From assembly GCA_965645245.1 (NCBI GenBank), contig OZ287087.1, positions 124,001 to 188,000 on the forward strand: a DNA stretch of 64,000 nucleotides. Reading direction: 5' to 3'. Below the pieces are notes generated by a model that was not told where the DNA came from, made no database searches, and saw nothing but the letters and a program-made list of their open reading frames with translations. Source of the stretch: Massalongia carnosa (Eukaryota). The translations under genes were made by a program, and so were the position numbers. Shown one piece after another: positions 1-64,000 of this stretch (within the stretch, counting starts at the first letter, position 1; each line of letters starts with the position of its first letter).

Positions 1-161
1 CAACAGAAGGGACGATATAACTTTCGGCCAAGATAGCTACAGAGTCGGGGAGCAATTCTACGTGATCACAATGATTATTGAGGGCTTGTATGGGTAACGA
101 ATGCAATTTCTAGTGCTAGCTAAAAAGTGCGAAAGTTGTTGGTCCAGAACTTGAGGGAGGG

Positions 162-398
162 TGTTGAATGTTCAACTTCTACCAGCATTGCCTAGCCGAT
201 AGATTAGATAAGATCAGATCTAATCTAATCGCATAGGGGCTCGGATAAACTATTATCATCTCGCTTAGCAGAGGTGACCAAGATAAAAGGAACAGATTGC
301 TCTGCACTCCGTAGCAACTCTGCATCCTTAACATCATGGTCATACAGGCCCCTATCTTTACATAGTCATATAGCAATAGTCATAGACCTATTCAAAAC
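162..398 (+). repeat. Probable 3' LTR of a Copia-like element
   Basis: Starts TGTTGAA directly after the purine tract GAGGGAGGG (153-161). Clearly similar to the TSD-flanked solo LTR at 45505-45794. The 3' end is degraded. Confidence 0.6.
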
Positions 399-442
399 TT
401 GTTTCTGCGCGGTCACGTTACGGGGCCGTAAATATCTCGAAA

Positions 443-1104
443 TTGGACTTCCTACACCTTTTTCAGGAGGCTAGAAAGCAAGCTATGACGTTCATCAATA
501 TCATGATTGCATGGCGCGGGGCAGGTCTTATTCCATACAATCCCGAGCATGTTTTGGGCAAATTGCCTAGATCAATCATTCCTTTACCTCTTGATATCGT
601 CACCACTACCCCACAACGACCAAACGCATTCAAGTAGCTAGCGATGCTTTGTTAACCCGTGTAACCCCATCTCTCCGCGCGCATGTTGAATTGCTTCAAA
701 CAACCGCATTGAATGCCGTTGCTGATAAAGTTATCCTACGGCATACCAATCAGGAACTAGTTGAAAAACAGGCTCAGCGACGCCAAAAGGCGTCTAGAAA
801 GGGGTGTGATAAAGCGAGGGTGCTAACTGTGGGTGAGGGGCTGGCTAAGATCGAAGAGAATCAGCAAAAAGAGGAGGCATTAGCTAGAGAAAAGGAGCGA
901 TATCATGCTTTAAATGGTAAAGTGAAGTTCGTAAAGGCCGTCTGGGAAGAAATGCGTATAGATAGTGATATTTTTTGTTTATTTTGGGGATCTAAGAAGT
1001 ATCATGGTGATGTTGTTTTCCTTTTGGTGGAGGGATAGTTGGCCAGGATATTTTTTATGGGGTGGCCCGATTGGGTGGCTGGCCCTAATTGGTGGCTAAT
1101 ACGT
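443..1104 (+). mobile_element. 3' fragment of a pogo/Fot1-like DNA transposon
   Basis: AWRGAGLIPYNPEHVL (end of the pogo DDE region) followed by a charged coiled-coil ORF (649-1038). GGGTGGC subterminal repeats end in ACGT followed by TA at 1105-1106. Confidence 0.7.
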
Positions 1105-1379
1105 TAGTCTCTTCTTTGCCACCTTTATCGTCAATAAAGGCCGTTTTTTAATCAATCAGTTTGTTAGATCATAATATTTGTGTAAAGAACGACTATCTAG
1201 GGAAAATGAATAGTAGTCAGCTACCTAAGAGACTAAGCATGAAGAAGAGAAATCTATCTACAAAGAAGAATGTGAAATCTATATGCCCCGTTTGCCGTTC
1301 TTCTCGAAGTTTCCATCCGGCTCTAGAAGCTTATCTCCGAAGCTTCGGTCGGAAAGAGCGGTTGGATTTAGCGCTCCCA

Positions 1380-1613
1380 CACCCGAGTCCTGACACTTTG
1401 AGCGTTCTATAGAAAGTGAATCGACTACATTGCATCTCAATCTCCGTACGCAGCTGCGCGTAGATAATGCGTGGATTGATTCGTGCAAATTTGATGATAT
1501 GTCTTCCATCGCTACCCGAAAATATTTCAGGTTGACTCGATCGCGATTTGAACTTTTCGTTGTTGCGTTCTGAGTGCTTTTGAAGAGTGTGAATGACGGT
1601 GATTCGAGGCACA
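1380..1613 (-). pseudogene. Tc1/mariner transposase fragment, the target of the Gypsy insertion
   Basis: RHIIKFARINPRIIYAQL matches RYIIKHARINPRITYAQI in ORF 50504-51604. The frame continues across the Gypsy at 7985-8001 (KTLNV|PRIT). Confidence 0.8.
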
Positions 1614-1916
1614 TGTCAGGCAGCTTGCCCTGATATTATTCAGTAGCTATGAACTAGAATTTAACTACAAGGAAGGAAAGAAAAGAATAATCATCGCTGA
1701 ACTCCTAAACATAATCTACCGTGGGTGCGCTAGCCAGTCAAGCGACGCGCGCTACTGCTTAGGCGAGTCACGCTGTCCCGTGACCACCAGAGCATGTCGG
1801 GTCAGGCCAGGACCCTGACACTACCCCCCTTCTATGGACGACGTCTCGGAGTCGTGAATAATCCGCTCCGTTCAACCAATTCTTGACTAAAGAAACGAAT
1901 AATCCCTTATTCGAAG

Positions 1917-4900
1917 CTAAGCCTCATCGGGTCCATCTACGGTTTCCGTAGATGGTCTGACGTTATCGATCGTCTGATCCATCCCTGTGAGGTCCTCTGG
2001 CGCCTTCGGTTTTCGAGGATGTTCTCTATGATATTGCAGAACCTTTTCGATAGACTTTCTGAAGTCGGTCCATGGTTGCCAAGGTGGGTCAGCGTTCCAT
2101 TCGTCCCAATTTCCAATATATGTAGCCTTATACTGTACCCCAAATTTCCTTGTCTCTCGACAGTCCACTATCTCTAAGATTTCCCACTCTTCATGTGTTG
2201 CCTCCTTATCGTTCTCGGTGATCAAGACAGGTGGGCCGGGAGGCAGTACTTGCCCTGGGAACGGATTGGACGGAGCGAGATGCAACTTCCATGGATGAAA
2301 TATTGGGGTGAGTCCCACATTCTTTAAATGCTGTGGTATGTCAAGCTCATATGCCTTGTTATCGATTATCCTAACAATTTTCCAGGGACCAACGTTTTTA
2401 AACCCGAGTGAACGACTTGGACGCTCTGATGCGAAATGTTTAGCATTAACGTACACTAAATCGCCCACTTTGTATTCTGGGTGCGGTTGACGATCTTTGT
2501 TAGCATGTCGTGTTTGTTCTTCCTGGGCCCATGTTAGCTGATTTCTTAACCATTCTCGCATTGCTTCCTGGCGAGCGACTATTTTGTCAGCATGAAGTAT
2601 CTCGGCTTTTCCCTTTTCTTCATATGTTCCTGGAGGCTCTGTTCCCGAACGAGGATGAAAGCCGTGATCTGCGAAAAATGGTGTCATTCCTGTCGAAACG
2701 TTAACATGATTGTTGACGGCGAACTCGGCATCTGAAAGATAGTCGACCAGTTGTCCTGAGCATAATTGATGTATGATCGAAGGTAATTCTTCATTACTTT
2801 ATTTGCATTCTCAGTTTGACCATCCGTTTCTGGATGATGCGCTGAAGAGAACTTTATCTTTACTCCGTATCTTTCACAAATTCTTTTCCACAGATGAGCA
2901 GTCAGCTGACTGCCTCGATCGTTTACCGTTGACAATGGAAAGCCATACGAGGAGAAGAGTCGTCGAGACATGGCGTCCATTAATTCGTCGGTGGAGAGTG
3001 ACGTAAGCGGTTCGTATAATCGTCTTTTTGTTAGACGGTCTACTATCACTAATATGTGTTGATACACTCTATTCCTTCGCCGACATTCCGGCAAAAACTC
3101 CACAAAATCTAAAGAGACGTCTGTCCATTTTCTGTTCGGTATGGGTAGAGGATTCAGTAAGCCCTGTTTCTTGACATTGTATGATTTTGACCTTCGACAA
3201 ACGGAGCAGTTCACTGCGTATCTTTTGCAGTGATCCTTCATGTCGAACCAGAAGTAGTTTTCCATCAGTGACTGATACATGCTTTTATATCCTGGGTGTC
3301 CTTGCAGAGGAGGTTCGTGATGTTTCTGCAACAGGCATAATTGAAGGGGTTCATGATCTGGGACATACAGCCTATCTTTGACATATAGTCTTTCATCTTT
3401 CACTTTGAGATCTCCCATGGCTAATTTGATCCCTTTCTTTATAAGATGCGATGGAAGCTTGCGAAGTTCTCGTGTTTTGGCAGCGATTATGTCTTGAACT
3501 ACTTCATCTTTTTCATAAGCTTCTTCAATTAGTTCTTCTAGAGGTTTCGCTGATGGATCTTCTTCCGAATCGTCGCCTAGTTCTTTCACCGGATTTTCAT
3601 TTAAAATCTGACCCTGAGCCTCTTCATCGTCCTCGATGGTCTGAGGTTCCTCAGCTTCTTCGTCAGTGTCATTTGTTCTTGTGTTTGCACAGAAGATCAC
3701 TGATAAAGCCTTCTTTACGTCATCGTCTAGTTGATGCTCCTGTAGCAATGTCTGGAATTGATGTTGTTGTCGAGAGTCGTCAAACCCTTTTGGAAGATCT
3801 TGAGAACGTCGAGTAAGTGTGTCCGGCTTTTCGCCTTGTCTGCCCGGTCGATACATGATTTTGAAATTGAACTCCGAAAGGAATTCAGCCCATCGGGCCT
3901 GTCTGCGGTTCAGTTGCTTTGTCGTCATAAAGTGTTCCAGGTTTTTATGATCAGTATAAACTTTGATTGGCTGGTCAGGCGCAGCACTTGCTGCCTCGGG
4001 CCGCCAGACCTCGAAGCTCTTTATGATAGCGAGGAGTTCCTTATCATATATCATGTAATTACATTCGGCCGGTGTCATCTTCTTGGAGAAATATGCTACC
4101 GGTTTGAGCACTCCGTCATGCATCTGAGATAAGACTCCGGCAGTGACGAAATCCGAAGAGTCTGTTTCTATCCATGTCTCTAGAGAAGGATCATAGTGCG
4201 CTAACACTGGTGCAGTAGTGAAGGCCTCTTTCAAATCTTCGAAAGCTTTTTTACAGTCTTCGGTCCAGATGAACACGTTATATCGGGTTCTCTTCTTGCC
4301 CGACTTGGTTGTTATTTGTTCTCCTTTTGTTAATTCCGTCAGAGACCTTGTACGCTGAGAGAACTTTGATTTGAATCGTCGATAGAAGTTTGCAAAGCCT
4401 AAAAAAGCTTGCACGTCCTTCACGGACTCCGGAGTTTCCCATTTCAAAATCGCTTCAATCTTCTCGGAATCCATTTGTATTCCATCAGTGGTGACTATAA
4501 GTCCGAGGTACTTTACTTTAGTCACCGAGAATTCACATTTGTCAATGTCAACTTGGAGTCCTCGTTCCCCCAAGCGTTTAAGAACCTTCAAGACGTGATC
4601 TGAATGTTCTTCCTCATTATCACTGTAGATCAAGACGTCATCCAGATAAGCAGTACAAAAGACGTCTAAATATTCCCGAACCGAATTATTTATATAACTC
4701 TGAAAAGTCCCTGGAGCATTGCATAAACCGAAAGGCATGACCAGATATTCGAACTGGCCATATCTTGTGTTAAAAGCGGTAAGCCATTCATGTCCTTCTT
4801 TTACTCGAAGACGATTGAATGCCGTAATAACGTCTAGTTTCGTGAAGCGTTTTGCCTGCGAGAGTTTTCCGAGCGTCTCGTTAATTAGGGGAATAGGATA

Positions 4901-5989
4901 TCGATTCTTTACTGTGATGGCATTCAAGGCTCGATAGTCCACACAAAATCTCAGTCCACCACCTGGTTTTCGAACTAGAAGGACTGGAGCTGCTGCTGTC
5001 GACGAACTGGGACGAATGAATCCCTTTCCCATATGTTCGTCAATATACTTCTTGACAGCTTCCAACTCCTGTTCTGACATAGGCTTATAGTTCCTGACAT
5101 AAGGGGGTTCTTTTCCGTCCATGAGGTTGATCTCGTGATCCTCCTTACGATGTTCCGGTAGTTCGTCTGCTTTATGCTTCATAAAGACTTCTATCATGCT
5201 ATGATACTCTGAGGGAATTTTCTTCAACAATTCTTCGCGGGAGTACTCGGGTTTGCCTTTCATAAACTTGTCGTAATCCTTTGAGGTGACGGCCCCAGTG
5301 GTTGTGGCACAGAAGGTCTTATGTTCTCGGGGAGTCCATAAGTATCCCTCGTGATCTTTCTTCCTAACCATCCGAAAGAAATGTTTCGCATTGACCGGAA
5401 GGACTTCGATATCGTCTTTTGTTCCGATCCTATTCTTTGCCCTACTTCCAACAGCAAATTCGGTGCAGGTTATTCCACGCGAAAGGCATCCCATTTCCAA
5501 GCAATCGGCAGAGTTAAACTTCATAATTCGCTCTTTCCAGTCAATGCTGGGGTTGTGAGTTTGTAGCCATCCATCTCCTAGAATAACCGCGTACATGTCC
5601 AGTTTTGCTACATAGCAAAGGACTTGTTCTTGATGATCCCCGATTTTGACGTCGACTAGGGCGGTCCTCGTGAGAAGTTGGGCAACCTCTCCGTTTCCAA
5701 GGGTCAGTTTAACCCCCGTTTCTAATTTGGAGGTGTTCAGTTTATTTACACGCGCGAAGGATTCATCAATGAGCTCAGCCTCACTTCCATTATCAACAAG
5801 TAAACGAGTTTTAATTCCAGCTATGCTAGTTTTAAATACTAGATGCTTGCCCTCGATCTTCTTTTCAGTATCGAGAACAGCACAACTAGAGACCCTTACT
5901 GTCTTCATTTCAGCGCTACCAATTTCACAAATGACATCTTTCTTAAGACGTCCTTGATCGCGATTTTGATCAAGGACTAAGCTTTTCCC
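1917..5989 (-). CDS. pol: Gypsy Pol (PR-RT-RNaseH-IN-chromodomain) with one frameshift near 2747
   Basis: Motifs LVDNGS (protease), LRFCVDYRALN and YLDD (RT), ETDSSDF and YDKELLAI (RNase H), HHCC and TDGQTE (integrase), and EWEILEIVD..QYKATYIG (chromodomain). Adding one G near 2747 restores QDNWVDYL and fuses ORFs 2684-5908 and 1917-2687. Confidence 0.93.
5950..5989 (-). promoter_or_regulatory. -1 programmed ribosomal frameshift signal (gag-pol)
   Basis: G_GGA_AAA heptamer (5989-5983), 5-nt spacer, then a perfect 10-bp stem GTCCTTGATC/GATCAAGGAC. The -1 frame is open into pol. Confidence 0.85.
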
Positions 5990-7581
5990 GACTCGGAGTC
6001 AGAGTCTATCTCAACAATTCTTGTAGTGTTAAGCTTCTTTTCTTTAAATTGAGGGCAGATCGAGTCGTTTCCTCGATGACCTGACCCCCGACATGCCCAA
6101 CAGCGTCCCTGACGCGACAATGTCTCTCGCTCTTCCTTCTCCAACTTTTTGGGGTTGGGGTCAGGATCGTACCAAACCCCTATCCAACCAGCGGGTTTGA
6201 CTATCGTGGCGCTGAACTTGGAGTTTGGATGATCACCCGACTTCTTCTCTTTTGCACTCGATTGACGAGAATCGGAAATGGAGGTTTGTCCACTCGAGGA
6301 CTTGCCTTCGCGACCAGAGTTCTTTGACGGACCAGACTTCTCTGGCCGAGGAAAGTAGTGAGCGACATCCTTGCGTCGATCTTCGATTCTCCTAGCTTCG
6401 TCGAGCAAGGGACGAAAGTCGGTGAAAACTGAACCCATCAGTGAATTAGAGATGCTTGGCTTCAATGTTACAAGAAACTTCTCTATCCTCTCGTCGATGG
6501 GGGTTTTGGCCTTTTGCCAAAGCTTAAAAATTCGATGATAGTACTCGCTTACACTTTCACCACTTTTCATTGTGATGGTGATGAGTTCTTTCTTGGCATC
6601 TCGACTCTGGAGATGTATGCCCATATAATGTTCGATCTCGTCGAACAGAGCGTCAATGGTGAGAGAGTCGCCCATGTCGACGACCCAGGAGTGCATAGCC
6701 CCAAAAATAGGCGCTTCCATTTGCGATAGAGCATAACTGACCTTTTCGCCCTCGTTGGCGTAAAGCGGAGAATCGGTCTTAAGCTTGTTTCGGAGTGAGT
6801 ATTGCCAAGGACTATATTCCTCAGCGTCTTCGCCTTTCAGAGGCTTGCTGGGGTGAATGCCACGTGGACGCCAGTTCTGGGGATTTATAGTGGTGCTCTG
6901 GGTTGTAGCAGTGTCCTCCCGTTGGCCACGAGAGGAGTCGGGAGCTGCTAGCCGTCGCTCAAGATTCTCCTTCTCTTTCTGTAAGTCCTGTTGGGCCTGG
7001 AGGGCTTCTTCCAACTCAATTTCTTTATGCGAAAGCTCTTCCTGAGCAAGAAGGATTTGGCGTTCGTCTTCATCCTTTTCGTCAGCGAAACGGTCATTAA
7101 TCTGCTTATATTGTTCTAAATGCTTCTTGGTCTTGATAAGCTTCTCATGAAGCCCGAAGCTTTTTTCGTACAGTGTTTTGTCATAGGGAATTGCTCTGGA
7201 CAAAAACTCATACCAACGAGGACCTTCGTTCTCGTCTAGGACGGCATTTCGGAAGTCTTCTAGGTTGCGAATTTTGTATCGTGCGGGATGTTTCCGAGTT
7301 TCTCGTTCGTAGTATGGATGTTCCGAGATGTCAATCTCGCGAGCCCCTTCCTTCTCATTTCCTGACCCAGCCTTCGGGGTCTTTTCTAGTGTGCATTCTG
7401 TCTCGTCTCCCATCTGCTCACCGGGTGTAAGCTCGGAGTCTTCGAACGTCCCTGGCATACTATCAGAGCGAGCCGAATGACAGGACATGGAACGGGCGCG
7501 AGTGTTAAAAGCAGGGCCTGCTTGAGCGTCTTCGCGAGGAGCGCCGGCCTTTCGAGCAGTCAGGGGAGTTTTCGAACTCAT
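5977..7581 (-). CDS. gag: Gypsy Gag, 534 aa
   Basis: Open ORF inside the LTRs with a retrotransposon-gag core (MKSGESVSEYYHRIFKLW) and zinc knuckle CWACRGSGHRGNDSIC. Confidence 0.93.
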   Translation of the reverse strand: MSSKTPLTARKAGAPREDAQAGPAFNTRARSMSCHSARSDSMPGTFEDSELTPGEQMGDETECTLEKTPKAGSGNEKEGAREIDISEHPYYERETRKHPARYKIRNLEDFRNAVLDENEGPRWYEFLSRAIPYDKTLYEKSFGLHEKLIKTKKHLEQYKQINDRFADEKDEDERQILLAQEELSHKEIELEEALQAQQDLQKEKENLERRLAAPDSSRGQREDTATTQSTTINPQNWRPRGIHPSKPLKGEDAEEYSPWQYSLRNKLKTDSPLYANEGEKVSYALSQMEAPIFGAMHSWVVDMGDSLTIDALFDEIEHYMGIHLQSRDAKKELITITMKSGESVSEYYHRIFKLWQKAKTPIDERIEKFLVTLKPSISNSLMGSVFTDFRPLLDEARRIEDRRKDVAHYFPRPEKSGPSKNSGREGKSSSGQTSISDSRQSSAKEKKSGDHPNSKFSATIVKPAGWIGVWYDPDPNPKKLEKEERETLSRQGRCWACRGSGHRGNDSICPQFKEKKLNTTRIVEIDSDSESGKA

Positions 7582-8616
7582 GACTGTGTTCTGGAGGTGA
7601 AAGAGCTCTGTCTTTCGATTCTGGAAGTTCTAAAGGTTCTGGAGTGAGGACCAGCTCGAATTCTCACGAGTGATCGTTCTGGAAAGCTAAAGGAGCAGGT
7701 CGTTGTCCCTTTCTAAATGTGCTGAAAGTTCTAGAAGACTGGAAGAGTACTAATAAGCATTAAAGGTAGTTAAATTATGTCAGGCAGCTTGCCCTGATAT
7801 TATTCAGTAGCTATGAACTAGAATTTAACTACAAGGAAGGAAAGAAAAGAATAATCATCGCTGAACTCCTAAACATAATCTACCGTGGGTGCGCTAGCCA
7901 GTCAAGCGACGCGCGCTACTGCTTAGGCGAGTCACGCTGTCCCGTGACCACCAGAGCATGTCGGGTCAGGCCAGGACCCTGACAGCACATTTAAAGTCTT
8001 TGTTGAATGGCGGTTGCGATTATTGTTATAATAGCTTGTTGGGCTTACTGCCTCATAACGTGGATAGCGGGTAGTCTATTAGCGTATGCAAAATGATTTG
8101 CAATTTCGCTTATGAAAACACATACCACCAACATGACCCTACCATTCAAACTCCAAATCTTGATTTTCCTAGATATTCCCTACACTAAAATCCTAACATA
8201 TTTTTATAATTTGGTAGACATCTATAGAAATTATTATGCCTCCAAATAGACGGAGTAAAAAGGGACTAGTTAACCAAGTTTTGCCGCCGGCGCCGACTCG
8301 GGGGGGTCGTCGCCGCCAAGTTCCTGCTCGCCTACGAAGCTCGCCCACCCCTCTTCGTCCTAACCCTCAAACTCCGCTCCAGGGTGCACGCCGTCCCCAT
8401 GAGAGCCCTCCTCCTAATCCTCCTAACCCTCCTTCTTCTCCTCATGTCGGCGCCCGTCTTCCAGCCCCTCTATTGTTTCCTCCCTTAGATGCTCGACCTC
8501 GACCCCCCCAGGTTCCACGCCGCCCGAGTACGCGTGACGACCATACACCGGTATTCGCCATGAAAACGCCCAAGATTCCCGGCAATACTCGCGAGGGGAT
8601 GGCGGAGCGTGTGTAA

Positions 8617-9190
8617 AACACCCCCAAAACATCTATCCTCCCTTGCTCGGAAGACGAGGAATCACACAGGTTGAATGCAGTTCTTCACCTGCTCGTCTCG
8701 TCACCCAAATGCGTCGATGGCGGGTGCCATTTACCCATGTTTTATCATTCCATAATATAGATTCCCACTGCTCTTTGCTCCAACTCAAATGCTCTCGAGC
8801 CTATTCAAGACGTTTAACACGATTGATTTTCGGACATGATAGGCTTTCGACGTGCTAGTCTTCGAGAAAAACCCTCTTGTTTCAGAGCTTTTCGTATGGC
8901 ATTCTCTGAAACATTCCATCCAAGTTTCCAGGCAACTTGACAGTAAGGTATACGGCGATTTTCTGACGAAGCGCAAACGAATTCAATCAATGTTTGTCGA
9001 GAAGCGTTATCAATTAAAGATTTAGGTCCGCATCGAAATTTCTTTTGTTGAGTTAATCGACCAACGGTGCATGCATAACTTACTGGACCTGACGAATGGT
9101 AATTTGTAAACGCTCAACAATTTCGTGCATAACTCCATCCCACATCGCGTAAAGTGAAAGCTTGAAGACGTTTATCTCTAGATAAATCTA
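8617..9190 (-). pseudogene. Degenerate Tc1/mariner transposase, N-terminal half
   Basis: Manual translation gives DLSRDKRLQAFTLRD...ENAIRKALKQEGFSRRLARRKP...EQWESILWNDKTWV...MFWGCF, with stops and frameshifts. A second copy lies at 44619-44860. Confidence 0.8.
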
Positions 9191-9300
9191 CGCCGCGGAA
9201 TGGGTTGGGTTGGGTTGGGTTATTAAAATGAGAACCCAACCCAATGGGTTTTTGGTTGGGTTGGGTTATCGTTGGGTTACCCAACAGAATAGGGTTCTGA
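9190..9300. repeat. GGGTT/AACCC array, probably a DNA-transposon (hAT-like) terminus
   Basis: TACGCCGCGGAATGGGTT followed by GGGTT/AACCC units in both orientations. A similar start, TACGTCGCGCAACGGGTT, occurs at about 36790. Confidence 0.45.
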
Positions 9301-9570
9301 TATATGGACACACCATCCGCTACCTAGACACACCCTCTGCGGCTACCTAGACACACCCCTTCCGGCTATCTAGACACCCCACACAAAACAATTCTAGGGG
9401 TAGGGCTGGACCCCTCCCTAAACCTCATTAGGATAAGCGACTGAAAATTTTCGCCCACTTTCAAAATTTGAATTGAAAAGTATGTGCACATCTCTCATGG
9501 ACCGCAATTGCCTTGATGAAATGGAGTCGATTGGCATCATCTTCATGAATCAGTCTCTGATTTCATGCTA

Positions 9571-11702
9571 CTAAACCTCATTCGGTATCGCCCCTTCTTG
9601 ATTTGTAGCAGCGCCCCTTGCCCGAGATGCCCTATCTCGTCTCCGCCCTCTTCCCCGTCCCTGTTCCTGTCCCTGTCCCGATTCCTGTCGCTGTCGCTGT
9701 CCCTGTCCTCGTGCTCGTACCCCCCGCCCGCGTTCCCGCCCTGGAGCTGGATCAGCTCGATGTACGACAGCTTCCACGTCCGGAGCCACCTCCCCGCCTT
9801 GTAGATCAGCTATTTCCGCCTCAATCCGTTCGAATAAGGAAGGTTCTCGCAGGGTGGAAGCTTCAAAGACTTGTTGTCTTCTGTTTTCGGAACCTCGAGG
9901 GCGTCCGCGAGGTCGCACGACAGCGGGATCCTGCACCGCCAGCAAGGGATCATTATCATCAGCTGGAAGGTCTCTTTCAAATCTAGATTTAGAATTAGTT
10001 GAATTCAACAATGTTTGATCGAAACCAACCTCCAATGAGGATGGACATCTTCCAACAACAAAACACCGTCATCGTACAGTCGTTCCTGAATTCTGTGACT
10101 ACAGGGCAGGCCGGTGACAGTAGTAAAGACCTCGGTGCAGGCCCTGATCGCCGTTGGTTGATCAACCAACAAATTGTACTGACCAAGAATTTTTCGAAGT
10201 GCAAACGGGGTGACCCGACTCGCCAAACGTTGGAAAATCGGTTTGCGCAAGTCGGTAGGATAGCGATCCTAGCCGAATTTATGGCGATGAGGTGATTATG
10301 AAGCTCATTGGTTAGTAGCAAGGCGACGCCATCTACGGCTGCTTTTAAGTCACCATTGGAGGTTCCCAGCTGCCTTTTCAATACAGCATGTCCGCCCTCA
10401 CCTCGCGAAGTAGTCGTTGTCTCGATATGCCTCACTCGGTCAGTCCAGCACTTTACAAATCTCTGACGAAAAGAAATGTAGGTGGCATTAAGATACTTCA
10501 CCAAATTAGCATGTGTACGGTTGTATGTGATTCGAAACTGTCCCCACAGCTCTTCAAAATTCGGCTCGGAATCAGCCTTAATAAGTGATTTCCATCGTCC
10601 GTAAAAGACTTCCCATGCCTCAGTACTGAATGATTTCTTGCAATGAGCTAGGACATTCTTATTGATGTGCCAGATACACAATAAATGACTGGTAGATGGA
10701 AGAATCAGCTCAAATGCCGACATCAAACCTCTATCCATGTCGGTGACTGTCGTCGTTGGAGAAGAAAGTTCTAGCTGCGAGTACAAGACTTTCAAACGAG
10801 TCATGGCCCAGATGTAAGACTCATTTGTCTCCTCATGCATGAAGTAGAAGGCGACATAGAACGTAGTATGCAATGCGGTCTGTCCGCCGATGATCAACAA
10901 AGGCATTTTGAATCTGTTGGTTTTGTAGGTGCAATCCATCACTAAAACTTCCGGATTTGCCTTCAAAAGAGTCTGATTAATGCATTTACTGAAAAAAAAA
11001 TTGACGATCTGATTGGTTCTCGTCATTAGTCTGCAATTTCAGTTGTCCGGTCCTTGTCAAACTCACCTGATTCTCATCATTTGTCTGCAACTCGTATACC
11101 CAGTCGCCCTTGTCAAACTCCTGAATCAGACTCTGTATCGGAGTCAATGAGCCCAAAGCATTTCGTCGCAATTGAGCTCGAAAGTTGTAGATGTCTCGAC
11201 TGATAAACATCGGATTGACGACTTAAGGATTGCCATTCTCATCCAATCTGGCCGAATTCGGAGTCGGATCTCCAATACGAAGACTCGACAGCACGTTGGC
11301 CGGTTTGGTTTGTACAGTCAATTGACGAGAAATCTCCTCCTTATGCTCAATCAAGGCGACTCTTCGATGCGCGGGATGTGCTCCACTCAAGCTAGCTTCA
11401 TGATTATGTTCCGGTTTGACTACTTCCAAATGCCAGGCGACGTCGTTCACGAAGGTAGCGATGCAGGATAAGGGACACTCAATTCGTCTACGGCTACTGT
11501 GACATCGTTCTTCGCCGTGCGGTCTGGCCTTGCGACCTCGATCGCAGATGATCCACGCTTTTCGACGAATTCCCAGCTTTGATTTCTTGGTACGATGCAG
11601 GACAACGGCGTATCCCTCAGGGCCGGCATGTCGATTCAGGCAGAATAGACAGTCTTCTAGAGTTTCGAAAGACTGCCTGTCGGCGGGAGGTAATAGAGGC
11701 AT
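9571..11702 (-). pseudogene. Mutator (MULE) transposase pseudogene
   Basis: FAR1-like N-terminus (WIICDRG...ECP...HNH) and MULE motifs MDCTYKTNRFKMPL, TDMD and LCIWHINKNV. In-frame TAA at 11223-11225, a 58-nt intron at 11009-11066, and frameshifts near 10262 and 10030. Short tandem repeats flank it (9305-9380, 11780-11815). Confidence 0.9.
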
Positions 11703-11903
11703 GATTGATCCAGAATGTAGGATCAGGAAACTGAAAATTGAGATGAGAAAATGAAGAATTTACGTCACTTACTCGTATTCACCCCCATTTGCAACACACC
11801 CCCATTTGCAACACGCTAGTTAGTAAGCACCCGCATTAAAGTCCGCTAACTCCGGTATATCAACTTTTTTTCATTTCTCCCTCTTCTATCTGCATTGTCA
11901 ACT

Positions 11904-12390
11904 TGTCATGGAATTACCTCACACCCTCCCACGTTTCCTGATCGGGTTAGTATTTAACAGGCTCTCTTGCCGTGAAACCTGCCCTGCATGTTGAATAGAA
12001 CCGTGGCTCGTTATTCCGAACTATCCTGAAAACCTCACCCCATGTGTTCAGACCTTCTTCCGCTGCCTTCAGTGCACTCCCAAACTCCTACATCCGAATC
12101 CAATCTCAACGTCTCCACTATCCAAGCCTACGACTGGGATTGCCCAGCAGAGAGAGATTGCTTCGGCATGGAGAAAGGCGGAACAGGTCAAAGCGATCAT
12201 GGTTAGGAAATTAGAACGAACAGAGATGAGGGCAAGTCAAGAATAGGGGAGTTGGAAGCCATGGCTATAAAAGCTATGTGGTTTCTCAGGTGTTTGGAGC
12301 TCTTCGTCGGACGTCTTGTATACTATCCCTAGACCTAGCTTTCTAATAGTAACTCTTGCATATCTCCCTATCTGGACCTTGTCCGTGACA
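11904..12390 (+). repeat. Solo LTR (Gypsy-type)
   Basis: TGTCA...TGACA flanked by TSD CAACT (11899-11903, 12391-12395). Confidence 0.9.
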
Positions 12391-12408
12391 CAACTCAATT
12401 AATTCATT

Positions 12409-12815
12409 ATGAACTCAGCAGACGAACTGCCCAAAGAGGAGCGCATTCAGCTTGCTATTGCTGCTTATAGAGAGTCATTTAATGACTGGGAAGCCGGTCC
12501 CAAAGCTTTCGAAGACAAGCCATCCGTTCGAAAAATCGCCCGTAAGCATGGTATCATTCATTCCACCCTTACTAGACGACTTGCAGAAACGAAAACTCAT
12601 AAAGAAGCTGCTCTATTGCAGCAGCGATTACTTCCGGAGGAGGAATCCGCTCTCGTGGACTGGACAATACAAATGGAGGCATGGGGCTGGCCTCCTCGTG
12701 TAACACAACTTCACTTTATGGCGTTAGAAATGCTGATAAAGCGAGACGATCGCAACGATTTGGGTATCAATTGGGTGAGCAAATTTTTATCCCGTCATAA
12801 AGAGTTGGATACTGT
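12409..12815 (+). pseudogene. pogo/Fot1 transposase 5' fragment
   Basis: HTH region SVRKIARKHGIIHSTLTRRL and CENP-B-like HTH LLPEEESALVDW...GWPP...GINWVSKFLSRH. Cut by an LTR at 12816. Confidence 0.85.
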
Positions 12816-13148
12816 TGTAATGTGCAAAGTCACCCGGCTGATGCCTAGTAAAGTGTTCAGAGTCACATAGTACCGCATTGGGATTAGTGCGTTGGTAAGA
12901 ACATTAGGCAACACATAACGACCTCGAGAAGCACCGCAAAACTTCTATGAACATTCCCATCGAGTCATAAATTGGATATGAGTCAATCACCAATCTTAGA
13001 TTTCTAGGAAGCAGGAAGGTGAGTCATAGGGAGAACGGTTTTCGGCATGTTTTTCTATCTATATAAACACGGTCCTTAGATAGGTAGATAGAAAGATCAA
13101 TCGTTTCAAAAGTGAGCTTTTTACTATGCCAGCAGAGCTTCAATTACA
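12816..13148 (+). repeat. Solo LTR with non-matching flanks
   Basis: TGTAA...TTACA with an internal TATATAAAA. Flanks ACTGT and ATAGA differ and belong to different elements. Confidence 0.65.
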
Positions 13149-15769
13149 ATAGAGAGCAAACACCTCGTGACTCTTTTTTCGTCCGAGATAGTTGAAGTTG
13201 AGGGCGCCGATTTCACAGACGTCCAAAACAGGAGGATTGCGATTCTGCTGGGCAGCATGTCGCTGAGTGGAGGTGCGATACAAAGAGGGACTTCGATATC
13301 GGATTTTCGGTGAGTCGCCCTGTTCAATCGCTTTTTCGATACGACTGATGTCCTGATTTTCGAGAGAATTGTCTTACTATCGCGCGGCGTGGTTTTATCG
13401 GACAGGACAGGTTTTCCGGACAGGATTTGACTATTGGACGAGTAGTTTTCCGATTCCCATACTTCCTGACTTTCCGCAGGAGATAGGAATTTCTCGCCCG
13501 TGTAGGCCTTCACCTTGACTGGATGAGGGCTACAATGAGCCAGGCAGAAAGAGGAAGACAGGGAGAGAGAGTTGGACTCGAAATCAGCGAGAGCTTGATG
13601 TCGTCGCAACCACGGGTGTCCCAGGACGATTGGGTAGGTTTTCAGTCCTGTTACGAAAAGGAATAATCTTTCTACATGTCCGTTTAAGTCCATGATTACC
13701 TCGGCCACATGAGAGATATTTCCAGTCAGAGCCGGCTGACCGTCGAAGCATTCAAGGCGTCGGGCGTATTTGAGGGGATGAAGGGGGATTTAGTGAGTTT
13801 GCGCAAACTTCTTGTCAATGAATGCATAGCCAGATGCACCACAATCAATCAGATTGAGAGCTTGAATTCGAAATCTACCTAAACGTAAGATACATGATAC
13901 CACTAGGTGGCTATCTCGAAACGCTTCTTCGGTTTCAAACAGCTCCAAAGCGGAGGCTGCGGAAAAACGAGTGTTTGATTGAAGGGGGGGAGAAAACGAG
14001 TTGGCTAACAGACAAGAAGAAATTAAAATAGGGCTCTGCGCGCGACGATGCGCAGAGTCTAGACGTTTCCCGAGTCGTTAGTCTCGGGAGTGAGGGTCGA
14101 GACGACTTCCATGTTGCGAAGGCGTTTGGTAGGCTTATTTGGACAGTCGGAGGCCGACCCGAGGTGTTGCAATTTGCAATAGAAGCACAGGTTCCAATTC
14201 TCGCAGATCTTCCTTACTCCCTCGGTTTTCAACGACTGACCTTTGACAGCCGCCATGGCCTGACTTAGGTCCATGGGGTCTCCAGCTGGGGGGAAGGCGG
14301 GGGTTGGGATCAATGGGGTGACCGTGCCCGTGACGACAGCGCGGGGGAAAGGGGCAGCAGGAAGGTTAGTGCCGTTTCTTCGATTGGCGGGAGCTGATGT
14401 GGCCGGAGTCGTGGCCTTGGGTACCAGATGACGGATCTGACGGATTTTCCGGTCCGTGCTTAACCACATTGCGACGTGCTCGTCGAAGGTGATTGGCTCC
14501 AGATTGGTGCCGGGGACTCGGTAGTGGACGGCCGCGGTTTGAACGGAGTAGTTGATGTTTGCCTTCATGGCATCAATCAACGAAGCGTCTTCCATTCTGG
14601 ATCGGTCTTTTTTCTGAGAGAAGAGAGTGTTGTACTCTTCGAAACTCAGAGAGCCCTGCTTGAGGGTTTCTCGAAGGTACTTACGGGCATCCTCTTGTTC
14701 GAAGGGGTTGCCGCAGGCTAGGCGAAGAGCAGAACGCCATTCGGAGAAGGTGGTGAGTCTACAAATGCCATCCACTCGATACGCATTCATAAGGTTGTGA
14801 GCTCGTTTCCCGATGGTGGGCGATTCTCCGCGTATGCAATCTTGGAGGCATCGGTGGAGTATCGATCATGATTAACGTGCATCCGTTGAATCAGGCTCTG
14901 TTCCCAGGAGTCCAACTTGGCTTCATCTCCATCGTACTCGGAGATGTCGGGAAGTTTTTCGGAACGAAGATCGGTTTTGGACTCGGAATTCCGGGTCAAA
15001 AGGAGCTGCAGGAGGGCAGCTATCTGAGGGTCCATTGCCGGAACGGACGAGGGAGACGAGGTTGATGCTGGAGTGGGTATAGGGGGGTCGGGAGCTGGGG
15101 CGGCCTGCAACCGGGCCACCTCGTCTTGAAGTCGTCGTATTTCCGCGACGAATGCTTCAGGATTGGTTTGGAACTGGTTTTGAAACAACTTCACGTTCTC
15201 GTCGATGAGAGGATTTTGGGGGACGGTCATCTCTTCTGAAGACGAAGACATGATGGTGGAATATGAGGGGGGACAGGGGCTAGTGCTATGAAAGGCACCT
15301 TTCGATGTAGGTCCGACGTAATGTCAAGGACTGGGCAGGGGATTGAACTAATGTTCCTAGGAATTGGATTGGGTGATCAAGATGTCTTTATTAATAAGGC
15401 TATAGCTAGGTGATGGATTGCTATACAAGACGTCGGACAAGGAGTCAACTATCTAATTAACTTGTCCTTCCTTTTATATTTGTCTCGAACCCCTTTGCAT
15501 GAAGATTCGATCAGTGTTCATCTCCCCCTATTAGGAGACGTACGGCACGAAGGTTTGACGAGGTGTTTGACGATAAAAGGTGGAGATGAGGTTCTCCTGT
15601 CGTTGGTACGCTTTGATGGTGATGGTACAACTTTGACCTGAAGCCGTTGAGAGGGGTCTACTCTCGATTTAGTTAATGAGATTCTGACTAAGCTGAATAG
15701 AGGAACGGGAGCTTAGTCAGATTCATCTGCGGGATTGATTCTGGATCGGGTTGGTTCGATTTCATGACA
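13149..15769 (-). mobile_element. Second Ty3/Gypsy element, 3'-truncated (5' LTR, frameshifted gag, protease)
   Basis: 5' LTR at 15322-15769 is related to the solo LTR at 62377-62815. Gag is in ORFs 14787-15251 and 14059-14790 with knuckle CFYCKLQHLGSASDC. G_GGA_AAC plus a hairpin at 14034-14071. Protease motifs LIDCGASG and IVLGHPWL. Confidence 0.9.
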
Positions 15770-17936
15770 CGAAGACTGAACCATGTCGACTTGCCCATTT
15801 TTCACATTTTTTGTGAATTACATCTAGCGTCTTGCAATTTTCTTCGGTGCTCTTTCCGTATGCTAGCTCATTGATGTCATCTACGAAGCCTAGAGCACTC
15901 GTGTTGCTGCCTAGTCTTTCACATATGTCTAGTAGGTCTGCATTGTAGAACAGATAAAGAATAGGAGAAATAGGGGAGTCTTGTGGGATTCCGGTTTTTA
16001 CATCGAATATACCCGTGACTCGGCTGTGAATCGCCAGGGTAGTGCTCTTTCATTCAGAAAACTGTTCACCCAGGCAGTGATCCATTTTGGGATTTTCCTT
16101 TTGCGAAGATTGTGAATCAGTCTTCGATGTGTCACTGTGTCATAGGCTCCTGCTACGTCCATGCTCAATAATGTGGCTACTTTGTCTGTGCCTTGGCCCC
16201 ACACTGTGTGAATATATTCAGTCAACAATTCTAGTGCAGATTCGGTTGATCTTCCTCGTCTGGCGCCCATCTAGGTGTCGGGCAGGAGTCGGTGGGTTTC
16301 CGCTAGATGGGTTATTTTTTGTGACATGATGGATTCCATTACTTTTCCAAGCGTGTTTAGGAGTGCTATAGGTCGATAGGCGTTCGGGCCGAATAGTCAT
16401 CCTTGCCTGTTTCTTGAGCGTGATTGTGTTGGCGGTTTTGAATGCACGAGGATGATATGCTTGTTCTACACATGCTTGAAACAGTAGGGTGAGTAATTCG
16501 ACTAGCTTTTCCGAGCATGCCTTTACAATTCTGTTGGCTATTCCGTCCGGAGCCGGGGCCGTATCGGGCTTGAGTCGGCGTATGGCTTCCATCACCTCTG
16601 ATTTGGTTATGATCATTGGACATTGTGGCTGGCTGGGGTAAAATGAAACCCTCTATGTCGCTGAGGTCGGCCGGAGGGGCGGGTGGAAAGAATTTCTGTT
16701 TTAGCATGTCTGATTTCTCCTCGAACGTCTCTGCTACTTGGTCGTCTCGAACGAGATTGGGCATTTTGGGAATTTCTCTTGTCTGGTCACTTTTGTCTTT
16801 CGCCCATTTGGCTAGTCGCCAGAGAACAGTCGGCGATTCTGTGGCTTTTTCTATTTCCTTGCGGAACGACAGTCTTTTAGCCTTTTGAATGATTTTTTGT
16901 TTTCTGTGATTGGATTTTGTGTATGTTATCCAATCAGAAATGTCTTTGGAATTGGACAAGACACGTCTGAGCCTACGAGTTTCTTTCGTGATCACACTGC
17001 ATTCATTATTCCAAAAGGGTTTGGCGTACTTACTGGGTCTAGCCCAAGGTACAGAGGTTTCTATCACTCCTTGAAGAAATTTTTGAATTGACACGGTGTA
17101 AGCATCGATTTCGGCGGGGAATCGGGGGGTCTTCGGGGGGGGCGCCCTCTTTTCCGCTTCTCTCAGTTTTCTCATGTTCGTCAGTTTCCAGGCCCTGCGT
17201 TCTCTGATTGTTTGAACCTCACTGTTCAGCGCAATTCGGGTGGAGATCGGAATGTGATCGGACGACTGATTGAGTTCCGGTCTTGACATGCAATGTTCTA
17301 GTCTATCCGTTAATTCTTCTGACATGAATACAAGATCGATTGTGCTAGACGATTGTCTAGCCTCCCATGTAATGGTGCCTTTTGGAAGCGTTAGTGATAG
17401 ATTTGCCTCTTCAATTATGTTCAGTAATTTTTCCGACTCCGCATGTTGAGTAGGCCTCGACGAATGATTCCACAATGGATAATGTAGGTTGAAGTCGCCC
17501 AGTAAAATGTGTTTTGTCTCTGCAATTAATTGGCGTTTTACTGTTGCTAGCGTGGACGGACTGTCTATAGAAGAATAGGAAATGGGAGAGGGATTATACA
17601 CATTGTGGATATGGATCAGGTCTGATGTGTTTCCAATTTTCATTCGAATTTTTAGGGTGCACATGTCGGCCGACGGATACTCTACTTCCCAGCTATTAGG
17701 GTCAATAGTATCATTTATGTAGAAACACACTCTGGTGTCTCCATTTGGGCGATATAATAAATGAAACCTACTTTGATGAGAGCTTAACGTGGTAGGAATA
17801 GATAGATTGCGCCAGGGTTCCTGAATTGCGATAATGTCATAGTCCTGGGTGTTCGGATCGGCTAAGAGAGGTAACATTGTACTCACTCTGTCATTTCTGA
17901 CATTGTACTGCAATATGGAGAGAGATTTCGTGTCCC
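15770..17936 (-). pseudogene. LINE ORF2 (APE endonuclease plus RT), frameshifted and 3'-truncated by a Gypsy LTR
   Basis: Endonuclease motifs QYNV, IQEPW, LLGDFNLH and SDH. RT motifs APAPDGI, LSMDVAGAYD, GIPQDSPISP and GFVDD. Confidence 0.92.
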
Positions 17937-19409
17937 TTATAGGACGTCCATTGATTCGGCCTGGGAGGTCGAGGGGTCGTTGGTGGTGTTGTTTGCTCTG
18001 ATTATCGCCGGGGAAGTAGATACAGCTCGGTGTCTGAGTGGGGGTCTACCTACAACTGGTTTTGCAAGGGCCTTTGTCATGTTTTCTGGATTCATGATGC
18101 CCGTGTCAGCCCAGGATGTTCCCGTTCGTGGGGGATTCGGGGGGGTATCGGAGGGGGGCGCGGTTTTCCTCTTTTTGCTGTTTGTGCTGCCAAGGACCGG
18201 GTTGATGTTTTCGCTCTGGAACCTGAACGGGGCCGGTACGGGGGCGACTACTGGGTAGAATGGGACCCGTTTTTGCATGGCCCTCTCTGCTTTGCGTTTT
18301 TCGACTTTCCTGATTTCGTAGGATGTTGACCAGGCTTCGTCTCCCTTTTCACTGCAAGCCGCACATCTTCGATATCTACCTGTTGTTTCCATGTTGCATT
18401 CGGTGCTAGGATGAGCCCCAGCACAGTGACCGCAGGCGGTGGGGTTGGGACATGATCGACCTATATGACCATATTTGTGACAATTAACACATTGCGTCAT
18501 GGTGCATCCCTTTGTGAATCTTTCACAGTCTTTGATTTTATAGTCGATTATGAGACCCTCGGCTATGACCCAATTGGCCGTTTCGGCGGTGGCCACTTCC
18601 ATATGTAGCGTGGAGAACGCCTTCTTTTCCCTTATAGCCCTGGTGGACCAGGCTATTTTCTTTATCTGCAGGTCTGGGTGCAGGCGTGCGTTAGCGGTCT
18701 GCAGGTACCCTATGGCCTGCGATTGGTTGGCGGTTTTGATGTGTTCCATCTTGACACCATTTACTCTGACCGGGTATTTCCGTGTCTTAATCGCCGCTGA
18801 GTCGGCTATTTTTCGGGTCCATTCCGACTTTTCTTGTAGAGTCTTTTTGACTTCTAGTGATTCAGTGTGAATTTTGAGATCTCCGCTAATGAGTCGCGAT
18901 ACTCCCCGAATCCCCTCCGTTTCTGCTTGTAGTGTCTCCACGAGATCTTTTGTGGGCATGTTCTTTATTTTTTCCTTGTCGCTTGCGCTGGAAATGACTA
19001 CGGTCATTGCTCTGGCCTGACGAACTTCTTGTGGTGAGGGTTCGGTTTGTTTTGAAAAAGTGATTGGCTTGGTGCGGCGGGGAATCGGGGGGGCCTCGGA
19101 GGCTTGACCTCTGGTGGCGGCTGCGGAATAGCTGTTTGTGGTTGTTGTGGCTGTCTTAGCACTTTCGATACGGGCTAGACTTCTTTGTATTTCAGTCAGG
19201 GTGTCGTGAATGGGCTTCGGTATGTTTTCGTTGTCGTTGTCGATGCTTCTCTGATTATCGAGAAAAATTTTCACCTCCTCTAGAATCCCTGTTCCCTCCG
19301 GTTTCCCTCCGTCTCCTATGCCTATCAGATAGTCATCTATCTTGTACAGCAGTTGATCTCTCTGCTCCGCGTGCGCGATCACGAACGTGTTTTCGAGTTG
19401 AATGTTCAT
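17937..19409 (-). CDS. LINE (Tad1-like) ORF1, 490 aa
   Basis: Tandem zinc knuckles CVNCHKYGHIGRSC and CGHCAGAHPSTEC plus a degenerate third. It abuts an endonuclease-RT ORF2. Confidence 0.9.
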   Translation of the reverse strand: MNIQLENTFVIAHAEQRDQLLYKIDDYLIGIGDGGKPEGTGILEEVKIFLDNQRSIDNDNENIPKPIHDTLTEIQRSLARIESAKTATTTTNSYSAAATRGQASEAPPIPRRTKPITFSKQTEPSPQEVRQARAMTVVISSASDKEKIKNMPTKDLVETLQAETEGIRGVSRLISGDLKIHTESLEVKKTLQEKSEWTRKIADSAAIKTRKYPVRVNGVKMEHIKTANQSQAIGYLQTANARLHPDLQIKKIAWSTRAIREKKAFSTLHMEVATAETANWVIAEGLIIDYKIKDCERFTKGCTMTQCVNCHKYGHIGRSCPNPTACGHCAGAHPSTECNMETTGRYRRCAACSEKGDEAWSTSYEIRKVEKRKAERAMQKRVPFYPVVAPVPAPFRFQSENINPVLGSTNSKKRKTAPPSDTPPNPPRTGTSWADTGIMNPENMTKALAKPVVGRPPLRHRAVSTSPAIIRANNTTNDPSTSQAESMDVL

Positions 19410-19614
19410 CGCGTCCTCCGTATCTGGTGATGTTTTTCGCGATAGTTTCTATATAAATGTGATCATATGTCTATTCAACAAATCACTAGTTGATCTATGT
19501 CTGACTGGATGAAATCTCTTCACGTCAAGGTCATTCTTCAGCCTTGGCGAACTGCTATTTGACAGCTTTTGGGATTCGTATTTAACAAGAAAAGGATAGT
19601 ATCAAAGACATAAA

Positions 19615-20051
19615 GTATTTGAATGTACAACCAACGTAAACCTACAATCAAATAGGCTTGGCTTACATCACGTAGCAGAAGGTCACCTATATTTTTATTA
19701 GCAAGAGTGAAAAATGGTAATCCGTAGCTGGTTTAGATCACCCAGCCTTCCTAAAAGAGAGTTATCCCTAAGCGGTCCCATCAGCCTAAGTGTGCTCCCG
19801 AAGAAGCTTACTCAGGCCAATCAGCCCCGGTTCTGACTCCCTCCCGGTGCAAGTCCACTGTTAAAATCTAGCGTGTGTCTCCCCCATCTCCTCATAGGGT
19901 TGGTGGTATCATTATAGCTGGCCTTCACAGGTCAGGGTCAGTCGCCCGAAACTCTCCGGCACGAGTCCAAGGAAACGTTCTCGAGGGTAGCTGATGCCGA
20001 GTAGATTCAGGACAGACCCAATCTAGCAGACCCCTCGGAAAGTTCTACTGC
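19615..20051 (-). repeat. Non-coding dispersed repeat, possibly SINE-like
   Basis: 19998-20051 matches the reverse complement of 23979-24032. No ORF. It ends ...GTACATTCAAATAC on the minus strand. Confidence 0.35.
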
Positions 20052-23000
20052 TTATTAGGACTAGCTTAAGCCTCACCCTCACACTAAATTAATAGTCCAT
20101 CTACTAATGCAATGTCCCCCCCGCAAGCTTCATATACCTAGCTGATAAGCCGAAAAGATCGTTATATCCAGATTGACTGTATGAAAAAGTCACACCTATT
20201 ACACTCTACTATTTCATTAATATTATAATACAACTCATTGCGATGACCTCAACTCTGAAAACTCATCAATCAGTTGCGAAACATCCTCCTTTCTAGGCTT
20301 CAGAGTCCTAGCAATCTTCATAGCTGCCGCCTGCTTCTTCGCCTCGGCCCTAGCCTGTTTATCTGCTTGCTCAGCCCTTTGCTGAGACTCCAACTCCAAC
20401 AGAGCCTTTGATTTTTTGGCTACACCCGGAGACCTTCGCGTTGTGGCAGACGAAGTAGGAGGCAACTGAGGTTTTGACTAAGACTATATAGGGACGGGGC
20501 CGTTTGAGATGAGACTTTTTGGCTATGTTTCGCCAGCACTTCATCAATATCTTCAAACGAATCGGAAGACGTTGAAGATGCATCGTTGTCATTCGAAGGA
20601 AGTGTGAGACTTGTAGAAGGATCGGGAATCGGCTGAGTGTCTACATAATGCAGGTCATCGTCGTCGGAGACGATGACCGCATCTTCAGTCAAATCTACTA
20701 CATCATATGTTAGCCGCGCTGCGTCGATTTGCTTATATCGTAGGTTTTTACCATCGCTAATCACACTCTCGTTTTCATCGCTTTCACGCAGTTTATCATG
20801 CCGTCGCCTTCTCCCTTGTTCAATCGAGTCCTTACGTCTAGCACGTCGCTGATTGGCCTCATCTGCCTCAGCTGCCTCGCGGCCAGTGTAAGCACGGCGA
20901 CGACTTCCTCCCTTTTTCCATCTGAGGTTTTCCTTCGGTCGGATTTCATCAGGGAAAGTTGTTGGGATAAGAGATCCAGCCGACTCCCTTTCCAGCCATT
21001 GTTGATTGAATTTGGCGCTGTTTGCTACGTATGCTCGAGCATACTCCTCATCTCGATGTGATTTTTCCATTGATTTGTGCAAATCCATTGACTCAAATGC
21101 TGCAGATTGCATCATATCAACTCCACCGCGGCGATATCTATCACCGTCCTTCTTCACTTCTCCCCCTTCGCCTTTCCTTCTTCTCACCTCCTACTCATCC
21201 TCCTCTTCCATCTCCTCCTCATCCTCTTCCATCTCATCCTCACCCTCCCCCCATACCTCCTCCTTTTCATCTTCCTTATCCTCTTCTGGCTCCGCACCTC
21301 CCTCTCCCGCAGCGTTTCTAAGCATGTCTTCAAAGCTTAAGGCAGAATCGAAAGTCATTCGCCACGAGAAAACAGCAGGCGGACCATCGAAAAACCAGCG
21401 AGGATGAATGAGAGAGATGGGGATGGGAATGACGTCAACGACGCAAGAATACAACCAACACTTGCACGGGAGACCAAATCGCAAAGGCAGTTGACAATCA
21501 TATACACAACTCTCGCCTGTTAGTTCAATTGGTGAGGTCAATTCTGAATAGACTCGCTGATTAAACTCTTCAGCTAGCTTTTTGGCCCCATCCAACTCTC
21601 TGGAGACGAGGTCAATAACTTGATGAGTTATTTTTCCCGTGAGATGTCTGAATGCAAACCTATCCATCAATCGAGGATTATTGATTCGTTGCTGATTGAT
21701 CATGGTTTCATATTCAATCTGCTTCTCCTCAACCTCATCACAGATTTTCTGAACGGATTTTCTCATGGGAGTATGCCTATTGGTCACACTTTTGATCATA
21801 GGATGTAGGCCTTCAACCCGCTGAGTACTATTCGCACCTAAATTAGGGAGTTGATTGGTATGCGCGTGCACAAAGTGAGCTTCCTGGCGTTTATAAAATT
21901 TTATAAGATAATCCTGCAAATAAAAACATATCTATAGCCGTAGTCCTCGCGAAAATTAATCCTAACTCTAACTCAATCAGGTTTAACCTCAGGGTTAAAC
22001 CTCAAGTTCTACACATCAACATACCTTTTCTGAATCTTGCAGTTTGTTCAACAACGTCCTCCTTCTTTCATTCAATTGTTCGATAGTAGGAGACTTTATC
22101 CATGCCCAGATCAACGCCATCAATTCTTTCTGAATCTCTACTGGATAGGTCCCCGCCTTGATGAGTCGTTTCTTAATGGCTTCGGCTGCATGCCAGGTGC
22201 AAAGCTGCAAAGCGCAGTCATAACCGCCCGCGATCATCGATTGAGAGACTTGCCATGCCATGCCCAATGCAGCGTCAGCATCTACTGCTTGAAGCCTTTT
22301 TCTCTGCATCGCCGCCGATAACCCAGCTGCAAAGTCTCCAAGTATGACCCTAGGACCAGGGCATTCGTCATGAAAGATCAAGTCCTTCATACAATCAAGT
22401 AGAAAAGTGAAGCATTCCGCCGATTCGGAAGTTATATAACAGTAGGCCACGGGGAAGGTAAGTCCTGTATTAGTGACTCCAACTACAACGGACAGAGGCA
22501 AGTTCAATTTGTTAGTATTGAATGTTGCATCCGTTTCGATCAAAAACCCACTGACGAAACGTCTGGCTAATCTGATTTGCTCTTTATTGCAGAAGAAAAA
22601 TAACTCCACAACACGTCGCTGCCGTATGTTGTTTTCAGCTATATATTTCTCCAAACAGCGCACGTGAAACCCTCCCTCTTTCAAGCATCCAAGTGTGTAA
22701 TCCATTTCCTCTGCGGGTGTATGACTCCCTTCAGATCGAACTAGGTTATAATAATCATTCTTCGAAAGACGAAGTCCCCGAACACGCAAAGTTCTTGAGG
22801 CTTGGGTATATTTAGTACATGAATCGCGAAGACCTTTCGCATGGTCTAGGGTTTCTGCTCGGTCGGGGTCCCTATTATGATGTTCTTTGAAACTGAAAGG
22901 GTCATTGGCCATGGAATGATTGTGTACGGGGTTGGTGAGTGCTAAGCTCCAGATCTCATCTTTTTTTTCTCTCAGGCGGACTCTATATTTGCAGTTATTG

Positions 23001-23435
23001 AACGAAACTTTCGTACTCTTTCGTTGGCGGTCTGTCTCAGCCAGTTTTCTGGTGTTTCTCTCTTTTCGATGGTGACGTGTGCATTCTAATAACATGACTC
23101 CCCGTGTTTTCTGAAAAGATTCTATGACTATCGCGAACCCCTGGGTAAGCACAGTCCTGAAGGCGAGCCTTTCCCTCCTCCCAGCTAGCGAAACCTTCTC
23201 CCTCTTGAGGGGGGAGACAATGGGCTGGAGGGAGAAGGGCCTTGGCCTTTCCAATTTTCTGATCTAGGGAAAATAAGGCGGAGGCCATGACTGAGAGAAA
23301 GAATATAATCGAAAAGATGATAAACGTTGGGCATATGAGATGATTACCCCTCATCAAATAATTGCGGGGGGACGTTGCATTAGTAGATGGACTGTTAATT
23401 TAGTGTGAGGGTGAGGCTTAAGCTAGTCCTAATAA
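20052..23435 (-). mobile_element. Mutator (MULE) element with ~75-bp TIRs and a pseudogenised transposase
   Basis: TIRs at 20052-20126 and 23362-23435. Motifs ETDATFNTNKLNLPL, LQLCTWH and GLPCKC. In-frame intron at 21914-22024, frameshift near 23150 and premature TAG at 21191-21193. Confidence 0.92.
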
Positions 23436-26253
23436 CTAGTTCGTGTCAATCTCGTTATATTGCTACTAAGTATGTTTGGGCTATTGCTCACAGCCCCCGG
23501 CCTCGAGAGGGGGACTCGATAAGGGCCTTGCTGTCTACTAATGTAAGACCCTCTCGCAGGCCTTGGGCTGTGAACAGACTCCCTCTATCTAAGCGACAGA
23601 AGAACTGGAGTGGGTGGGTGGGAAAGAAAACGTTGCAAACAGTGCTATCAAAATGCTATGCTTTTTGATTGTCTTGAGATGTGAGATGATGAGGGATACC
23701 GTCTGGGACCTCCTCTTTATATATCTTCTTCCTATTCTCCTTGTCCTACTCTACCATCCCAGTATGCCCCATCAACGCGGCCCATAGCAAGGCATACACA
23801 AATCCGAAACCTAACTGTCGTCCGAAGGATCGATGCGGTGCTAAGATCTCTATGCCGTGCTGAGACATCCTTATGGTGCTGAGACATCTATGCCGTCCGA
23901 GAGATCCATGCGGTGCCGAAATCAAAGCGGGAGCTGTCTCGATTAACGACGCACTAGCTCTCAGCATAGCCGAACTAGGCAGTAGAACTTTCCGAGGAGT
24001 CTGCCAGATGGGGTCTGTCCCGAATCTACTCGAGCTGATGCGTTACGTATGCGTTTGTGTATGCGGTGGGAGCGTTTGGGCGGGGGCGTTGGCTGGGTGG
24101 GAAGGAGCCTATGGATTGAGAGGAAACGAGCAATGGGGGGTGAGAGCGAGGGAGAGCCGCAAGGGGGCGGCCGCAAGGGGGCGGAGGCGATGAAGTCCCC
24201 TAATAAGGTGCTGTTCTATGGGGTTGACCCCGCTGGATACAGCTCCCTCTCATTATAGGAATTTTCTGGCAAACTTGGGGGGGGGGGGGGGGGACCAGGG
24301 CCATGGGCTGCCCGCTGGGTGCGGGTTCCCTTATAAAAGGTCATTTTCGACGGAGTCGGGAGGCGCAACGGGTCGGCGGAATGGAGGACGAGGAAGTCTC
24401 CTGATGCGAGAGCCATTCCACGAGGTTATTCTCGCTGGGTACGGCCCCCCCGCGCCCCCCAAAGTGAATGGAGTATTGAGGAATCGGCTTCGGGAGCTCC
24501 CGGTGAAGACAGGTTCGGATGACCCCGGGGGGGCGGAGGCGAGGGCGGGGGCGATGATGTCCCGGGGGGGTGAATCCAGGCGGTCCTAGACTCTCGAGCT
24601 CCCCACCCAACTTAGCCGGTGTCAGATGGTAAGGACTACTATCATGGGCATTCATCTAGTGCTTATCTTCGGCGACTCTACCACGGGGACCGGCTTACTC
24701 CTTATGAAAAGGGTCGCCGAAAGGTCTCCAATTTGATTGCTATATAATGAAGTAGATAGCTCACATAATCCACACCTTCAATGACAATCATGCTATTATA
24801 CCTACCAAGTAAACCAATATTTCATAGCCGGATGGGGCTGAAGCTCAGTAAATCGTAGTAACAAGATTACTCTACTCGTACATTACACCATCTACACTTG
24901 GGAGTCAGTACGAGTATTTCATATAATCTTCCACAGGGGTCGGGTGTACCAAGGAGTGAACGACCCGGCCAGATGGAGGAGAATCGACACCACCGTCGAA
25001 AACATGTACCTTACTCGACGGACAGCTAACTTGTCCATGACGGGAGGTACGACCAAGCAGCACCCGGGATCAATTCCGGTAGGCGGCTCCACTGAACCAA
25101 AGCCTATGTCCTGCAATCTGCAAGGACTGCAGGTACCCTCACGTCTGCAGTCTCTGTTTCGGCCATCACACAAAAAACAACTGCCCCAAGGCACATATCA
25201 GCAACCCACATTTCATGTCAACAGGTAGACGAGATTGACTAGCCGGCCCATTTGATCATATCGCCGAAGGGTTCCCCTATCCGCTGATAGATAAATCAGC
25301 AATCGTACCCTCAGGGCCTCTAAGAAAAGAAGGCTGGGAACTTCACCTCATGGGTCATCCGGACAAACTTTACAAACAGACCATTCACTATATAATCGTG
25401 TACGGGGCCAAAATTGGTTACACCGGCCCAGATCAGTTCATTCTAAGCAGCAACCTGGCCTCGGCCAACGAGGCCCCAGAAATTCTGACCATGGACGTAG
25501 AGGACCAAAGGACCAAAAACCGATTGATCGAGGTGCCCACCCTACCAGCCAAATATATATGCTCCCCCTTAGGCTTAGTCCTCAAAGCAAACGGAGGATG
25601 GCGCCGTATTCATCACCTCTCCCACCCTGAGGGTAATTCGGTGAACGACTTCATTCCCGAGGAGTGGGGCGCTCTGGAATATATCACTTTCGACGAAGCC
25701 ATCGCCGGCGTCAGAAGAATGGGCAAGGACTGCGTACTGATCAAACGAGATTTAGCCGATGCCTTCCGCCACGTTCCAGTGGCGCAAAGCGATTGGTGGT
25801 TGCTAGGTTTTTTGTTGGAACGGGGTTTACTGGATAGAACGCTTTCTTCCATTCGGCCTTAGGACGTCTCCCTTCTTGTTTGACTTATTCGCGAAAGGTC
25901 TGAACTGGATGATGATGATGATTAATAAAACAAATGGCGAAGTTAGTCACTACTTGGACGATTTTCTCGGAATCGTTCGCGCTATTCCCGATGCGGAATC
26001 CTTCGATCGGAACTTTGCCGAAATTTGTTCAGACCTCGGCCTAAAATTCAACGAAAAGAAAAATAAACAAGGCACGGTAGTCGAATTCCTGGGCATAGAG
26101 CTGGACACACACCTGATGCAGGCACGACTACCGGCCGAAAAGCTTCAGAAAGCTAAGGATCTCGTCCAATCAACATTGAATAAATCCACGATAACCAGAA
26201 ACGAGCTAGACACTCTACTAGGATTTCTATGCTTTGCAGCCAAAGTGGTGGTA

Positions 26254-28405
26254 GAAGATTTCCCGAGGAAATGCCGCGCCCGGCGAAATGCCGCACTTTA
26301 CAATTCGGCATTAGAATATTGTTTTCGTCGTTGATCAACAACTACAACGATTAATGGAATGTGTATTAAATATAGTATAAATAGAAAGTATATACACGAT
26401 ATCCGACCTTAAAAACCTTACATAGCAAAACGCCCTGGGCGCTGGACCCTTCTTCCAGTCGAGGTAGTTAAAACCACCTCCTCTACCTCTTTAGCGATAA
26501 TAACACGAGTAGGCGGCTTTACCTTCTTCTTTCGAGTCTTTTGAACTTTATTAGACCCTGTATACTGCTTCTGCTGCCCGAGCTGTCCCTTAGGATATCT
26601 GTTTGCTGTTTTACGTAACTCCTTCTGAGCCTGCTTCTCAGCGGCCTTTGCTACCTTTGCTTCTGCAGTCAATCGCCGCTTCTCTAGAGCGATTGCTACC
26701 TTTTCTAGCTTCTCCTCTTCTTTCTGTAACCTTTTAGCAGTAGCTTGTCGTCGCTTCTCGCTAATATCTAGCTGGCGTTGTGCTTCTTCTTCCTCTTTTG
26801 CTGCTTGAAATTCCCTGGCAGCCTGTACTCGCCTAGGACTAAAGAATTGAGGGCCTGAGTCCTCTTCCCCAACTAAATTAAGCCGTTTACCTCTCTTCCT
26901 CCTCTTCTTTTCGTCCTGAAGGGTATTGCAGAGCCCTTTGATCACGTATTTGTTGATAGAGTCCTGGGCAGCAAGGCGTTCGTTAGCCCGGAAGATCTTT
27001 GCTAGTAATAAATTTGTAGGCGCAATATCGTACGCTCGCTGCGTACGGCGAATAGCACGGCTTGTCATTGGTGTTTTTGGCGACTGAGAAGGAGCCTCGA
27101 TTATCTGTGGTGTGATAACATTTAGTATAAGGCTCGGATTGTAAGGCTAAATACCGGTTTTTTCGAAGGCAGAAGTAATTTTTTCCTCCGAAAATGCCTG
27201 CTGCCATGCAGGGAAGAAAACGCTCCAAAAGGCTCTTTTTGACATGTTTATCATGCCTAGACTCTCGAACATTAGTCTATTCAGCCCATTGGTATAGAAC
27301 GTTGCTAACGGCGCGAATAGAGAAACGTCCAGAGGCTGTAAACGATGCGTAGAGTGCGAAGGTAGAATCAGGAGAAGAATACGTAAGTTATCGCATTTAT
27401 CGATAAACTTAAGATTCACGTGGCTAGAATGACCGTCTACTATCAGTAAACGTCTTCTATTTCTAGCCTTTTGCTTCGTATAACGCTGAAAAACCTGCTC
27501 TAGCCAATTTAGGCCAAGGATATCACAACTCCATCCTTTCGCCGATACTGCAAAGAACGCCTCGTCATTAGGATTTACATCCTCAACCCATGTATCCTGG
27601 AGTATGCCAGAGTCGCCTTTATAGATCAAGGCAGGAGGTAAAGCGGTTCCGTCGGCCCCGATACAAGCAAGGAGGCTGATAAACTCCCTATTCCCGTCCT
27701 GGCTTGCATGTGTGATCCGCCCTGATTCAAGGGCCTCTAGCGACATGATACGTTGCGTGGCGCTTGCTTGGCCAATCACAAAGCCCCTTTCGTCCCAATT
27801 GTAAAGGTTTTCCCTCGTGATATTGTATTTTTCGACACCGGCGATTAGCTAATAGAAACATTAGTTATTTTCGATCATAATTAATATTCAACAAATAGGA
27901 ATGGGTAGTTAACACGCTACCAAATCGTAGAATTGCTTAAATAAAGGCGGATACTCAGATTTTATACGCTGGCTATCCATATTTCGAAGATAAAGACTTT
28001 TAAGCCTATCCTTGTATCGGCGGACAAAATCCCCTGTCCAGTTCTTCTCTACAGGCCCTCCTATCACCTCCTCCGCTAGGTTTCGTACAATTCTGGCGGT
28101 TGGGGGCAGTCCACGATCGACAAGGCGATTGATTTGCTGAATTAAGGCCTCTTCCTGGGCCAAGGTAAGTCGTTGCTTGTATTTTGACGCGGCTGCCTTT
28201 TGGGACACCGTTTGGCCTTTCCAGCGCCTCCGGAGGGTACTTTCGACTAGGCTAAACCTTTTAGCTGTCCCCCTGAGGTTAGGCTGATCTTGCTGATTCA
28301 GATCAGCAATTGCGAGCTCGATACGAGCGTTGAGGGTGGATTTATTCATGTCTGAAAGTAATGGTTGGAAAGTGAGAAGATGCGGCATTTCCTCGGGAAA
28401 TCTTC
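26254..28405 (-). mobile_element. Complete pogo/Fot1-like DNA transposon
   Basis: Perfect 24-bp TIR GAAGATTTCCCGAGGAAATGCCGC with TA TSD. Transposase runs 28349 to 26418 with an intron at 27849-27920 and motifs NWDEKGF, VDGHSSH and LQPLDV. One premature TAG at 27147-27149. Confidence 0.96.
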
Positions 28406-29049
28406 TACCGGGAAGAACTTTTCTCCGACGCCTTTTCAACAGCAAAATCGGGCCCGCGCGCCCATTTATTCATATCAATTCTCACATAAAAGCTGATCTT
28501 TTATGGTGGCATCATTTCCTTCCATTATGGAACGGCATACACATTATTAGCCCTTCGAGACCCCTGCTCCGTCTCTGGACGGATGCCAGTGGGGACTTCG
28601 GAATCGGGGCATACATACTTCAAGGTGGTCAGACCACACACACATTGCCCGCTGAGCAAGTGGTTTCTGAACGTTATACCACCAGGCTCAGAGCCAAACA
28701 TATCAATGAGAAGGAGATGACAGCGATTCTGCACGCCATACGGCGGTGGCTCCCCATGTGCAAGGGAGCTCATCTTCTTCTTTATTGCGACAGCTTTGCT
28801 GTAATGTCCGGGGTCAAAAAGACCTCCATTCGGGGCGGGGCCATGCATCTCCTCCGGAATATCGCCATGATGGCGGCAATATATGACATTGAGATTGAAC
28901 CACACTGGCTGTCTACCAAAGAAAATTTCTTAGCAGATTGGTTGTCCCGAGGACTATTTGGAAAAATCGCTGACAATTACCCCACCCAACCTGCAGGGCA
29001 TTTCATCGAACAAATAACGGCGTCACTCGCCCGCGACCCTCCAGAGACT

Positions 29050-30035
29050 TGGTATAACGAGGTTCCGCTGGATCGCCAAGCAGCCAGATATTTATGGTGG
29101 GGCATAGCAATTAGGACTCGAGGGCTATACGATGCAGCCCAGAAAAGCTACACGACCTACTGTCAATTAGCAACGAATTTCCCTCCCTTTCCAGCGACAA
29201 TTCGAAGCCTTTCGGCATGGATAGCCGCCCTGGGTCAGCGAGGGCTCCGCCCCAAAACCATCAAAAACTATTTAGCTGGAGTACGATCGAGCCAATTGGA
29301 CATGGGCCTGGGGGACCTGGAGGTCTTTCACCATCCAGTCCTAGACAGAATAATTGCGGGAATAAAACGAATGCACGGTGAACCAGAAAGACGAGAAAGG
29401 CTACCAATCACACGCAACATTTTGATAAAATTGCTACGGAAACTAGACACTACTAACGAGGTCCAGGCAACACTTCATGCGGCATACAGCATCGCATTCT
29501 CTTAGGAGCGGGAGAATTTACCTACAAACAGGGAGAAATGCAAGACTCCAGCTTCGATTCATGGCATTTAACTAGATAATCGGTGGATCAACAGGCGGAT
29601 CGAATAATTCTTTCCCTACCGTCATCCAAGACGGATCCTTTTCTAAGGGGTAGAAAAATTTATATCGCAGCAACAAACGACGAAGCATGCTTGATCACCT
29701 CCATTCGGAACTTGTTTACCCGATTCCCGAAACCAGCATCGTCCCCATTGTTCCAGGTTCAGGAAAAGACCTTCACTCGTGAATATTTAGTGCAGGCCCT
29801 ACGGAGTGGCCTCCGGGCAGTTGGCGTCCGAGGGAATTACTCGGGTCATTCGTTTCGACGGGGTGCAGCAACAACGGCCAAGAACTCGGGCTTGCAAGAG
29901 GAAGATATTCAGACCTTGGGCCGATGGAAATCAGACTCGTATCAATTGTACATTCAGACTCATCCGGACCAATTAATAGCGACCTCCATTCGTTTTCAAC
30001 GACCCCCCGCCACGTTCCGAACAGCACCACCGTAG
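29050..30035 (+). pseudogene. Tyrosine recombinase of the retroelement
   Basis: TIKNYLAGVRS, RLPIT, a disrupted LRAGEF at about 29500, LPSSKTDPF, SGHSFRRGAAT (H-x-x-R) and LGRWKSDSYQLY (catalytic Tyr). Start position is approximate. Confidence 0.92.
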
Positions 30036-30402
30036 GTGGGCCATTCCCTGCTTGGGGTTGGGAGTTTTTCCCCTCACTGCTGCCAAAACAAAGCCATTAT
30101 AGGAGGGGCCCTCAGCAAAACTGAGCGCCAGCAGGGCAGCAGCGAGGGGAGAGTTGCCCAAACATAGATAGAAATTATGAGCCCGCGAATTACTATATGA
30201 CTGCTGTATGACTGCTATAAAAGCAGATAGATAGCCCACATAGATGAGTAACTTCAATGACAATCATGTTATTATACCTAGACGTGAATCATACTATCTA
30301 TCAGGTTTAAGAGATATATAAGGGTCAATGATAACTTGGACGATTAGCGAAGCCTCGGAATGTACTGAATCCGATACCAAGACCGTCGACTTCCGAGCGT
30401 TT

Positions 30403-31239
30403 CTAGCGATTGCTCCTATAATTTTGAAGCAGGTCAATCATCTTCGCATCACCCTTCGCCTCAGCAATGGCAAGCGCCGTGCGCTTCTTCTCGTCCAAAA
30501 TATCACAATCAGCTCCTTGATTCAAGAAAATCAAAACAACATCGCTTTGTCCCGCCTCCACAGCCGCGTGCAATGGAGGCCACTTATGACCGAAACCAGA
30601 TTCAAGAACAACGTCATTCACATCTGCCCCCTGCTTTAGTAAGAATTCTACTAAGTCCTTCTGCCCATGCATGGCCGCGGCAGCCAATGTTCCAGAACCG
30701 CGCAGCTTCGCATCATATCGGATCAAAATCGTACAGAATTCTATGGATCTCGATTGCCACGGCAAAGCAACTAGGCATAGCGGACTAATAGCATCGCTGT
30801 CGATATGGGGGTTTGGATTCACTCCCGAGGATAAAAGGAACTCGATGTATTCTGGCGTAGTCGGGGTGCTGAGGGCGCGACCAAGCTGGGACTCGCGGCC
30901 ATCATAGATAGTCATTTGAACGATGTTCGGGTCATGACGTCTTAAGGTGTCGTAGAGAAGAATGGATTTCGTGGTGATGACATGACGAATGACTTCCTCT
31001 GTGACGTTTGTCTTAGGATATGTTTGCAGGATGAGTTGAACAGTCTCGATATTGTTGAATTGGCATGCTTTTGCTAGCATCTCATCGGTCACCGATGGAT
31101 CCAATTGGACGAGATCCTTCGGTCTGGATGTTTTGATGTTGTCAGCGGTGGCGGGGGCTTGCAGAAGCTCTCGCAGTCTTGAAGTGTCGTCATTAGTGCA
31201 GGCTGCTAGGAGCTGCTCCTTCGCTATGGACATGGACAT
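30403..31239 (-). CDS. Ankyrin-repeat protein, 278 aa, intronless, no signal peptide
   Basis: Open ORF with ankyrin repeats TLAAAAMHGQKDLVEFLLKQGADVN, PLHAAVEAGQSDVVLIFLNQGAD and TALAIAEAKG. Confidence 0.9.
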   Translation of the reverse strand: MSMSIAKEQLLAACTNDDTSRLRELLQAPATADNIKTSRPKDLVQLDPSVTDEMLAKACQFNNIETVQLILQTYPKTNVTEEVIRHVITTKSILLYDTLRRHDPNIVQMTIYDGRESQLGRALSTPTTPEYIEFLLSSGVNPNPHIDSDAISPLCLVALPWQSRSIEFCTILIRYDAKLRGSGTLAAAAMHGQKDLVEFLLKQGADVNDVVLESGFGHKWPPLHAAVEAGQSDVVLIFLNQGADCDILDEKKRTALAIAEAKGDAKMIDLLQNYRSNR

Positions 31240-32012
31240 ACTGAGGATTGAAGACAGTCACTGATTATCGAGAGCGACTGCTTTAGTGGAAGAGTCTCCT
31301 AAAACTTATTTAGGTGTTTTTGTCAAAGTATTCTCAAAGAAATGACTCAGGCAATGTGGTTACTTGTACGGTGACAGGTCCCGGCAGAACCAGCTTATGC
31401 GAAGATTATCCGGTCAATCAACTTCCCACAGACCCACACTGTAAGGTGGTTTTCAGAGAACTGCCGATCACGAAAACGTTAGGAGATACAATGTACCCGT
31501 CTCTTGCTTCGAAACGATTGTTGCGATCTAATATAAGCTGGAGGTGGTACAGTACCCGGCAGGAATGCACGATTGTAGACCGCAAACCTCCCTTGAAGCT
31601 CAATTTGCAGACTTTCAGACACCAACGCCGTTAGTACTTCCCTTATCAGAATGGGCTTCTAAGTTAGCGCCTTTTCTAACCTGAACCCCGTAAGATTTTG
31701 GTTTCGGTGGCGTGGGATTCAGCCTCAGACCACGCTACTCGCACAACGGCTCCGCGCCATGCCTCCAACGTGCCTAGGTCCCCGAAGAACGACTAACGCA
31801 GCTTACGATTAGCATAAGGTGGTGTCGACGTCGTGCCTTGACGTCTCGGTCACCTGAAGCCGTACACCAAGCCTGTACCTGAGTCAATATGGGTCTTGTG
31901 CCTCAGATCACAGCTAAATCAAATCACAGCTAAATCAAATCTGGTCATGGAGCACGTAGCTCCACGGCGACAGCCAGTTAAAACTTCTTGTAGCCTCTAC
32001 GTGCATGGAAGG

Positions 32013-32902
32013 TGTTAAATAAACAGTTGACGGCATAATGTTGAAATTACTACGGAGGTGACTGCTTATAGCAGTCATGGCAGCCTGCAGGGCTGAGCTA
32101 GATCTAATGGGGCTAAGCGAGTATTCCAACACTCCCCTTCGAGCGTGGCTCCCCTTTCGCCTCCAAAATTGAAACTATCCAGCTTTTATCACTCCCCTTG
32201 CAAGTGATTCATCCAGCTGTGTCCGATTCGCTCCCCTTGCGGAACGAATCTAGCTCCCTCTGACTCCATTTTCCCTAAGCACGTAGTTCTTTCTTATGTC
32301 TTTTGTTGTCCTGCTTTGTAGCCTCATTAAACCCATAACCATCTCTCGAAACGTAGCTTTTGTGAGTGTATGGGTGGATGGGAAGAGTACTATGGACGTG
32401 TTTTGTTGATGGCCTGAGCAGGGCTTTTCTCGATGTCTCTGTTAGACATTTTCCCGCAGACCATTGACGTTGGTGGCCTGATCGCAGGGCTTTTATCTCC
32501 CCTTGCTGATCTGACCAGTAATGCAAGATGTGAAGTCTTCGAGGCACCGCCCATTGTAGATGTCCTCCTCAGCACGTTTCGTACGTACACCACTTTCGAT
32601 GACGTTTCCGCTTCGTTTCCGCTTCGTTTCTCATCCCTTTCGATGTCGTTTCCGCTTCGTTTTCGCGCTTTCCACGTCTGAACTTTCACCTCATCATCTT
32701 CTTGATACGACATGATAGTACGTAGTCTATGCATGAAGGATGCCGTCGGAGGGGCGCAAAGCACAAACCCGGGACTCATAACCTGTTAAATAAACAGTTG
32801 ACGGCATAATGTTGAAATTACTACGGAGGTGACTGCTTATAGCAGTCATGGCAGCCTGCAGGGCTGAGCTAGATCTAATGGGGCTAAGCGAGTATTCCAA
32901 CA
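32013..32902 (-). mobile_element. TRIM or internally deleted Copia-type element, 890 bp
   Basis: Identical 119-bp LTRs (32013-32131, 32784-32902) with TSD GAAGG. PBS GGTTATGAGTCCCG (32783-32770) and PPT GAAGGGGAG (32140-32132). No pol. Confidence 0.95.
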
Positions 32903-33335
32903 GAAGGAACTTCAGTCCACAGCGGCTGGGTAGCGTCCATGTCATGGATGATCATGGCAAAGCTCGCTGCGCCTTGCAGATTATCGAGCTGATGTTGCTC
33001 CATGATGTTGGCGTTTCGTCTTCTGCACCTCGTTGATACTCTGTGACAAAGAAATTTCAGTTAGTGCTGTCCACGAGGCTTTGGGTCTAGCTTTGAAGCA
33101 AATCCTGGTTGCACATTCTCAATATGTAAAGGCCATAAGACGAATACTTTTCAAACTAAATAACAGCACTTCAGTCGAGAGAGAGATCTCAATTGTACAG
33201 TTCGTCTTTCAGATCATATTCGAAAGGTGTTGCCTTGCATCATTATTCTCATTTACAAATCATTGTGTCCACTCTTCAACCCAGCCCAGCTCCCTCACCA
33301 ACCCATCGAAGAAAGGAACTCAACAGACTCGCAAA

Positions 33336-33950
33336 ATGCGATCCTCAACAAGCTCTTTCGCGGATGGACTCGTCCGTCTGGCGTCGGTATTCGTTACCTT
33401 CCTCATGCTAATCAATATATTTGGTATTCCAGCATCTGGTGCTCCAATCGAAAACAAAGAAATTTCCGACAAGAAAGTCTTCGAACGCGGCACGTGTCCT
33501 TCCGTGAGCACCCTCGCCGCCTTCATGCAATCACAAGGTGCAGGGGATAACACAATTTTTTACACTGCGCCCGCCACCAGTCAGCAAGCCCTCTCACTCA
33601 GCACTACTTTGGATCCCAGGGGCAACTACTATGGTAGCTTGGTATCCCGGAACGATATGCTTGGATGGCTTGATAACTGCGGTTTTGAGCCAACGGAACA
33701 AGACAAACTCGTCCCTCGCATCTCTACAGCCATAGCCGCAGCCGCCTCTGGGACAGCTTATGTTCTTATCTCGCCAGGGCGGGATCCTAGGATCGGCAGA
33801 TCTATCTGGGTGGTCAATGAATTTCCCACATTGATGCGGAATGGGGCTATCACTTCGGTCGTTCGTATCGATCCTGATGATATCACGCAAGCTCCTGTCC
33901 AAATCTGGAAACGAGGGGATCCTGTTGATCTTCCAGCCAGCCCCGCTTAA
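33336..33950 (+). CDS. Secreted protein, 204 aa, ADP-ribosyl-cyclase/NADase-like candidate
   Basis: ATG at 33336 in AAAATG context, a hydrophobic signal-like segment ending ASG-API, and motif ISTAIAAAASGTAYVLI...SIWVVNEFPTLMRN. The CDS is well supported; the function is inferred. Confidence 0.8.
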   Translation: MRSSTSSFADGLVRLASVFVTFLMLINIFGIPASGAPIENKEISDKKVFERGTCPSVSTLAAFMQSQGAGDNTIFYTAPATSQQALSLSTTLDPRGNYYGSLVSRNDMLGWLDNCGFEPTEQDKLVPRISTAIAAAASGTAYVLISPGRDPRIGRSIWVVNEFPTLMRNGAITSVVRIDPDDITQAPVQIWKRGDPVDLPASPA

Positions 33951-35950
33951 GACAATCGCATTGGCTGCTTGCTTATTCGTAGTTATGCATCGTCTGCCTT
34001 TGCGTACAAAGTATTTTGACAAGTGTGTTCAGTGGCAAAGCGAGTCTTCAGTCTGTTTGGGTTAACTGGCACATTGAAGGTTATTGGAATTGGGGAGGGT
34101 TTCTGGACGTTTCTTCGATATGGAAATTAGATATTTGACATATTCTTTTTTGTAAAGCTAACAGAAGTTTATCGTTATCCATCTTGTATTCTAGTCCTTC
34201 ATAAAACTTGAAGAGAAATTTGGAGTTTATTCATGCCCATTCGCTCTATTCATGAACATGATCAAGCTGGAATGTTCCAATGTGATTTATCATTCTAAGC
34301 CATTTTCTCCAAATCATAACGTTGAAAAATGAGACGATAACATACTCAAATGTCATGGCAAGCATATTAGGTGCAATGCTCACAGGCTCAATAACTAATA
34401 TGGCCTATTAAGTGATACAATTCAATTGACGCTTCCTCAATCCTCTGGCCTCGTCGGGTGAAAAGGTATTGACAGACTGATCGACCAGATTTAAGCCGAA
34501 TTGGTAACCTCTCGGAAACCTTGGATACTCCCGGTTACAATCGACTCGTGGGGTAGTAGCTGCACGCTCCATTAGCACTAAAATATTTGACCTGATCAGA
34601 ATTTCCATTAAAGCGAGATCCTAAGGGTGAGCCTCTTCTACAGCCTCGTAGGACATAAGTAGTAACACTCGCGCTTTGCTCTGAAGCAGATCAGCAAACA
34701 CTTGGGATACGACCCTTGATGTTTCGTCAATACTAATACGCTTGTAGAGCTTCCTCAGAGACAATATTATCAGCCATTCATTGATTTCCCAGCTTGTATG
34801 CAGAGGTTCCCGAGAACGTCAGCACAGCCGTCGTTCCCAAAAGCACAGCCTTGGCCCAAGCGAGGCGAAAGTCCAGATGACCTCATCGGTGGTCAGCAAA
34901 TAGGAGCACAATTCAAAAGTAGCTGCCATTCCAGAAGCCTCTATTCCCATCTCATCGGTTGTCTCTTCCGATACGATTTCTGACTCCATACCAATTTGCC
35001 ACCGCCACAGGCCTTTTCTTGCCGAGTGCAGATGCAAACTGCTTTGTCAGCTGGTTTCGGTATTTGGCATCGGTTACTCGTTTTTTAACAGTGAGAGATG
35101 AAGGAATTATTTACATCGACTGGGTGCAAACGAACGGCACGGAACGAAGCGAACATAGGTAAAGCCTAAGTGAAGTGTGGGCCTTTCTTACCTTGAGCTA
35201 GTCTTGTGAGAATGCGGCGTGTAACGTTTCAAAAATCTTCACAGCCCGCAAGAGCTCTTGGCGATGATGTACATAGGGTAAGCACGGCGATACTGTTAGC
35301 GTAGGGACTATTGAAGTGGGCTTTGGGATCATTGGGTTGATCTACTTGATGAGCTGGGATCTTATCATTGATTAGGTACGTGAGGCAAGGACGCTACGTA
35401 AGCCTGACTGATTCACGTCCTATTTGGCATATCAAATTTTATCCAATCCTCTTAGCCCAACTGCATAATGCTGTCTGAGGATCTAAGCCGTACATTGTAA
35501 TGTCTTACATTGTCTACTACGTACGTTGGATGACTGTTGGGTTCGTGAAACTCTTTCCCCCTGTCCGTCGAATGAAATCACCCAAATCGCTTTCATCGAG
35601 CTGGAAATAACATCCTCTACGCCTCCCAACACTGCAATCAAATAATTGATGACCTCCGATCATTTCAGGCTGTCTCAGAACTTGCGAATAGCTGATGAAT
35701 GACACAGCCGGATCATCGAGTATCTTGGCCTTTATCATGGTGCTCATAAGCCTGCTTCAGAGCGTAGGCCTTCAAAGATATAAAGAGAGCTTTGAATCTT
35801 CATCAAAACCACAAGCTTAGACTCATTACAGCAATTTACCAGCTTTTGAATTTGCCATTTTCAAAAACACTTTTCATCACTTTAAGCCGATACCTTCAAA
35901 TCAACTTCTTTCTGAAAAGCACAATTTCCCTCGCCTGTAACATCGATATT

Positions 35951-36616
35951 ATGCATACTTCAATCGTCACCATTCTCGCTGCCGGCAGCTTCTACAGCCT
36001 TTCTTGCTCGGCAGCACCCCAACCCCAAACAACCGGTGCGATCTCATTTGTTGTGGGTCAGCTCGATTCCAATGGCCAGATCGACTGGTGGCCAGCCGAA
36101 AATGGAGGGCGCACGGCTACTATTCCTGCCGACCTCGTCTCATCAGCCCAGCCAGGCTCTACGAAAAGAGTAGTTGTCCGTCACGGTCCTAGCGCCGATG
36201 TTGATGGCTTCACCAATATTGGACAGATTGCAGGCAATGCAGCATCCTACGCCTGCGAAAAAAATGGTGCCTACGGAGTCAGCAGCACCATTGAATCTCT
36301 CGCCACTGATGCCTGCTCCACATTTCTAAAGTCAGTCCCTGGCGCGCCTGTGGCGGAGAAAGCCTGGAACGTTTGGCAATCGCCCAGCAAACCAGGAGCG
36401 AGCGGAAATCAGATCGTGACCACCTTCCGCTGGTTCTACAACAGCGCGAGTGCCCCTTCGCTCACGGACACCGTTTGCAGTACCGTTTATCAGCAGCTTA
36501 CGAGTGTTTTCTGCCAGGGCAAGGGAGATCAAGGTACAGACACCAGAGGCGGCGAGATCAAGATTGGAACTGGTGATGATTACCTCATGATTGGTCTTGA
36601 TCCCAACGGCGCTTAG
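35951..36616 (+). CDS. Small secreted protein, 221 aa, effector candidate
   Basis: TATAAA at about 35780, signal peptide MHTSIVTILAAGSFYSLSCSA-AP, Kex2-like KR, four Cys in the mature domain, and C-terminal TRGG...DPN. Confidence 0.85.
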   Translation: MHTSIVTILAAGSFYSLSCSAAPQPQTTGAISFVVGQLDSNGQIDWWPAENGGRTATIPADLVSSAQPGSTKRVVVRHGPSADVDGFTNIGQIAGNAASYACEKNGAYGVSSTIESLATDACSTFLKSVPGAPVAEKAWNVWQSPSKPGASGNQIVTTFRWFYNSASAPSLTDTVCSTVYQQLTSVFCQGKGDQGTDTRGGEIKIGTGDDYLMIGLDPNGA

Positions 36617-36978
36617 ATGGCAGCAAATGATAGAACCTTACGGTCGAGAGATCGGTACAATCAGGATTATTGACAGTTTGGGAATTACCAATAGCAAATA
36701 TTTTTGGTACGAAGGAAGAGGGGTTTCGTGGCATTTTTGACATAGCAACAATTTTTATTTCATATAGAATTGAAAACAAGTATCTGGAATACGTCGCGCA
36801 ACGGGTTGGATTAAACCCGTCGGGTTACAAAACCCGTCGGATTTGTTGAATATGATGATTCATGTGTAAGTATAGTAGCAAGATTGTTATTGAAGATAAT
36901 TATCTATGTGGGTTGTCTACCTGCTTTTATAGCAGTCACAAAGCAGTAACATAACAGTGACGTTGTAGACTCCTCATA

Positions 36979-37160
36979 CAGTACTAGGTCAAAAGTTTCT
37001 GAAAGCCCTCCCAACAACTTTTTACCCCCTTCACTGCTTTGAATTACCAATCATTAAGTTTTTATTTTGATGTCTTGAAACTTCGTATGATGAATACATA
37101 TATTCTAACAAGAAATTTGAGCTGAGAAAAATCTTTTTAATATTTCGTATATCATTCTTT
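36979..37160 (-). mobile_element. 3' end fragment of a Tc1/mariner element
   Basis: TA followed by CAGTACTAGGTCAAAAGT resembles the TIR at 49907. The minus strand encodes the terminal YTKY-stop. Confidence 0.7.
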
Positions 37161-37354
37161 TTGTAACAGTGGTAACAAGTCAACTAAGCCACTGAGCCAA
37201 AAGGCTACTATGGTAGTTCTCCTATGGAGACACTACCGCTTATTATACTACATATAGGTGCCCCGCGCCCGGTACGTCACCGTACCTCCTTAGGCGCTCA
37301 TGTACATATTACGCCCGCTGGCTAGCAGTACTGAGTACCGCTGTAACACATGTA

Positions 37355-38692
37355 TAGTCCCGTGCCAAAAGTCTGCGGCCCAACCCGTAATTTTCGTGAT
37401 TTCGCGTTTTCAACTCATCAACCCCCCATCTTCCACCTCATCATTTCACCATGCTTTGTGCTTCTTTGACCCCCATAAATGGTAATCGGCCTCGTAGCAC
37501 TGAATTGACGCCATATCAACGTGGTATGATTGTTGGGGCCCAGGCGTTGGGGCACACACCGACCGAGATTGGGAAGACTCTTAATTTCACTAAATCGACC
37601 GTGCAGAGCACCATTCAGAAGCACTCAATTCGCAACGACGGCGTGTCTAAATCACGTTCTGGACGGCCTGAAGTGCTGTCAGAACGCGATCGACGTTATA
37701 TCATCAAGCATGCACGAATCAATCCACGAATCACTTATGCACAAATCAAACTAGAAGTGGGGCTCCGCTGCAGTCCTACGACCATTCATCAGGCACTCAA
37801 ACTGTATGGTTTAACCAACTAGGTGGCTAAAAAACGACCTTTATTGACGCCTGAGGTGGCCAAGCAACGATTGGATTGGTGCTTGCTGCGGCGTGAGTGG
37901 ACTTTTGAGCAGTGGTCAAGAGTTATATGGTCAGATGAGTGCTCGGTGGAAAAGCGGTCAAGAAAACAGCGTCAGTGGGTGTTCAGATTGCCGAAAGAAA
38001 AATGGAATAAAGAGATGATACAACCTGTCCCCAAAGGCAAAGGAGTCAGTGTCATGGTCTTGGCAGCTTTTTGGGGAGATAACAGGTCAGATCTTTACAA
38101 ATTGGCTCGTGATTTTGCTGCGAAGAAGATGGGGTACTCGGCGAACTCATATATAGAATTATTGAACGATTATCTGCTTGGAATTTGGTAACCGGGCCTC
38201 ATTTTCATGCAGAATAACGCACCTATACATAAGGCTAAAAAGGTGATGGAATGGTTCAATGAGAACGGCATAGAGGTCATCGATTGGCCCCCCTATTCAC
38301 CTGATTTATATCCCAACGAGCACGTTTGGTATATGCTCAAAAAGCTCGTCTATCAAGTCAACCCGAACATAGATTTGGTAAGCGGCAGTGATGAAACTGT
38401 TCGTGAGGTACTTTGGAAAGCGTTAGAAGAAGCCTGGACGTTGATAGATGTGAAAATGATGAGGAGGTAAATAGAGAGCATGAATAGGAGGATAAAAGCG
38501 TGTATAGCGTCGGAAGGATGGTATACTAAATATTAAAAATCAATTTTTAGGGGAATTTTTTTTTAGTATGTATGTAATCATTATATAAAGTTTCAAGACA
38601 TTTCAGCAATCGTGACGTGGTTGATTGTTGATTGAATAGAATGATTGAAATGTTGGTGGGGTGCGGGGCCGCAGACTTTTGGCCTAGTACTG
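37355..38692 (+). mobile_element. Tc1/mariner element copy A with pseudogenised DDE transposase
   Basis: TA-flanked, imperfect TIRs sharing GCCAAAAGTCTGCGGCCC. Motifs IWSDE, MQNNAPIH and WPPYSPDLYPNE. Stops at 37820, 38189 and 38468. Confidence 0.95.
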
Positions 38693-38762
38693 TAGACAGA
38701 TCTCAATAGAACACACCTTCATGCAGTCTTCTCTCCTCCATACCTGATATAACATTTAACTA
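38693..38762 (+). repeat. ~70-bp dispersed repeat, three copies in the window
   Basis: TAGACAGATCTCAATAGAAC...CATTTAACTA also occurs at 48830-48900 (+) and 63524-63593 (-). Confidence 0.9.
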
Positions 38763-39049
38763 GAATCAAGTGATAAAATCGAGAAACTGCACGCAATATT
38801 TTTATAAACGATGATTCAGTTATTATCGTTACCGGTTATCACAAATCTCAAAGACAATCAGGCACTCGTCCTATTGCGAGATTTTTACCTCCTGCGGTTG
38901 GTCAACTCCTGATGAAATATTTGATTTACATACCAAGCTTTCTCCGCTTTCTTAATCGTTGCGTGTAGCGCTTTCTTTATCGTTGCGTGTAGTCTAATCT
39001 GGGTCCTTGAGGATTTTTTTTGCAAGCAAGGAGTCTGTTTGGTCGGGAA

Positions 39050-40346
39050 ATATTTTGGCAGATGCTTTGAGGCGTATGACTCGTCTTTATCTATCTGATA
39101 TGATTAATTGAGTTGGGGATCCCATTCAACACAACTATTAGAGATCAGATTTACTTAATCGGCGTACTAGTACATGTGATCACTCGGGACCTTCCGCGAG
39201 TGACGTTTCTGCTAGTACTGCAAGTATCCGTGCTAGGGCTCCGATTTGAAAAGAACACTGAAAGTTTGCCTAACCCGATCGGGCGAAACTTTCACTGTCA
39301 TCTTCATGAGTGAAACTGTAATACGGATGGCGTTAGAGGGATACGTGATCGCCTATGGCGGTTGCGGGATTAACTAGCGTGGACCATGCCGTAGTACGAA
39401 GTCGCATAAGCCGTCGAGGCTGACACACTGCCATCTTGCCCCGAAACTTCGGAGTTATTGTTATCACGTTCTTGACTACTTACAGATCAAACACCTGTCG
39501 AGGCCGTGGTGGTAGATTGCCATGGAGTGTAAGGCGGACTCCTGTGGAGACGCCAAGGAACTCTATATGGGATCTACTGGCCTACTCGGAGCTACTGGAT
39601 CTCTTGATGGTTCAAGAGAGGTAGCAGGAGGCACGGCTCGCTGGACGCAGCTTGAGCTAGGCTCCCTGGTGTAAACTTCAGCTTCAACCTTTATTACTAC
39701 GTTGGTAGTGATGTCGGCTGAATGAACCTACATGACCTCGTTGTCTAGACCTTGTGTTTAGAGGCAGGTCCGCAGTGTAGCGAGGTATTCAGTCGGAGGT
39801 AACCTTCCATCACTAGGTAGTGGTGACGGCGAAATGAAGCTACATAGCCTGAGGCATGTAGTGAGGGATCTAGCCGGGGGTAGAATTGTTCTACCTTGCA
39901 AGGGAAGGTCTAGAAGGCTGCTCGAGGCTGACTAGATGATCCAGCGAACGCCGAGTTCGTGGATGGATCCTGAGGGATGGTTGGATGTAATGCGATAAAG
40001 TCGGATGTGGATTGCAAGGCTGTAATGCTCGCAAGACTCCCAAGGCTTGCAAGGCTCCTAAGGTTCCAAGGCTCCCAAGGCTATAGGCTTGGGGTGAGTA
40101 GGATAAATATCAGAACGAATCTTGTAGTATTCGTTAGCAATTAGTCTTTATTCTATGAACAACCTACGTTTGGGTCTCGGACGAGATCTCTTGGTCTAAG
40201 CACTTCCACATCCATTAGTTCTTTGGATCACGTATACTCTCGGAGACTAGCACGTAGTAGCTATCTTCCTCCTCTCACGCTGAGCATTTCCCCTTTCGAG
40301 ATCAGTGTCGCTCGTGATAAGCTTACTGGTCTCGTAGCCCATTACA
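39050..40346 (-). mobile_element. Possible degenerate LTR-element 5' remnant
   Basis: TG...CA segment at 40123-40346 adjoining GC-rich sequence with short internal repeats. No recognisable protein motif. Confidence 0.3.
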
Positions 40347-40367
40347 TAAACTTTCATGGATTATTTA

Positions 40368-42496
40368 CAGGGGGGGAGGGGGTGGGTAGGGAGGTGCGGA
40401 AAGGGGGAAAAGCGGGGAAAAGTCAGCAAATAGTAAACTTAAAAAGTACGTAATTTTGCCGGTTATCGTCATACAATTAATTGTATGTATTTCTACTTAT
40501 TCAACCCATGATCTCGCTGAATCACCTCCTATTTCTTGCCTGGCCGGACGTTTCGATGACGTCAAGGACTCCTGAATGACAATTTCATCCTGCAGCAATC
40601 TGTCTTCCATTTCACATATATCGCTTTCGTTAATATCGATGCCAGCAAATTGTAACTTCTTTTTGATATCCCCAGGTCGGTTGAGGGTACGCTCCTTCAT
40701 GTAGATAAACATGAGTTTATCTACGCTTATCGAGCTCATGGAATTGCGCGTTTTATTTATGATCAGATTCATTACCGACCAGCTTCTTTCGGCAAATACC
40801 GAATTACCAGGAAGTTTCATCACCTTTCTGGCTAAGCTGCTAAGGGTTGATGCAAAATTTCTGCTGAATTTCCAAAACAGCTCAGGATCCATTTGATACG
40901 CCCAGCATTCGGAGCTTGTATAAAAGCCATCTTCCTGATCGCGAAATGCGAGCCATTGCTTCATGGCAGTAGCTGCCTCTGCACTAGTCAGATGTTGATT
41001 GAAAAATCTATGCATTAGCGGAGCAAATTTCGGCTCCGTAGATACGCCAATCACCTTTATAGCATGATTCTGAGGAAGCACAAAAGCTGCTACCACATGA
41101 AGCTCAGTAATCTGACTGAGATATCTGTCTTCCCAAATCACCTGAGCAATATGATTCAAATCCGTCTCGTCGTCTTCATTGGCAGCCATTAAATACTGAT
41201 GAGATCGAATCTTATTCCAGGTATTGGCTATGGTATAAAGTTTATGCTCTTCGGCCTCGGACATGTATTGAAACTGATGTATGGGATCCATCACTTTCTT
41301 GACAATGGTCAGCTTTTTCCAAAAAGAAAAGTCATTGACGAAGCTTCTCGAAGAATTCTTTCTTCCCTGATCAATGCCTGGATTCTTTTGTTGAAAATAA
41401 TCCAATTAGGCCTGCTGATTCCTGAGGACTGAGTTTAATAAGCCGATCGTCGTTCCCTATCTGGTAAGAACGTTAAGAATCAATGAACGACCTTGTTGAT
41501 AGGCCTAGAAGTTTGATCATCAGAAAGGTTGGTCATCAGAAAGTTTAATAATTCAAGAATTTGGCATACCTTCATTTGATAACCCCTTAAAATAGATATT
41601 TCCTTATTCGACCCCCGAAAGCTGGTTACTATCAATTGTGCCTTTTCTATAACCTCCGAAAAGAATGGAAATTTCAGTATGTGTCCCATCAGCAATTGCA
41701 GACCATAAATGTCGCAGGGAACGAAAAACACGTGTTTCATCTCTGGAAATTTTGCTATCTCCGTCCACATAGCCTTCATGGTTGCACACGTATCAGTGGC
41801 AATGCAATTGATTCTCCAAAGCTGATCGTTGGTTGCTTCCCTGCAACATTTTATCACCCATTGAGCTTTAACGACAGCACTCATCTTCTCGGCAACACCA
41901 GCATCAGCTTTAAATTGAGATCTTCCTCCATTGGAGGTGGCGGACGGGGGAACATGACAATAGAGATTTATAATACGTTCTTTTCGAATGTTAGCTGTCT
42001 CGTCAGTGAAGAAGTTCAGGTAATTAGAAGCATTCAATTCCTTGATAACTTTCGATTTAACGATGCCATAGATTTCGTCCAACAGCTTGCCAGCAACAAG
42101 GCCAGAATGAGGAGGTTTATAGCCCGGATTAAGTGCCTGATGATGAGCAATAACGTACGAATTTTCGAAGTGGTTAAATGGCAGATTTGTCATATAGACA
42201 GACATCGCAGCTGCTCGATATACTAATGCAATTTGGGCTTGATTAAGGGGACGAATCAAGGTAGTGATGGGCAGTTGAATAGAGGCATTACTGAGAATAC
42301 CCTTCTGTTTTCTAGCTTTCTCTTTTTGATAGGCATCACATTGATTTAGATGCTGTTGTCCCTTAGCAGCATTTCTGGTTAATTGATGACCGCAATGAAT
42401 GCATTGATGTTGAGGATTTTTTAAGCCCTCAGTAATGATATACTTGAAATTCTTATCTACCAGGTGATTTTTCTGACGTCCACCTCGTTGAGACAT
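40368..42496 (-). mobile_element. hAT transposon with pseudogenised transposase
   Basis: BED finger QCIHC...HLNQC, FTDET, TDTC, CDIYG (CxxH variant), intron at 41505-41569, TR*GT (RW motif with stop) and dimerisation motif NSVFAERSWS. CAGGGG terminus at 40368; the other TIR was not found. Confidence 0.9.
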
Positions 42497-42779
42497 AATA
42501 GATGATAATAGAAAGATTCCTGATTATAAGTGCAATTACCTAGTAAATCGAGGTACTCCGATATTCTACTAATTGTCGTATAAGTTATGTGTGCTTAGGT
42601 AATTAATTTCCAAAAATTCAGGGTCCATGTCAGCACGTGTTGAATTTTTCGTGTCATCTTGTCAAAAGAGCGAAATTTTCGGAGCCCTAATCCGTGCCAC
42701 CCACATCGCTCGGGTCGCCTCGCTTAGTGCTAGCCAGCCATACAACCCAAAATGCTACTCCTCTATATACATCGGGGTT

Positions 42780-43520
42780 TTTTTCAACAATTCCATCAGT
42801 ACTTTCTCCTATCTTTTATGCTATTCATACTTTTGGTCATCTTCAACTTTCGATGAGCTTTGGTTTGTTTAGCAACCTTGCCCAGAGCCAAAGAATATCG
42901 CTTTTCCCATACGATCATTCGATCCTTCTCCCTCTGAGCCTCCTGATTCTGTCTATCACGAATCATTGGTCGAGCCTTTCGTGCAGTAAGTATGCCCCCA
43001 ATCTGAAGTACCTTATTGCTCTCTCGTTTGCGTGCTTTTCGAACTTTTTGGCCTTTGTTTGTTGATCCATCGTTGTTCGAGAAGTTCTCCTTTTCGGACT
43101 TCCGAAACAGCCCCCTTTACAAATTTTGCTATCATTTGTCTAAGTTCATCCGAACAACGGGAATGCATCATAATGTCTGCGGCTACTGTACTCAATTGTC
43201 TGACAGTCCTAGGGGGTCTCTTGTATTGATTGAATCGACGAGGGTAGGGTAATCTCGCGGGGGGGTGGTAAACTCTCTCTGACCTTTTGAAGAACCACCT
43301 CTGGATTATATGGAATTAGGCCTGTTTTTCTCCATGCAGACGTAATCGTTGTTGATTTGAAGGCCTTTGCCCGAAAGGTGTTGAATGCAGCTAGAAATTC
43401 CACTTTTGAGAACGTTTCATCACCGTTCTGAATGGCCTCATTGACAGCCTCGGAATGCCAATGCTTTAAAGGCTCAAACACACATACATCAAGCGGTTGC
43501 AATAAGTGAGTGGATATGCC
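42780..43520 (-). pseudogene. pogo/Fot1 transposase 3' fragment
   Basis: LQPLDVCVFEPLKHWH...AWRKTGLIPYNPEVVL. Confidence 0.85.
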
Positions 43521-43529
43521 ACAGAACTT

Positions 43530-44080
43530 AGCAAATCAAGGCCCCCGCGGCGAAATCTATCCTCACTCAACACGCCTCCTTCGAGCTCGACCTCATCCTT
43601 ATTCGCCTCAGTCTCTCTCTTCCCTTCGACCTCATCGACGATCTTTTCGACCTCGGGCTCCGATCCGCGAGTGAGATCGAAGGTCATTTGTCAAGAGACC
43701 GCATAAGGTGGGCTATCAAAAAACCAGCGGGCGTGAATGAGGGAAACGGGAATAGGGATCGAGTCGATGATGCATTTATACAATCAGCATTTATATAGGA
43801 GACCGTACCTTAAAGGCAATTCACAATCATAAACACAGCTTCCACCATCAGGGACAATAGAAAGGATTCGTTCAGCTAATGATTTGGCGGCATCGAGTTC
43901 TCTTGAAACGAGGTCAATGGCATGATGCGTAATTTTCTCAATGAGAAGCGTAAAAGAATTTCTATCGATCAATCTAGGATTGCGTATTCGCTGTTGATTG
44001 CACAAAATCTCCTGATCTAATTGTTTTTTCCGCACCTCATCACACATTTTCTGCACCGATTGTCTTATAGGCAAGGGCAA
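43530..44080 (-). pseudogene. MULE transposase fragment paralogous to 21191-21919
   Basis: SVQKMCDEV...NQQRIRNPRLIDR...IDLVSRELDAAK...CVYDCELPLRYGL aligns with that ORF. Confidence 0.85.
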
Positions 44081-44131
44081 ATGGTAAGTGAGGGTGAGGG
44101 TGAGGGTATGCTTTATCAGACTGAGTAGGGT

Positions 44132-44618
44132 TGTCATGAAATGCCTCCGACCTCACCACGTGCCTCTATCACGTGCCTCGATCTGATGACTACTCACGGA
44201 CGTCGTGCCATGCCTTCGGGACCCTCATATCATTCTTCGAATTCGCCGATTACTGATCATTAATCAGCCTCGCATTGATGATTTATTCCCGTCTTTCGAC
44301 TATTATCATGTCTAATAGCTTCGCATTGATGTTTGACATCTCCCGTCTCCTCGCTGACCCCATCGTGCTTATTGCCGCTATAATGCCCCTCATTCATCAT
44401 CGCACTGACTAGACATCATTCGCCGCCACCCTAGAAAGATGAATATGGGAGGACAAAGATATAAGAAAGAAGCCGAATCATGGAAGTTCTGATTCTTTGT
44501 CGAACGTCTTGAATAGCCAACCTAGCCTAGCCTAGATTCATAGCTATAGACTCAATCAATAAGCTTGACCATCAACCCACCTTGCCTTTGCCCTTGCCCT
44601 CGACCTGATTTCGTGACA
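44132..44618 (+). repeat. Solo LTR (Gypsy-type) with non-matching flanks
   Basis: TGTCATGAAAT...TTCGTGACA. Shares TTGTCGAACGTCTTG with the LTR at 63594. Confidence 0.75.
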
Positions 44619-44860
44619 AGTAAGGCATACGGCGATTTTCTGACGAAGCGCAAATGAATTCAATCAATATTTGTCGGGAAGCGGTATCAATTACAGATTT
44701 AGGTCCGCATCGAAATATCTTTTGTGGAGTGAATCGACTAACGGTGCATGCATACTAGACCTGACGAATGGTGATTTGTAAACGCTCAGCAATTTGTGCA
44801 TAACTCAATCCCATATCGCGCAAAATAAAAGCTTGAAGACGTTGATCTCTAGATAAATCA
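44619..44860 (-). pseudogene. Tc1/mariner transposase N-terminal fragment
   Basis: Diverged copy of about 8943-9190. Confidence 0.8.
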
Positions 44861-45407
44861 TATTGTTTTTTTAGGAGTAGCAAGTATCATGGTATGAGCG
44901 CGAGATGCTCTGCTAAACGATACCTCCCTACACGTTAAATGTTTTAGGTATCGCGTTAGCCTTAGTGGGGAGCTAATCGCATTCAGGTAAGGAAATAGGT
45001 TCCGGGAGTTACATGGAAAATCTCTGCAGCAATTGATGCTTTCTTCCTTGTGTTCGTCTTGTCTATCTAGTATAGTCATAAGCTAGCAATGCCACCACCT
45101 TCACCACCTGAATAGGCCCCCCGTTGTCGCCTCGTCACAGCAAGCAGGCTCCATAGTTTACGATAATTAAAAATAATGCTGATGCTGATGCTGATACTCT
45201 GCACTCGTTAGCAGAAATATTAGCGTGTTTTTACCCCTGTTTGTACCGCGCTAACAAAAAATCCCTCGGGGACCATAGTAGAGAGTTTTCATCTAACGCT
45301 TTCTCGTTTTGTCCTAGCTTTAGTCCGTCGAAGCGATACGATAAAGCGGGAAACTTAGGTTAGGAATCGAACTCACGACTAGTACACCGATTGATGACTA
45401 AGTATTC

Positions 45408-45845
45408 TGTGACGAAGCGAGATAGTGAATAGATTTCTACTATTGCGCCACCTGTCTATCCCGACCAAAAGGTACAATACTTAGTCCGCAAATAAAGCTC
45501 TATTTGTTGATTATTCAACTCCTACTAGTACAGTGAACACCTACCAGTTCAATGAACATAGTACCTACGACTGCCCAAGATTGACAGAGCACCTACAGAA
45601 ACCGTAGATGCAGTATTAGGCTTAGCCTAGAGATTAGATAAGATCGGCTCGGATAATCTTATCACCTCGCTTAGCACAGGGTGACCAGTTATGGGACAAA
45701 GACTGCTGAACAGCACTCTTCATCCTTAACATCACGGTCATACGTACCATTTTTATCATAGTAATATAGCAATAGTCATATACCTATTTTAACACTATTC
45801 TACTATAACTGGGACTCCCGCTATTTTCGCTGTAGGTCCTGCCGT
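45408..45845. repeat. Nested solo LTRs
   Basis: A copy of the 49972-50142 LTR is interrupted by a 290-bp solo LTR at 45505-45794 (TGTTGA...TTAACA, TSD CTATT) and cut again at 45846. Confidence 0.85.
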
Positions 45846-46188
45846 TGTAGAGGGGTGGAGCGGTGAACACTCAATAATCTCTAAGACTGCTAGCAAGGAT
45901 CGGAACAAGGTTTGTCCGGAAGGGCCTCGGCGAGGGCCTCGGTTATAGAGTCAGGTGATAGAGTTTTGCTTTCATACATAAAAGGGTCGTCTTGTACATA
46001 GATCATCATGAATACACAGTAGCATAGCTATATATACAGTCACTTAAAGCAATTGAAGTCGCAACGCACTGGGCACGAGACGCGAGGCATGCAGTGATCA
46101 TTCTATTCATCTACTATATCAGACTATTTGTTCTATCTTAAATTTGTTCTGTTCTTTTGCACCTCCAGCTATAGTAGACCACGCATGC

Positions 46189-46542
46189 TGTCACGGTGCG
46201 AGGTCGGGTAGGAATTCGGGTGGTGCAAACGTGTTACTTGATTGTCTAGCTAGGTGGACAAGACGTTCGACAAGGAGAAAAGAAACAGAAAATCCAATGT
46301 GGGCGAGTATAAGACTCTTGCGAACGGAACTAGTCCCAATACAGCCGTTGATTCAATTTCCCCAAGTCCCTAGCATGAAACTATCGCCATGACACTATTG
46401 ATAGTCGGAACACTTACCTTTGCCCTGACTGAACCGGATTAAGCTTAGTTCCTTTCGGAGCGGCTAACCAGCTAGTGCTTCGTTCAAGCAGCTAAGGTTG
46501 ATTCAATAAACTAACTGGCAGGTGCCCAGTCACTCCATGACA
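46189..46542 (-). repeat. Solo LTR, same family as 63594-63939
   Basis: TGTCA...TGACA, near-identical reverse complement of 63594-63939. Flanks CATGC and CACAC. Confidence 0.9.
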
Positions 46543-47121
46543 CACACCACCCAGTTTAACCTTCCACACCGTCCGTACCACATATGGTCAAACCGTTATA
46601 AGAACAATAAAATACATGATGATAAACAAAAGAAATGCTACTTGTTTTTCTCAAAAGAATTAGTCAAGATGCGTCGTCTAACGAGTCGAGATGGGTCGGG
46701 TTTTGATTAGTCGAACCCGATTAACTATGGGGTTAGGAAATCATTCCCGGGTTAACCCGTTTGACTCGTTCGACCAGGTAGATTTTATGTCGATTTTAAA
46801 TTGTTTTTTAGACGTTTTGAACACATTTTAAACTACTGAAAATTCTGAAATAAAGTTATCAAGAAATGATAATTAGTAAGCAAAATTTTTACAATTTTAA
46901 ACGTCATAATAATAATAATGATAATTCTTATTCCGATGTGGTACCGGCCGAGGGCCGGCCCATGCGGGAAAGTCTATGGTATAATATAATACATGGAAAA
47001 CCTTTTGAGGAAGAAAAACCAAGTAATCCAATACTTCTGTTAAATTATCCTCCAACCCCTTTGCGGGTGTAGCGCAGCCCTGCGAGCCTTGGCGCGCTAT
47101 GCAGTATATAATAGCCATGTA

Positions 47122-48829
47122 CGAAGGATGACGCTAAAAGTCCTTGCTAGCGTACATGAGGACGTGCATTAGTGTTTATTAGCTTACAAGGGGAATACAG
47201 TACTAAAATAGTCTAGAAAATCTCGTATTGCTTCTGTTCTCTTAGTCAAAAAGACAGTACTACTACATCTGATATTCAGTAGAAGGTTTTAATCATCATC
47301 ATTATCATGTCCAATGCACAGAGCAATATTCTCACGATTGCACAAAGAATACAGGCTTTAGCGCTTGTAGAACACGAAATTACGGCGAAAATCGTGCAAG
47401 AAGTGACTGGAGTCTCCACAAGATCGATTTCAGCTCTCAAAATCAAAGCACGATAGCGTGGATATGATCCAGCTGTATCTCGTATTTTAAAAGTAGAATA
47501 TATAGAAGATGCACCTCGTTCAGGACGACCTAAAAAGGTTACACCGGAGGTAGAGCAAGCTATATTGAATAATGTAGTGCAAGATCGAAATAGCAGAGAA
47601 AAATCATCAGCTATGATTGGCTTTGATCATAAACTCTCCTCCACTACTATACTTCGTACGCTTAAACAGAATGGGTTTCGCCCCTGTAAAAGCACGAAAA
47701 AGCCTGGTCTAGATTCGATCATGAAAGAGGCTCGTCTGCAATTTTGTTTGCGATATCAGCACCGGACTATTGATGATTGGAAGAACGTTATATGGACTGA
47801 CGAAACAAGCATTATATTGGGTTCTAGACGTGTAAGAAGACTTCAGTGGCGTACCTCGAAAGAAATGTATACTAAAACGTGTATTCGACGTAGATAGAAA
47901 GGATGCTCCGAGTTTTTGTTTCGGGGCTGTTTTTCGTACGATAAGAAAGGACCTTTTCATATCTGGAAAACAGAGACTGCAAAAGAGAAAAGAGAGGCTC
48001 AAATTGAGTTAGACAAACTCAATGAGACTTTAGAATCAGAATCTAAAGAGAATTGGGAGTTAGAAACCAGCATGAGACTAATGAAGCTACGTAATCCAGG
48101 AGGTCGAAAACCTATCTGGAAATGGGATAAAACACACGGTAAAGTCGTTCGAGATGGCAAGGGAGGTGTGGACTGGTATCGTTATCAAAAACTCGTCTTA
48201 ATTCCTAAGCTTCTTCCGTTTGCAAAAGAATGTATGATAGATCGACCAAACACTATCGTACAGGAGGACAAGGCCCCCAGTCACGCATCCAAACATCAAA
48301 ATCTGATCTTTATGGATTTTAACGTCATGCGTCTGTTATGGCCTGGAAATTCTCCTTATCTGAACATGATCGAGCCTTGTTGGTTCTAGATGAAGCGAAG
48401 AACCACTCCATTAGGTGCTCCGCGGACTCGTATTGAGGCTGAAAAGGCCTGGACAAAAGTGCTGGATGGAGGAGTTGACGCAGAAAAGAATTCAGTCCTG
48501 GATTGAACGTATAAAGCGAGAGGTTGACGAGGTGATATTGTTGGACAGAGGTAACGAGTAGAGAGAAGGTAGAGAGATCGGAGTCGTACGACCGTATAAT
48601 AAAGAAGATCGCCATGTTCGATATCATCGCGCTCATCTCAAACGAAAAAGCACTGACAGCGATAAATTTGAGTGATAAAGATGATAGAGGTGGTAACTCT
48701 AAATAGCTTCATGCGATTATTCGATTGATTGATAGGTAATAAATATCTATCCATGCAAATATACCCATTTAAAGTGGCTTTTTTAGCTGCATATTTAGCG
48801 TTAGCAAGGACTTTCAGCGTCATCCTTCG
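47122..48829 (+). mobile_element. Tc1/mariner element of a different family with pseudogenised transposase
   Basis: ~31-bp TIR CGAAGGATGACGCT(A/G)AAAGTCCTTGCTA with TA TSD. Motifs RSGRP, IWTDET, QEDKAPSH and WPGNSPYLNMIE, with several stops. Confidence 0.95.
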
Positions 48830-48989
48830 TAGACAGATCTCAATAGAACATACCTTCATGCAGTCTTCTCTCCTCCCTACCTGATATACCATTTAACTAC
48901 TTCTACGAATACTCTCCGAGTCTCCGTTGAGAGATCTTCCTAAAGAACAGTTGACCGATGACAAGTTAAAGAAAAGAATCGACGTATTT

Positions 48990-49906
48990 AATCGCCAATT
49001 GTCAATGATATAAATGCTGTGCTGCCAGTGAGAACTAGGTTAGTAAGCCGGTCTTCATTAACCAAGTGGTGACTAGTTTCATCGCTCTAGATAAGTCAGT
49101 AATGAGTGAATAATTATTTGTTCCTATGGAGCGTAACATTGAATATCTGTTACTGTTGAGTTTGCAAAACATGATTACATGTTTCGCGGTTTGTTTTGGC
49201 CAGCCACATGGACACTTCGGTGTCAAGACGTCGGGAACGCGACGTCTAAATAGGAAGTCGGCCAGAGCTATCTTTTCTGAGCGTATCTGAATTGTTAGAG
49301 CGCTTTCTGCTTTAGCTAGAGTTTCGTGTAATTTGATGCGTTTTTTTGTGAGTGGTGCTGCTTGTGCTGGAGTAGGTGTAGATATGAGGTTCTGATATGA
49401 TTTCCAAGAGGTCTGCCATGCGTCTATATATCGTTGTTTTATTTTTGCGATTATTTTGCCTTGAACGGCACGCGCTTCTTGGATGTCTCGAGCTGTATTT
49501 GGGGGGGTTTCGGCCCATGGTGGGTTTGCTACCGGCATCAGGCTTTTTTGTGTATCCGATGTTATTTTCTTGGCCCATGCATATTTCAGCGTTCCCGGAG
49601 TACTCGCAGGAGCTCGCTTTCGTCCAGCCCGTCCTCTGAGTTTGTTTGCAATGGAGTTGCATGCATTGACGATGAATCTCTTTCGACCTCCCTGACACAA
49701 GCGATATCAACCCTGAGCCTGAAGTTGATCTAGATGTATATCAATTGGGGCTATGAACGTTTCCGCTTCCAGTACCGGTATGGGAGTCGCCTTAAATGCC
49801 CCAGCTATAGTTCGTAAGCATTTATTCTGTATGACGGCTAGCTTGTTTGTTTGAGATGCCGTTCGATTTTTTTATGTCCTTTGGCGTGTGCCATATGGTA
49901 CTCGTA
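48990..49906 (-). pseudogene. LINE ORF2 3' fragment
   Basis: QNKCLRTIAGAFKATP and C-terminal zinc finger CPCGWPKQTAKHVIMFC. Confidence 0.85.
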
Positions 49907-51564
49907 CAGTACTAGGCCAAAAGTCTGCGGCCCCGTACCCCACCAACATTTCTATTCAATCAACAATCAACTATAACGGTTCGACCAAGCGTGGTGCGGA
50001 CGGCAGGACCTACAGCGAACATAGCAGGAGTCCCAGTTATTGTAGAATAGAGCTTGGTCTGCGGACTAAGTATTGTGCCTTTTGGTCGGGAAGGACAGGT
50101 GGCGCAATGGTAGAAATCTATTCACTATCTCGCTTCGTCACATCAACCACGTCATGATTGCTGAAATGTCTTGAAATTTTACATAATGATTACATACATA
50201 CTGTCAGTCAATTTAGTGGGCAAGCAGTAAAGAGAATTGGGGAAAATTCTTTCAATGCAAGCAATCATCACCTCAATTCCAAGTGTCTATCTAAAACGTA
50301 AATCATTCTCCAATCACCAAGAGCTTAGATTAATAAATCAAGCTCAATACAATCTAAACAAGAATTCCCCCAAATAGTGATTTTTAATATTTAGTATACT
50401 ATCCTTCCGACGCTATACACGCTTTTATCCTCCTATTCATGCTCTCTATTAACCTCCTCATCATTTTCACATCTATCAAAGTCTAGGCTTCTTCTAACGC
50501 TTTCTAAAGTACCTCACGAACAGTTTCATCACTGCCGATCTCATATCTTATGTTCGGGTTGACTTGATAGACGAGCTTTTTGAGCACATACCAAACGTGC
50601 TCGATGGGATTTAAATTAGGTGAATAGGGGGGCCAATCGATGACCTCTATGCCGTTCTCATTGAACCATTCCATACCCTTTTTAGTCTTATGTATAGGTG
50701 CGTTATCCTGCATGAAAATGAGGCCCGGTTGCCAAATTCCAAGCAGATTATCGTTCAATAATTCCAGATATGAGTTCGCCGAGTACCCCATCTTCTTCGC
50801 AGCAAAATCACGAGCCAATTTGTAAAGATCTGACCTGTCATCTCTCCAAAAAGCTGCCCAAACCATGACACTGACTCCTTTGCCTTTGGGGACAGGTTGT
50901 ATCATCTCTTTATTCCATTTTTCTTTCGGCAATCTGAACACCCACTGACGCTGTTTTCCTGACCCCTTTCCCACCGAGCACTCATCTGACCATATAACTC
51001 TTGACCATTGCTCAAAAGTCCACTCACGCCGCAGCAAGCACCAATCCAATCGTTTCTGGGCCACCTCAGGCGTCAATAAAGGTCTTTTTTTAGCCACCCA
51101 GTTGGTTAAATCATACAGTTTGAGTGCCCGATAAATGGTCGTACGACTGCAACCGAGCCCCACTTCTAGTTTGATTTGTGCATATGTGATTCGTGGATTG
51201 ATTCGTGCATGCTTGATGATATAACGTCGATCGCGTTCTGACAGCACTTCAGGCCGTCCAGAATGTGATTTAGACACGCCCTCGTTGCGAATTGAGTGCT
51301 TCTGAATGGTGCTCTGCACGGTCGATTTAGTGAAATTAAGAGTCTTCCCAATCTCGGTCGGTGTGTGCCCCAACGCCTGGGCCCCAAAAATCATACCACG
51401 TTGATATGGTGTCAATTCAGTGTTACGAGGCCGATAACCACTTATGGGGTCAAAGAAGCACGAAGCATGGTGAAATGATGAGGTGGAAGATGGGGGGTTG
51501 ATGAGTTGAAAGCGCGAAATCACGAAAATCACGGGTTGGGCCGCAGACTTTTGGCACGGGACTG
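49907..51564 (-). mobile_element. Tc1/mariner element copy B, same family as copy A and inverted relative to it
   Basis: Same TIRs, TA-flanked. Motifs WSDE, QDNAPIH and SPNLNPIE, with premature TAG at 50504. Carries a solo LTR at 49972-50142 (TSD TCAAC) and a second insertion at about 50202-50351. Confidence 0.95.
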
Positions 51565-51566
51565 TA

Positions 51567-54500
51567 AATGTCGGGAGTATCAAGGAGCAGCCGCCATTTG
51601 ACACTCCCCCTGCGGCGCGATATCATTTACCGTTTTCATCCTAAGCCTTCTGCAGTTTCAACTGATCAATGAAGCGTTTGAAGAGAGGCTTGTTCAAAGG
51701 TTTGGTTAAATCATCGGCGATCATTTCCTCGCTTGGCACGTAGTCCATCTGAATTCGATTGCGTTTGTGTAGGTCTCGAATATGATAATAAGTCACATCT
51801 ATGGGCTTGGACCTTCCATGAATGTGAGCGTCTTTAGTCAGTTGAATGGAAGCCTGATTGTCTCCTTTCAGCTGCATTGGAGAGTCAAGTTCATTCTTGT
51901 CGCTCTCGCGGATGTTCACACTGGGATTGAAGTATTTGGTGAAACCTATATCCTTCATTAGCTGAACGAGTCAAAGACCCGCTTTAGCATGTGGAAAGAG
52001 TCTTATATTCAGCCTCCGTTGTTGAGGTTGCGACCGATTTCTGCTTTCTGCTCATTCATGATATAGGCCCTCCCTCTAACATGTACACGTATCCCAGGAT
52101 CGATTTCCTTTCCAGTCTGTCGGCTGCATAGTCTGAGTCGGAGTATTCGACGAGGTTCTGATCCCCCCTAGTCCCGTATAGTATGCCGAGATCGATGGTG
52201 GATCGTACGCATCTAAGGAGCGCTTTGAGAGCGTGACCGTGATGGATGGCAGGATCGCTCAGATATTGGCTTAGTTTCCCGAGAGCAAACGCTATATCCG
52301 GACGCGTATGAACTGCTGCGTACATGAGGCTTCCAACGATCTGTTGATACTTTCTTTGATCTATGCGCTCGTCGTCTTGTCCAGCTGGTCGTAGCGAATC
52401 GTAGCCGTTCATGGGAATTTCGGTAGGCCTATGCTTGTGAGCGCTCATGTGTGTTCGCTCGATCACATCTTTAAGGAAGTGCGTTTGATTAAATCGCAGT
52501 GTGTAATTCTTGCGGTCACGGGTGACTCGAATGCCGAGAATCTTTGAGGCTTCTCCCAAATCCTTAATGCTGACGGCATTGTTGAACTCCCTTTTGAACC
52601 AGTCGATCTCTTTCATTATCTTGGCGGCTATCACTAAGTCATCTACGTGCATAAATATAATGATATTTCTGGTGAAGTGAGTGAAGAGGCATGGGCCGGA
52701 TGAACATTGTTCGAATCCCAGTTTGATCAGTTCATTAGTGCAGCGATTATGCCACTCTCGGGCAGATTGCTTGAGACCATACAAGCTTTGCAGTATCTGA
52801 AGAGCTCTGCCAGGGGCGACCCTGACTCCTTCTGGTGCAGTCATGTAGATAGTATCATTTAGAGATGATTGGGTGAATGCATTGTTCACGTCTACCCGAT
52901 GGCATTCCAAATCTTCCAAGGCTACTATGGCGAGTACTGCGCGCAGGGTGTCTGATCTCACCGTAGGAGCGAAAGTGTCCTCATAGTCGATGCCGTATTT
53001 CTGGGTGAATCCGCGGGCGACTAACCTTGCTTTTAATTTCTCCAACGAGCCGTCGATATTCAGTTTGACCTTGAATATCCATTTGCAAGTGACGATGTTC
53101 GTTTTCGGTGGTGGGAAGACTTCTTTCCAGGTCTTATTGCCAATCAGCGCGTTGATCTCGGTGTCTACCGCTTCCTTCCATAATTCCCCTCAAACCGGAT
53201 CATTCACCGCTTCGCGATAAGATCTAGGTGTCGGTATGTCTTTCCCTGACGGTGGCGCCTCCGCTGACATGACTGACTCTCATTTGAGCTGCCCGTCTTC
53301 GTCATCATGATCTGCGTACCATGCTAAGAAGGCGCGAGGTATTTTGAAAGCCGGTTCCTCGTGAGCTGCATCTTCCTCATTGGATCGTTTGCGTTTAGGG
53401 ATCGTCACATGCGAAAACATGGTAGCTTTAGGTGCATTCGTGGTGGAAGAGGGGTTAGGAATTGGTATTGGCTGCATGTCTTGGATTACATCATTTTGCT
53501 TTGGCTGATCAGGAGTTGCAGTCAAATTGGATGAGACTTTACTGTGGTCAACTTAATTGCAACTATCGCTTTCTTTGCTAGGAATTTCCACATGTGAAAA
53601 TCTTTCCACGATTTTGGCAGCGGGTTCGCTGATTTTCGTTTCCATTTGTGGTCTTCCTACTGGCCGTCTTTCAGGTAACACATTGGGGGTTTGCTTTCGC
53701 AGATTCAGATCCATGTCGCCTCCTTTTAGGCTCTCGTCGAACCTTACCACATGGGTTCTGATAACTCTGCCCAGATCGGGCGCCCAAAGACGATATTACT
53801 TGGTAGTCTCTTCTACGTATCCCATGAATACTCCCACCCTTCATTTATCCATGAACTTATCCCGTCTTCCTCCTGCAGGCAGTGATTTGGGATCGACGTA
53901 CGAGTAGCATTTGCAGCCCCAGACGCGAATGTGATCGATGGAAGGTTTGATGCCGGTGAAGGCCTCCTCGGGGGTGCTTGCATTTTCATCGATGATTGGT
54001 CCACATCCTGTGCGATTACGAAGATATGCGTCCGTCTCCATAGCCTCCTTCCAGAATTCGATAGGGAGCCCTGCGTCTTTGTCATGGCTCGCACCGAGTT
54101 CTCGGTGGTGCGTATGACACGCTCGGCGACTCCGTTTTGAATGGACATATGAGGTACGGTGTATTGTGGAATGATACCAATTGAGGCACATCATTCGTCC
54201 AATGTGGTCTTCAATTCGGTGGTATTATCGCTTCGCACGGTCAGCAATCTTTGCGCACTTTGCAGCCCGACTTCAGTCTTCACTTCCGTAATTCTCCTGG
54301 TGCTTCTTCTCGTTTCTTAAGCGGGATGGATCATATCTTTCTGAAGTAGTTGTCTACGATTTTCAGGAAGTAGGTGTATTCTTCTCGAGGCAGGTAGAGG
54401 ACCGCAGATGTCAATCGAGATCAATGCCAGTAAAGAAGTCTTTCGCTCGATTGCCTTGCCTTTCCTATTGATGAATTTGGTGAGAGCGCATACCTCGCAG

Positions 54501-55724
54501 ACATATTCCTCGTTGCTAATTGGAATCGGCTTTTCTAGAGTGATTACCTTGTGCAGATTGCGCAGCTTTTCTCGAACCAATGGGTGAATCTTCGATGCCA
54601 TAGTCTGTATGTTTTGGAAGTCTTGTTGGGGGTGGGCGTTGACGTTGTTTCGATATTCATGAAAGTTGGCAAATCCGCGCTGCGCGGCTTTGGCCTATCT
54701 GAGGAAGATAATGGTACCTGGTGATTCTCTTTGCTTGAAAGGGCAATGTCATGATGCATGGATGCGGTTAAAGCAAATTCATCGAGATCTGTTGCTATTC
54801 TCTCGACGATATATACTCCCCCTCGCTGCCGTGCTTCTAAGATCTCTTTGTCCTGCTTATCGTGCATGCGTAACCCGTGCTGATTGAACCTTTCAACGAG
54901 ACCCTTCTCGCACATTCGCTTGCCAGATAAAAGATTGACCCCCAACTTGGAGACGTAAAGAACAGAAGAAAGAAATCCCTTATTACCGTACTTGTCCTGT
55001 ATCACACATGTGCCGCGATGATCGGCATATAGCTCTCCTCCGCCGACCTTTATTCTTCGTCTCCTGATTTTGGTCAGAGGTTCACTGAATAAATAAAGTG
55101 CGTCAATCATGTGAGATGATGCGCCAGAGTTAGCTACCCATTTTGATCTGGGGATCTTACTGACTGCTTCCCCAGAGAGAGCTGCAGTTTCCTCAAGATC
55201 ATCGAGATCATCATCATCGTAGCAAGGTGTGAAGTCTTCTTCTTCTTCTTCCTCCTTTTCTGACTGACCGGCGAGATAACTCCGATGGCGTTTGGTGGGT
55301 TTCTTGCCCTTGCCGGACTTCTTCTTTCTTACTAGACCTATGGCGTACAGCCGGACGCTCTCTAGGAATTCAGTCCCTTATCCGATGGGATTTGTCTCCG
55401 CAGATGTGACAGCCTCTTCTCACTTCCTCCTTGTTCTTCGTTTCTTTTCTTGAGTTCGTGGAGGTTTCGTGTTTGGGGTGTGCGTTGTGACTTCTGAATG
55501 GATTGAATGGCCTTCGCTCTTGATTCTGCTTTGGCTTCTTCGGCCTTTGAGTGCGTTAACTGCATTTCCTTGTCTTCCACTCTCTTTATGCCGATTTCGA
55601 CATCTACTCCCCCGATTGCGTCGATGCCATCTCCGATGGCGGTGTATTCAGCAGGGAGGGATTGTAGAAGCAGTTGGAATAGTTGTTGAGCTGGAAATGC
55701 GTTTACTAGACTAGGCGTGGCCAT
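51567..55724 (-). mobile_element. Degenerate Ty1/Copia retrotransposon
   Basis: Order PR (WVANSGASSHM), LWHRRF, IN (QNGVAER), RT (KARLVARGF, LYGLKQSAREW, HVDD), RH (DNQASI, MIADDLTKPL). PPT followed by an LTR start at 51603. Many frameshifts and no 5' LTR. Confidence 0.95.
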
Positions 55725-55877
55725 GATGACATTATCTTCACCTACTGACTACCTGAAATGCATAATTCACCAAATTATAGACTTCGGTCAGCGCATTCAG
55801 ATGATGCAAAAATATCGAAAATCGAATTGCTTTTGATGATGATATGATGATTGAAAGGTCAAAAGGTCAAAAATATT

Positions 55878-56294
55878 GCGCCCAAAGGAGCGGAAGTTGC
55901 TCGAAAATCTAACGGTTCTTCTCCTCACCTGCCTCACAATCATCATCTAGTTACTACCGTTTGCTCATAATTTATCAGCTGATAAAGGTCACTCAGCGGA
56001 CTTGACTGAAGTAAAAATCATCGAAAACGAAGCGGCAATGCAAAAGTTTTGATGTTTCAAAGATAAAATATGGCCTCTTTCCACCGGTCGCAATTTGAAG
56101 GCTTTTTCAACTTTAAACCATCAGAACTTTTGCAAAAGCGACTCGTTTTTGCTCATTTCTGCATCATTCGAGTCCGCTGAGTGACCTCTATCTGCTCATA
56201 AATTATGAGCAAGCGGTAATAACTAGATGATGATTGTGGGGCAGGTGAGGAGAAGTACCGTTAGATTTCGAGCAACTTCCGTCCCTTCGGGCGC
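55878..56294. mobile_element. Foldback/MITE-like inverted repeat
   Basis: ~125-bp imperfect inverted arms (about 55878-56005 and 56168-56294) around a non-coding spacer. No TSD seen. Confidence 0.7.
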
Positions 56295-56984
56295 GATCCT
56301 TCTTACAGCGTCGGCATCGGAACGACGAAAATCCTAGTTTCCGCATTAATGACCAATGAGAGCCTAAATCCGAAATGCTGAGAGCCAATCATTTTTTAGA
56401 CCGAATTGAAAGCGCTGAGAGCCAATCATTTACAAAAATCCAACCAATGATAGCACAGAACCGGAGGATTGAGAGCCAATTGTTCGCGGATTTCACTTAC
56501 GTTTCAGGGCATTTACTTATGCAATAACTTTGTTAGATAAGCGACTGAACCCTGACTCTGACTCTTTTCGTAACATATTTCCTGATACAGTTATCTGTTG
56601 CATGAGCGGATGTGTTGTATTGATGATCCGGGATTCTTACCGAGCACACCCTCAGCTTTTCCAGATGTTACAGCACCAATCAGGAAGCAATACTCAGCGC
56701 TCCTGCAGTTGCTATTATTGCGCCAATTAGGTAGGAAGCCAAACTGAATCTTCTGCAGGCGGCCAAGCAAGACAACCTATGAAGGCGAACCCGTGATAGC
56801 GCCGCTTTTAGTGCCCATACTCTAGGTCCTTACCGCCCATAGGCACTTATCGCGATTTCTAATCAGGTGCTAAGGCTACAGAATACAAGTCGGCATGATT
56901 TCGTGCAAGGAGCCGTTTAAATCGAGCGTGTCTACCTCTTTCAGTATTCATCCCTAGATATCTCGGACTCAGAACCATCCAAAA

Positions 56985-59900
56985 ATGACCGGATCCTCCC
57001 CAAGTCGATCCCTTCTAACGCGTACTTTCGCAAGGCGCGATGATATGAAAGACTCCAAGGGACCCTTGGGATTGGGCACCCTGTCTGAGCCTTTGGGCCC
57101 AGCGATTGCAGACTTGGTGTTTGTACATGGTCTAGGAGGTGGTTCCCGAAGCACTTGGACGAAATCTACAGATGAGTCGCTCTTCTGGCCTCAGGAGTGG
57201 CTTCCGGTAGACGGAGGATTCCGAGATGTTCGCATACATTCGTTCGGTTACAATTCCAACTGGGAGAAGGAGAGTACCCTAAATATCCATGACTTTGCAA
57301 GAGCGCTTCTTGGGTCGCTGCAAGATTGCCCTACGATTCCTCGAGACTCAAGAGTACGTATTGCTCCTCAATATCGCAAAATCGTTACATGTAGTTTCCC
57401 TTAGGTCAATAACTTTGTCGTTGCTTAGCATTGGAGATACTGACGCGGCCCACAGGCATCGTTAATTTTCGTGGGCCATAGCATGGGGGGTCTTGTTATC
57501 AAGAAGGCGTACATTCTTGCTCAACAATTCCGAGAATTTCGATCTATTGGCGAGCGAGTTCGCGCCATGTTTTTTTTAGCAACTCCTCATCGAGGCTCAG
57601 ACCTTGCAGCACTGTTGACCAGGATCCTCCATGCAGCTCATGGCGCCAGACCATTTGTTCAGGATTTACATCGCAACTCTTTGGCGACACAATCAACAAA
57701 CGATGAGTTTTCACATCACTGCCAGAACTTGCAGCTTTTTTCCTTCTATGAGACACTCCCAACTAATTACGGTATCGGAAAAGGTCTTGTGGTTGACAAA
57801 GATCTAGCAGTCTTAGGTTATTCCAACGAGCGAATAGCATACATGAATGCAAATCATCGCGAGATCTGCAAGTATGACGGTAAAACTGATCCAAACTATC
57901 TACTCCTCCGCAACGCTCTTGCTTCAACAATCGACGGTTTCCGAGGTCGGAAGTCCTTGTCGCAGCACGATCTTGATATAGAGCAGCGAACCCTTCTCGA
58001 TAGCTGCCTTGACATGTCAGATATAACAGAAGATGACTTTATGGGTGTCGACGCAAGACGATTGAGTGGATCTTGTGAGTGGCTAATGGAAAGAAAGAGT
58101 TTCCAAAGGTGGCGAGACTTGTCTATAAATGCGCATATATATTGGATTAGCGCAAAACCAGCCACAGGAAAAACAGTCCTTTCGGGTTTTATTGTCAAAT
58201 ATCTCAAAGAGCTAGGTGAAGATTGCGCATTCTACTTTTTTGATTATGGTGATAAGGTCAAGGCGACTATCAGCTTTTGGCTGAGATCTATGGCCTGGCA
58301 AATGGCCATCAAGCATCCAGAAATTTTAATGACTGTCTTTGAGATTTGCAGCAAAGATGATCAACTTGCTAAAGCAGATTATCGCACTGTATGGCGAAAA
58401 TTATTTCTCGATGGTTTGTTGAGGGTGAAGATCGATAGACCTCAATATTGGGTGATTGATGCACTAGACGAATGCAGGAGCGATTTTGAGCTGGTTTCTT
58501 TACTTTTGAAAGTTTCAGAAATGCTGCACGTACGGATCGTTGTTACATCTCGGAACAAGTATGAGTCATACAGTCAGATTATACCTTCGAAGATAAATGT
58601 GATCTCTGAGGAGATTTTAGAGGACGACACCAAGTTGGATATATCACTTTATCTGAAAGCAAGCATGTGTTTTCTTCCTTCAGTTAATGAAGGCGACCGT
58701 CAGAACACAGTAGTCAAGATCCTCGAGAAATCAGCTGGATGTTTCCTGTGGGTCAACCTGGTCATGAAAGAGCTGAGACAGGTCCACACGGCTGCAGAAG
58801 TTTTCCAGGTACTTGAAGACGTTCCTTCTGACATGGACGAATTATACTCCCGAATACTCAACTCAATGTCAAAAACACCCTACGGCAAAATACTTGCGAA
58901 AGCAATTCTGACCTGGACGGTGTGTTCGGCAAGACCTCTCACCACCGAAGAGTTGTATCATGCCCTTCAGCTTGACATCAAGGATAGCATAGACAGCATC
59001 GAAAAATCTATAACATCTTGTTGTGGTCAACTGGTCTACGTTGATACAAGGTCCCGCGTACACATGGTACACCAGACTGCAAGAGACTTTCTACTTCGAC
59101 CAACTAACCCTTCTGAATTTGCAATAAACAGGAAAACGGGTCAAAAGCGTCTGGCAACGACTTGTCTGCAATATCTCTGTGGTAACGAGATGAAAGGCCC
59201 GAGATCTCGGAAGCTGAGCTTAAATAATGTTGTCAAACCACAATGTGCGTTCGCCCTTTATGCATGCAGTGCGCTTCATGAGCATATTGGTCACGTTTCT
59301 TCAACAGATGACGAGGTTTTCCTTGAATTAATGAAGTTCTTGAGATCTTCAAATATTCTATCGTGGATTGAACATCTTGCACAGATCCCCAACCTCAGCT
59401 GTATAATTCAGACCGGTAATTCTTTGAGAAATTATCTTCGACGAAGATCAAGATCCGTTTCTCCTTTTGGTAAGGATTTCGCCACCTTAGATTCCTGGGC
59501 GATAGATCTGGTTCGATTGGTGGCTAAATTTGGAAAGAATCTGTCAGCCTCACCTGCTTCGATCTTTCACCTTATACCACCATTTTGCCCACCAGAAAGT
59601 GCCCCAAGAAAACAATTCGCGGCCTCTGTGCGTGACATCACTGTTCTTGGCTTGTCTGCCACGACTTGGGATGATTGCCTATCTACCATAATCCACCCAG
59701 GCGAGCAACTAACGGCTTTGACATGCTGCGATAAATACTTTGCCGTTGGATTATCCAATGGCCGTTTCGTGGTCTACCAAGATTCGACATGTCAAGAGAT
59801 TCATACATTGCAGCACCAGGAACCTTTAAGGATGTTACAGTTTGGTCAGAAAGGGAATGCGATCGCTTCTGCGGGAATGAAAACTATACGCCTCTGGGAT

Positions 59901-61829
59901 ATTGCCTTGTGGCAGCAATTGTGGCAATTAGACACATCAGTAGATTGCTTATCGCTTTGTTTTACAGACGAGGACAGACTCTTGCTCGGAGCGCTCAGAA
60001 ACAATCGATTGATGATCTGGGATCTCACTACTGGTCTTCTGAGGGATTCTACGGAGTGGACGAGGGACAATGAAGACAAGTGCACTCACGCCTATCGCCG
60101 GCCTATAGCCGCTGCGATTTGTGTAGAATCGAGTCTCCTCGCCATTGTATATAGAGGGCAAGACATACTCATCTGGGACATTGAAAGAAACTCAGTGCAC
60201 GAGACTTACGGAAAAGAAACGGGAGCTCACCAAGATGACACGGTAACGAGAAATGTCAAGGCCTTTGTGACAGGGGGGTTAGTTTTTAGCGCAGATCCAA
60301 ATGCTGCTCTGCTCGCCGCCTCTTATTCGGACGGTGATCTCGTCTTATTCGATATCTATGAAGGCACTGTGAAGGAGAAAACACTGGCAAACGCGCAGAT
60401 CCTCGCCAGTTCCCCCAATGGACGCACACTAGCTGCTGCTGATTCTGTAGGCACAATACAAATATTCGACTTCGAAAGTCTTAAACTTTTGTACTGTATA
60501 AGTTCAGAGGAATACGGCATCAAGTCGTTGGCATTTAGTGGAGACAACTGTCGTTTACTGGAAATCAGAGGATCAGAATGCCGAGTTTGGGACCCAGCTA
60601 TTCTACTTCGACAGGATGATGATGAAGAGAACAGCGACACAGTTTCTGTTTCCACGCTTCCCCAGGAAATCAGATTGGAGTCCTCCGAGGATATTGTATT
60701 GATCACTTCCTTAGCTTGCCATGGGAGTGGTGAATTCTTCTTCTGCGGTAAATCGGACGGAGCAATCTATCTATACGACAGTGAATCTGGCTTGGAGATT
60801 CAAAAACTCATCAGCCATTCAAATGGAGCCTCAATCTTGTTGCTCTACTTCAACAATCAAAGCAATATTTTGAGTAGTGTAGATGCATCTAGCCGAGTAA
60901 TGAGTCACAAATTATCTCCACAAGACAAGTCCTGGAAGGCGGTCAAGCCTTCGGTCGATCATCGTCTCGGTGTGGCCGCTGATCAGGTGTTGAGTAATGA
61001 GAAGGGCACGCGAGTGCTTGTGTCCTCAGCCAGCAAAGTCGTGCTTTATTTAATTGCCCTGGACGGAAGTTCGACTATGACGAGCATTGAAAGTGTGGAT
61101 CGTCGACCGCACAGATGGGCAAACAATCCATCAAATCATAATCAACTTATATTAATATGTAATGAAAGAGCGCACTTGTATGAATGGGAGACACTTAAAA
61201 GACTGACGACCTCTGAGGGCATAATATTTGATGGCAACCTACTCCCGCAACTTTCAATACGATCTCTTACCCCTTGTGCACAGGGCCGTTACCTTGCCGC
61301 CACGTTCAGTGAGCTTTCGGGATCATTTTCTAGGTCCAAAAAACTTCTGCTGTGGAGGACGTCGGATTTCTCCATTCAGTCTCCCTCAATAGCGGCTGTT
61401 CCATCAAATCAAGTTCTCGTCGATCAAGTCCATTTTTTGATTGGCACTTACGGGCAGAGACTAATTTTTCTACACTGCAATGGCTGGGTCTGCTCGATAG
61501 ATATGTTGAAACCAAATGTCGATCATCACGTTCGTCACTTCTTCATTCCAGTTGACTGGCTGAGCGCCAGTATCGATCTGATAATTGATGTGACTTGCAA
61601 TGGAGATATCGTCTATGTTAAGAGACACGAAGTTGCAGTAATTAAGCGCGGCCTCCAGGCCACCGAGCAAGGGCCAGCTTCAGTCGGCAAGAGATCCTCA
61701 GAGATAGGTGCGAAAAGACCGTCACTACGAGTAACGAAGAGCCAAATGTCGGAAGAAACATTTGTGAGACCTTATCCAGAAAGGGAATGGTCCTCACTGC
61801 CGGTAGGAAGGACCAAAGAACTAGAATGA
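56985..61829 (+). CDS. Fungal NLR: alpha/beta-hydrolase (SesB-like)-NACHT-WD40, ~1580 aa, 2 exons
   Basis: Intron 57354-57455 (GTACGT...CTGAC...CAG) joins the two ORFs in frame. Hydrolase motifs VFVHGLGG, GHSMGG, TPHRGS and NHREICKY. Walker A SAKPATGKT, Walker B WVIDALDE, and C-terminal WD repeats. Confidence 0.93.
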
Positions 61830-62376
61830 TTGTTTCCAATACCATTTACTGCATGGAAACGACATTTATCAAAAACAAAGAGCTCATGATCAGAGCATAA
61901 CTATCTCACAGTAGGAAGATACAATTATTCTAATTCCCCCCGAGTGAACGTAGCCTTCATATTTGCAAAAAATTGATTAGACGTGCACAAATAATGCATT
62001 TGCAGCTTTCAACTATCGAAATAAACCCTTCCCTGATCTAAGACGGAATCACTTAAAAGATTTTCGAAAGTGACCTAGGGGCTTAGATCTGTAAGTGAAT
62101 ACAGTCATTCTTATGACGGCCAGCCTTTGTTCCAAACCCCAGAATCATTTCTTTCTCTAAGCGCTCTATCATGTATTTTCCTGAGATACTAATAATTATA
62201 ATCCATAGAAAAATAGATACCATAGACTTCATCTTGAAAACCCCGTCTTTCAAACTTAATCAATTCGTTATACATCGACTCAGAATTTGAATAACTTCTT
62301 TAAAGACCGTCAAAGGTAATTTATGAGTTCTGAATTTCAAAATATTTAATTAGACATATTTTGCAACCTGATCACC

Positions 62377-62815
62377 TGTCATGAAATAAAGTTTGAGTTA
62401 AAACCCAATTGATTACCCCGAACCGCCAAGCGGCGATCGAGGTAAAAGCCACCTGAAAGCCTATTCAGATTTATCCTCGGTATGAGTCTGAATAAACCCC
62501 TTACTCCACTCCACCAATCTCCTCACTCCACTATACCCTCTTATTGCTAGAACGATCACATCCACTAGCCCACTTATCGCCCCACCTTATCGCCGCCACT
62601 ATCACCAAAATCTCTCATCTAGGGTGAAGGTAAAACATGAGAAAGAAGGGGCTGGCTCAGGTATAGAAAGAGGACATACAGTAGGTAGTTGACTCCTCGT
62701 CCGACGTCTTGTATAGCAAACCACCTCCTAGCTATAGCCTCATTAATAAAGACATCTTTATCATCCAATCCAATTCCTAGGAACATTAGTTTAATTCCCA
62801 ACCCAGTCCTTGACA
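62377..62815 (+). repeat. Solo LTR (Gypsy-type)
   Basis: TGTCATG...CTTGACA with TSD TCACC (62372-62376, 62816-62820). The 3' part is homologous to the LTR at 15322-15769. Confidence 0.92.
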
Positions 62816-63099
62816 TCACCCGAAAAATATCTTAAAAGTTTTATAAATTAAATTCGGTTTACTGATAAAATAATATAACTGTGGGTTTACCCCAACTCGT
62901 GGCACCAGACGTATGACTACGTCAGTGCTTGAGTTGGATGGTAAAGTTGTTCTATTAGCTAGTAGCGAGCGTGGGCTATATAGGCGTGTGCCCCTTTTCG
63001 GGGTCACGTGGCTGGCTAGGCGTCCCGTGCCTAACAGTAACGCGGGCCTTAATAGCCTCTAGTCGTGCCTACAGCCCGTTCTATCTACTAGTGTTACTA

Positions 63100-63523
63100 A
63101 CAATAACATAATAATCTTTACTGAAAATATATACAGGTTCTATCAATTTGCGAAGGAAATCTTTTTATATTTTACAATTAATTATCTTCTTTCGAAAATA
63201 AGAGAAAATATTGTTTTTAAATTATTCAATTTTTATTTTAAATTTCTCTTTAACATTAAACAATACGCAAATTTTAAAACAAATATTATTTAAGTTATCA
63301 ATTGATTAAAAACTCTGATAATGTTTCAATTTCTAATTATGTGTCAAATTCGAAAAAAAAACTATTTAACGAGAATTTTGCTTTCTTCGTCAACGTAATA
63401 TAAAATAAATGCAATGATTCTATAATTACTAGAGATACGTAAACAATTAAATATGAATTAAATTAGTATTATCTGAAATATGCTCTTCTGAATTATTAGT
63501 AAATTAATCGCGAGAAACTTAAT
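63100..63523. other. Very AT-rich, hypermutated-looking relic
   Basis: Abrupt AT enrichment with almost no CC or GG while CG dinucleotides persist. Confidence 0.6.
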
Positions 63524-63593
63524 TGTAGTTAAATGGTATATCAGGTAGGGAGGAGAGAAGACTGCATGAAGGTGTGTTCTATTGAGATCTGTC

Positions 63594-64000
63594 TGTCATG
63601 GAGTGACTGGGCATCTGCCAGTTAGTTCATTGAATCAACCTTAGCTGCTTGAACGAAGCACTAGCCGGTTAGCCATCCGAAAGGAACTAAGCTTAATCCG
63701 GTTCAAAGGTAAGTGTTCCGACCGTCAATAGTGTCATGGCGATAGTTTCATGCTAGGGACTTGGGGAAATTGGATCAACGGCTGGATTGGGACTAGTTCC
63801 GTTCGCCAGAGTCTTATACTCGCCCACGTTGGATTTTCTGTTTCTTTTCTCCTTGTCGAACGTCTTGTCCACCTAGCTAGACAATCAAGTAACACACGTT
63901 TGCACCACCTGAATTCTTACCTGACCTCGCACCGTGACACTACGTTCGACCTGCCTATTCACCTGGTGCATCACCAACATGTCCATCAACCTCAACCCCC
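63594..64000 (+). mobile_element. 5' LTR and PBS of a third Gypsy element running off the window
   Basis: LTR at 63594-63939 is followed by ACGTTCGAC (63942-63950), complementary to the LTR-internal GTCGAACGT (63855-63863). Confidence 0.85.

What the first reader, a model, noticed from the sequence alone, without database searches (positions are those of the whole stretch)
30403..33950. Candidate fungal toxin-immunity pair: secreted ADP-ribosyl-cyclase/NADase-like protein head-to-head with a cytoplasmic ankyrin protein
Seen: two intact, intronless genes in divergent orientation, about 1.2 kb apart once the TRIM is removed, surrounded by dead TEs. One has a signal-like peptide; the other has only ankyrin repeats and no signal. 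Known: the CD38/ADP-ribosyl cyclase fold (Tox-ARC in bacterial polymorphic toxins) has the pattern S-x-x-F-A-x-x-A-x-x-x-V-x-V-x-L...S-x-F-x-x-x-E-x-x-x-L containing the catalytic Glu. Ankyrin proteins are a recognised class of toxin immunity proteins. Inference: STAIAAAASGTAYVLI...SIWVVNEFPTLMRN (Glu162, 33819-33821) and upstream IFYT fit that pattern, so this could be an NAD-consuming secreted effector with a co-regulated antidote. Caveats: the Trp that precedes the first motif in CD38 is absent, and the pairing may be chance.
Basis: partly seen in the sequence, partly recalled or inferred. Interest (0 to 1): 0.8.

Follow-up and report, generated by a model that had tools for sequence, protein, structure and literature searches.

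The report
Secreted fungal CD38-like NADase gene
A small secreted fungal protein shares the fold and the key catalytic residue of the NAD-cleaving enzyme CD38, and related fungi keep the same ankyrin-repeat gene head-to-head beside it, but whether the two proteins work together is untested.

Summary
Two intact, intronless genes lie head-to-head: a 204-aa signal-bearing protein (33336-33950, +) and a 278-aa ankyrin protein (30403-31239, -). They are 2,096 bp apart, or 1,201 bp without a young TRIM insertion.

Zhang et al. 2012 had already noted fungal Tox-ARC domains. My searches found no experimental work on them.

The pair claim is open:
- The ankyrin orthologue sits in the same divergent position in one independent relative (L001), where no other gene is shared with the window.
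- A second relative probably carries both genes on one contig.
- The two gene trees mirror each other across five lineages.
- There is no delivery domain.
- The secreted enzyme and a cytosolic ankyrin would normally not meet.

Verdict: a new member of a known kind. The toxin-antidote reading is about 20% likely.

The parts
33336..33950 (+). Gene for a 204-aa secreted ARC-fold (CD38/Tox-ARC-like) protein, P0001; the end includes the stop codon
33336..33440 (+). Signal-peptide-like N-terminus (residues 1-35: charged n-region, hydrophobic 15-31, ASG|AP)
   Evidence: Read from the sequence. AF2 helix 8-30. 43 of 46 family members have an N-terminal hydrophobic window. No dedicated predictor was run.
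33819..33821 (+). Codon of Glu162, the predicted catalytic glutamate
   Evidence: The only invariant column of alignment A1, 46 of 46. It aligns with the Glu of 'NVELP' in 9ro8 (ARCtox E356) and of 'SVEVHNL' in CD38.
33723..33725 (+). Codon of Ser130, start of the S-x-x-x-A motif helix
   Evidence: Ser in 39 of 46 members. It aligns with the Ser of 'DVSASYA' in 9ro8 and 'TVSRRFA' in CD38.
30403..31239 (-). Gene for a 278-aa ankyrin-repeat protein without a signal peptide, P0002; the conserved divergent neighbour
   Evidence: ORF. Pfam Ank families. AF2 pLDDT 87, all helix pairs. Six orthologues at 45-73% identity. Orthologue in the same position in L001.
31240..33335 (.). Shared 2,096-bp intergenic region between the divergent genes (1,201 bp without the TRIM)
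   Evidence: Coordinates. No detectable similarity to the 2,095-bp spacer of L001.
32013..32902 (+). TRIM-like element of 890 bp with 119-bp LTRs (32013-32131, 32784-32902), flanked by the 5-bp duplication GAAGG
   Evidence: High copy number and an empty-site joint (32007 to 32903, skips 895) in 3 of 3 runs laid.

Best explanation
P0001 is a small secreted fungal enzyme of the ADP-ribosyl cyclase (CD38/Tox-ARC) superfamily. After signal-peptide removal, possibly with cleavage behind a basic residue just before Cys54, the roughly 150-residue domain folds like the compact bacterial ARC toxins. It most likely cleaves the nicotinamide-ribose bond of NAD+ and NADP+ outside the cell, with Glu162 stabilising the ribosyl intermediate and Tyr76 and Trp158 lining the pocket. 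It lacks the second glutamate, which in CD38 and Tac1 drives hydrolysis of the cyclic intermediate. It may therefore release more cyclic ADP-ribose than the bacterial toxins do. The likely role is extracellular: removing or converting NAD(P)+ at the interface with partners or competitors. The organism is probably a lichen-forming ascomycete. The ankyrin gene is a lineage-restricted neighbour co-inherited with the enzyme gene in this clade. A functional link is possible but not shown, so the pair is not filed as toxin-immunity. Shown here: homology, fold, residue conservation, purifying selection and conserved adjacency. Inferred: secretion, substrate, products and role.
Against: P0001 itself has no Pfam hit at E<=10. 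Two of the four residues whose alanine substitution abolished toxicity of Pantoea ARCtox (W273, E299, W323, E356; passages) are not kept. By the alignment E299 falls on Gly100, a column with only 7 of 46 acidic residues (17 of 46 if the next column is counted). W323 falls on Val126, a column with Trp in 3 of 46. Activity and substrate are therefore not assured. The residue mapping rests on an HMMER alignment, not a structural superposition. No signal-peptide predictor and no expression data were available: no RNA run is listed. If the conserved head-to-head ankyrin neighbour is more than neutral synteny, this explanation does not account for it.
Confidence: 0.7

Rival explanations
1. The two genes are a true eukaryotic toxin-antidote pair. 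The ankyrin protein binds the active-site cleft of the ARC enzyme in the cytosol and neutralises it. It would protect the producer from precursor that folds before translocation, or from enzyme that re-enters from neighbouring hyphae. The divergent arrangement would give co-regulation from a shared promoter region.
For: The ankyrin orthologue (56% identity, full length) lies 2,096 bp upstream and divergent from the ARC orthologue in L001. L001 shares nothing else with the 64-kb window; there the pair sits among housekeeping genes, none of which is in the window. ARC orthologue P0003 and ankyrin orthologue P0085 each report a single Logan contig of the same length, 27,831. The ARC subclade ((P0001,(P0003,P0004)),(P0005,L001)) and the ankyrin tree ((P0002,(P0085,P0086)),(P0087,P0088)) have the same shape and similar pairwise identities. 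P0088 is the L001 ankyrin. The ankyrin family is narrowly distributed: 6 orthologues below E 1e-60 in 5.8 billion proteins. It has 56 invariant columns and is under purifying selection. Ankyrin repeats are a recorded class of immunity protein (Imm-Ank). Bacterial ARC toxins use unrelated immunity folds that plug the cleft. Recalled, not checked here: the S. pyogenes secreted NADase SPN needs the cytoplasmic inhibitor IFS.
Against: Only one independent relative shows adjacency directly, because L002 is the same sequence as L001 (99.6%). Five lineages with mirrored trees are what vertical co-inheritance of any two linked genes would give. No binding test was possible. There is no delivery or translocation domain, and no longer fused form was found (weak evidence). 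The TRIM inserted between the two genes. Intergenic DNA is not conserved. No orthologue of this ankyrin beyond the 6 was found at the lengths searched, although the ARC family has about 69 true clusters (75 hits minus 6 false positives). Imm-Ank is not the partner recorded for Tox-ARC.
Confidence: 0.2
2. The protein keeps the ARC fold but is not an NAD(P)+ glycohydrolase or cyclase. It has lost two pocket residues, so it may act on another nucleotide substrate or serve as a non-catalytic secreted binding protein.
For: The W189/W323 equivalent is Val126 and the E146/E299 equivalent is Gly100. Alanine at either position abolished toxicity of Pantoea ARCtox (passages). P0001 has no Pfam hit.
Against: One Glu invariant in 46 of 46 sequences down to about 23% identity, with W158, S130, P164 and L166 nearly invariant around it, is the pattern of a maintained active site. 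In Tac1 most pocket mutants remained toxic and only the catalytic Glu was essential.
Confidence: 0.1

Closest known systems
Bacterial ARC toxins: Pantoea ananatis ARCtox (PDB 9ro8; PMC12605009) and Streptococcus parasanguinis Tac1 (PDB 9ouf; PMC12356396)
   Different: The bacterial domains are C-terminal cargo of T6SS PAAR, T7SS LXG or CdiA proteins and are paired with Imm74-type or other small immunity proteins. This is a stand-alone protein with a eukaryotic signal peptide. It lacks the second Glu and second Trp and has Tyr for the first Trp. Its neighbour is an ankyrin protein.
Metazoan ADP-ribosyl cyclases: CD38, BST-1/CD157 and Aplysia cyclase (Pfam PF02267)
   Different: The metazoan enzymes are about 250 aa with an extra N-terminal helical lobe and several disulfides. 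P0001 does not reach any Pfam score.
Fungal Tox-ARC domains noted by Zhang et al. 2012 (PMC3482391)
   Same: That survey lists Tox-ARC in ascomycetes and basidiomycetes as an independent acquisition from bacteria (passages). Named members of the present family come from both phyla, so this is very probably the same set.
   Different: The paper gives no fungal gene neighbourhood, partner or experiment in the passages read. Its supplements were not consulted, so identity of the sets is inferred.
Fungal surface NADases of the TNT type (AfNADase; PMC7955114)
   Same: Secreted or surface fungal enzymes that cleave NAD+ and NADP+ outside the cell, with a proposed role in interactions with hosts or competitors (passages).
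   Different: An unrelated fold (TNT-like), with Gln where other NADases carry the catalytic acidic residue, and no cyclase or base-exchange activity.

Membership tests
ADP-ribosyl cyclase superfamily (CD38 / Tox-ARC) | ARC fold | tested here: met
ADP-ribosyl cyclase superfamily (CD38 / Tox-ARC) | Significant sequence-profile similarity to characterised members | tested here: met
   A1 profile against PDB sequences: 9ro8 4.5e-12, 9ouf 2.4e-11, CD38 2.3e-4, BST-1 1e-3, Aplysia 6e-3.
ADP-ribosyl cyclase superfamily (CD38 / Tox-ARC) | Catalytic glutamate (CD38 E226, ARCtox E356, Tac1 E573) | tested here: met
   Glu162 is aligned to it and invariant in 46 of 46. The CD38 residue number is recalled; the ARCtox and Tac1 numbers come.
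ADP-ribosyl cyclase superfamily (CD38 / Tox-ARC) | First pocket tryptophan (ARCtox W273) | tested here: inconclusive
   The aligned column is aromatic in all members: Tyr in 35 of 46 (Tyr76 in P0001) and Trp in 11 of 46.
ADP-ribosyl cyclase superfamily (CD38 / Tox-ARC) | Second glutamate (CD38 E146, ARCtox E299, Tac1 E516) | tested here: not met
   The aligned residue is Gly100. Acidic residues occur in 7 of 46 at that column, or 17 of 46 if the next column is counted. This residue tunes hydrolysis against cyclisation, so its loss argues for a different product mix, not against the fold.
ADP-ribosyl cyclase superfamily (CD38 / Tox-ARC) | Second pocket tryptophan (ARCtox W323) | tested here: not met
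   The aligned residue is Val126. Trp occurs in 3 of 46 at that column, and in 3 of 46 anywhere in the five columns around it.
ADP-ribosyl cyclase superfamily (CD38 / Tox-ARC) | Match to Pfam PF02267 above its gathering score | tested here: not met
   P0001 has no Pfam family at E<=10. 9 of 46 members match PF02267 weakly, best 3.3e-4. The model is built on the metazoan enzymes.
ADP-ribosyl cyclase superfamily (CD38 / Tox-ARC) | NAD(P)+ glycohydrolase or cyclase activity | not testable with these tools
   Needs an enzyme assay.
Polymorphic-toxin-type toxin-immunity pair | Toxin gene repeatedly adjacent to the same immunity gene family | tested here: inconclusive
   Of 4 metagenome loci, L001 and L002 (one sequence, 99.6%) show the pair; L003 (1.9 kb) is too short; L004 holds a pseudogene copy with no ankyrin within 4.4 kb and 9.7 kb. 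P0003 and P0085 probably lie on one contig.
Polymorphic-toxin-type toxin-immunity pair | Immunity protein binds and neutralises the toxin | not testable with these tools
Polymorphic-toxin-type toxin-immunity pair | Delivery or translocation module that brings the toxin into a target cytoplasm | tested here: not met
   The protein is a signal peptide, a short linker and the ARC domain only. A search among proteins of 358-2000 aa found no fused form (weak evidence).
Polymorphic-toxin-type toxin-immunity pair | Partner of the type recorded for Tox-ARC (Imm74 or Imm63) | tested here: not met
   The neighbour is an ankyrin protein. Zhang et al. list Imm74 and Imm63 for Tox-ARC, and Imm-Ank for Tox-AHH, Tox-GH-E and deaminases.

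The most novel reading that the evidence does not exclude
A eukaryotic toxin-antidote module: a secreted ARC-type NAD(P)+-destroying or cADPR-making enzyme and a dedicated cytosolic ankyrin inhibitor, inherited as one head-to-head unit through a clade of probably lichen-forming ascomycetes. The ankyrin would guard the producer's cytosolic NAD pool against precursor that folds before export. It would be the first fungal counterpart of bacterial NADase-immunity pairs and the first ankyrin inhibitor of an ARC enzyme.
Probability: 0.2. Interest if true: 0.8.

Novelty: new member of a known kind. Interest (0 to 1): 0.5.

Why it matters
ARC enzymes make or destroy NAD-derived signals. They were shown to be bacterial weapons only in 2025. 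Fungal members were noted in a 2012 survey, and my literature searches found no experimental study of them. This gene gives a compact, well-modelled fungal example with a clear test: Glu162, and product ratio in the absence of the second Glu. A secreted enzyme that removes extracellular NAD(P)+ or releases cyclic ADP-ribose could act on a photosynthetic partner or on competitors. If the conserved ankyrin neighbour is an inhibitor, it would extend toxin-immunity logic to fungal secreted enzymes.

Tried and rejected
- **Complex prediction** (mature ARC 48-204 from A1 against ankyrin A3): never accepted. Binding is untested either way.
- **Expression:** no RNA holder is listed among 4 runs.
- **Whole genome:** none is held, so genome-wide paralogues and synteny could not be examined.
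- **The search for related loci with A1:** I repeated it with the 10 closest sequences (A2).
- **L003:** too short (1,941 bp) to test linkage.
- **L004:** its ARC copy has two in-frame stops and a disrupted catalytic motif, so the absence of an ankyrin there is not a fair test.
- **Six long hits** (P0031, P0044, P0050, P0053, P0063, P0078): tandem-repeat proteins with no match to the family profile. Rejected as false positives.
- **The 104-nt inverted repeat** bracketing the genes (30194-30297 and 36850-36953): rejected as a mobile-element boundary. It is a dispersed repeat of about 100 bp with a third copy at 24734-24804 and high read depth.
- **ESM Atlas:** scores of 0.81-0.85 only, leads at best. 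Rib_hydrolayse was at rank 9.
- **The search of earlier findings** by sequence and by genome: nothing.
- **Search for longer fused forms:** none found.
- **Intergenic comparison** of window and L001: no significant alignment, so no shared promoter motif could be proposed.
- **Literature:** 'Tox-ARC' occurs in one paper only. 'ADP-ribosyl cyclase' with fungal, secreted and effector (16 papers), with ascomycota (6 papers), and cyclic ADP-ribose with fungal effector, NAD+ and apoplast gave no paper on a fungal ARC enzyme, judged from the listings.
Full report
**What is there.** The ORF list shows two uninterrupted genes in divergent orientation. One is 33336..33950 (+), encoding 204 aa (P0001). 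The other is 30403..31239 (-), encoding 278 aa (P0002). Both align end to end with relatives of nearly the same length, 201-207 aa and 274-283 aa. They are therefore complete and intronless.

The spacer is 2,096 bp. It holds an 890-bp TRIM-like element with 119-nt terminal repeats that are 100% identical. The element has TG..CA ends and a 5-bp target duplication, GAAGG (read). Without it the spacer is 1,201 bp.

Contigs from three public DNA runs were laid on the region. The TRIM is a high-copy repeat, with depth roughly 30 to 150 times that of the two genes in run X1. An empty-site joint (32007 to 32903, skipping 895 bases) is present in all 3 runs, on one contig each with a short side of 25 letters. 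The insertion therefore looks recent and polymorphic.

The rest of the window is mostly fragmentary transposable elements (TEs): Ty3, MULE, LINE endonuclease, pogo/Tc5, hAT, Tc1 and copia. It also holds a NACHT-WD40 NLR-type gene at 57483..61829.

**The 204-aa protein is an ARC-fold enzyme.**
- P0001 has no Pfam hit even at E<=10. A plain phmmer search of PDB sequences nevertheless ranked 9ro8, an 'ADP-ribosylcyclase toxin', first at a non-significant E of 0.47.
- A full HMMER scan of 1.84 billion cluster representatives found 75 proteins at E<=1e-3, 26 of them at E<=1e-10.
- Six long hits are tandem-repeat proteins that do not match the family profile. I treat them as false positives.
- I aligned 46 rows: the query, P0004, and 44 near-full-length hits of 157-262 aa. 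I left out short fragments, the repeat proteins and the weakest hits.
- A profile of that alignment matches 9ro8 at E 4.5e-12 and 9ouf (Tac1) at 2.4e-11. Human CD38 follows at 2.3e-4, BST-1 at 1e-3 and Aplysia cyclase at 6e-3. The first 38 of the 45 rows listed are all ARC-family chains.
- Nine of the 46 members weakly touch Pfam PF02267, best E 3.3e-4.
- AlphaFold2 on this alignment gives mean pLDDT 90 and pTM 0.74.
- All 7 Foldseek matches at E<=1e-3 are ARC enzymes.

Homology to the ARC superfamily is thus supported by independent sequence and structure evidence. The closest relatives are the compact bacterial toxin domains.

**Active site.** Pantoea ARCtox has four residues whose alanine substitution abolished toxicity: W273, E299, W323 and E356. 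The authors equate them with the two Glu and two Trp of CD38 (passages of PMC12605009). I counted along the 9ro8 alignment and mapped them onto P0001. Column counts come from A1.

| ARCtox residue | P0001 residue | Column in A1 (46 rows) |
|---|---|---|
| E356 (catalytic Glu) | Glu162 | Glu in 46 of 46; the only invariant column |
| W273 | Tyr76 | Tyr in 35, Trp in 11 |
| E299 (second Glu) | Gly100 | acidic in 7; 17 if the next column is counted |
| W323 (second Trp) | Val126 | Trp in 3 |

- Ser130 is kept in 39 of 46 members and Trp158 in 44 of 46.
- For Tac1, only the catalytic-Glu mutant (E573A) lost all activity and toxicity. The second-Glu mutant (E516A, the equivalent of CD38 E146) released cyclic ADP-ribose instead of completing hydrolysis (passages of PMC12356396).

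My reading is that the one indispensable residue is kept under strict conservation. The residue that favours hydrolysis of the cyclic intermediate is missing. I therefore predict an active enzyme whose products lean toward cADPR. This is inference. The mapping rests on an HMMER alignment, not on a structural superposition, which I could not make.

**Secretion.** The N-terminus has a charged start, a hydrophobic stretch at about residues 15-31, and ASG|AP. A crude hydropathy count finds such a stretch in 43 of 46 members. Cys54 and Cys115 are kept in 37 and 39 of 46 members, which fits a disulfide in an exported protein. A basic residue lies within four residues before Cys54 in 34 of 46 members, hinting at propeptide processing. 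No signal-peptide predictor was available, so secretion is inferred.

**Who has the family.** Named members are 'hypothetical proteins' of Hypholoma sublateritium and Coprinellus aureogranulatus (basidiomycetes) and of Daldinia species (ascomycetes). Zhang et al. 2012 list Tox-ARC in 'fungi (ascomycota, basidiomycota)' and propose an acquisition from bacteria independent of the animal one (passages). The kind is therefore known from computation. I found no experimental paper on a fungal ARC enzyme (searches, judged from listings). The fungal surface NADases that have been characterised belong to the unrelated TNT type and lack cyclase activity (passages of PMC7955114).

**The ankyrin neighbour.** P0002 is ankyrin repeats throughout (Pfam). 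Its AF2 model has pLDDT 87 and is made of helix pairs along the whole chain. It has no N-terminal hydrophobic stretch. Its family is narrow: a word-indexed search of 5.8 billion proteins of 152-487 aa found six orthologues at 45-73% identity, one of them from Lepraria neglecta. That suggests the window comes from a lichen-forming ascomycete or a relative. The orthologues share 56 invariant columns.

**Is the pairing conserved?** One metagenome scan with the ten closest ARC sequences returned four loci.
- In L001 the ARC orthologue (60% identity) has the ankyrin orthologue (56%, full length) 2,096 bp upstream on the other strand. This is the same head-to-head layout as in the window.
- L002 shows the same arrangement but is the same sequence as L001 (99.6% over 8.2 kb). 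It is not independent.
- L003 is too short to test.
- The ARC copy in L004 is a pseudogene with two stops and no ankyrin nearby. It is not a fair test.

Between the 64-kb window and the 20.6-kb L001, blastn and tblastx find only these two genes. In L001 the pair lies among housekeeping genes: M3 peptidase, ALG10, a metallophosphatase, GINS Psf2 and DUF2196. None of them is in the window.

Silent sites are saturated (dS 1.5 and 2.3) and the spacer has no detectable similarity. Both genes are under purifying selection, with dN/dS of 0.20 and 0.14.

ARC orthologue P0003 and ankyrin orthologue P0085 each sit on a single Logan contig of 27,831 bases. I take this to be one contig.

The ARC subclade ((P0001,(P0003,P0004)),(P0005,L001)) has branch supports of 97-100 (ultrafast bootstrap) and 89-99 (SH-aLRT). 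The ankyrin tree ((P0002,(P0085,P0086)),(P0087,P0088)) has the same shape and similar pairwise identities. P0088 is the L001 ankyrin.

So the two genes co-occur in five lineages. They are adjacent in two of those lineages and probably on one contig in a third.

**How far this goes.** Conserved adjacency with otherwise unrelated flanks is more than chance. Vertical inheritance of two linked, lineage-restricted genes would give the same picture, however.

Points against a toxin-immunity reading:
- The protein has no delivery module, and no longer fused form was found (weak evidence).
- A co-translationally exported enzyme and a cytosolic ankyrin would not normally meet.
- A TRIM has inserted between the two genes.
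- No orthologue of this ankyrin beyond the six was found at the lengths searched, so most of the roughly 69 ARC clusters appear to lack one.
- The immunity families recorded for Tox-ARC are Imm74 and Imm63, while Imm-Ank is recorded for other toxins.

Points for it:
- Bacterial ARC toxins are neutralised by unrelated proteins that plug the cleft.
- A cytosolic guard against precursor that folds before export is mechanistically reasonable. I recall the SPN-IFS pair of S. pyogenes as a precedent, not checked here.

I put the pair hypothesis at about 0.2.

**Verdict.** The enzyme call, made from sequence alone, is right. This is a secreted fungal member of the CD38/Tox-ARC superfamily with an invariant catalytic Glu162 and an altered pocket. 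It belongs to a family noted in 2012 but still annotated as hypothetical and, as far as my searches show, not studied at the bench. The ankyrin gene is a truly conserved divergent neighbour within a small clade. Whether it is an antidote is open.

I rate the finding as a new member of a known kind, with interest 0.5. If the pair proves functional, it would rank much higher.

Noticed in passing
window 32013-32902 (flanks 32008-32012 and 32903-32907): The TRIM-like element between the two genes belongs to a high-copy family, with depth about 30-150 times that of the flanking single-copy genes in run X1. An empty-site joint that skips exactly 895 bases occurs in all 3 runs laid, on one contig each with a short side of 25 letters. 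The insertion looks recent and polymorphic.
   Followed up: partly
window 35951-36616 (+): A third intact small gene lies 2 kb downstream of the ARC gene. It encodes 221 aa with a signal-like N-terminus. It has no Pfam family and no PDB sequence match below E 0.058. Its cluster has 3 members. It is absent from L001-L004, so it is not part of the conserved pair.
   Followed up: partly
window 57483-61829 (+): A 1,448-aa ORF with an NPHP3_N/NACHT-type NTPase, a winged-helix domain and WD40 repeats, the architecture of a fungal NLR-like protein, in the same TE-rich region.
   Followed up: no
window 30194-30297, 36855-36953 and 24734-24804: A dispersed repeat of about 100 bp (80-83% identity between copies). 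Two copies in opposite orientation bracket the ankyrin gene, the ARC gene and the 221-aa ORF. Read depth shows it is high-copy. It is probably a MITE- or SINE-like fragment rather than the ends of one element.
   Followed up: partly
L004 4437-4874: A degraded ARC-family copy, sister to P0006, with two in-frame stops and a disrupted catalytic 'E-F-P' motif. It lies among ordinary metabolic genes (glutaminase A, SDR, MoeA).
   Followed up: partly
P0001 residues 48-54 (window 33477-33497) and the same columns of alignment A1: A basic residue lies within four residues before the conserved Cys-Pro at the start of the ARC domain in 34 of 46 family members, and 14 of 46 have a dibasic pair within six residues. 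This suggests a Kex2-like propeptide cleavage in part of the family. P0001 has 'FERGT|CPS'.
   Followed up: partly
P0015 (family member from Hypholoma sublateritium): UniRef names this ARC-family protein a 'SnoaL-like domain-containing protein'. Given the ARC fold of the family, this is probably an automatic mis-annotation.
   Followed up: no
window 28348-29505 (+) and 27150-28388 (-): Just left of the ankyrin gene lie a retroelement RNase H fragment (385-aa ORF) and a pogo/Tc5-type DDE transposase split over two ORFs. These form the TE boundary on that side of the pair.
   Followed up: no
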